This document shows, piece after piece, positions 1 to 37,474 of a stretch of 37,474 nucleotides of DNA. The position numbers and the translations under genes are program-made. The stretch is from Perkinsus olseni (lineage: Eukaryota). The stretch covers positions 1 through 37,474 of the forward strand of contig JABANN010000339.1 in the NCBI GenBank assembly GCA_013115125.1, written 5' to 3'. Within the stretch, counting starts at the first letter, position 1. Every line of letters starts with the position of its first letter. A model generated the notes under the pieces. It was not told the origin of the DNA. It saw only the letters and a list, made by a program, of their open reading frames with translations, and did not search any database.

Positions 1-13
1 GTCTTTCATAAAA

Positions 14-130
14 TCAAATTGCTTTGGGGTTATACTAATTTGGTCTGGGATTTATCAAATTGCTTTGGGGTTTCACTAATTTGCTCTGGGCTTTATTAAA
101 TTGCTCTGGGGTTGTACTAAGTAGGTCTGG
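14..130. repeat. Degenerate tandem minisatellite, 41-bp period built from two ~20/21-bp subunits
   Basis: TTGCTTTGGGG/TTGCTCTGGGG at 19, 60, 101 and TTGGTCTGGG/TTGCTCTGGG at 40, 81; period is not a multiple of 3; may continue left of the window. Confidence 0.8.
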
Positions 131-567
131 AAATGGTGTAGAAAGTTGGGGAATAACTGGTAAATCCACAAGGAAGGATTTGAATCATTCGCTCTTCACA
201 GCAAAAGTTGTGCTCGGCAAAGTGAGTTAATAACTCATTCCCGCTGGTGTCCTTTGCATCTCCCGAAAAGACGAGTGTGTTGCGAATGACCGATAATATC
301 CCTTTCGGCTAGTGCGCCGTCATACACTTATTGACTGCAACCAAAAGCTGTGGCGGATAAGACCATGTACAATATCCTGTACTCCAGCAGTAGTTCGACA
401 GGCTTTAGAATTGAACTTAGAAGCTTGGACGGGCGCGCCCAACGCATAAGAATAGTGCAAGACGGGAATAAGAAAACTTGAGGAAGTCGTGGAGCATATG
501 CTCACATGATCGTACCTGCATTATGACCAAGAGCCATCGAGGTAACGTGCTAGCCGACGAGCAGCCC

Positions 568-3107
568 TTAGGTCGCGGGTTCGATCCCAACGATCGGCAT
601 CCCTTGACAGTCCACGATAGCCCTCTATCCGTTATACTACATTCCATTTCAGGTTGTTGGTCTTCCGGAGGAGGATCAGGGAATTCCTTCTCCTTATGAT
701 ACTTATCCAAGTAGCCCACAACTTTGTATTTCTTCTCGTAGTACTCCATCCAGCCGTAAACCTGATAATGCTCACGGCAATTCAACCGGAACTAATAGAT
801 ACTATGATATTACCTTCTTCCGCATTTCGGGTGTGAGATTGTAGAATTGATCCGCGTACTCGCCATTGAGGGCACTAGTGGCCAGCGGCCAAGTGATGTC
901 ACGACCGGCGAAGAAAAAATACTCGCCATCTGGCGCGTACCTACGGCAGCCTTTCTAACGATAGGGGACGGGGAATTGAATGCAACTACTTGTCGAGATT
1001 CTCCGAAACGTCGAAGACAACTCCATGCACTGAGATGAGCTTGAGCTGGGCATTGCAGTCATGAGCATGCAGGGTACCCAGAGAGATCTCACCGACCTGA
1101 GGCCAACGCTTGTTCCGGCCTTTCCCCGGGTGATACTGGAATAATAGGGACGACTACGCCGCTCCTCTGTCCACTATGATATCAACGACGCTACAGCAAT
1201 ATTCACCACCCTCAGCCCACCATCCGGGCATTACCTCCCATGGCCTACCGCCCTCCCACAAGCGCTTTCGGTAAGCCTCTTGGCGATCTTTCTCAGCCTC
1301 CAGATCTTCACCTGGTTCATCTAGCCAATAACAGACATTCTGGGAATAGTAGGACATACTTTCATTGATGTTTTTGATGACCGGACACTTGTCCTCCTTT
1401 TCTGGGTCAGTGTCTTTCACTTTTGACTCCGTACTTTCATAAGGGTTCTCGTCGTTCTGGACGTCAGTTTGCCAAAACCTGCACGCCTTCTGTCGATCAC
1501 GGGCCGCCGGAATAAGATAATTACTTTTTGAATGTGGCATCAACGCCCTTATTGTCGAGCCTCTGAGCCTCCGGCGTGGCGAAAGCACGGAAAGCGTCCG
1601 CGGCCGAAAAGAGCTTCGTTCGCGTCAAGGCTATGTCGCGTGTCTAAGCACTTCGCCCGTACTCTACAGCAGCCAAAGAGAGGCCTCACATCGAAGGTAA
1701 ACCTATCAATGTTCCTGTACAGCATTCTCATATTGTGCGCAACAGTGATGCCATCGTGTTCTCGGAACTCTCTCTGCCTAAAGGAAGAGAACCTCAGGGG
1801 CATCGCTCAAGCATTTCAGTGTAGCCATTCTACCTCTTAGCGTATTCCCTCGCTCGTGCCTCTGTCTCATCGTCATCATGACTGTCATCAGCGTCATCCA
1901 TGTAATAACCCTGCCCTATCTGCGGGTCGAGCAACTCTCGCAACGTCTTCGACACTCGCAAAATATAGTCGGTAAACCTGACTTCAGCCAGGCTCAACGG
2001 CTAATCGAAAATAATGGATGATCCGCAACACACGCCGTTCAAGAGACGATATGCAGCCCGCGCGGGTGGTAGGCCCCACGTACCGATGAATCCTGGTGTC
2101 AAGCAGTATGCCGCAGAGATAGGCGATGTCCTCTTTCGTAGGGTCCCTCACTCTCCCCAGCAACTCACTAGCCTACCATTGGCGAGCTTCCACTGACCAG
2201 GGCGACACCCACAGCCGACTACCTCCTTCCGTTGCTCGATAACGTAGTAATTTTCCGGAGCACCATACTTGATCCACTCGGCACCTCCGAGTTCCGCGAT
2301 CGCCTCGAATGCCTCGTCCTTCTTGTCGAGCTTTTCTAGTATCTTTCACCAACAACCTTAAAACTAACGCCGCACACCTTCTACCGTCCATACCGTGGCG
2401 AGGGTGAAATAGGAGTCGAATGTCGGGTTGAGAGCGATGGCTGAGCGGCAGTCGAGAGCAAGGTTGTCCGAAAATGTGCCGCCGTTTTGGCGCATGTCAA
2501 CTTTAACTTTACCTGCCATGAATTCACCAGCATGGGTACGACTCGACAACAAAGCCAAGACCAACAAAACGAGAAGAGCAATCAAATGGCAGGCGATGAC
2601 GATCGATAGAACGACGGGCAGCCGCCAATTACCCATCAACATCGAGGCGGAGCCCTTCGCTGCGCAGTCATCTCCGAAGTTAATCGAGGGGGCAGGAGCT
2701 ATACCATCCTCCTCAACCTCCCACCTGCACAGTACTTCGGTGCCCGGGCTTCGCCACCAGAACCCTACTACCGCTTGTCCGGGACACTTTCCTTCCGAGC
2801 TCCAACGACCGCCGAATAGAAGTCCAGATGGTCCTCCCCAGCTGGACTGAATTCCTCCCCGCAATCGGCTATGTACCATTTTCCATCTTCCCAATAAATG
2901 AGTCCTAGGTTAGTGCCCGGCTGAGAAAGGATATCCGTACCACCCTAGGCGGCGGACTATTATTACTTTCCGATACATAACGACTCCCTCCACGCTGGCT
3001 CGATCGGTCTTGTAGTACCGGCCGTTGGCACGAACCGTTCCCGCACCAGTTACTAATACCGCCTCCTCCTGAGGATCTATGGCAGCACTGTTGTAGGTGC
3101 GCGACAT
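568..3107 (-). CDS. Multi-exon protein with C-terminal cytochrome b5-like heme/steroid-binding (MAPR/neudesin-type) domain, internal hydrophobic segment and an unidentified N-terminal domain
   Basis: Spliced minus-strand reading gives LISVHGVVFDVSENLDK|YAPDGEYFFFAGRDITWPLA...|VYGWMEYYEKKYKVVGYL, the MAPR signature. Upstream exons from ATG 3107 (MSRTY...VLVTGAGTVRANGRYYK) join in frame through LIALLVLLVLALL. The 3' end (TAA 568-570 after a short intron, or 417) and the one-gene model are uncertain. Confidence 0.7.
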
Positions 3108-3239
3108 AAATATTCACAATTCTTGACAATACCAAATTTTCCCCACTTTCTGACCAACGCAACGCCCTCATACATAGTGTACAGGTAAATGTAACGTAGC
3201 TTGGCTGACTAGGGGGAAAGAGGAACGACTAGAGGAGAA

Positions 3240-5609
3240 TCAGTACGGGTTCGATCCGCGGCCTTGTCCCACTGAAACAATTGAGCATAAAAGGCCTAAT
3301 AACGTGGCGCGGTTACTACTGTTTCCACGAATCTGGCTAAGAGGCAAGCCCATGACTTGAGCGGCGGCCTCTTCTTCGCCCTTTTTAATCTGACGAACGA
3401 ACGAAACTCGAAAGACCATTCGATGGAAGCCTCCTCCTCCTCACCTGAACCTTCAGTCGCTTGCCAGTGTGAGTAGCGAAGCCATCCATTGTACGAACCG
3501 CTTGGACAGCACTCGGTACTTCGTTGAATGATACGAAGCCGTAACCCTTCGACTGGCTCGTCATGTTGTCGACTATGACCCTGAGAAGAACACCCAGCTT
3601 GCCGGGAACTATGATGTGGCGTTCTCAAAAGTACTTGGTGGTAGAGATGGAACCGCAAGATCCGAACTCTCTAGCAAGATCGGCGTCTCTCCACTCGGGC
3701 GGAATGTTGTAGACGAAAATGTTGGCTAAGACAAGCACGTGGTGAGCGACGCCTCGAGCTGGACTGAGCTATTCACCTCCAAGGGGGCCATTCTTCGGGT
3801 GCTGCTGTGCTCTGCCGGACTGCTGACCAGACTGTGACAAGTTCATCTGACCATACCCTCCTCCCGGTCCGAAATTACTGCTCTGCGGCGTCTGCTGGAA
3901 CCTGAGAAAATCGGCCTTTGGTTGGGACATCCCTCGAGCGGGAGGGATCCTCAAACGAACCTTACCCGCCACTCTGGGGCTGCTGCTGTTGCTGTGGAGG
4001 CGGTGGGGGCGGTCCCATGTTTTGGAACTGAGAGGCCGAGAACGCTGCCGACCGAGACATGCCCAGCACCCCAGCTCTCACCTCGAAAGGCACTTCCCAT
4101 TGCGTCTGCCCGGTCTGCGAGTTGTGGTAGTAGTAACGACCGTCAGGGTGGTTAAGGTACTCCGTCCACGGCCCAGCTCGACGAGGTTGAGCTGCTGCGG
4201 GTGGTGGTGGCTGAACCATCAACGCTGCTCATAATAACACACTGTAGTAACCTACAGGTGGCTGGTATCCGCCGGAACGGCTTTGGAACCCTTCTCGCGG
4301 TCCTCCGCCCATCTGAGGCATCCTGTCGAATCCTCCCTGATCCGAAGTGCGGAAAGATCTGTCTCCACCGCCCTGGAACCGATGAGAGTCCGTCTCCTGT
4401 TTATGCGCCAGCCTAACAGCAGTTCACAGATTCTGTTGGACTCCACTCGAAGGAAATTCCCGCCCACCTCTGCTCTCTAGTGTCGGCGCATTTGACGGTG
4501 ATCGGATGGGGCTCGGCGGGGAAGGTATATTTGTCATTCAAAGCTTCAATGGCATTGAGAGCATCGGACTTCTTAGAGTATCTCACGAAGGCCGCCTTGT
4601 TGCCGCTGGCCCTCTTCGACTCCAGACTGTAGGCCTCGGTGACGTTACCGTACCTTCCCCAGAAAACTTACTTCTCTCCAGAAAGCGGGTATCGAGTACT
4701 CACTCATCAAAAATTTGTTTAAGCTCATCGTTGCTAGTGGCCGGTGGTACCTGAACGAGAACATGAAAACCCAATCAACCCACGGAGGCACAGCACTTAC
4801 ATTGCCGACAAACAACTTCTGGGAGAATCCTTCAGTGTCGTCGGGGAGACCAAGTCTCTCGGGCTCGCCATTAGCAAACTGCACTTGAATGAAGCCACAT
4901 GCCTGACAATGAGACAAGAGATGCCACCTGTTCGGCTCGTGAGCGACTTCACACTGACGAGACACGTAACGATGATGCTCAATTGAAGCAATGACAAAGT
5001 AAATGACCTTACACAGTAACGAAGGAGGGAAGATAGAGAGATGGGTAGTACATCGTCAGCTTTATACGTTCCATTAAGAGATTTGATGGCAGTAGCGGCT
5101 TCATGGACAGCACCAAACTTAACGAATGCACAGCCTGGAGGAATACAACAACATCAACATCAAACTGGCTGCTGTGGCAGTGAACGGACAACTCGATGAT
5201 GATGACGATGCTACACTGCCAATCATGGGGTAACATAGGGCTGGTTAACAGACACTAAGGACGCTAGTGAAGGGGGTAGGGCAAAATCATCTAGTCACCG
5301 ACAAACAATCGAGCATGGCCTCGTCACGGGTGAGGCTTGGACCGGTGAGATGAGCTACCTGTCTGTTGCTTGCCGTTATCTTTGGGCCTGATCAGGCCGA
5401 CCTCCTGGACTTCGCCATACCTAAGCGAATCAAGTCATTTTGAGCTGAAGCACGTTCCCGACTGTTTTTCGATGAGATGGAAGCGTTTGCTGCTGCTGCT
5501 GCTGCTGTTAGACTTACGCCTCGAAGAGATCACGAATGTTCTGCTCTTTCCAGGAGACAGGAAGCTTGCCCACGAAAAGGCGTACTGGGATGCGGATCGA
5601 GTCTGCCAT
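3240..5609 (-). CDS. CELF/Bruno-like RNA-binding protein (RRM-RRM-WW-RRM), multi-exon
   Basis: ATG 5609 MADSIRIPVRLFVGKLP (RNP2), GCAFVKF (RNP1); IQVQFANGEPERLG..KLFVG RRM2 with AAFVRY; WW domain WTEYLNHPDGRYYYHNSQTGQTQWEVP; third RRM GPLGANIFVYNIPPEW..RGYGFVSF; ends ..SNPY* at 3240, like the CELF ..PY* terminus. Confidence 0.88.
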
Positions 5610-5751
5610 GCTGTCTTCACTGTCCTCTGCGTCGCCGATCTTCTACGTGCTGTTTTCGTGCACTTGCATGAAATCTTCTGTCGATCACGAAATCGATAAG
5701 ATGTTAGCGAGGGTACATCGGTGAGCAAAGCCAAACCACGAATCAATAACA

Positions 5752-6456
5752 ATGGTTGTCAAGGGAATCGCTAAGAAGGCCTCCAAGAAGGTCGAGAAGC
5801 AGACCTTGAAGTTCGTTGTCGACTGCGAGAAGCCCGTCAACGACAACGTCATCGATGCTGAGTCTTTGGTAAGTTGGTATGGGACTGGAGTTTGGGCTTT
5901 GGTCGTTGAGGCTATGGTTGATACTTGAATGATGAGACCTATTCTTTCCCCGTATGATCAAGATGATTATACCACAGCTGACTAATTCTTTTCTGACCGT
6001 ATCGAACCACTAGCAGCTTCCTTGAGCGAATCAAGGTTTCACTTAACTAGTTCTTAAACTGTTCTTTTTCAGGCCGAGTTCTTCCGCAACCGCATCAAGG
6101 TTGAGGGCAAGACCGGTAACCTCGGTGAGCGCGTCACTGTCGCTAAGACTGGCAAGGCCAAGATTGTCGTCACCGCCGCTGCTCCCTTCTCCAAGCGTTA
6201 CCTCAAGGTAAGCCCAGGGCCACCTTCCCTGGAATCGCCGCGCTAGTCGTGTGCGTTTTCCTAGTAGGTATGCGAAGCGCTCTAGGATCTGCGTCTGTGG
6301 TCGGTTTCTTAATTAGTGATTGCATGTTTTTGTTTTGTGTAGTACTTGACCAAGAAGTACTTGAAGAAGCAGCTCCTCCGTGATTTCTTGAGGGTTGTCG
6401 CCAGCAACAAGAACACTTACGAGCTCCGTTACTTCTCCATCAACCAGGAAGAGTAA
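5752..6456 (+). CDS. RPL22: 60S ribosomal protein L22 (eL22); exons 5752-5868, 6073-6207, 6343-6456
   Basis: Spliced translation [57 protein letters not shown]...[38 protein letters not shown] with GT-AG introns. Confidence 0.97.
5925..6000 (+). ncRNA. Intronic box C/D snoRNA in RPL22 intron 1; probable snR190/SNORD12-like guide to LSU rRNA
   Basis: Box C ATGATGA 5929-5935, box D CTGA 5993-5996; guide TTCTTTCCCCG before a D'-like ATGA is complementary to conserved LSU CGGGGAAAGAA; the D+5 rule lands on the third G of GGGG (yeast G2395 equivalent). Host intron is 204 nt versus ~50 typical. Confidence 0.8.
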
Positions 6457-6570
6457 ATGGTTCCCAAGTCGTGATCATTGGCTAGGTTGTTCCCTGCGAC
6501 CTGCTTGATTCGCGGTTGCGATCTCGGTTTTGTTGTGTGATGCGGTTGTCAATGGGAACTGTTTTGCCTG

Positions 6571-6660
6571 GATGCTAATGATGATTATTTTCATACGTTA
6601 GACTCTGACGCCACGCGCGTGAAGAGAAAACCATTGGAATTCTGCAAATCTGAATGCATC
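6571..6660 (+). ncRNA. Box C/D snoRNA with two guides (5.8S and LSU)
   Basis: Terminal stem GATGC/GCATC; C ATGATGA 6578-6584; D' CTGA 6605-6608; C' GTGAAGA 6619-6625; D CTGA 6650-6653. D guide GGAATTCTGCAA(AT) is complementary to 5.8S TTGCAGAATTCC (Gm75-equivalent site); D' guide CGTTAGACT is complementary to LSU AGTCTAACG. Confidence 0.9.
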
Positions 6661-6672
6661 TAATGAAACCCT

Positions 6673-6757
6673 TGTTGAAGTGATGCGATAAGACATATTC
6701 TTCTTTCCACAGACTAACTGTGAAGAATCGAATCGCTGACTCACCGTCTGATCAGCA
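6673..6757 (+). ncRNA. Box C/D snoRNA (paralog A) with guide to LSU GGAAAGAAGA
   Basis: Stem TGTTGA/TCAGCA; variant C GTGATGC 6680-6686; D' CAGA 6710-6713; C' GTGAAGA 6720-6726; D CTGA 6748-6751; guide TCTTCTTTCC. Confidence 0.8.
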
Positions 6758-6767
6758 CTTTTGCTGC

Positions 6768-6851
6768 CGATGAGATGATGCGAAATAATCTTCTTTCCAC
6801 AGATCCATGTGAAGAAGTTATTCGCTGACTATTCTCTGGCTGATCTCATCG
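6768..6851 (+). ncRNA. Box C/D snoRNA (paralog B), diverged tandem duplicate of the preceding one
   Basis: Stem CGATGAG(A)/TCTCATCG; variant C ATGATGC 6775-6781; D' CAGA 6800-6803; C' GTGAAGA 6809-6815; D CTGA 6840-6843; shares TCTTCTTTCCACAGA and TCGCTGACT with paralog A. Confidence 0.82.
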
Positions 6852-6856
6852 TTAAT

Positions 6857-6928
6857 GGGAATGATGAAGATATTTTCTGTGAGCAAACAAGCATGATAAT
6901 CTCAAACAACTTTAATATACTCTGACCT
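6857..6928 (+). ncRNA. Box C/D snoRNA with SSU rRNA guide
   Basis: C ATGATGA 6861-6867, D CTGA 6922-6925; 16-nt guide AACAACTTTAATATAC is complementary to conserved 18S GTATATTAAAGTTGTT. Confidence 0.88.
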
Positions 6929-6942
6929 TCAATGTAATGATA

Positions 6943-7023
6943 ATGCCAATGATGATCTAAATCAATTATCACATACGTTAGAACGGATTGTAAGTGATTG
7001 ATAACTTCCTATTACTGAGGCAT
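6943..7023 (+). ncRNA. Box C/D snoRNA with LSU guide overlapping that of 6571-6660
   Basis: Stem ATGCC/GGCAT; C ATGATGA 6949-6955; D CTGA 7015-7018; internal CATACGTTAGA identical to the guide in the first cluster member; C'-like GTGATTG. Confidence 0.8.
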
Positions 7024-7037
7024 ATTGTCTGTTGAAG

Positions 7038-7162
7038 CATCGTCGGGAGGACCCAGTGTGTAGTCCCTTTGGGTTCTAAGTGAGGTGGACACGATTTGCA
7101 GACGGGAAGAACCAGCCCTCGCAAAGGGAAGTCTGTGAGCGAAGTTAGCCGTCACTACACCG
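7038..7162 (+). ncRNA. Candidate box H/ACA snoRNA
   Basis: Hairpin AGGACCCA 7048-7055/TGGGTTCT 7070-7077; ANANNA box ACACGA 7089-7094; second hairpin GACGG 7101-7105/CCGTC 7149-7153 with upper stem CTCGCA/TGTGAG; ACA 7157-7159; abuts the C/D cluster. Confidence 0.5.
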
Positions 7163-7600
7163 CGACAGCCACGTGTCGACATACATCTCAATACGGTTGT
7201 AGAGAAGTGTCATTCGCAAACGAAGGTTCCAGTCGTATGAAGCGATGGTTGCAGCGGAGAGTTGTGGAAACAACGCAGAGATAGAGAGTGACAACGAGAA
7301 TTTGTTCTCCCCGCGATGAATTCGATCGCACAACCTACACCGCATCGCAACGCAACGTGGCTCGGTACGTTCTCAAAATCAAAATCATGCCCGAGGTAAA
7401 TGCTTGCAGGGAATATCTTACAAGAACACTATCCTTGCCCGTCCCGTGAGATGCACACGGAACGTTGACCGGAGCCTTCCCGGAAGTGTCCTTGTCGTAA
7501 GTCAACGAGATTGGCATCTTTCCTTTGATTCCGGCCAGAGACTAGTCAATAGCCTGAAGGCTGAACACCCCTGAAGAGATCTGACAACGCAACAGCACAG

Positions 7601-7624
7601 TTGTTGTTTGTTGTTGTTGTTGTT
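7601..7624. repeat. Short (TTG)n microsatellite
   Basis: ttgttgtttgttgttgttgttgtt. Confidence 0.7.
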
Positions 7625-7726
7625 CCGACGTAATTTACAATGATACAGCTTAAGCTTCAAATATCGTAGTACCATTATTAAATGAGTCAATGACAAAAGA
7701 TATCATAGCTTGCATCACTACGAGTA

Positions 7727-10700
7727 CTATACGAAATCCATAACTTGATTATGGACAGCAGCGGGGATCCCATCCGGCCTCGCGGCCAGAGCTCGTCCAG
7801 GATCCCTAGAAGCACCAGCAGACTTTCTCCCTCTCCGTGATGGCGGGGGCGCCATTTCTGTGTCAGTAACATCGCCAGCAGTCCTTGTACGTACCCGTCC
7901 CGGGTGAAGTGATACGCAATGAGGTTTCCGGATACCGCGTCTGCGAGCGAGTCGACGCCACTTCACAGCATTCCGAGCATGCGAGGCCTCTGGCGGAGGT
8001 CTCCCCTCTATCTCAGTATCACTGTCCTCCACTATGGTCTGATGGTGCAAGCGCTTCTCTGGCAAAACTCGCCGAAGTGCCATGATGAACTCATCGGCCA
8101 GGTCATCGTCCTTGATGCACAAGTCATCCGTAGGGACCCAGTCGGGTATGGGCTGCAGCAAAGACCGCGCCAAAACCTGTGGGCCCGACCCTGCTAGTGA
8201 GACAGCCAGGGTGTCCTCTCGCTTGCTCAACATCTCCGCCGCCTCTAACCTGCGAGGGAGCCTGCCGCATTGGTCTGCATCAGCGACACCGGGGACTCAC
8301 CGCAACTTCTGTACTTCCCTCAACCGTTCCACAGCCTTCCGAAGGACCAGTAACTTTTCAGTGGACGTGGGGCCGGCGCCTTGCGGTACGAGCTCCTGAT
8401 CACAACACCGCGCTGCAACAAAAACGGGTAGAGCATCTTCTACTCTAAGGAAAGCCGAGGCCACATCGGCTGGTGTTTGCAGTTCGATCCACGGCGGCGT
8501 CTCAGGTCTCCGTAGCGTGCCCACTGGGGACGCTGCTGCTGCGGCCGCCTTGGACGTGTGAGACCGTCCTATCCACCCAACGCTGGGTCGTGATGTACCC
8601 AAGAGAGCACTCGGCTTACCGCTGTGCCGTTGACGATGATGGGTGGCCCTGGTCGACATACCGGGCGAGTTGTACTCCTTCATCTCCTTCACGGCCCTCT
8701 GCAGCTCCTTTCGGGTGAATGCACTTTCAATCTCAAGAGCTTGGCGATAGACCTCTGCATCTGGTTGAATTATAAAGCTGCCTGCAACGACCAAGAACGT
8801 CCATCACAGTCGTCAAAGTGCGGCCGGGCTGTTACTATTCGGCGCCATCCTAGCGAACTGGGCCCACGGCACAGCGGAGCCTGGCCTCCATTTCTCTCGG
8901 GGCTCCTCCACTGGCCTGTTGATCAGATCTCGAAGCCTGCCAGCCCCCAGGTTCCTGATTCAACTTCAATTGACCCTGCCCCACCGAGGCGTATCCTACG
9001 CTAGCGCAAAGGCGCGGATCTCTTTTATGTACTCGGCCCGAGTACACCGCTCGCAGCTGCATGAGGTCGTGCATACTGGACAGGTCCAAGCCTTGCCTGA
9101 GGGAACTGTCCTAACCAAAGCTCCTCCCGACGCCCAGAGGACTCACCTTCGACCGGGGCTTGATGGCTATACATAACCAAACACGTGTGGCAAAACCGTC
9201 GGTGGCAGGCGGTCGGGCCGGGTCGTCCTGAAGGCGAGGCTCAGAGCATTCGCAACGATAAGTAGTAGTACCCTCGAAAGCATCGTGAAGGACCCCTGAG
9301 CACACCGCCATCCGTGATCCCTGCCGAGCATCAAGATTGATGAGGCCTGTAGTGGTACTGACGGAAAGAGGGGTAGAAGAGGGTTCTCACTGGTCGGTGG
9401 TAGCCCCAGTGCCTCCTTCCTTGCCGCTTCAGCCGCAGCAGTGGCAACGGCCTTGGCCGACTGCCGACAGATGTGACAGAAAGGGCCTGCACACCACCCG
9501 CTGCACTCGACCACCTCCAAGAAGGTCCTACCGATCTGTGGAAGATCCGGCAGGCCTTCCAGCGTCTCTCCACTATGACTCGGTACACTAATGTCATCCT
9601 CTGCGTCCGCTGAGAGCTCATCGGAGCTCCTCAAGGTCCGGGTGGTCAACGAGAACTGCTGTATATCGTCGAAGCCTGTCATGAATCGTTCTTGCCGATC
9701 GCGAAGGTATCTGCCACGGGGACGGTACAATCGTCACGGCCGCGGATCGCTATCATCCACTACTGTATAACAACATTGCGCTCGATGGCCCTGGCCCGTA
9801 TCTTCGTGCTGCAGTCGTCAAACACCACTATGATTTTGCCTTCATATTTTGGCCACTCCTCGGGCGCTGGGAAGAGCTCCTCCACACTGTCTATCCAATG
9901 GTCGTATCTAGCCATCACCGCAAGGCTCACGACCTCCCTGCAGCAGAAGGGCCGCTTACTCAAGGCGAATGACATGGCTCGCCGCGGCCTCCGAAAGGGT
10001 CCGTATGAACCCGCGGGTCGACTGCCCTCGCTCCTCTTCGGCATCGATGTTCGCCATAATGTTGCGCAAGATGTAACGACCAAGCTCCCGGTTTGCCTGA
10101 AGGAGCCCCGCTTGCGGTCCCCGTCTTCGCCCAAGCACATACTGTACAAGTGGACTTGAGGTCCTCGTACAGCTGCCTAAACGTTGAGTTGGCACCCCGG
10201 CCGGCCTGCCCTCGATGAGAGCCCTTGGACGGCTCTGATTCCAACTGGCAGCGAAAACCTCGCTCGAGCATCCCCGAAACAGTCTGATTGGGCTTACCGA
10301 GTCGCGACTGCGAGAACGAGCCCGTACAGGCTCAGAAAACAGCGTGGGACCTGTTTCGGGAGGCACGTAGGTCGCGCCAAGGGCGAAGGGAGGAACATCA
10401 GCAGGGAAGCTCGAAGAGGACGATGAGGAGGACGCTGATGATGCTGGGAGGAGGGGCGGCCCCTCGGGAGGCAGAGGGGGAGGGGGCTGCAGTAAGCCGC
10501 ATCCATGAGAGGTCATGAACCCTGGCCTGACCAAGGGAATTGAGGTACCCCCAGGGGGTACTCCCAGCTGAAAAGACTACATGAGGGGAGAGTAGGCGAA
10601 GGGGTCAGCAGGTGGTCGTCTGGTCCGCATCGGGCGGTCTGTGGCCCGGACGTCGAAGGTATGGTCAGGGCCAGCCAGCTGGACGCGAGGAAAGCTCTTA

Positions 10701-11540
10701 TTGAGCTCCCTGAGGTCTCTTGGCGGGGATATGCCCAACTTCGAGTAAACCTAGAAGCAGGTGTGGTGACACGAAGGCAGCAGTGCTGCTGCTGCTACTA
10801 CTACTACCCCCAATGCCTGCTGCTTGGGAGCGATAGCGTCCTCAAGGGCCCATTCCCAGCTATAATGCATCTATAAGTCTCAGTATGAACAACAAGGCGA
10901 CAGGCGGGGGTATGCAACGATTACCGTGGTGGATTGAGACATCGCTTGCTCAGCTCTCGCCAGCTCTGGCAAGGGCGGGGCATGGTCGTAGGCCTCGTCC
11001 ATAGGGACTGAGCGAGGGCGACTCCCCGCATCCTTCTGGCTTCCCTCTACTACCATCCTCACTATCATCGCCTTCGACGTCAGCGGGCTGTTGATGGTCC
11101 TCGCCTCTGAGCCATTCTCGCAGTAGCTGTGCCATCCGACGGTCTTGCGGTAGGAACAACAGCTCCAGATACCGCCACATCAGCTCTGGACTGTTCACCT
11201 GGTGCGACCAGCTGGTCCGACCACCAACGATCCCCTCGGGGTGGAATCAGACGCCCAGCCACCCACCCCTCGTTATTACATTCTCAGCCAGAGTATCCAC
11301 TGCCGCTAGGTCCTCCACAGTAACCTCCTCCTCTCCCAAGCATACCGCTCGAGCATCCCTAGCAGGAAGAGGGGGCCCCTTTGAGGCCTTCTTCGCCCCC
11401 GCGGCCGAGGTCGAGCCGGACTGCTGTGAGCCGACAACCTCCGTCCCCCTCGGTGGAAGGCGCAGAAAGCGCTCCAGGCGAGACATCGGGCGCTCGGCCT
11501 GTGTCGGTGGCTGGTGAGAGGAGGGATGGTGACTTGTCAT
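7727..11540 (-). CDS. Unidentified multi-exon protein(s), largely low complexity, with one hydrophobic stretch
   Basis: Chain of minus-strand protein-like ORF segments (7727-8233, 8297-8794, 9167-9730, 9760-10149, 9956-10534, 11247-11540) separated by short GT-AG-like gaps; no family recognised; may be more than one gene. Confidence 0.5.
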
Positions 11541-11666
11541 AGCGGCTCTTGCTCCTTCAAGCTGAGCACAGCAAGGCTTGTCTCATCACTCCCACGCGGT
11601 CCTCTCCCCCTATAGGGCAACACTACACCCCTCAGCAACGACAAGAAGACGAAGGTATCCACACAG

Positions 11667-14600
11667 TCATGCAGCCTTGGACTCTGAGCTGGACTCAGCT
11701 GCCTTTGCCTCGAGGTAGCTGGCGATGTACTCGATGGGGTCGTCCGGGTCCACATCGCAGAGCTCCATCAGCCCCTCCGTGAGATCAGGGACCACATACC
11801 TGTCGATCGAGGCAACAGGGCCGAGAGGGCGTGCCTGCATGCAGCTCTACTCTATAAGGTATTCTCTCAGAGGCTTCTTCTTGAGCTCGGATACCTTGAA
11901 GGCACCTTGAGAGCCCCACAGGGGTGAAGGCAGGCTACCACTACCTCCGCCCTCCACCGGGCAATGGCCGCCTCCCGCTTCACATCGAGGGCAGCACGCT
12001 GGCCGGCCAACTCTGCCTGCTTGGAGCTGCTTCTTCTCACCTCTGCCTGCGAAGCGCTTCACTATAGAACGGGAGTCATTCGACAATCACTTCCTCTGCA
12101 GCTCGGCGACTCTCCTCCTCTCGAGCTAGCACTTGGCGAACCTCATTAGACACCTCTTGCTCGGTGGGCAAGAAGTTGAAGGGTCTCCCTGACTCGAGCC
12201 CCTCCACAGGAACACAGCAGGCCGTCTCACCATGCCTCTCGATGTACATCCGCAAGGCCTCAAAGCGCATAAGCTCCTTTAGAGGGCTGCCAACCGTGGA
12301 CTCGATGACGTCTAATGTAAGTACATCCACCCCGAGGTCCTGTAGTGATCCTAACTGGCTATCACCTGCCTCCTAAGACTACCTGTAGGAGGACGTCGCA
12401 GTCGTCTGCCAGGCCTCGACGGGCAGCTACGCGGTCCTGTTCCTCGCCACCGGCCACCTGATGTGCCGAGTTCAACACAAAGCGCGAGGATAACCCTTGT
12501 ACAGTGAAGTGGATTGCGCTGTGAGGGATGCGGCCTCGGGAGGGCACCGGCCTGGTTCTAACGGGTGGAGACTGCGCCGCCTCTGAGTCCCCCTCAGCAA
12601 CCTCCTGATCAGCGGTAGCAGCACTCAAGTTGTAACTCCATGGAGTGTCCATCCTCAAGGTACTGTACCTCGTCATCAACTTGCTCGTCATCGCCCTTCT
12701 TGTCAGACTCAATAGGGACCTCATCGAAGAAGAAGAGAGGGCGTGCTTCGTCCAATGTCGACGGATACCTGGGCGGAGGCCGCAGGTTCGATCCCCAGCC
12801 GCGCCTTTTACTAACCCGTCCAGAACCCATCCCCGGTATTTGCATTGCTTCCTGTCGATCCCAAACCGCCGCACTGCATCAGCTTTCTCACCCTCGGTCG
12901 CCGGTGCCTTCGCCTCTCCTCCTGACCAACACACTGCGACCCGTGCCGGGAGGAACTCTCCCACCTGCTTGCCCCTTGCTCAGCTCAATCGCAGAGTCCA
13001 GGCTGACCAGCGGTATCTGCCAAGACCGTCACGTTCACTCCTTCCGATACGAGGCGGCTACATTGTAGTGCTCAGCGATTCTCTTGGCGAAGTGGGACTT
13101 CCCACATTTAGGAGCGCCGTAGACCACCACGCGAATCTGAGCATGCCAAGGAACTGCGAAGACTCAGAGTCCTCCTTCTCACGGGCTCAGCCTTGCGAGC
13201 TTTGCAGAACTCGGCGGCTACGTCCTCTACTCGACGAACGAGGCCTTCCCGGCAGTGCCTGTGTGCCCCGCTGGTCAACGGCCATATCCCAGAGGGGCCC
13301 ACCAAGGGAAGTCTGGGTGCCTCAGCAGCTCCGACTGCCGCATTCCCAGATCCAGCGACAACCATGAAGGGCAAGCTTCAACCAAAGATTCCCTAACATG
13401 CGCGACTAGGTACCACGTGCCTCCTGCACGCATGCACAAGCAGGCACGGGAGACGATCGCCCACCTGATCGGTTCGTTGGGCTCGAGACCCAGGATTTCC
13501 TTGGCGACGGCCCGAACGACCTCTTCTTGAGTATCATGGGAGTCATCAACAGCCATGATGTATTTATCTGCCATCGAAGGGATCAGGCGTGATGACGCCC
13601 TACCACTACCCAAGTGGGGGTGCCTAGGGCCCTCCTCCACGACCCCTCCTTGCTCCCCCTCAGTCCCCTCTCCGTCCACTGCGGGAGGCTGAGCCCAGCA
13701 GGGTGAACTCCAATACAGGACGAGTAGGTACTACCTTGAAGGGGTCTTCCATTTCAGCTGCCTCAGCCAAGGCTCGAGCGTACAGAGCCTGCACCACAGT
13801 CGAAGCGACAACAAGGAAGCTCCGAGGAGGTCCACCTCGACGGTCCGGGCAACATCCACTATGTGAACCATCGGTATACGATTTCCCCCAGCCCCGCAGA
13901 TCCGGATTGACTCCTTCCGACCGATCCAGGCCTCCCTAAATGAATCTCGAAAAGATTCAACCGGCATACTGCATTCTTACTTGAACAAGTCATAGAAGAT
14001 CCCCGGGAGCTCCCCACGACCGTAGAGCACCCCATGGCATACAACGTACGAGGTGACCTGAGACCAGCCGCCTCGGCACGGACTGAGGGGAGTCGCTGCA
14101 CACATTCTCCTTATCATTGAGGGCAAGCGCTCTGTCCTCGAGAGCCTTCCACTGGGTCGGGCCACCAGCGGAGGGGCACCGCGCTTCGAAGTGGTCCACA
14201 TTAGTCGGTGATAGCTCTGGAACATGGTGATGGCGAGAAGGAGCTTCCTGGGCACTGTACTACCGCTGCCATCCTCAGTGCTGGTGCCACCCCAGCCCTC
14301 TACACTGCTGAGCATAACAAAAGTGAAGGGCCGGGCGAAGCGATGTTCCTGACACTGTACGTGGGCCTCGGAGACTCTGCCGCAACAGCACCTCCGCCCT
14401 CATGAGGATGTTCTCCACCTCCCAAAGGTCGCACTCGGTCACGCAATACACCGCCATATCACAATCCATCACGGCCTTGGCGAGTATCTTAGGTTGATCA
14501 TGGCAACAAAGAGAAAGCCGGGCCGTACAGCGTCCTACCTTTGGTTTAGTCTTGGGTAGAATCCTTTGACACGCCTTGGGCTTCCCTTCAACCTGACCGG

Positions 14601-14787
14601 GCCAACCTCATCCTACTACCAATGTTGCACCCATAACCCCATTCTCGAGAGGCCCAGGCTCGCCTGCCTCCGTCCCGATGATTCGATTGGGCTCTGCTTC
14701 CTGTTCTTTCGTCTGCCGAGGACGCCTCAGGCTCCTGCAGAGTATCCGCCCCAGTGGGGCATTGACATTATTGATGAAAATGCGCAT
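11667..14787 (-). CDS. AK7: Adenylate kinase 7-like flagellar protein (N-terminal Rossmann-like domain, AK domain, C-terminal Dpy-30 motif), multi-exon
   Basis: ATG 14787 MRIFINNVNAPLGR; YVVCHGVLYGRGE; GAGGNRIPMVHI; P-loop VVVYGAPKCGKS (~13120-13090); CKYRGWVLDG; KKPLREYLIE|YVVPDLTEGLMELCDVDPDDPIEYIASYL; TGA 11667-11669. Confidence 0.88.
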
Positions 14788-15195
14788 CTAAGGTTGAAGC
14801 GTGGCTGGTATCCAGACCTTGATTATTGACTAAAAGCTCATAACTCGACACCCAGAGGTGCAGACAGGATATCAGTCTCTCGACTACAAGGCAATGGTGG
14901 CTATATTATCATTATGATCATCATCATTTTCATCTTCCTCTCCCGATCGGCGGCGGCGTCGTCGGCCCCATCACTACACCTTCCACGCTGGCGGACAATA
15001 TAAGACACAGAAGGAGACTGCCGACGTCTTTGGACGCGGCGGCGGCGGCGATGGCGGCACTACGGCGGCAAGATGAGAATAGCGATAAAAGAATAATACT
15101 ACGTTTCGGACATGTGGCGGTGGTAGAGAAGGGGGGCAGCACCAGCAGCTTCCCACTTGCCGTCCTCTTAGAATGCTGCTCTTTAAGAATGCTAT

Positions 15196-16446
15196 TTACG
15201 TTGCAGTACTACCACCACTAGACTGAGCTGGATGTGATGGCGTCGTCGATAACCCTAGATTGTGATGGTCCTCTCCCGCCACAGGAGCCGCCGGCGCCAC
15301 CGACCCATCAGTACTCGAGATACCATCCCCGCCAGTGGCAGCTGGTATTGAGATCTCCACCCCGTCCTCCTCGCCCCTACCCGCAGAGGCAGCTATAGCG
15401 GCTGCCTGCTGCTGCGTGAACATGAGCTGTTGCAGCACGCTCAGTTGCTGAGCTTGAAGGACCGACATCTGGTGAATGTTGGCGGCCAGCAGGGCCTCGG
15501 TGTCCCTATCACCAGCACCAGGACCGCCCTCCTGTCCAGTAGAGCTGCTCGACCCTTCTCCAGCAGACGATGGGCCCATCTCGAGGACCGAGCTGCCATT
15601 GTCCGTTCCAGGAGGGGCAGGCCAGGCCGCAGCAGCAGCGGCAGCCACAACAGCTGGGTCGGCCTTATCGTCGACAACACCGGGCTGGGAGGCAGCAGCT
15701 GCTCGCTGTAAATCTTCATACTCCTCAGAGTCCCTTATCCTATTTTGTTTCCGCGGCTGCTTCGGTGGCGGAGGGAGCCCCGGCTGTCTGTTCGGACGTT
15801 TCCGCCGCTTCATAGCCCGTACCATCTCGAGTACTTCATGATGAGGTCTCGTATTCTTCAGCATCGTCATGTGCAGCCTGTCGCTAGCTGCCTGCTGTAT
15901 GGTATGCCGGACAGGCCCCTTAAGCTGCTTACGTAGCAACCTGACGCTCGCCACCCACCCGCGGCCTTCACGACACACCCCTCGAGGGAGCACCGAGTCA
16001 TCTTCGGGCCCCAACTGTTGGATCGCGGCCAAGTCATGGATAGCTTGCACGATCTCACCCGGGTTGTCAGCAGTCGCCAGGTAGTCAGCCCAGCCCGGAG
16101 GAAGCCCGGCAGCAGCTGCCATCGCCGCTGGGCTCTCGGGTGACAAATGATGGGTAGTAGCTCCCGGTGGTATCGGAGGCGGCGGCGGGAAGAATCCCGG
16201 ACCGAATCCTGGCGGGATGGGCGGGAAAACCATCGCCGAGGGATCAAAGGCGGCCCAAGGCGGAGGCATCCCATCCCTGCCAGGGAACTCGAAGGCTGGG
16301 ACCATGCCGCTGGCAGCCAGGGCTTCCTGTTGGGCCTGGTAGCCTTGGTCGTCCTCGGGTTGAGGCATGATGGCCGAGGGGTCGAAGACAGCACTGGCCG
16401 CTGCTGCGGCTGATCCGCCATCTTCGGCAACACTTCGTTCAGCCAT
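15196..16446 (-). CDS. Intronless Pro/Ala/Gln-rich protein with a single AP2-like DNA-binding domain; probable transcription factor
   Basis: 423-codon ORF, first ATG 16446 (MAERSV); LPRGVCREGRGWVASVRLLRKQLKGPVRHTIQQAASDR resembles a divergent AP2 fold, followed by NLS-like KRRKRP. Confidence 0.7.
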   Translation of the reverse strand: MAERSVAEDGGSAAAAASAVFDPSAIMPQPEDDQGYQAQQEALAASGMVPAFEFPGRDGMPPPWAAFDPSAMVFPPIPPGFGPGFFPPPPPIPPGATTHHLSPESPAAMAAAAGLPPGWADYLATADNPGEIVQAIHDLAAIQQLGPEDDSVLPRGVCREGRGWVASVRLLRKQLKGPVRHTIQQAASDRLHMTMLKNTRPHHEVLEMVRAMKRRKRPNRQPGLPPPPKQPRKQNRIRDSEEYEDLQRAAAASQPGVVDDKADPAVVAAAAAAAWPAPPGTDNGSSVLEMGPSSAGEGSSSSTGQEGGPGAGDRDTEALLAANIHQMSVLQAQQLSVLQQLMFTQQQAAAIAASAGRGEEDGVEISIPAATGGDGISSTDGSVAPAAPVAGEDHHNLGLSTTPSHPAQSSGGSTAT

Positions 16447-16647
16447 GGTGATTATTGAGGTAACCACAGATGAAGGGTGTCGAAGGGTAATAAGGTGGCA
16501 GAACTAATTTCTGAAGGAGTGGTATGAATATTATTACACAAGCCCAACCAAAGGCAACCAATGCCCAAGAATGGAAGCAGTAGGATAGAAGACTTTATCT
16601 TACAGTATATCACCAGCATCCACAGGGACGTTAAAGGGTGGTACCGC

Positions 16648-17376
16648 TTACACACCGTGGACCTGGAAATTCGAACCATCTTGGAAGCTTCCATGATCGC
16701 AGGAATAGCCTTGCCTTGACGAAGTCCTTCTCAGCGATGCCTTCGTGGACTAAGAAGTCTCCTACTAGTTTCCGCTTATCACCCTGGATCATAATGACCT
16801 TGCCGAACTCCGGGTCCTCAGTGATGCTGCCGTTGCAGTTGAACTCCTACATCGAGGACGCTCTTCCGCGGCGGACCGACCTATTCTGTATCTTACCTTC
16901 TTGAAGTGCTTGAGTATCTTTTTGGAACTGAACTGCTTGGGCAAGCCCTGGATGATGGTCAAACTCTTCCTACCATTCCGTTGCTGATTTCGGATATCTG
17001 GATACACGCAGAGCGTCAACGGATCAGCCCATCGTACGGGGCCTTAGAGGCCCTTATTGAGAGGGCCCCGGCACGCCCCTTCGCCTTACGACCATCACTC
17101 CCGCGCGCCGCGAATTCCACCGTACCAAAACTTCACCCCTTCGACGGAACGAACAGCCCTGTGGTCCGAGTCTATTTCCTACCACTTGACGCCTTTCGAG
17201 CATACCGAACGCGTGCGAAGGTCGCTGTCACCAAGCGGCGGCCATGGCGCCCAGTCCAACGGTTTCAAAGCGACTCTGGCCCGGTCGGTTCCCCCCACAG
17301 GCCCCCTATTACGGATATAGTTCTGCTGGTGGTCATCATCCTGCTGGTCTCCGAATAGCTCCTGGGCGGGGTTCAT
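16648..17376 (-). CDS. SUI1: Translation initiation factor eIF1 (SUI1), 4 exons
   Basis: MNPAQELFGDQQDDDHQQNYI|HIRNQQRNGRKSLTIIQGLPKQFSSKKILKHFKK|EFNCNGSITEDPEFGKVIMIQGDKRK...FVK|VHGV*. Confidence 0.95.
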
Positions 17377-17633
17377 TTGCTACGATGGTACAAGACAGAG
17401 GACAATGAAGGAGCTCCTTAACCAGGCGTCGTTCGCGTGCGTGCAAAATGCACGAAGACAGCAGCGGAGCGAAGCGTTGCGCGTTTGCTCATTTTCATCT
17501 TTTATCGTCTAATCTTGCGCCGTAGCACTATGAAAGCCTCTTGAAGGCATGGCGCCTGCGAACATCGTTCTCTTGCCCTGACGTGGCACGGAGGATGTCG
17601 TTAAATGCCCACGCTCCGCCTCAGCCTTTATGG

Positions 17634-24393
<6,760 letters not shown>

Positions 24394-24655
24394 TTGCTTC
24401 TGTTTTGTCAAAGCCTCCGAGCGCATACTTAGCACCGGTGGCCAGCATCGATTTTTTAAGTTGATTTATCATCATCGTACCATCACGATCGTTTCGCATG
24501 TGGCAAGCTTTCTCTGTGACCTGAGTTGCAGTATGGGAAAGAACGTCATCGCCCCCATCATCCAAAAGGCGAAGACTTGGAGCGTATAAATTTTCTTTCA
24601 CGAGTGGAAGTTAGTCATGACCATTTCGATCGGGCAGAGGTTGTTGTTTTCTAGC

Positions 24656-25411
24656 ATGAACAGCGAGGAGGAGATCGAACTATTCGAGTACTCTCGAAGG
24701 GGTAACTACGATGAGGTGCATCGGCTGCTGGTCGTCGACAAGTCAGTAAAGCCCGACGACTACGAGGCCTACGATGGCAGCACGCCCTTCCTCATGGCCT
24801 GTCGGAACGGTCATGCTGATATCGCCAGGTGAGGCCACAGGCAGGCACTTCCATCACTCCCAGTCCACAGGTTACTCTTGGAGCATGGAGCCAACATCGA
24901 TGCTAGAACTGAGGATCTGTCTAACTGTCTGGTAATCTACTTGAGAGGGATGGCGATGGTGTGTGCGAATTCGAAGTCCAACGCCTACGACAGTACGGCT
25001 TAGACTAGCACCACCGACGTGCAGGCTGGTTAGTTTAGCCTGTTGAATGGGCTCTGTTCATCAACTGAGTGGCGATGATGAGGAGTGCTGCAGATACTAG
25101 CGAGTGCCGGCCGGTCCCCGGACACTGTGAAGCTTCTGTTGGAGAAGGGGGTGAATGTTAATTACGCTAATGAGGACGGTGAGTTCATTATGTCCCTGCG
25201 GATTTTATGCTACCGGCACAGGTGTAACCGCTTTGGAGCTCGCCAAGGAGCATAATAGGAAGGAGGTCGCCAATCTCCTCCGAGGTACTCATGGTGGGAT
25301 ACTCGCTCCGCTACCGTCGCAGCAGGTGCCGGCGCGACCGAGCCCGATAATAACCGAGAACTGCCCCCCGCCAAACCGAGTGAGAGGTGGCAGTATGGCG
25401 CCTTTGAGTGA
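24656..25411 (+). CDS. Small ankyrin-repeat protein, 5 exons
   Basis: DGSTPFLMACRNGHADIAR|LLLEHGANIDAR..|..VKLLLEKGVNVNYANED|GVTALELAKEHNRKEVANLLR|GAGA..AFE*. Confidence 0.9.
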
Positions 25412-25627
25412 GGCCTGCTTCATTCGAGTTCCTTGTTTCACAACATTCTTAGGGTTTCGCGTTGAACAAGGTTAAATACCGATACGGACGGTCGCGTCGC
25501 TCCGCTACATACCGTGAGAATCCGTGACGGGAGTGAGTTCCAGCCACGTCCCCACATGCCTGACATGGTACTACTACTATGGTATACTGAAACACAATGG
25601 CTGCTCCCACCGCGGTACCGGAGAATA

Positions 25628-28600
25628 CTACAGAACGCTTTGGCTGATTCCAGCAACGAACATAGTAAATAACGGACAGTAGTAATAACGTATTGTACTG
25701 GGCCCCTCACATGGTAGCGAATGCACCACGCTGATGGTCGAAGGAAATCCTCGTCTCCCGGGCATCTCGAACAGGAGCCTTCGACTCGAGGATGCTGCGG
25801 TACTCGAAGCGATAAGCCTATCGGAGACAGAGTTAACACTCCCGAGTGCCATCCACTTGACGCCTACCTTGTCTCCCTGTGTGCTGAGCTGTGCTTGATG
25901 CAAAGCCATGTTGTACTCGAGTAGTGACTCCTGCTGGGCCTTCGAGAATATGTCCCGATGCTGATACCTGTTGGGAGGGTGTCGGAGGTCCTGATTAAGA
26001 CAGGCAGGCACTTACACTTGTTTCATGGTCTCCTTAGCATCGCTGGACCTGCCTGGGCGGTGGCTGGCTCGTACCATAGCCCCAATCGATCGGACAAACT
26101 CCGCCCGTAGCCGACGTTCCAGGGTCCTACAGGAAAGCATGGATCTCGAGGGAAAGGCGAGCGCGTCCCCACTCTTCATTGGGCTGGGTCCATCCCCCTC
26201 TCGACGACGTTATCGCTAGGAGGTTGGGTTTCGGCTCCTTCTCGTCATCATCTTCATCCTCACTGGTCGCCTCCGACTTCAAGCCGTCAGGAATGTCATC
26301 CTCCTAGAACAACAATGAATCGAATCTTAGGTCGAACCAGTGCCGGAGACGGTAAAGGCGGCAATAAGACCCAATGGGCCGTGCCCGAAGACGTTGAAGA
26401 AGGTCGAACCAATGCTGATGATGGCTTCAACGACTACGGTCCGTAGCACTACCTCGAGGCCTTCGCCATCGACGTTCTCCTCTTCCTCCTCTCCATCAGT
26501 CGAGTTCTCGCCTGACGGGCTGGACAGCGGGTCCGAGTTAAGGTTGCGCCACTTGGTCTCCTTCGAGAGCATCTGCCAGCGCCCCAATTCAATGGTCCAT
26601 CAGCAGCAGCCGTCACCTTACCAGCTCAGTGAGGTCCTTGCATGCCTTAGTGAAGACGAAGTTGTCGCTCGAATAAAGACTGTTGCGTTTCTGCACCGTG
26701 AAGTCCCAGACGTCGAATATCGACAGAACTCCCTCCGGCGCCTCCAGAACCCCATCAGGGATGTTAGTAAAGCACCGCTGATTCAGAACGACCTGCGCAG
26801 GCACAATCACCGCCCGGTAGCTTAGACCCTCCTCACCCCCTTCACGATTTTCTGGGCGACCTCCCTGTTCTCCCTCAGCGTCTCGCTATTACAGTGATAG
26901 ATGTCGTGCTCATGAGGGGCGTCCCTCTCGTAGGTGAAGGTCTTCAGCATCCTGTGAAGGGCCATCGAAAACAGTCCACAGCCGCCAGAAACCTACGGCT
27001 TCGTGTAAGGGGCCGTCACCACTGCGTCGACACAGTGGAGGATCTCCCGTCGCTCGATCGTCGGCTCTCGCATGAATTTGTTGAACTTCTCCAAGAGCAG
27101 CTTGCACACCAGAAAGTACCTATCGCCATGGCCATCGGGTCACCAGCCCTTCACGGTCCTCCCTCTCACTTCTCGTGCTTGGCCATCCCTTCTCGCATCC
27201 TCGCGAACTGCGCCGGCCAGTCGACCTCGGACATCTCTAAAGAAACGTACAGTCACCACCGCGAGCCTCTCCCCACCCTACTGGTATGATGAGGCTCCTC
27301 CTGGGTCTCGCTGGACCCCACCGACTTAGCCGATTCATCCTTCCCCTTCTTCAACGGTGGTTCTCCTTCCCCCTTGTTCGAAGAACTGAGGCTCATCAGC
27401 ATCCCCATGCCAGGTCTGTGGGGGCCCACCTTGACGATGGCTCTTCCTTCTTCTTCACATCCCCAGTATGCACCGTACCATCGGCTACCACAGTATGCAT
27501 CAGATCGACCTGGGGAAAAATCATGAAAAAAGGCGGAGCGAAGCTAATCCTACCCGTCCGGCCGACGATGAACCCCCAACCTCGCTCTCCTCTCGGCGAC
27601 GCTTAGCGATCTCCTTGGACATATGGTTGAGCCTTCAACTCACAAGCGTCATCAAACGCGTCTGACCATGCCCACTTACATGCCATCGAGCTCCCGATCT
27701 CGCCGCGACCGGCCAATAAGTTGCTCATCACCGCCGTACAACTGAGGGCAGCACTCCCAACGACGAATGCTGTGCTAAGGCGACAGTACCTTCTTCTTCC
27801 TGTCGGCCTCGAGGATGGAGAACGCCTTGTAGACTCTGGCGAGATGGCGTTTATCCCCAGCAGCCTTGTACCTGGGAAAAAAGGAGGGCAGTCCATTCGA
27901 CCTAGAACGACTGCTTCTACCTGTGCTTCAAGCTCTTGGCTCGGTCAAGTATCTTCTCCCACTCAGCATCATAGGACCTGAGGTCACGACATTAGCGGTG
28001 CCAGAGGGAGGGAGACCGTACAGGTTGAGGGCCCGATAGGCGTCCTTCACTGGAGCTGTGAGCATGGATACGACGATAAGAGACTGAGGGACCTCTTTAG
28101 AACCACTCCCACCGTAGCGAACACGACAATCCATCAGAGACATCGGACAACACGTTAAGTTGCCATCATAACAGCCCTAGTTAAACACAGCCTTCGTGAC
28201 CACGCAAGAGAGCGCTGGTCCATCAGCCAAGGTTAATAGTGGCCCTCTTCCGCAGGACTTGTCGCAGGCGGCCCTGAAGTGTTTGGGGCCGGTAGAGCGC
28301 AGCCTCCACCACGACACCCACCATCCTCTGAGCCTCATCACGGTCGTCCTCATGCGTTTCTCGCAGATTGTCGAAGAATTTCTGATAGTCGGTGGACCGT
28401 CTGGGCCGGCGGCGATGTCCCACAGCCAACGGCGAGCACTACTTACCTGCCTGACTGAGGACGGCTAGACGAGGACACTAAAGCTCTGATGGAGATGATC
28501 TCCGGTCGGCGTGGGCTCGGTGAGGTCTGAGGGGGGGGGCACCGTCGAGTGAGCCTCTGATACCGCATGGAGTGGAAAGCTGAGGCTTCTATGCCACATG

Positions 28601-29264
28601 GCCGCAGAGGCAGTTCAGCGAAGATGATTCGCACTGAGGCCATGCAATGGGTGCCGAGCCACGGACTCGACTGATTTACGGTAGACGAGAACCCCAGGAA
28701 GAGCCATACCGTTTCTGATAACATAAAGGCCTAGAGTTCCTCCTAGTCCAGCCAGTAAATATAAGAATCCCCTCGTTAATCCGCGAGTCACAATGATCAC
28801 CACCCCAGATGCTCGGTATTACTCTAATCCCCGTTCTGCTATAATCCATCCCATCCTCATCCTCATCGTCATCCTCCTCCTTCGCCGTCAAAAGAGCGCT
28901 AAGCCCTTGCTTGTTGAGCGCCGTCATGATAGACGCCTGACAGAGGCCACTCAGAGCGAGCCAGGAGAAAGAGGATCCGCCCTACGGCTATGCCACTCTT
29001 GCGAGGGGGCGGAGGGCAGAGGCTCGGCCGAGGGAGTTTGGATGCACTATCGGGCTCTTTCCTGCAATAATACAGAACTGACTGCGCGGGAGCCCAGAGA
29101 CGAGGTGACGGTGTGGTTAATACTCGAGAAGCTGTCCCACTACAGTCACGCTCAACCTCTGGTCTGTATGGCAAAACTGAGACCCCGGATAGCGGTGATT
29201 GGTCCCCCTACTTCAATAGACGAGCCACGTCCCTCTCTATGTCGGCCCGGTATATGGTAGCCAT
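25628..29264 (-). CDS. Unidentified multi-exon protein(s)
   Basis: Protein-like minus-strand exons bounded by short introns (e.g. MSEVDWPAQFARMREGMAKHE, YFLVCKLLLEKFNKFMREP, WQMLSKETKWRNLN, acidic runs); no family recognised; boundaries approximate. Confidence 0.5.
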
Positions 29265-29369
29265 ATGGCACTGGATGGACAAACTGAAGACCGCCCACTT
29301 ACCCCAGGGAACTGCCAACACAACCCCTCAATAAGGACAGCAAAAATATTCCCACAGCATGCCTCGGCT

Positions 29370-30263
29370 TCAAGCCGACATAAACCGCATGAGGCGTCGT
29401 CGGTTGGGCGTAGGCCCGTTACCCTCACACGCCAGATAACAGCCGCCGTCCTTTAACTGCTCGACCCTGGTGATCCGATCTAACTTTTGGTCATAGAGCT
29501 CTCGAATAGCCCCTCCTGTGGGCTTCAAGATCTTCGACAACTCCGCGTAGATGGCCTTGAGGGTATACCGACCGAGGTTGGTTTTCAGGTAGTAGCGGGT
29601 ACCGTCGTCGTGGCCATCACCATTACGGAAGATCCACAGGCACCTGGCTGACTCGAAGCTGGCGGGTCGTTTCCACTGCAAAATAGGGTGCTTCCGTGTA
29701 GGGCTCACCGGCCGACCAGCGCGACCGTGAATGCCTCCCTGTGCAAGACCCAGGCCGTGACCAGTGGCGGGGTCGAATCTTTCCCTCGAGCGCACAGGGA
29801 AGAATCTGTGGTCAGTGAGTCGGTTAAAGATATCCTGCTGGCCGAAATACTGAGAATAATAAGGACTAGTACATCCCATGTCACGTGACAAAGAGTGCTC
29901 CAGGAGATGGCGATGCCGAGCCACTGGGTCTCCCCGATCAGCCCGACCGCCGCCAATGTGACCATCGAGAATGCAACCCTTATGACCCGGCCCGATATTC
30001 TCAACAACCTTCGCCGTCTCAGGGGTCCTCGGAGGGTGGTCGTGGACCCCACCACTGTCGATCGTCCTCACTGCGTCCCCCCCTGTGGCCACTTCTACCA
30101 CCTGCTTTTTGTGGACTGTAACTCCATCAGCATCACTCACAACGACATCTTCGTGCTCCCTATGTACTACCCGATCCGCCGTGTGACCACCGCCTCCTGT
30201 CGTAGTGGCCAAATTAGGAGTTTTGAAAGGGTTGGTATGAGGCCCACCTGGAGATGCTGACAT
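29370..30263 (-). CDS. Apicortin-like protein (partial p25alpha/TPPP domain + doublecortin domain), intronless
   Basis: DIFNRLTDHRFFPVRSRERFDPATGHGLG matches the partial p25alpha motif; RCLWIFRNGD...LKPTGGAIRELYDQKLDRITRVEQLKDGGCYLACEG is a DCX domain; disordered N-terminus. Confidence 0.85.
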   Translation of the reverse strand: MSASPGGPHTNPFKTPNLATTTGGGGHTADRVVHREHEDVVVSDADGVTVHKKQVVEVATGGDAVRTIDSGGVHDHPPRTPETAKVVENIGPGHKGCILDGHIGGGRADRGDPVARHRHLLEHSLSRDMGCTSPYYSQYFGQQDIFNRLTDHRFFPVRSRERFDPATGHGLGLAQGGIHGRAGRPVSPTRKHPILQWKRPASFESARCLWIFRNGDGHDDGTRYYLKTNLGRYTLKAIYAELSKILKPTGGAIRELYDQKLDRITRVEQLKDGGCYLACEGNGPTPNRRRLMRFMSA

Positions 30264-30605
30264 GCACGTTAAGTGGAAATAAGACTACCAACGGTGCAGC
30301 TGACTGTCTCTTTCCATCGCCCAACGACCAGAACCTTTTCCGCTACCAAAACAGCAAGTATATGATATTACTTTCCAAGGGGCGGTGGAGGTCACGCGAA
30401 GATGGTAAAGCAATGCCGAGTGGGTGCCTCTAGGCCTCGTTGGTGGAGTTTCATCGGGAGACGGGGTCCGGCAGCGAATCTTGGAGAATCTTGCACAACT
30501 TGGATTTCCTTAACGCTAACTCTTCGAGCGTCGCGTAATCACCACCACACTCGTTAGGAGTTTACTTTCTCCTTCCGACTCCTCCGTACCTTAAACGTCT
30601 TCTCA

Positions 30606-32522
30606 ATGGGCCTTGACGAGCACGATAACGAATTAATCTTTGAAACCAGGTAAAGGTCGATTTTATGCTACCGCCCCACCATCAACCGATTCGTAGCTTT
30701 TCATTGGTCACTTTTCAGTGAGGATGTGCAAGTACTGGACAGCTTTGATGCACTTGGCTTGAAGGAGGTGCGCCCCCAGGGACGGCTTTTCATTCAGCGT
30801 CCGCTCTGTTGCCCCTTGGTCTCCTCGGTCGTCGTATAGTAGTCTTGATGGTGCTATACAGATGGAGACAAGGGGACGCTTTCTTTATAGGTATTAGCCG
30901 GGAACGTCTCGCGGTATCTTAGGTCGATCCTTGCTCGCCCCAAGTCCTTCTTTTAGGACCTTCTCCGCGGTATCTACCAGTACGGCTTCGAGCGGCCTTC
31001 GGCAGTCCAGCAGCGTGCAATCCTGCCCATCGTCAAGGGAAGGGACGTGGTCGTACAGAGTCAGTCCGGTAAGTCGGCTCTCAGTGGAAGAAGCCATCAA
31101 CACCGCCCTTTCCCAAGGTACGGGTAAGACCTGCGTCTTCGCCTTGGGAGCCCTACAAACGGTGAAGCCTACGGAGAGGGACCCTCAAGTAGGTTCTAAC
31201 CAGGAGACCCTCCCTTCTTCCCACCCTCCCCTCTAGGTTCTCATCCTCTCCCCCACACGTGAATTGGCCGAGCAGAGCCAGAAGGTCTGCCTCGCCCTTG
31301 GGGACTACATGAACGTCCAAGTAGACTGGCCCGTCCAATCACAGCGCGAGATCGGCCCTATTAGGTCCATTGCTGTGTTGGTGGAAAGAAGCTAACTGAC
31401 GATATCCGGGCCCTGGAGGCCGGCGTACACATTGTCTCTGGCACCCCCGGTCGAGTGTACCATATGATATCCCAACGCCATCTGTCGACGAGGCATCTCA
31501 AGATGCTGGTCCTCGATGAGGCTGATGAGATGCTCGACAGGGGCTTCAAGGAACAGGTATAGCGCGGCGTAGTGCTGCAGCGAGGAGGGGAGGAATTTAG
31601 CCTAGGTCTATGATATCTACCGTTACCTGCCTCCGAGCACTCAGTGCGTACTGGTGTCGGCCACCATGCCCAACGAGATCCTGGAGATGACCAACAACTT
31701 CATGAACAACCCCTTCAGGTAGCAATACTATGCATGCGGGTTCACTTGCTGATGTTGTTGCGTCTAGGGTTCTCGTGAAGCGTGATGAGTTAACGCTAGA
31801 AGGCATCAAGCAGTTCTTCGTGGCTGTCGAGAAGGAACAGTGGAAGTTCGACACTCTTTGCGACCTGTATGATACTCTCACGATCACCCAGGCCGTCATC
31901 TTCTGCAACACCAAACAGAAGGTAAGGGGTATCTTAGGTCGACCCGTGTCATTGATACACTTCAGGTCGACTGGCTGACCAATAAGATGAGAGAGGCTAA
32001 GTTCACCGTTGTATCCATGCACGGCGACATGCCTCAGAAGGAGCGAGATGCCATCATGCAAAAGTTCAGGTTGGCTGTCCCTTTCGGTGCTCAGTAGTAC
32101 GTACTGCGAAGTCCTTCAGATCCGGCCAGGCCCGAGTGCTGATCACGACCGACATCTGGGGTCGTGGTCTCGATGTACAGCAAGTGTCTCTGGTCATTTG
32201 CTACGATTTGCCGAATAATCGTGAATTGTAACAAAAAGGCGGAGCGAAGCAGCTGCTGGTAGATCATACCCCTCGTTGTAGGTACATCCATCGTATTGGT
32301 CGTTCGGGTCGTTTCGGTCGTAAGGGCGTTGCCATAAACTTCGTGAAGGAGGACGACGTGAGGATCCTCAGGGATATTGAACAGTAATATCACAATACTT
32401 TCTCGTGCCGCTAATTGTCACTCGAGAGAAACGAGCAGCGTATCGATCTTGCCGCCGCTCGCTTCAGGTATTACTCCACCCAGATCGATGAGATGCCCAT
32501 GAACGTAGCCGACCTCATCTAA
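30606..32522 (+). CDS. EIF4A3: DEAD-box helicase eIF4A-III (exon junction complex core), many short exons
   Basis: [116 protein letters not shown]; the 'TTDxW' and 'KVDWLT' motifs favour the eIF4A3 paralog. Confidence 0.95.
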
Positions 32523-32724
32523 GGAGTACCGGTGATGGTGGTCTCTGGAAGGGTGTACGTCTCATTATCATCATCAGCAGTAGTAGTAGTAACATAAAGA
32601 AGGTATTATCGAGAGGACAGACAAACAATAGCCTACCCTTTCCATCTCGCCTCTTGCCTTGCGTTACAGTGGGCCAGCATGGAAGTAGACGATATTGTAG
32701 TTTTTTTGTTGGACCTTCCGCGCG

Positions 32725-32997
32725 ATGATTATCGAACTGTGTGTGGGGATCATCGTAGGCATTGCTGTTGGTACTTATCAAGGGGATAGTAAGCCATCAC
32801 TCAGCGCGACCTCCGCCAAGACCCCTCCCTTCAGAATTCAAGCCCTGCTTCGACCCCTGTATAGAAGGAACCAAGACCATGAAGGACAAGGTTGTTGGAA
32901 AATATCAACAGTAATACTATCATCATCGTCGGGGCTTCTTAGTTGTTGGCAGCAGTTTCCTCTTGTTCAGATTCCGGGACTCCAGGGCCACCCGTAA
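32725..32997 (+). CDS. Predicted 48-aa single-TM microprotein; exons 32725-32788, 32835-32890, 32971-32997
   Basis: Splicing GTAAGC..TTCAG and GTTGTT..TTCAG introns gives MIIELCVGIIVGIAVGTYQGDKFKPCFDPCIEGTKTMKDKIPGLQGHP* with consistent phases. Confidence 0.65.
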   Translation: MIIELCVGIIVGIAVGTYQGDSKPSLSATSAKTPPFRIQALLRPLYRRNQDHEGQGCWKISTVILSSSSGLLSCWQQFPLVQIPGLQGHP

Positions 32998-33132
32998 CTA
33001 GCTGCGTTAAGGGGTTGATGCGTGAGCCAGTTAGTTGATTCTCGTACCAATCTCGAAGATCCGTTTCTCCTCTTCGTCGTCTTGCGTCTATTATTACCGG
33101 TCTATCGGGGTACGGTTTGTGTAGTTAGTGTT

Positions 33133-35129
33133 ATGCCAGCAAAGCAACCATCCAGTGATCATCACGCCACGCAGCCGGAGACCCCAAAAGTCCGTCGGAG
33201 GCGCACCCGCGGGGAGGAAGTGCCGAGTACCGGACAGTCGGGGAAGGACTTGCTGTCTCAAACAGAACCTGATGATGATTCGGAGTGGGACAGCTCTCGA
33301 GGTGAATCTTGATGGTCATCTTAGTGACACACATTTTCGTCGCTTCAGAGAGGCCGATCCAGAAGCATGAGCTGCTCACGAGGGGAGAGCGAGACGAGAG
33401 GGCAGCGGCAGGGTCCAGTGGTGGACAGCAGGAGTTGTCAGCAGACAAGCCCATGGGTGATCAAGGGGGAGGGCCCATGAACGCTGGAAGCTTGTCACGG
33501 GTATTGTTTTCAGTCAGTAAAATGAAGAACCTGAGAGTCCGTACATTCTGGGCGGTGATTATGATCTCTGGATTCCTCCTCATCGTCGCCATGGGCCACT
33601 TCTACTGTTCACTACTGGTAGTGGGTTCGTCCCTCTGGGACTATCAGTCAGTGGTCTCCGTCAGGTGCTAGGTATCGCGGCGGGAATGTTCCAGGAGATT
33701 TGTATGCTTAAGCGCAATAAGGAGAAGGATCTCCAGCTGCCCCTGTTCTATTCCCTCCGATGGTATCTTTTCTTCGTCACTGTCTTCTACGGGTAAGCTC
33801 CCTCTGCCAGCTGCCGCTGGTCCTCAGTCGGTATACGCTCAGGTACAAGCGTTTCATGACGGACCGATTCGACCGTCTGGCGATGGTGTACCCTTCAATA
33901 CACTTCATTGTGAAGTACCATGGAGTTATCTCATACACCCTCCTAGTCATCGGCCTTGTAGCCTTCGTACTCAGTCTGCGGAAGTACGTCACGCCAGCTT
34001 CAACCTAAGATTCTCCTCCCACCTCCCTCACCAGATACACGCTGCGGTATCAGTTCGGACAGCTAGCCTGGACCATCGTTACACTCATCATAGTTGTGGT
34101 AAGCAGCATGGGGCCTCGTAGGCAAACTGACCCCCTTACCAGGTCCAAGGCATTGCCATGACAGCAAACATCTACAACGGGCTCATCTGGTTCTTCCTAC
34201 CCACCTCTCTGGTCATCGTCAACGACATCTTCGCCTACCTCTTCGGCTTCTTCTTCGGGCGTAGGACTCTACTGCGTTCAAGCCCCAGCACGGTGGCTCC
34301 TCTTCGTCAGATCACCCCCTTATCAAGCTGTCTCCGAAGAAGACCTGGGAAGGGTTCATTGGGGGCTCCGTCGCGACCATGATCTTCGCTATAAGTACGT
34401 CATTCTGCGTCAATCGGTCTTATCATTTTTCCTCACCTTCAGTTTGGTGTTCCTTCCTTCAAAAGTACGAGTACTTCACCTGTCGACAGGAGGAGATCGT
34501 CTTCAAGCCCTTCGTCTACCCTCATTGCACCCCGGATGAGATTTATACCGTCTATCGAACGTATCCTGATGAGAACACCCCCTAAAGAATGCACCTCCAC
34601 CGCTCCTGGCAGATACACCATCCCGCCGTTCGGAATGCAGCTGCAACTGACGGACATGCAAATCCACGCTCTGGTCGGTAGCCCCTCGTCCTCCTTCTTG
34701 ACCAATGCTTGCTTGAGCTTCAGGTTCTGGGTGTCTTCGCCTCGTTAGTGGCTCCCTTCGGTGGGTTCCTAGCTTCAGGTTTCAAGCGGGCGTTCAAGAT
34801 CAAGGACTTTGGAGATTCTATCCCGGGCCATGGTGGCCTTACTGACCGTTTCGATTGCCAAGTAAGGACCACTACGCTTCTGATTTTGGCAATCTCTTCA
34901 CAGGTTGTGATGGGGATGTTCACCTACGTCTACCTCTCCAACTTCGTCGTTGCGGATAGCGCTGCGGCCTTCACCAATCTCCTGGAGAAGGTCATGCAGC
35001 TGTCGGACACGGAACAATTGCAGTTGTAATACCAGGAGGGATGGGGACTGTTCGCGCAATAACACGTGGCCTCGCAGGTTCGAGCTTCTTGGGGATGGCC
35101 TGAAGTCCAGGGGAGTCGTCCAGGGCTAG
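33133..35129 (+). CDS. CDS: Phosphatidate cytidylyltransferase (CDP-diacylglycerol synthase), eukaryotic type, multi-exon
   Basis: [75 protein letters not shown] 35127-35129. Confidence 0.95.
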
Positions 35130-37474
35130 GAGAATGCTTCCTTCCGTGCGTCCCCATTTGTGCCCGGCTCATTGTTGTAGTCGAGTCGTTGTGTATTTGA
35201 AAGTCATCTGCACCATTGTGATGCACCCCTCTTCCACCGCCCCCACCCTTTCTGTCCTCCAAGACTTTCTACTCCTCCTGGTGGTGTTGGTCAATGACAA
35301 TATGAATGGTATCAGATTCGGGTAAAGTATGTATTTCCTAGAGCAACCACTGCAGCCACCGCCTGGGATCGCGATCGAGTATCCGGACAAGACATTGGTC
35401 TCGTCAAGTGCCATCACGACTGCAGCGACCGACCCCGTAAGCTTTGCTCTGCAGCCTGATACACGGATTGTCCCAGGGGCCATTCGCTAGCTGCGTCTTC
35501 CTCGGGCTGGGAGGCCACTCTGCTGGCAAGGGTGAAATTACTGGGGACCAGGGCTGGCCTCAGTGGCTGGAGAGGGTGAGAAAAAGTTGGTATCGGTTGA
35601 TTAAATATTCGACCAGGATCGCCCTAACGACTGTGGACGGCGGGCGGAGTCGCAGTCTACGGCAGCTGACGCAAGAGAGTTCCAATTCGGGCTGCCGGCT
35701 CCCAGTTCACAATTTCAAGCAGAAGATTTTATGAAAGGATCGGTCAATCGCAACGGTAGTCACCGCTGATGTGTTGCTCGGACCTCCCACACCCTGCCAG
35801 AGGAGCGCACTCGGAAGCCTTCATTCGATGAGTTCGAAGCCAGCAGGCTAACCGATAGACTGGCCTTCCTTATGGGCAGGCAGGGGCATCAAACCATCGT
35901 GAGTAGTCGATGACTGACTGGCCCGAGACAGCGGCTGTCCTCGCCTGTCCTCCGTCCTCGGCGCTGTCCGACAGCGCCTTGTAGAGAGACCCCGACTGCC
36001 CCTTCATCCTCCTCATCGTTGCCCAAGGCAATTGGCTACCGCTTTTTATCAAGCAAAATGAGCCCAACCACGGAACCATGTGAGACTGATGCGGACCAGG
36101 CCGTTGCCAATGACTGCTTCCCCTAGATACAGTCGCTTCGTCGAAGGTGAGACCAGAGGCCGGCCCTATCGGACCGGGGAAGCGGCCTAGCAGGTAAACT
36201 CGTCCGAGTGGATGATACCAATAGAGGCACTCCAGCGGAGAGTGAGGATGGCTGTACTACTATCCAACCTCACACTTCGGTCATCGGTAATGCCATTGCG
36301 TGTCCGATCAGTGCTATGGCGTAGGGCAGGTATCTGCGCTCGCCTCATTGGCCTCTCGCCTCGACTCATCAGGAGGAGGGCACAGTCGATCGAGATCGAC
36401 TGCAGGCTGCTCCAAATGGCGGGCGTTGGTCAGGGAGAGCATTCCGCTGTTGAGGGATTCGGTAGGATCCGGGAAAGCGGCGCATTGAGCGGCTTCACGG
36501 CGTTTAGACCAGGGTTGATCCTAAACCCTCATCGTAAATTTCGATATATCGGCTATTCGTTGTCTGTCTACAGCCCACCTAGAACCGCGCTTCAACGCTG
36601 ATTTGACGCGGAGGAACGCGAACTGCTGACGGACCGGGATCTGAGTGCATTCCGAGGGATCTGCACACGAAGTTCAGCGTTATATGGTCCACTCAAAATT
36701 GCTCTCTCAGCAACCATCATCGCCGAGATGATTGAGATGCTACGAAGAGCTCGACGATCGGCCACGGCAGCCGTACGGGAGGTGCAGGCATCAGCAGCAG
36801 CCTACACCCTCATCCGGCAGAACCTGTTCGGATCGGTGGGGATCAGCTACTAGTCTTTGCTGGCCCAGCGAGGCTTCTTTTAGGCTGCCGTTGTGCGGCT
36901 CAGATGGAAAGTTGATGAATGGCTCAAGTCAAGCCGCGGCATACGGAAAAGTCCGAACAGATGTCTGCTAGTGTCCCACAAGTACCCTCAGTTCGCCCGG
37001 AGTTCTTAACGGCGTTTACGCAATCTGCGTAATGCACCACTGGATCGCTGAGCTGCGATGTGGTTAGTAACCACTGGTTACCATTGAGCATGTTCAATTG
37101 AAGTATCGCTATGTTCAGTTTCAACTGTCTACGTCAGGATTCGAAAGATAGTTGAGTTCATAGTAGTAGTTTCGACTTACCGACGCTCACCAAAAGTCAT
37201 GATGGAATAAACACCAAGTGCGGGGAGAGCGGTGGCTAGGACAAGGTGGCAATTGACTAACGGAACAGGTCATCACAAATCGCTATGTGGAAAAGAAGAC
37301 GCTGCTAGGATTGCTACCTCGACTTGGACTGAGATGAAGATTCTCACCGAGCGCTGGAGCAAATAGCGGGGCTTACGCTAAACAACCCTCAGGTTGGGTG
37401 CCTGTTATGGGAGTCGTAGGAGCACTAACGATAGTAGGACCAGTCCGCGATTGACGAACACGATAGGCCGGAAA

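Follow-up and report, generated by a model that had tools for sequence, protein, structure and literature searches.

The locus described here raises the question why three related box C/D snoRNAs of Perkinsus olseni, one residing in an intron of a ribosomal protein gene and two arranged in tandem downstream of it, should be complementary to one and the same segment of the large subunit (LSU) rRNA in registers lying 3 nt apart, and what role is played by the element GCTGACT that all three share. A literature search retrieved no study that, judged by its title, deals with Perkinsus snoRNAs. The window, i.e., the whole stretch of DNA analysed, comprises 37,474 bases; elsewhere in it, a 786-aa ORF shares 86–98 % identity with proteins of P. 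olseni and 52 % with one of P. marinus.

The host gene (5752..6456, + strand) encodes ribosomal protein L22e (RPL22e) in three exons (5752-5867, 6072-6205 and 6341-6456) separated by two GT..AG introns (5868-6071 and 6206-6340). Each of the exon translations is recognized by the Pfam model PF01776 (E-values of 1e-3, 7.5e-12 and 2.5e-15, respectively), and both joints (5867>6072 and 6205>6341) were found spliced in RNA contigs of X7, X10 and X17. One snoRNA is located in intron 1, and five follow head to tail 3' of the stop codon (6570-7022). Adapter ends and spliced joints identify X7 as an RNA run. Its depth amounts to ~10^5 across the RPL22e exons and to 441 and 584 across the two introns, with one contig (5841-6049, depth 441) extending over the intronic snoRNA. 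The whole downstream cluster is contained in a single X7 contig (6492-7019, depth 634); past position 7019, i.e., approximately at the end of the last snoRNA, depth drops from 634 to 25.6. This coverage fits a read-through precursor of the RPL22e transcript carrying the snoRNA cluster, with the contigs being evidence of transcription of the region only, since mature ends and levels are not readable from them. The spliced mRNA contigs of X10 and X17 stop at 6482-6514 and contain exons only, and are uninformative with respect to the cluster. Expression of the tandem pair, on which the initial annotation had made its proposal depend, is borne out at the level of transcription by the X7 contig 6492-7019, which spans both copies.

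Three further snoRNAs accompany the tandem pair in the 3' cluster on the + strand: (i) the first of the cluster (snoRNA A, 6570..6661) possesses a C box (6578-6584), a D' box (CTGA), a C' box (TGAAGA), a D box (6650-6653) and, according to a crude C/D scan, a terminal stem of 7 bp, and displays a 15-bp complement (2 G.U) to LSU GGAGTCTAACGTGTG in rDNA locus L026, (ii) the fourth (snoRNA D, 6856..6931; C box 6861-6867, D box 6922-6925) yields weak Rfam C/D matches and carries a guide at box D forming 11–16 bp with the small subunit (SSU) segment beginning with GTATATTAAAG in loci L051 and L029, and (iii) the fifth (snoRNA E, 6944..7022; C box 6949-6955, D box 7015-7018) matches the Rfam family snoR122 with 32.9 bits (E 0.0044, gathering score 36) and many other C/D families below threshold. 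The sequence CATACGTTAGA inside the D' guide of the first of these snoRNAs is also present in the fifth. At gathering thresholds, Rfam returned no match in the whole window.

The intronic snoRNA (5920-6003, + strand, RPL22e intron 1) is closed by the stem GATAC (5920-5924)/GTATC (5999-6003) and contains, in this order, box C (ATGATGA, 5929-5935), a D' guide (5942-5953), box D' (ATGA, 5954-5957), box C' (AAGATGA, 5960-5966), the element GCTGACT (5977-5983) and box D (CTGA, 5993-5996). Tandem copy 1 (6672-6758, + strand; delineated from sequence, and contained in the X7 contig) is organized likewise, with the stem TTGTTGA (6672-6678)/TCAGCA (6752-6757), box C (GTGATGC, 6680-6686), the D' guide TCTTCTTTCC (6699-6708), box D' (CAGA, 6710-6713), box C' (GTGAAGA, 6720-6726), the block CGCTGACT (6734-6741, GCTGACT starting at 6735) and box D (CTGA, 6748-6751). 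The corresponding features of tandem copy 2 (6768-6851, + strand; delineated from sequence) are the stem CGATGAG (6768-6774)/CTCATCG (6845-6851), box C (ATGATGC, 6775-6781), the D' guide TCTTCTTTCC (6789-6798), box D' (CAGA, 6800-6803), box C' (GTGAAGA, 6809-6815), the block CGCTGACT (6823-6830, GCTGACT starting at 6824) and box D (CTGA, 6840-6843). In all three RNAs, C and D boxes are joined by a terminal stem (5, 6 and 7 bp, respectively), and internal D'/C' boxes occur together with an antisense element of at least 9 bp near D' (guides of 12 bp in the intronic copy and 10 bp in the pair). Position 7 of box C is a cytosine in both tandem copies, a variant that is tolerated. The two tandem copies are identical at 64 of 79 aligned positions, the blocks kept between them being box C with the following GA, the guide with D', box C' with the following A, TCGCTGACT and box D. 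Their terminal stems are composed of different letters and are nevertheless both paired, which argues for both copies being retained as snoRNAs.

The shared GCTGACT includes a CTGA itself, so that each RNA contains two such motifs. It is the second, downstream CTGA that adjoins the terminal stem in each case and represents the functional D box, which places GCTGACT internally, 6–9 nt upstream of box D. An internal CUGA acting as the true box D with a terminal stem of its own was considered and rejected, as complementary flanks are present in none of the copies. Across the 37,474-base window, GCTGACT occurs six times on the + and three times on the - strand, the guide TTCTTTCCCCG of the intronic copy once (5942), and the guide TCTTCTTTCC of the pair twice (6699 and 6789) and not at all on the - strand. 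The initial annotation, made from the letters alone, had described three related snoRNAs with GCTGACT between C' and D (at 5977, 6735 and 6824) and variant C boxes of the form RTGATGC in the pair (6680-6686 and 6775-6781), and these features stand in every detail.

The rRNA target was assessed against foreign eukaryotic LSU rDNA contained in prokaryote assemblies; target assignment presumes that helix 73 of Perkinsus reads the universal UCAGCGGGGAAAGAAGA. Searching with the 17-mer TCAGCGGGGAAAGAAGA retrieved 41 loci, 20 of which run on as LSU rRNA (both of the two tested were recognized as LSU by Rfam); the invariance of TCAGCGGGGAAAGAAGA and of UCAGCG among these 20 stretches results from the construction of the search. 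In viral contigs, the same 17-mer was found at six loci, none of them rDNA. The intronic guide forms 12 bp (1 G.U) with GCGGGGAAAGAA in all eight long rDNA loci, and the guide of the tandem pair is a perfect 10-bp complement to LSU GGAAAGAAGA, likewise in eight out of eight. Counting from the D' boxes, the D'+5 rule selects the third G of GGGG for the intronic copy (D' ATGA) and the second A of AAAG for the pair (D' CAGA), both predicted sites being located within the rRNA stretch GGGGAAAGAAGA. With yeast numbering anchored on C2392, U2417 and U2421 as named in the available part of PMC8536666, this corresponds to the equivalents of G2395 and, 3 bases downstream, A2398. The staggered registers on one LSU segment and the two site equivalents proposed beforehand were thus recovered by this count. 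A possible match of the D spacer of copy 2 to the ACAGAGA of U6 was dismissed, amounting to just 7 bp in a by-eye comparison with a U6 sequence.

The intronic copy resembles guide RNAs known from other eukaryotes. It is matched over the full model by the Rfam family SNORD12/SNORD106 (RF00581) with 25.6 bits (E 0.015), below the gathering score of 43; the tandem pair is assigned to no Rfam family and yields no match to RF00581 at E ≤10. The SNORD12 model and the intronic copy share the same CCCC-N-U-D' register on the equivalent of G3878 (yeast G2395), from which the register of the tandem pair differs by +3. Human SNORD12 is, like the intronic copy, an intronic box C/D snoRNA whose D' guide aligns the methylation position with the third G of GGGGAAAG. 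We take SNORD12, SNORD12B and SNORD12C to be the RNAs formerly named HBII-99, HBII-99B and U106. As described in the accessible parts of PMC8677010, PMC7243338 and PMC5027482, the SNORD12 family guides Gm3878 of human 28S rRNA (3899 in newer numbering). The two RNAs differ in (i) the host gene, which is RPL22e in Perkinsus as opposed to the non-coding ZFAS1 in human, (ii) the sequence of the second spacer, and (iii) the probable partner of this spacer, since, according to rDNA locus L012 and the Rfam consensus, the human element would face not UCAGC but UUGGCGGAA, which immediately precedes it.

In Arabidopsis, the nucleotide targeted by SnoR28 (25S Gm2396) is the same as that of the intronic copy, and the relevant passages of PMC8053127 report for SnoR28/G2396 a major duplex of 7 bp plus an extra pairing of 8 bp. 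Yeast snR190, to which the initial annotation had aptly pointed, also carries an antisense box upstream of D' that pairs with helix 73 around G2395, and part of its box B reinforces the pairing of box A near G2395 (PMC8536666, available part). According to the same source, snR190 leaves G2395 unmethylated and acts as a chaperone together with the Npa1 complex and Dbp7, and its internal stem reaching from the antisense box to C' is reminiscent of the tandem pair. Further features of snR190 are a 15-nt box B for domain I, a large internal stem-loop and a dicistronic arrangement with U14.

For the A site of the tandem pair, no counterpart is evident among mapped 2'-O-methylations (Nm). In this stretch of the Arabidopsis rRNA (numbering equals yeast +1 as given in the available part of PMC8053127), Nm sites are G2392, G2396, G2410, U2411 and U2422, with none between G2396 and G2410 and, consequently, none at the A2398 counterpart. 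The nearby sites named in the accessible text for yeast are U2417 and U2421 (PMC8536666), and the human site named there is G3878 (PMC5027482). A literature search by name for Am2398, Am3902, Am3881 and Am2399 retrieved no such site among the papers listed, A2398 and A2399 occurring only in unrelated uses. To our knowledge, the A2398 equivalent is absent from the yeast and human methylation maps as well. In the available portions of methylation papers on Dictyostelium and Drosophila, no passage deals with an A2398-equivalent site. The earlier remark that this position is not known to be methylated in model species is documented by the map in case of Arabidopsis.

Regarding the shared GCTGACT, the initial annotation had proposed bipartite recognition, with (C)GCTGA pairing to the adjacent TCAGC(G). 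The sequence UCAGC(G), to which (C)GCUGA is complementary, indeed immediately precedes the guide duplex. Presuming the universal rRNA sequence also in Perkinsus, GCUGA:UCAGC overlaps the intronic guide duplex by 1–2 nt and CGCUGA:UCAGCG of the tandem pair leaves one G unpaired. Extra base-pairing of box C/D snoRNAs was described by van Nues et al. (2011; PMC3116282, in the parts available) as conserved pairing of 4–11 bp with rRNA adjoining the target; it is formed by a guide region that is not otherwise in use and does not abut box D, may overlap the guide duplex by 1–2 nt and is found especially with short guides. Under the same presumption of a universal rRNA sequence, the complement in the present case immediately flanks the guide duplex; the element is located 6–9 nt from box D, and its conservation is seen among three paralogues and in a ~2 % diverged strain. 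HBII-99 is presumed here to be identical with SNORD12. Both snR190 and HBII-99 are among the snoRNAs for which extra base-pairing was listed in the available part of PMC3116282. Since extra base-pairing is thus published for the SNORD12/SnoR28/snR190 family, the bipartite idea is plausible for the Perkinsus RNAs and not new.

The complementarity extends over part of the element. Of the seven shared letters, 5–6 would pair, leaving the conserved CU without a partner: in the 20 rDNA stretches, UCAGC is preceded by AA (15), CT (2), CA, AT or TA (1 each) and in no case by AG, and an exact AGTCAGC is present in only three of the 20, at three different positions. Taken singly, the three spacers are complementary to the 12-nt rRNA flanks to an extent close to chance expectation (P values of 0.27, 0.049 and 0.060; 20,000 shuffles each). 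A complement of at least 8 bp common to all three C'-D spacers and recurring at one rRNA position was not found in the eight long rDNA loci. The retention of the letters themselves is less readily attributed to chance: upon shuffling the intronic spacer (50,000 trials), at least 7 letters in common with copy 1 were obtained in 0.9 % and at least 8 with copy 2 in 1.2 % of trials, and the motif is kept in all three paralogues (P ~0.01) as well as in X8, a ~2 % diverged strain. Between X8 and the window, 19 differences are found across 6067-7022, two of them within the tandem pair (6742 and 6758) and none in the motif, the two strains being too close to test constraint. A scan of metagenomes for distant orthologues with the pattern TCTTCTTTCCACAGA-N(4-8)-GTGAAGA, from which the motif was left out, yielded five chance matches and no orthologue; four of the matches fall into one bacterial-looking coding sequence, and the fifth lacks a C box.

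It is improbable that the motif has no function of its own and persists as a remnant of a duplication of fairly recent date, in which case the pair may comprise redundant copies heading for loss or for a new target. All three RNAs are paralogues, the intronic copy and copy 2 even share a longer block (GCTGACTA(A)TTCT), and the extra pairing on its own is not beyond chance. However, the other segments outside the boxes do not align among the three copies, and yet the motif block is kept, and both tandem copies have intact boxes and compensated terminal stems and are transcribed.

A partner accounting for all seven shared letters might be offered by the 5' end of the LSU rRNA. The motif could represent a second antisense element, CGCUGACU, pairing with AGUCAGCG in domain I, whereby the snoRNAs would tether domains I and V as snR190-like chaperones, with or without methylation. 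[quoted passage not shown] This tether expects AGUCAGCG in the Perkinsus rRNA at LSU nt ~40–57 and not AGUAAGCG or AAUAAGCG. It appears very improbable, because L051 is but one of five LSU 5' ends, the other four reading AGTAAGCGG (2), AATAAGCGG (1) and AATCAGCGG (1), because L051 bears a group I intron in the LSU and nothing links it to Perkinsus, and because box B of yeast is described as acting on the region that pairs with 5.8S rRNA in the 5' part of the latter rather than on LSU nt ~40–57.

Folding of the RNAs brings up a further possibility. When the intronic copy was cofolded as naked RNA with an rRNA piece of 37 nt, both guide and GCUGA were used (ddG of -10.1 kcal/mol), and the same type of cofold with the tandem pair showed almost no gain (just -4.8 and -0.1 kcal/mol). 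In the pair, the motif may be mainly structural, with UCGCUGA pairing to UGAUGCGA (box C plus the bases that follow) and rRNA pairing being secondary or absent. Either the internal CUGA would then serve as an alternative K-turn partner, or stem II would be extended and the D spacer looped out; the antisense element would be locked in a long hairpin together with the guide:C' pairing, and the C of the variant C box would serve to pair with the G of GCUGA. Complementarity between the box C region and the motif in the tandem pair had been overlooked in the initial annotation. It places UGAUGCGAU (6681-6689) opposite AUCGCUGA (6732-6739) in copy 1 and UGAUGCGAA (6776-6784) opposite UUCGCUGA (6821-6828) in copy 2, and includes the GCGA after box C, which is complementary to the UCGC of the motif. 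In both tandem copies, this internal helix consists of G.A, A.G and U.U followed by five Watson-Crick pairs, the fifth of which reads U-A in one copy and A-U in the other, both sides having changed; if formed with the terminal D box, the stem contains just one such pair in copy 1 or two in copy 2. Further inside, the guide pairs with C' and the following bases. The fold of copy 2 reaches -25.2 kcal/mol (z of -2.9, 1 of 200 shuffles equal) with a hairpin of ~18 bp over the guide, that of copy 1 -19.8 kcal/mol (z of -1.4), and a comparable internal stem from antisense box to C' is described for yeast snR190 in the available part of PMC8536666.

This structural interpretation is possible but doubtful. 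The intronic copy carries the same 7-mer without forming such a helix, having A at position 7 of box C and ACA before GCUGA, and structure alone does not, therefore, account for the sharing. Moreover, since the terminal stems adjoin the terminal and not the internal CUGA, the terminal D box is required for a standard K-turn. The change on both sides of the helix is a single one between two paralogues, and naked-RNA folds leave out the snoRNP proteins.

Both kinds of pairing might also be used in turn, in that the tandem pair could constitute a switchable, snR190-like assembly factor: the ~18 bp hairpin would hold the antisense element, box C would pick between two CUGA partners, and the RNA, once opened, would clamp helix 73 by its two elements. 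The outcome would be either a lineage-specific 2'-O-methyl group at the tunnel entrance, on the A that precedes the E. coli 2058-equivalent by two bases, or a tether between helix 73 and the LSU 5' end. Such a switch is regarded as unlikely.

Considering the anatomy of the three RNAs, their complementarity to conserved eukaryotic LSU rRNA and the transcription of the region, all of which are directly observed, the reading preferred here, at a probability of roughly 0.55, is that of three paralogous helix-73 box C/D snoRNAs, consisting of a SNORD12-type intronic copy and a duplicated pair with a shifted guide, and equipped with an element for extra pairing. All three would bind the 5' strand of LSU helix 73, at the root of domain V and beside the peptidyl-transferase centre. 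The intronic copy may correspond in function to human SNORD12, Arabidopsis SnoR28 and yeast snR190: by pairing with GCGGGGAAAGAA, its D' guide would bring the third G (yeast G2395 equivalent) into position for methylation. The tandem pair could have arisen as a duplicated derivative of this SNORD12-type arrangement, in the course of which its guide would have lost three bases beside D' and gained two at the 5' end; shifted onto GGAAAGAAGA, it would present the second A (yeast A2398 equivalent).

Within this preferred reading, pairing of GCUGA(CU) with the rRNA as an accessory element is probable, judged from the letters: located in the otherwise unused C'-D spacer, it would pair with the UCAGC that immediately precedes the guide duplex. 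The retreat of the guide by 3 nt and the extra C on the accessory element are found in the same copies. Accordingly one base longer in the pair (CGCUGA:UCAGCG), the element may take up the G freed by the shifted guide, and it could thereby strengthen the short, A/U-rich 10-bp guide. We infer methylation at the predicted sites rather than mere binding as with snR190. The predicted Am site at the A2398 equivalent is the only new item, as far as can be judged from sequence.

The locus represents a genuine transcribed helix-73 snoRNA family and, as such, an ordinary duplicated member of a known family of guide RNAs. The SNORD12/SnoR28/snR190-type guide for helix 73 would thereby extend past animals, plants and fungi to an alveolate parasite, and the tandem pair would provide an example of snoRNA retargeting by a 3-nt shift after tandem duplication, with the accessory pairing element being adjusted together with the guide. 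The predicted A site precedes the E. coli 2058-equivalent by two bases. If the Am is real, Perkinsus would possess an added ribose methyl group in helix 73 close to the macrolide pocket, at a distance of two bases from its 2058-equivalent; if the RNAs merely bind, the chaperone idea developed for snR190 would extend outside the fungi.

Downstream of RPL22e (6482-7022), contigs of the spliced mRNA end at positions 6482-6514, and one RNA contig continues across all five box C/D snoRNAs to end at 7019, its depth being similar to that of the introns. The snoRNA cluster seems to depend on transcription that reads through from RPL22e, not on a promoter of its own. Immediately 5' of the gene lies a (CTG)n run (5484-5507), and the stretch containing it is covered at 5515-5625 by contigs of the RNA runs X10 and X17, apart from RPL22e. 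Elsewhere in the window, a long ORF (19106-21466) is related to pyruvate:ferredoxin oxidoreductase (42-48 % identity to bacterial and dinoflagellate enzymes, 86-98 % to Perkinsus olseni proteins).

As stand-ins for Perkinsus rRNA, eukaryotic rDNA loci from prokaryote assemblies were used. Eukaryotic LSU pieces were present on many short contigs of prokaryote assemblies, accounting for 20 of the 41 loci returned by the 17-mer LSU search. Locus L051 (4316-7897) represents a complete eukaryotic rDNA unit (SSU, 5.8S and an LSU that is interrupted at 6653-6995 by a group I intron) on a contig assigned to a bacterial MAG.

The D guide of the fourth cluster snoRNA (6856-6931) is complementary over 11-16 bp to SSU GTATATTAAAG(TTGTT) in L051 and a second such locus, L029. 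This pairing with an SSU segment predicts an 18S guide amid LSU guides.

The first (6570-6661) and last (6944-7022) snoRNAs of the cluster both contain CATACGTTAGA, antisense to the LSU segment GAGUCUAACGU, which we take to be a U18-type site; a snoU18 match on 6946-7023 is weak (17.5 bits). Since their D' box distances differ, the two snoRNAs constitute a second instance of duplicated, register-staggered guides within this cluster.

Follow-up and report, generated by a model that had tools for sequence, protein, structure and literature searches.

How are guide RNAs supplied when their genes lie, closely packed and on the same strand, directly behind a ribosomal protein gene? This question is raised by a locus of Perkinsus olseni at which a preliminary description had placed five box C/D snoRNA units at 6571 to 7023, just downstream of RPL22, and had proposed that they derive from a polycistronic precursor, possibly by RPL22 read-through. 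We analyzed the whole of the contig that carries this locus, 37,474 nt in a 39.9-Mb eukaryotic assembly, referred to below as the window; the locus itself (5700-7060) is single-copy, with no paralogues elsewhere in the genome. The rDNA spacer of this assembly carries what appear to be primer sites for the genus Perkinsus and for P. olseni. The host gene RPL22 (eL22) and its 3′ flank comprise the following parts.

5752 to 5868, + strand: RPL22 exon 1, from the ATG; open spliced frame of 121 aa, with the GT..AG joint present in 4 of 4 runs
6073 to 6207, + strand: RPL22 exon 2; Pfam PF01776, E 9.6e-13, and splice joints
6343 to 6456, + strand: RPL22 exon 3, to the stop codon TAA (6454-6456); Pfam PF01776, E 2.5e-15
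6457 to 6515, + strand: RPL22 3′ UTR; the mRNA contigs of four runs end at 6474, 6482, 6514 and 6515
6526 to 6539, + strand: GU-rich tract just 3′ of the putative poly(A) site, read from the sequence

Both RPL22 introns were spliced in all four public runs compared. We infer a poly(A) site near 6515, since contig ends cannot fix a transcript end, and the GU-rich tract behind it is a putative downstream element. At the RPL22 5′ end, no spliced leader was seen in two full mRNA contigs, both of which map over their whole length. A multi-exon gene for a protein with RRM and WW domains lies head to head with RPL22 on the − strand (about 3385-5642), the apparent start codons of the two genes being approximately 110 nt apart.

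Inspection of the spliced host and its flank gave six units, one in RPL22 intron 1 (I1) and five in the downstream train (U1 to U5).

5920 to 6003, + strand: I1, intronic box C/D snoRNA in RPL22 intron 1, SNORD12/snR190-like; C 5929-5935, guide 5942-5952, D′ ATGA 5954-5957, C′ 5963-5969, extra pairing 5977-5984, D 5993-5996
6571 to 6660, + strand: U1, double-guide C/D snoRNA; C 6578-6584, D′ 6605-6608, C′ 6619-6625, D 6650-6653
6674 to 6756, + strand: U2, C/D snoRNA, paralogue of I1 and U3; C GTGATGC 6680-6686, guide 6699-6708, D′ CAGA 6710-6713, C′ 6720-6726, extra pairing 6734-6741, D 6748-6751
6768 to 6851, + strand: U3, C/D snoRNA, paralogue of U2; C ATGATGC 6775-6781, guide 6789-6798, D′ 6800-6803, C′ 6809-6815, 12-bp extra pairing 6823-6834, D 6840-6843
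6858 to 6928, + strand: U4, C/D snoRNA with a weak stem; C 6861-6867, D guide 6907-6920, D 6922-6925
6943 to 7023, + strand: U5, C/D snoRNA; C 6949-6955, D′ guide 6970-6982, D′ CGGA 6984-6987, C′ 6994-7000, D 7015-7018

The five units of the train were borne out by a strict scan for C box, D box and stem on both strands of the window, which returned seven + strand rows, all inside 6578-7018, and nine − strand rows scattered over six places. The layout given in the preliminary description also agreed with measurement: the first stem base of U1 is the 115th base after the RPL22 stop (114 nt between) on the same strand, the spacers between terminal stems, put earlier at about 5-15 nt, are 13, 11, 6 and 14 nt (17-26 nt from the end of a D box to the next C box), and the stretch is AT-rich, with a GC content of 0.38 versus 0.45-0.61 in 1-kb bins of the window. 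I1 had been overlooked in that description and was missed by the strict scan due to an offset stem; it was spotted by eye. All six units carry a C box near the 5′ end and a D box near the 3′ end, 60-100 nt apart, and a terminal stem of 5-9 bp is present in I1, U1, U2, U3 and U5. The earlier statement that all five units of the train have these boxes and stems thus stands for U1 to U3 and U5, with the C boxes of U2 and U3 ending in C (RTGATGC), off consensus at the last base, and needs correction for U4, whose stem has only four pairs, two of them Watson-Crick, and which shows no clear D′.

I1, U2 and U3 align as paralogues. When the window was searched with Rfam, a check proposed at the outset, no family reached its gathering score anywhere (best 32.9 bits versus 36), while a cut-off of E 10 let through 30 matches, 28 of them to C/D snoRNA models lying over the units on the + strand; I1 scored 25.6 bits against RF00581 (SNORD12), below the cut-off of 43. 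Folding z-scores of the units were mixed (+1.8 to −2.8) and were not used as evidence. Altogether, we have very little doubt that the six units are real C/D snoRNA genes. They are members of the textbook box C/D class; what sets them apart is their organization as 3′ trailers across several hosts, described below, next to stand-alone clusters that bear an upstream element.

The guides were compared with the rRNA of the organism itself, of which 3192 nt are assembled: the SSU 3′ half, 5.8S and the LSU 5′ 1545 nt on one contig, and 570 nt of LSU on another, the 5′ half of the SSU gene and much of the LSU being absent from the assembly. For each unit, the longest perfect duplex to these 3192 nt was set against 2000 dinucleotide shuffles. 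It measured 15 bp for U1 (reached by 1 of 2000 shuffles), 13 bp for U5 (by 5), 12 bp for U3 (by 20) and 11 bp for I1 (by 99); the 10 bp of U2 (420 shuffles) and the 9 bp of U4 (1090 shuffles) are not above chance alone. Among 880 window tiles, those over the train included, three had a duplex of at least 13 bp. Because its own duplex is at chance, U2 draws its support from homology to U3 and I1, and U4 was judged by a decayed SSU-like copy because the true SSU 5′ half is unassembled.

Every matched guide sits in D/D′+5 geometry. The D guide of U1 forms a perfect 15-bp duplex with 5.8S and points to G74, while its D′ guide forms a perfect 14-bp duplex with the LSU and points to the U one base 3′ of the conserved Cm663; the D′ guide of U5 pairs over 13 bp with the same LSU stretch and points to the A two bases 3′ of Cm663. 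The guide of I1 pairs over 11 bp plus 8 bp with the LSU piece L014 (helix 73), its D′+5 position being the equivalent of yeast 25S G2395, and those of U2 and U3 pair over 10 bp each with helix 73, their D′+5 position falling three bases away on the equivalent of yeast A2398. Extra pairing just upstream of the target site amounts to 8 bp in I1, 8 bp in U2 and 12 bp in U3. The D guide of U4 has a 14-bp match, only to the decayed SSU-like copy L008, and predicts a U in the SSU. An earlier claim that the guides address 5.8S, SSU and LSU therefore holds for 5.8S and LSU, with pairing of 10-15 bp to the organism's own molecules, and for the SSU only through the decayed copy, and it does not extend to the D-side guide of U5, an orphan that has no match in the 3192 nt of rRNA, much of the rRNA being missing from the assembly. 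Genome-wide, this orphan guide had six matches versus six for the control, i.e., chance level, and no RNA family lies at the five other places. A separate C663 guide was sought elsewhere in the genome with one pattern and none was found, the sole extra match having neither a C box nor an RNA family. Decayed rRNA-like fragments are scattered in the genome (L008, L006, L009, L012 and L003).

The positions were named from published numbering together with the sequence context of A649 for the C663 anchor and that of Um604 for the U4 site; SNORD96 and SNORD104 are taken as the family names for the Gm75 and Cm663 sites. For helix 73, C2392/G2395 as given in PMC8536666 served as the anchor, and C663 was fixed by its 14-nt spacing from Am649 in yeast, plant and human numbering in the site table of PMC8583080. 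By the same table, U1 G74 is a site of the human Gm75/Arabidopsis Gm79 type, so that the D guide of U1 predicts the same nucleotide as the 5.8S Gm75 guides (SNORD96/snoR39BY), and the U4 target is probably the Arabidopsis Um604 position, given the table plus sequence context, the same nucleotide as for plant Z267. The D′ guides of U1 and U5 address the region of the snR58/SNORD104-type guides, but the two bases 3′ of C663 and not C663 itself (PMC8583080). The equivalents of U664, A665 and A2398 are not among the Arabidopsis sites tabulated around them. U2 and U3 look, from their alignment, like duplicates whose guide slid three bases, and the sets I1/U2/U3 and U1/U5 would be natural examples of guides that were duplicated and then shifted in register.

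Transcripts were examined in assembled run contigs only, from which neither strand nor true ends can be read. One of them covers the train.

6492 to 7019, strand not readable: one RNA-run contig over the 3′ flank and all five units; run X1, 528 nt, no mismatches

The X1 contig bridges all four inter-unit junctions, which fits the polycistronic precursor proposed earlier, although a contig does not prove one molecule. It begins at 6492, inside the mRNA-covered RPL22 3′ UTR, with an overlap of only 23-24 nt that falls below the 31-letter bridging rule at the poly(A) region, and it breaks one base after the D box of U5, where a different contig continues. Run X1 is heavily spliced, and its RNA nature is a guess. 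Contig depth was 634 over the train, 441 and 584 on introns and 26 downstream, values that cannot rank gene parts. Runs X2, X13 and X19 gave no contig cover over the train, and a gap in contigs proves nothing.

The train behind RPL22 has counterparts elsewhere in the genome. A tandem-box pattern gave 169 genome-wide matches (100 listed) versus 34 for the control, and a tighter version gave 21 versus 0; from the two lists 29 loci were chosen by eye (20 + 9), and C/D units were present in 12 of them. Hosts were sought by Pfam on 298 same-strand frames around the 12 loci, leaving out 23 frames of a 13th locus, L049. Six of the 12 clusters begin 125-494 nt behind the stop codon of a gene on their own strand, namely RPL39 (L046), RPL18 (L048), RPL36 (L050), HSP70 (L056), RPL7A (L066, named from an L7Ae protein match) or RPP0 (L070), and several of these trailer loci hold tandem near-identical copies and assembly gaps. 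None of the L048 guides matched the rRNA pieces present in the assembly. The other six clusters comprise one after an oxidoreductase frame of uncertain 3′ end, one 918 nt after a V-ATPase gene and four for which no host was identified. Rfam on the 12 sister loci returned four snR61 matches above the cut-off, all in L069; the L058 cluster contains a duplicated block. RPS7 and RPL5, a divergent pair not chosen through snoRNAs (L171/L178), have no trailer. Trailers are thus common, not universal, behind ribosomal protein (RP) genes.

RPL22 loci were also taken from metagenomes, the best 80 of 131 confirmed ones, with 35-75% identity and no close relative among them. None of the window's guides in box context and no same-strand train was detected in these 80, in a weak test that sees only exact 9-10-mers of the Perkinsus rRNA pieces. 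The duplex/box test gave one + strand row in the 80 unrelated loci (257,634 nt) versus seven in the 4.4-kb control locus.

A candidate for the source of transcription is a short palindromic element upstream of RPL22.

5680 to 5697, no strand assigned: bipartite promoter-like element, one-mismatch ATCGAT-N6-ATCGAT, between RPL22 and the divergent RRM/WW gene

This is the only copy with at most one mismatch in the window, and the perfect palindromic bipartite form has 272 sites in the genome versus 1 for the control. In the 300 nt preceding the first C box, ATCGAT is absent from all seven trailers and present at all six other clusters (L051, L052, L055, L058, L067 and L069), the background chance per 300 nt being about 0.08-0.14; Fisher's test gives 0.0006, or 0.005 if L069 is counted as a trailer, values that are descriptive since the element was found in the loci in which it was counted. 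The perfect bipartite form lies 77-82 nt before three of the six non-trailer clusters and precedes the starts of RPL39, RPL18, RPL7A and RPP0; the starts of RPS7 and RPL5 share one central copy, and RPL36 and HSP70 are without it. Among 13 further element sites, one lies between two RP genes, two lie beside mid-protein Pfam matches and ten have no Pfam neighbor. By its position the element is a candidate RP/snoRNA promoter element, and it could alternatively be a small dispersed repeat. Because it is absent from the trailers and present before RP starts and host-less clusters, the trailers probably borrow the promoter of their host. The suggestion of RPL22 read-through gains support in the same way, with the element missing from the gap and present before RPL22, next to a contig overlap at the poly(A) region of only 23 letters. 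Among the matches listed in a literature search, there was no Perkinsus paper with the ATCGAT-N6-ATCGAT motif.

We consider the following route probable, with moderate confidence. RNA polymerase II would start at the RPL22 promoter, splicing would release I1 from intron 1, and the polymerase would continue beyond the poly(A) site near 6515 to transcribe all five units of the train. The mRNA would be released by cleavage at that site, leaving an uncapped downstream piece, on which 5′-3′ trimming would stop at the first assembled snoRNP and 3′ trimming just after the last D box, with cuts within the 6-14-nt spacers separating the units. The rescued piece would thus be trimmed into guides for fibrillarin-dependent 2′-O-methylation, and a single transcription event may supply one ribosomal protein and six rRNA guides. 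Co-transcription, entry by poly(A) cleavage, the nucleases, the mature RNAs, their methylation and the promoter function of the element are what we infer in this model. Counting against it, PFS11 behind Plasmodium RPL5 gave no read-through product (PMC2656528), RPS7 and RPL5 of this genome carry no trailer, three of the predicted sites fall outside the tabulated Arabidopsis ones, and the element is not uniform as a promoter, given its 13 further sites and its absence from RPL36 and HSP70.

Several other explanations of the train have to be weighed against run-through. It may be an independent polycistronic gene whose own promoter is hidden in RPL22 exon 3 or the 3′ UTR, its proximity to RPL22 reflecting genome compaction. 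Such a gene would resemble the host-less clusters of this genome (L051, L052, L055, L058 and L067) and neighboring snoRNA genes of Tetrahymena, each with an upstream element about 100 bp away (PMC6315972), and the Plasmodium pair behind RPL5 is reported as co-transcribed, yet not linked to the mRNA (PMC2656528). The X1 contig falls short of a formal bridge over the poly(A) region, but it does start at 6492, within the mRNA-covered 3′ UTR, and ATCGAT, present at all six other clusters, is missing from the 300 nt before U1 and before six other trailers, which makes an own promoter distinctly unlikely. The guides may instead come from a minor long RPL22 isoform in which the proximal poly(A) site is skipped and the transcript is sacrificed, so that mRNA and snoRNA output compete. 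The contigs cannot separate this reading from run-through followed by a poly(A) cut: the X1 contig runs from within the 3′ UTR to U5, and Plasmodium PFS9 was amplified together with the RPL7a coding sequence (PMC2656528), but no molecule with spliced exons plus train was seen among the contigs, and the mRNA contigs of four runs stop at 6474-6515. We regard the long isoform as unlikely.

Doubt may also be directed at what the units do. Several of them (U2, U3 and perhaps U1-D′ and U5) could be non-methylating chaperones or placeholders in rRNA folding, or the train could stay one linked multi-snoRNP RNA, the spacers being too short for an Rnt1-type hairpin. Budding-yeast snR190 also base-pairs with LSU helix 73, without methylating G2395 (PMC8536666), the boxes of U2 and U3 are non-consensus (C RTGATGC, D′ CAGA, C′ GTGAAGA), and the U3 guide can fold into an internal stem. 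Set against this are the D/D′+5 geometry of all matched guides, the activity of divergent C′/D′ motifs in yeast and the gain in methylation from extra pairing (PMC3116282), and the fission-yeast and human snR190 orthologues, which do methylate (bioRxiv 10.1101/2024.10.03.615557). We think this reading unlikely though not negligible, and it can hold together with run-through and with the other alternatives. It is scarcely credible that the train consists of chance boxes in an AT-rich spacer or of dead snoRNA pseudogenes. The lack of Rfam matches at gathering level, the U2 and U4 duplexes that alone lie within the shuffle range against the assembled rRNA, and the want of a close relative for a conservation comparison would fit that reading; against it stand a run of five units on one strand and a sixth in the intron, all with the guide in the correct position, the duplexes of U1 and U5, which 1 and 5 shuffles out of 2000 equalled, the single + strand row in 80 unrelated RPL22 loci versus seven in the control locus, and RNA-run cover that ends at the last D box.

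The closest precedent comes from another alveolate. In Plasmodium, PFS8/9/13 lie after RPL7a, PFS11/12 after RPL5 and PFS14 after RPS25 (Mishra et al. 2009, PMC2656528), and one downstream snoRNA was linked there to its mRNA by RT-PCR. Both genomes thus have same-strand C/D snoRNAs 3′ of RP genes, with some also intronic, and L7Ae/RPL7A is a host in both. They differ in that the Plasmodium arrays comprise 1-3 genes that lie 367-629 nt behind the stop, with 290 bp between them, whereas Perkinsus RPL22 has five units, 6-14 nt apart, at 114 nt; Perkinsus trailers occur at seven hosts, including HSP70; RPL22 is outside the Plasmodium host list; and RPL5, a trailer host in Plasmodium, is without a trailer in Perkinsus (PMC2656528). 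With six more hosts here and the Plasmodium precedent, the arrangement is less singular than the preliminary description implied.

I1 is SNORD12-like and not a shown member of that family. It resembles SNORD12/snR190/snR107 in having a D′ guide directed at LSU helix 73 that places G2395 at +5 (PMC8536666; bioRxiv 10.1101/2024.10.03.615557), and its site matches the human SNORD12 and fission-yeast snR107 targets (bioRxiv 10.1101/2024.10.03.615557, PMC8583080 and PMC8536666). For snR190 and HBII-99, extra base-pairing beside the target has been described (PMC3116282), and the second pairing elements of I1, U2 and U3 fit that description. U2 and U3 differ from SNORD12/snR190 by their three-base shift to A2398, and I1 is hosted by RPL22, in contrast to the U14 dicistron or ZFAS1 that host SNORD12/snR190/snR107. 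A box B/ASE2 pairing was also sought in I1, U2 and U3, and no perfect duplex of at least 9 bp to the first 1545 nt of the organism's LSU was found.

Plants, yeasts, trypanosomes and Euglena likewise have polycistronic snoRNA clusters with tightly packed units and local duplicates, on one precursor as we presume for the train; those clusters are driven by their own promoter or are intronic, whereas the Perkinsus train seems a 3′ run-on of a protein-coding gene. Such clusters are also mentioned in PMC2656528. Human SPA RNAs, in which a snoRNP blocks XRN2 (review PMC10894041, on Wu et al. 2016), resemble the train in the chemistry proposed, a snoRNP that would halt XRN2 on a co-transcriptional product, but SPAs are 16-34 kb polyadenylated lncRNAs, while the product here would be a 0.5-kb precursor of working guides (PMC10894041). 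In fission yeasts, a Homol-D box is common to RP and C/D snoRNA genes (PMC4138321), which parallels one cis element for RP genes and stand-alone snoRNA genes; the candidate Perkinsus element differs from it in sequence, being the palindromic ATCGAT-N6-ATCGAT, and is not at all RP genes. UTR-located snoRNAs were only scattered in the accessible text of PMC6461891, PMC9465071, PMC12246861 and PMC3542256, and a literature search, with subscription journals mostly outside its scope, found no study on Perkinsus snoRNA genes.

We tentatively put forward a wider view, to which we give somewhat less than even weight. Perkinsus may routinely make snoRNAs from RNA that other eukaryotes discard, namely what lies beyond the poly(A) cut in transcripts of highly expressed genes, with two snoRNA classes in one ribosome-biogenesis regulon, stand-alone trains with their own element and element-less trailers borrowing that of an RP or HSP70 host; the scattered Plasmodium 3′-UTR snoRNAs would be what is left of this route, inherited from a common ancestor, and guides, once duplicated, may walk along the rRNA by one to three bases, creating lineage-specific marks. 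If the trailers are real, they would represent a third host-dependent supply route for snoRNAs beside introns and own promoters, and the 2009 Plasmodium observation would be settled, a single genome offering at least seven loci for testing. They would also provide a candidate RP promoter element for the Perkinsus lineage at the base of dinoflagellates, in which, to our knowledge, promoters are poorly known.

Release of the units by an Rnt1-type RNase III was considered and not adopted, the spacers being too short for an Rnt1-type hairpin. The genome has four RNase III domain matches, of which a single 1048-aa frame, presumably Dicer-like, holds two; at L179, L180 and L182, two neighboring frames of more than 1000 aa carry RNase III domains, one of them two. 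Separately, a 17-18-nt word is common to RPL22 intron 2 (6249-6265) and the RPL39 intron (L046:2170-2187), one inserted base apart, and these were its only two places in the 353 kb of own loci scanned, overlaps included.

Follow-up and report, generated by a model that had tools for sequence, protein, structure and literature searches.

Perkinsus olseni is a parasite of clams, and the genus (Perkinsozoa) is the sister group to the dinoflagellates, in which introners are rampant. In Trichomonas and Giardia, a fused branch-site/acceptor motif is found in one orientation at the 3' end of essentially every intron. The chromosome breakage sequence of Tetrahymena is approximately 15 nt long and nearly invariant, and it occurs on either strand and in non-coding DNA only; we know of no programmed DNA breakage in Perkinsus.

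Introners are repeated sequences in the spliceosomal introns of algae, dinoflagellates and fungi, as described in the parts of the reports available to us (Gozashti et al. 2022, PMC9860276; bioRxiv 10.1101/2020.10.14.339549). As given in the accessible sections, the introner filter of the 2022 survey drops likeness that is confined to a subportion of the intron (PMC9860276). For Amoebophrya, the available text describes introner elements in which inverted repeats of 8-20 nt join the intron ends, the splice sites are non-canonical and direct repeats of 3-5 nt span the boundaries (Farhat et al. 2021, PMC7789003). In the literature searched, the papers naming both introners and Perkinsus gave no description of introner elements in Perkinsus.

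Here, we analyze a 14-base word of P. olseni, TCRACCTAAGATWC, which a search of the literature did not find in print. All evidence on it comes from one 37-kb contig, taken at its full length of 37,474 nucleotides and hereafter called the window. The recurrence of the word on either strand and in introns of unrelated genes is real and confirmed by our analysis.

Results

An exact search of the window for TCRACCTAAGATWC returned 6 copies, distributed over both strands, compared to 0 in each of 100 dinucleotide-preserving shuffles. The copies start at 14484(-), 18543(+), 26322(-), 30914(-), 31929(-) and 34000(+), and an earlier note made from the letters of this DNA had all six coordinates and strands right. 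Allowing up to 2 mismatches raised the number of matches in the window to 8 (0.64 expected), the extra ones being 13378-13391(+), with 1 mismatch, and 14784-14797(-), with 2. At up to 3 mismatches there were 11 matches in the window for 6.94 expected, and hence no excess over chance past 2 mismatches. Twelve positions of the 14-mer are invariant, and these same 12 are kept in sense and antisense copies; the variable R and W occur in all four combinations among the six copies. Within the word, ACCTAAGAT is the commonest repeated 9-mer of the window once trinucleotide runs are set aside.

The copies form two subfamilies, A-type and G-type, with ragged extra flanks that are partly in common. They are listed below with the two inexact matches.

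14482..14503 (14-mer 14484-14497), minus strand: A-type copy in AK7; exact match, NCBI models
18537..18558 (14-mer 18543-18556), plus strand: A-type copy in PNO, 22-mer CCAGCTTCAACCTAAGATACTC; exact match, RNA contigs, P. olseni protein P0003
26322..26338, minus strand, sense: G-type copy GGTTCGACCTAAGATTC in a minus-strand gene without a name, intron 26304-26452 (149 nt); exact match, NCBI models
30914..30930, minus strand, antisense to the gene: G-type copy in eIF4A3 intron 2 (30768-30956, 189 nt); exact match, RNA contigs
31929..31945, minus strand, antisense to the gene: G-type copy in eIF4A3 intron 8 (31922-31965, 44 nt); exact match, RNA contigs
33994..34015 (14-mer 34000-34013), plus strand, sense: A-type copy in the CDP-diacylglycerol synthase gene; exact match, our own model
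14784..14797, minus strand, which is the AK7 strand: near copy with 2 mismatches, TCAACCTTAGATGC; mismatch search
13372..13393 (14-mer 13378-13391, 1 mismatch), plus strand: relative of the A-type 22-mer with 3 mismatches; mismatch search, NCBI models

Could this recurrence come from chance, from biased composition or from an artefact of assembly or adapters? We found nothing in favor of this. The empty shuffles speak against it, as do the precise removal of the host introns in the RNA contigs of 4 runs, the used acceptor supplied by one copy, and the merely 2- to 3-fold enrichment of the half-words alone. We regard such an origin as hardly conceivable.

All six exact copies are intronic. They lie in 5 unrelated genes; relative to the host gene, four copies are in sense and two in antisense orientation. 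Their placement is based on RNA contigs for 3, NCBI gene models for 2 and our own model for 1. Introns make up 17.6% of positions 14300-35100, and uniform placement would put all six copies in introns with a probability of approximately 3e-5. Not one exact copy falls in coding sequence, though several of the word's reading frames are open. The claim that the word occurs at introns does not extend to the 1-mismatch relative at 13372-13393: in 5/5 models, this relative is placed where an annotated AK7 coding exon (ESLVEAC...) starts, on its first bases and in antisense. There, a T-to-A difference abolishes a would-be in-frame stop on the coding strand. Moreover, "at introns" may in part simply mean "in non-coding DNA", since the intergenic spacers range from a few dozen bases to some hundreds.

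The intron catalogue of the window holds 63 introns, 44 of which are our own unverified predictions. All are GT..AG, with a median length of 47 nt and a minimum of 37 nt. Among our gene models, only region-limited ones were used, checked against RNA, NCBI proteins or Pfam; the evidence from RNA contig alignments is that of the joints (15 of 75) and loose ends (24 of 72) among those listed. Gene finders based on codon usage joined the entire window into one chain or returned next to nothing, and one that maximised length created spurious introns. Six of the 63 catalogued introns, about one tenth, carry the 14-mer, which fills one third of those of minimal length (44, 44, 51 and 51 nt). Because these motif-bearing introns are already minimal in length, the motif is not a later addition to a finished intron.

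The earlier note had proposed that two copies supply an AAG acceptor, in AK7 and PNO, and RNA contigs bear this out for PNO and 5/5 NCBI models for AK7. The PNO copy forms the 3' end of the 44-nt intron 18509-18552; the motif AAG is the acceptor and ATACTC is exon. Exon pieces start at 18552 in the RNA contigs of runs X1 and X7, which identifies the motif AAG as the acceptor, and the P. olseni protein P0003 also resumes at 18552. Likewise, the AK7 copy is the 3' end of the 51-nt intron 14488-14538, with the motif AAG as acceptor, and all five NCBI P. olseni models splice between KTKPK and ILAKAV. The 16-mer TCAACCTAAGATACTC is identical in AK7 and PNO and extends into the exon by 6 nt, which the two genes read in different frames; the likeness is therefore at the nucleotide level. 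A variant of the word previously reported directly before the AK7 ATG was recovered as the 2-mismatch match at 14784-14797(-). Its TTAG stands immediately 5' of the ATG and is a candidate spliced-leader acceptor.

The other four copies are intron-internal. The antisense copies at 30914 and 31929 lie within eIF4A3 introns (30768-30956 and 31922-31965) that are spliced out in 4/4 RNA runs, the first of them 29 nt from the acceptor of intron 2. As to the sense copies, the last base of that at 26322..26338 is 18 nt from the acceptor of intron 26304-26452, which is omitted in 2/2 NCBI models. The copy at 33994..34015 is internal in a predicted 51-nt intron (33984-34034), its AAG being 25 nt upstream of the predicted acceptor; this intron comes from our own frame model only, and the host gene was identified by Pfam CTP_transf_1.

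The core of the word, CYTARG, is its own reverse complement class, and CTWAG can be read on either strand. Inside introns, CTWAG is approximately 3-fold enriched. Of the 63 introns, 13 contain it, and in 12 of these 13 its distance to the intron 3' end is 27-50 nt, the motif introns of 149 and 189 nt included. Enrichment in intron interiors was found for TCAAC (9 vs 1.8 expected), CTTAG (8 vs 2.6) and CTAAG (5 vs 1.7), counts that take in the motif copies themselves (3/9 TCAAC, 4/13 CTWAG). All four internal copies, including those in the introns of 149 and 189 nt, have their start 27-39 nt from the intron 3' end, and in two copies TCAAC, a branch-like pentamer, is followed by the acceptor AG within 5 nt.

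Such features are what would be seen if the 14-mer were a purely RNA-level extended branch-site and 3'-splice-site module, putatively recognized by the spliceosome or by some auxiliary RNA-binding protein and found in both orientations because its core is palindromic. The AAG acceptors of PNO and AK7, the distance of the four internal copies from the intron 3' end and the intronic enrichment of TCAAC and CTWAG agree with this. Nevertheless, we consider it quite unlikely: the same 14 letters are kept though the sense and antisense RNAs differ outside CTWAG, the own-strand sequence upstream of the antisense copies is purine-rich rather than pyrimidine-rich, the same introns hold other branch-like words, and only 6/63 catalogued introns have the 14-mer. 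This last figure also led us to reject a general splice or branch-point signal present in most introns.

Folding gave no sign of RNA structure, the six motif introns being no more stable than shuffles (z-scores from -0.77 to +1.49). Rfam 15 had no match with E up to 1 overlapping any copy; it returned five weak snoRNA-like matches only, all away from the motif. To our knowledge, likeness to snRNAs, transposon ends and telomere repeats does not go past 6-7 common letters. By eye, a T-arm-like fragment at 570-588 looks similar to the antisense G-type once 8 bases are deleted, but a tRNA origin was dropped as unproven. From its orientation independence, the word had earlier been taken for a DNA-level element rather than a branch point. 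We likewise favor a DNA-level origin or reading, in line with the orientation-free fixed positions, the lack of RNA structure and the further words shared between introns. The dismissal of a branch-point role does not follow, since the CYTARG core shows CTWAG on either strand.

Spliced-leader (SL) exons offered a weak likeness. The SL letters were taken from RNA contig loose ends and from the available part of PMC9399869. The antisense A-type matches the 3' part of the SL exon in 11/14 columns with one gap (p ~0.01 vs shuffles, uncorrected for 4 tests), as might be expected if the 14-mer were a diverged SL exon fragment, the relic of a retroposed or mis-spliced SL. However, the orientation that shows this likeness, and to which it is confined, is antisense to three of the four host genes; SL relics, in contrast, occur in sense and at 5' ends. 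For the G-type, the likeness did not reach significance (p 0.11); in sense, the word failed to align with the SL (p 0.34 and 0.99), and the window's real SL acceptors have no likeness to the word. Finally, the six copies agree with one another but depart from the SL in three places. Descent from the SL is thus highly improbable.

The A-type 22-mer has 2 exact copies and 2 with 3 mismatches, compared to 0 expected, and the G-type (GGN-TCGACC...) has 3 exact copies. Pairs of copies have 14-22 nt in common, so their ends are ragged rather than fixed, and when 8 copies were stacked with 40 nt of flank to either side, conservation stopped within approximately 6 nt of the 14-mer. Two other exact words, one 15-mer and one 18-mer, are common to unrelated introns, the 18-mer in opposite orientations. 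Overall, 4 intron pairs have an exact 14-mer or longer in common; 200 shuffles gave 0.05 such pairs on average and never more than 1. Within the window, no target-site duplication, inverted partner or longer parent copy was seen, and a search for companion motifs of k = 7 or longer, out to 150 nt from the copies, found none. Metagenome scans gave 0 matches for the A-type 22-mer; for relatives of a neighboring lineage-specific gene, they gave 137 pattern matches, 0 of them confirmed.

The main rival to a dispersed repeat is a putative site for a sequence-specific double-stranded-DNA-binding protein, regulatory or architectural, with acceptor use as a by-product. Such a site would be intronic because introns are nearly all of the non-coding DNA in a compact genome, and the intergenic spacers are indeed very short (e.g. 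a gene's spliced-leader acceptor at 32699 directly after eIF4A3). The 12 positions invariant in both orientations next to two that vary in all four combinations, the sharp drop of conservation outside the core, decayed copies no more frequent than chance, the lack of RNA structure and the absence of exact copies from coding sequence despite several open frames are all in agreement with a protein site. All the same, we hold it to be somewhat less probable than the repeat. The host genes (AK7, PNO, eIF4A3, CDP-DAG synthase and one unknown gene) have no common function, the distance to gene starts is variable, there is no companion motif within 150 nt, and 2/6 copies coincide exactly with a used acceptor. 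In addition, the subfamily-linked flanks and the two further shared intron words are better explained by copying.

Discussion

Our best explanation, which we put forward tentatively and with less than even confidence, is that the word comes from a small DNA repeat, dispersed among mini-introns, of which the core has been kept and acts as a branch or acceptor module. The word would be this surviving core, present in P. olseni mini-introns in either orientation. Its copies would have been produced by DNA-level copying or insertion, and the parts of the repeat unneeded for splicing may have been trimmed off or have decayed. The remnant would have been retained since the CYTARG core and TCRAC could provide the transcribed strand, whichever of the two it is, with a signal for the branch site or the acceptor.

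In favor of a dispersed repeat are the sharp excess (6 exact copies vs 0 in shuffles, with no tail of decayed copies past 2 mismatches), the non-coding location of all exact copies, the descent-like subfamily flanks, the share that the motif takes up in introns already of minimal length, the exon-crossing 16-mer of PNO and AK7, the further words common to unrelated introns, the intronic enrichment of TCAAC and CTWAG and the distance of CTWAG from the 3' end, and AAG acceptor use that is supported by RNA in PNO (2 runs) and by annotation in AK7 (5/5 models). Against it, 12 invariant and two freely combining positions look more like the constraint on a recognized site than like neutral descent, and the antisense copies keep all 14 letters though a branch site needs only CTTAG. 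The window is also a single 37-kb contig with 44/63 introns of our own prediction, and it holds no target-site duplication, inverted partner or longer parent copy. Its data give no sign of present-day mobility of the repeat.

A bolder version, which we think unlikely, takes the 14-22-bp unit for the working core of a mobile sequence that makes or remodels introns and is smaller than any such sequence seen so far, carrying in either orientation a strand-symmetric branch/acceptor signal and seeding a sizeable share of Perkinsus mini-introns. If this were true, introner biology would be extended to Perkinsozoa. If the word marks a copying process, it would give a handle on the birth and spliceability of 45-nt introns; should it prove a bound site, an organism with essentially uncharted promoters and chromatin signals would have its first known long cis-element. 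In practice, the word also draws attention to unusual AAG acceptors of a kind that gene-prediction programs can overlook.

By comparison with the available descriptions of introners, the P. olseni word is similar in three respects: its hosts are spliceosomal introns of genes unrelated to one another, both orientations are seen, and it contains or provides splice signals. The accessible part of the survey asks for at least 4 introns in non-paralogous genes, and the word is present in 6 introns of 5 unrelated genes; it also asks for likeness to near both splice boundaries, whereas the likeness here spans 14-22 nt only (PMC9860276). Around the copies, we saw no target-site duplication (TSD) or terminal inverted repeats (TIR), the hallmarks of DNA-transposon-type introners. 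With likeness that stops short of the splice boundaries and without TSD or TIR, the word was rejected as an introner by the published criteria. As far as the elements of Amoebophrya are described in the accessible text, they and the word have in common a host among the Myzozoa and short repeated motifs in introns; unlike them, the motif introns of P. olseni are GT..AG and without end-to-end pairing. The dinoflagellate relict spliced leaders and the Perkinsus SL exon, as given in the available part of PMC9399869, are weakly similar to the antisense A-type, but with orientation and position wrong and three differences, the word was not accepted as a relict-SL member.

The word resembles the fused motif of Trichomonas and Giardia in the two copies where TCAAC is followed by AG within 5 nt, and it differs in being restricted to approximately a tenth of the introns and in occurring on either strand. 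With the Tetrahymena breakage sequence, it shares its length, its near-invariance, its occurrence on either strand and its confinement to non-coding DNA; unlike that sequence, the P. olseni copies lie inside expressed, correctly spliced genes.

A recurrent 14-nt word with ragged ends

We searched the window for TCRACCTAAGATWC and obtained six exact matches, compared to 0 in every one of 100 dinucleotide-preserving shuffles. The motif is a real feature, and chance, with next to no probability, ranks well below both a dispersed repeat and a DNA-binding site. The coordinates and strands given for the six copies in the earlier note were all correct by exact-match search. Allowing up to two mismatches yielded 8 matches against 0.64 expected, the two additional ones being 13378(+) and 14784(-). 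Because allowing three gave 11 matches against 6.94 expected, the family consists of six perfect and two near copies, without a tail of decayed ones. Furthermore, trinucleotide runs aside, no other 9-mer of the window recurs as often as the motif core. All conclusions on the motif are based on this one P. olseni contig.

Outside the 14-mer, conservation falls off sharply. Two subfamilies were distinguished, the A-type (CCAGCT-TCAACC...WCTC; two exact copies and two more with 3 mismatches) and the G-type (GGN-TCGACC...; three exact copies). Since the stretch shared by a pair of copies varies from 14 to 22 nt, the ends of the motif are ragged. All four combinations of the variable R and W positions occur among the six copies, while the remaining 12 positions are invariant. 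This pattern of invariant and free positions favors a putative site for a sequence-specific DNA-binding protein, a possibility we consider doubtful in itself but nearly as likely as a dispersed repeat. No flanking direct repeat, inverted partner or companion motif was found around the copies, Rfam gave no match at the motif, and RNA folding of the motif introns was not unusual (z -0.77 to +1.49).

Gene context of the motif copies

RNA contigs from four public runs were aligned to 14200-34199, and each copy was assigned to its host gene.

Location of the exact motif copies (start, strand, context; evidence)
14484, minus: AK7 intron 14488-14538 (51 nt), motif AAG is the intron end; NCBI models
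18543, plus: PNO intron 18509-18552 (44 nt), motif AAG is the intron end; RNA contigs and protein P0003
26322, minus: intron 26304-26452 (149 nt) of an unnamed minus-strand gene, donor GTAGTG; omitted by 2/2 NCBI models
30914, minus: antisense to eIF4A3, intron 2 (189 nt); RNA contigs, 4/4 runs
31929, minus: antisense to eIF4A3, intron 8 (44 nt); RNA contigs, 4/4 runs
34000, plus: predicted intron 33984-34034 (51 nt) of CDP-diacylglycerol synthase; our own model and a likeness to animal homologues

The RNA contigs skip 11 GT..AG introns of eIF4A3, the spliced product being a single open DEAD-box frame. Two copies lie antisense within introns of this gene, as the earlier note stated. The claim that two others supply an AAG acceptor also holds. 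In PNO, whose long ORF (19091-21466) carries domains of pyruvate:ferredoxin oxidoreductase and is 86-98% identical to P. olseni proteins, exon pieces begin at 18552 in RNA runs X1 and X7, and the P. olseni protein P0003 resumes at the same point; the 44-nt intron therefore ends in the motif AAG. In AK7, KTKPK is joined to ILAKAV in 5/5 NCBI models from several isolates, and the intron was placed by exact mapping of P0121, a P. olseni protein with 100% identity to the window; reading frame alone cannot settle this intron because its 51 nt are in frame and stop-free. The 16-mer common to the PNO and AK7 copies extends 6 nt into the exon, in different frames. The gene at 34000 was assigned by Pfam CTP_transf_1, and the prediction of its intron also drew on likeness to animal homologues.

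As the earlier note had proposed, a variant directly precedes the AK7 ATG: the near copy 14784(-) places TTAG immediately 5' of it. The other near copy (13372-13393) is identical to the A-type 22-mer at 19/22 positions (0 expected) and, in 5/5 models, coincides in antisense with the beginning of a coding exon; its sole core difference abolishes a would-be in-frame stop.

Two side observations concern these genes. The NCBI model P0121 joins a 416-residue ORF (15199-16446) to AK7 via a 465-nt intron (14735-15199); RNA contigs from the four runs span 14861/14912-16512 unbroken without extending beyond it, and a separate ATG for AK7 is present at 14787. The ORF and AK7 are probably separate genes. 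The 149-nt intron with the 26322 copy contains two occurrences, 72 nt apart, of the motif's initial seven letters plus the flank upstream of them (TGGTTCGACCT; 26329-26352 and 26401-26424).

Our intron catalogue of 14300-35100 comprises 63 introns (15 RNA-supported, 4 from NCBI models, 44 predicted here), with a median length of 47 nt and a minimum of 37, covering 17.6% of this region. Under uniform placement, the probability that 6/6 exact copies fall in introns is ~3e-5. Spliced leader (SL) sequence on loose ends of RNA contigs marks trans-splice acceptors at 16512(-), 24636(+), 28085(-) and 32699(+), by which the spacers between genes are very short, adjacent genes being just tens of bases apart. 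Because of this, "intronic" may largely mean "non-coding" here.

Other words common to unrelated introns

The exact 18-mer AAAAAGGCGGAGCGAAGC occurs in eIF4A3 intron 10 (32233-32250) and at 27527-27544 in a predicted 44-nt intron (27510-27553) of the minus-strand gene, in opposite orientations relative to its hosts. Similarly, the exact 15-mer GATTTTATGCTACCG is found, both times in sense, at 25201-25215 in a small ankyrin-repeat gene, within an intron of 43 nt, and at 30659-30673 in eIF4A3 intron 1. Overall, 4 intron pairs have exact words of at least 14 nt in common; 200 shuffles gave 0.05 such pairs on average and never more than 1. Where several long words each recur in a few mini-introns, copying from intron to intron is a better fit than multiple independent protein sites. 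We tentatively prefer to regard the motif as a small dispersed DNA repeat sitting in mini-introns, the retained core of which would serve also as a branch/acceptor module. Separately, 12 letters of the 18-mer recur at 17464-17475, upstream of PNO.

Motif core and splicing

The motif centre, CCTAAG on one strand and CTTAGG on the other, contains CTWAG in both readings. Pentamers enriched in intron interiors include CTTAG (8 versus 2.6 expected), CTAAG (5 versus 1.7) and TCAAC (9 versus 1.8, of which the motif contributes 3/9). Of 13 CTWAG occurrences, 4 of them in motif copies, 12 start at a distance of 27-50 nt from the intron 3' end. Among the 12 are those of the 149-nt and 189-nt motif introns, where a random site would usually lie farther from the 3' end. 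Given its occurrence on both strands, its enrichment and its distance from the 3' end, a role of the core as a branch-site or acceptor signal is plausible in either orientation. The argument of the earlier note that orientation independence speaks against a branch point is weakened accordingly, as CTWAG reads on both strands and is enriched in introns. However, such a role does not account for the flanks also retained in antisense copies and leaves unexplained why the word occurs in 6/63 introns only. A purely RNA-level signal appears unlikely, more so than either a dispersed repeat or a DNA-binding site.

Other features of the contig

Three tRNA T-arm-like words (GGTTCGATCC plus flanks) lie at 570-588, 3246-3257 and 12777-12795, two with more tRNA-like sequence upstream; ARAGORN found no tRNA gene despite these words, which may represent tRNA-derived repeats in decay. 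In and next to the region of the gene for ribosomal protein L22e (5920-6003, 6944-7022), Rfam gave weak matches, under gathering scores, of C/D-box snoRNA-like type. One RNA-run contig has four additional letters (TTAG) after 24999, adjoining a CTTAG word at the beginning of a predicted 108-nt ankyrin-gene intron; an unspliced transcript with an allelic indel is the probable cause. The left end (13-135) is occupied by five or six tandem units of 20-21 nt.

Comparison with known systems

In the literature listings searched, we found no published description of TCRACCTAAGATWC or of any Perkinsus intron motif, and no explanation was found among the known systems compared. The antisense A-type word aligns with the 3' part of the Perkinsus SL in 11/14 columns (p ~0.01, uncorrected, four tests), but orientation and position are both wrong for an SL relic, which is very improbable and ranks below a dispersed repeat and a DNA-binding site. 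According to published introner criteria (PMC9860276), likeness must extend to both splice boundaries, and likeness of a subportion only is filtered out; the motif family differs from introners in this respect. Unlike the motif family, the introners of Amoebophrya (PMC7789003) carry end-pairing repeats and odd splice sites.
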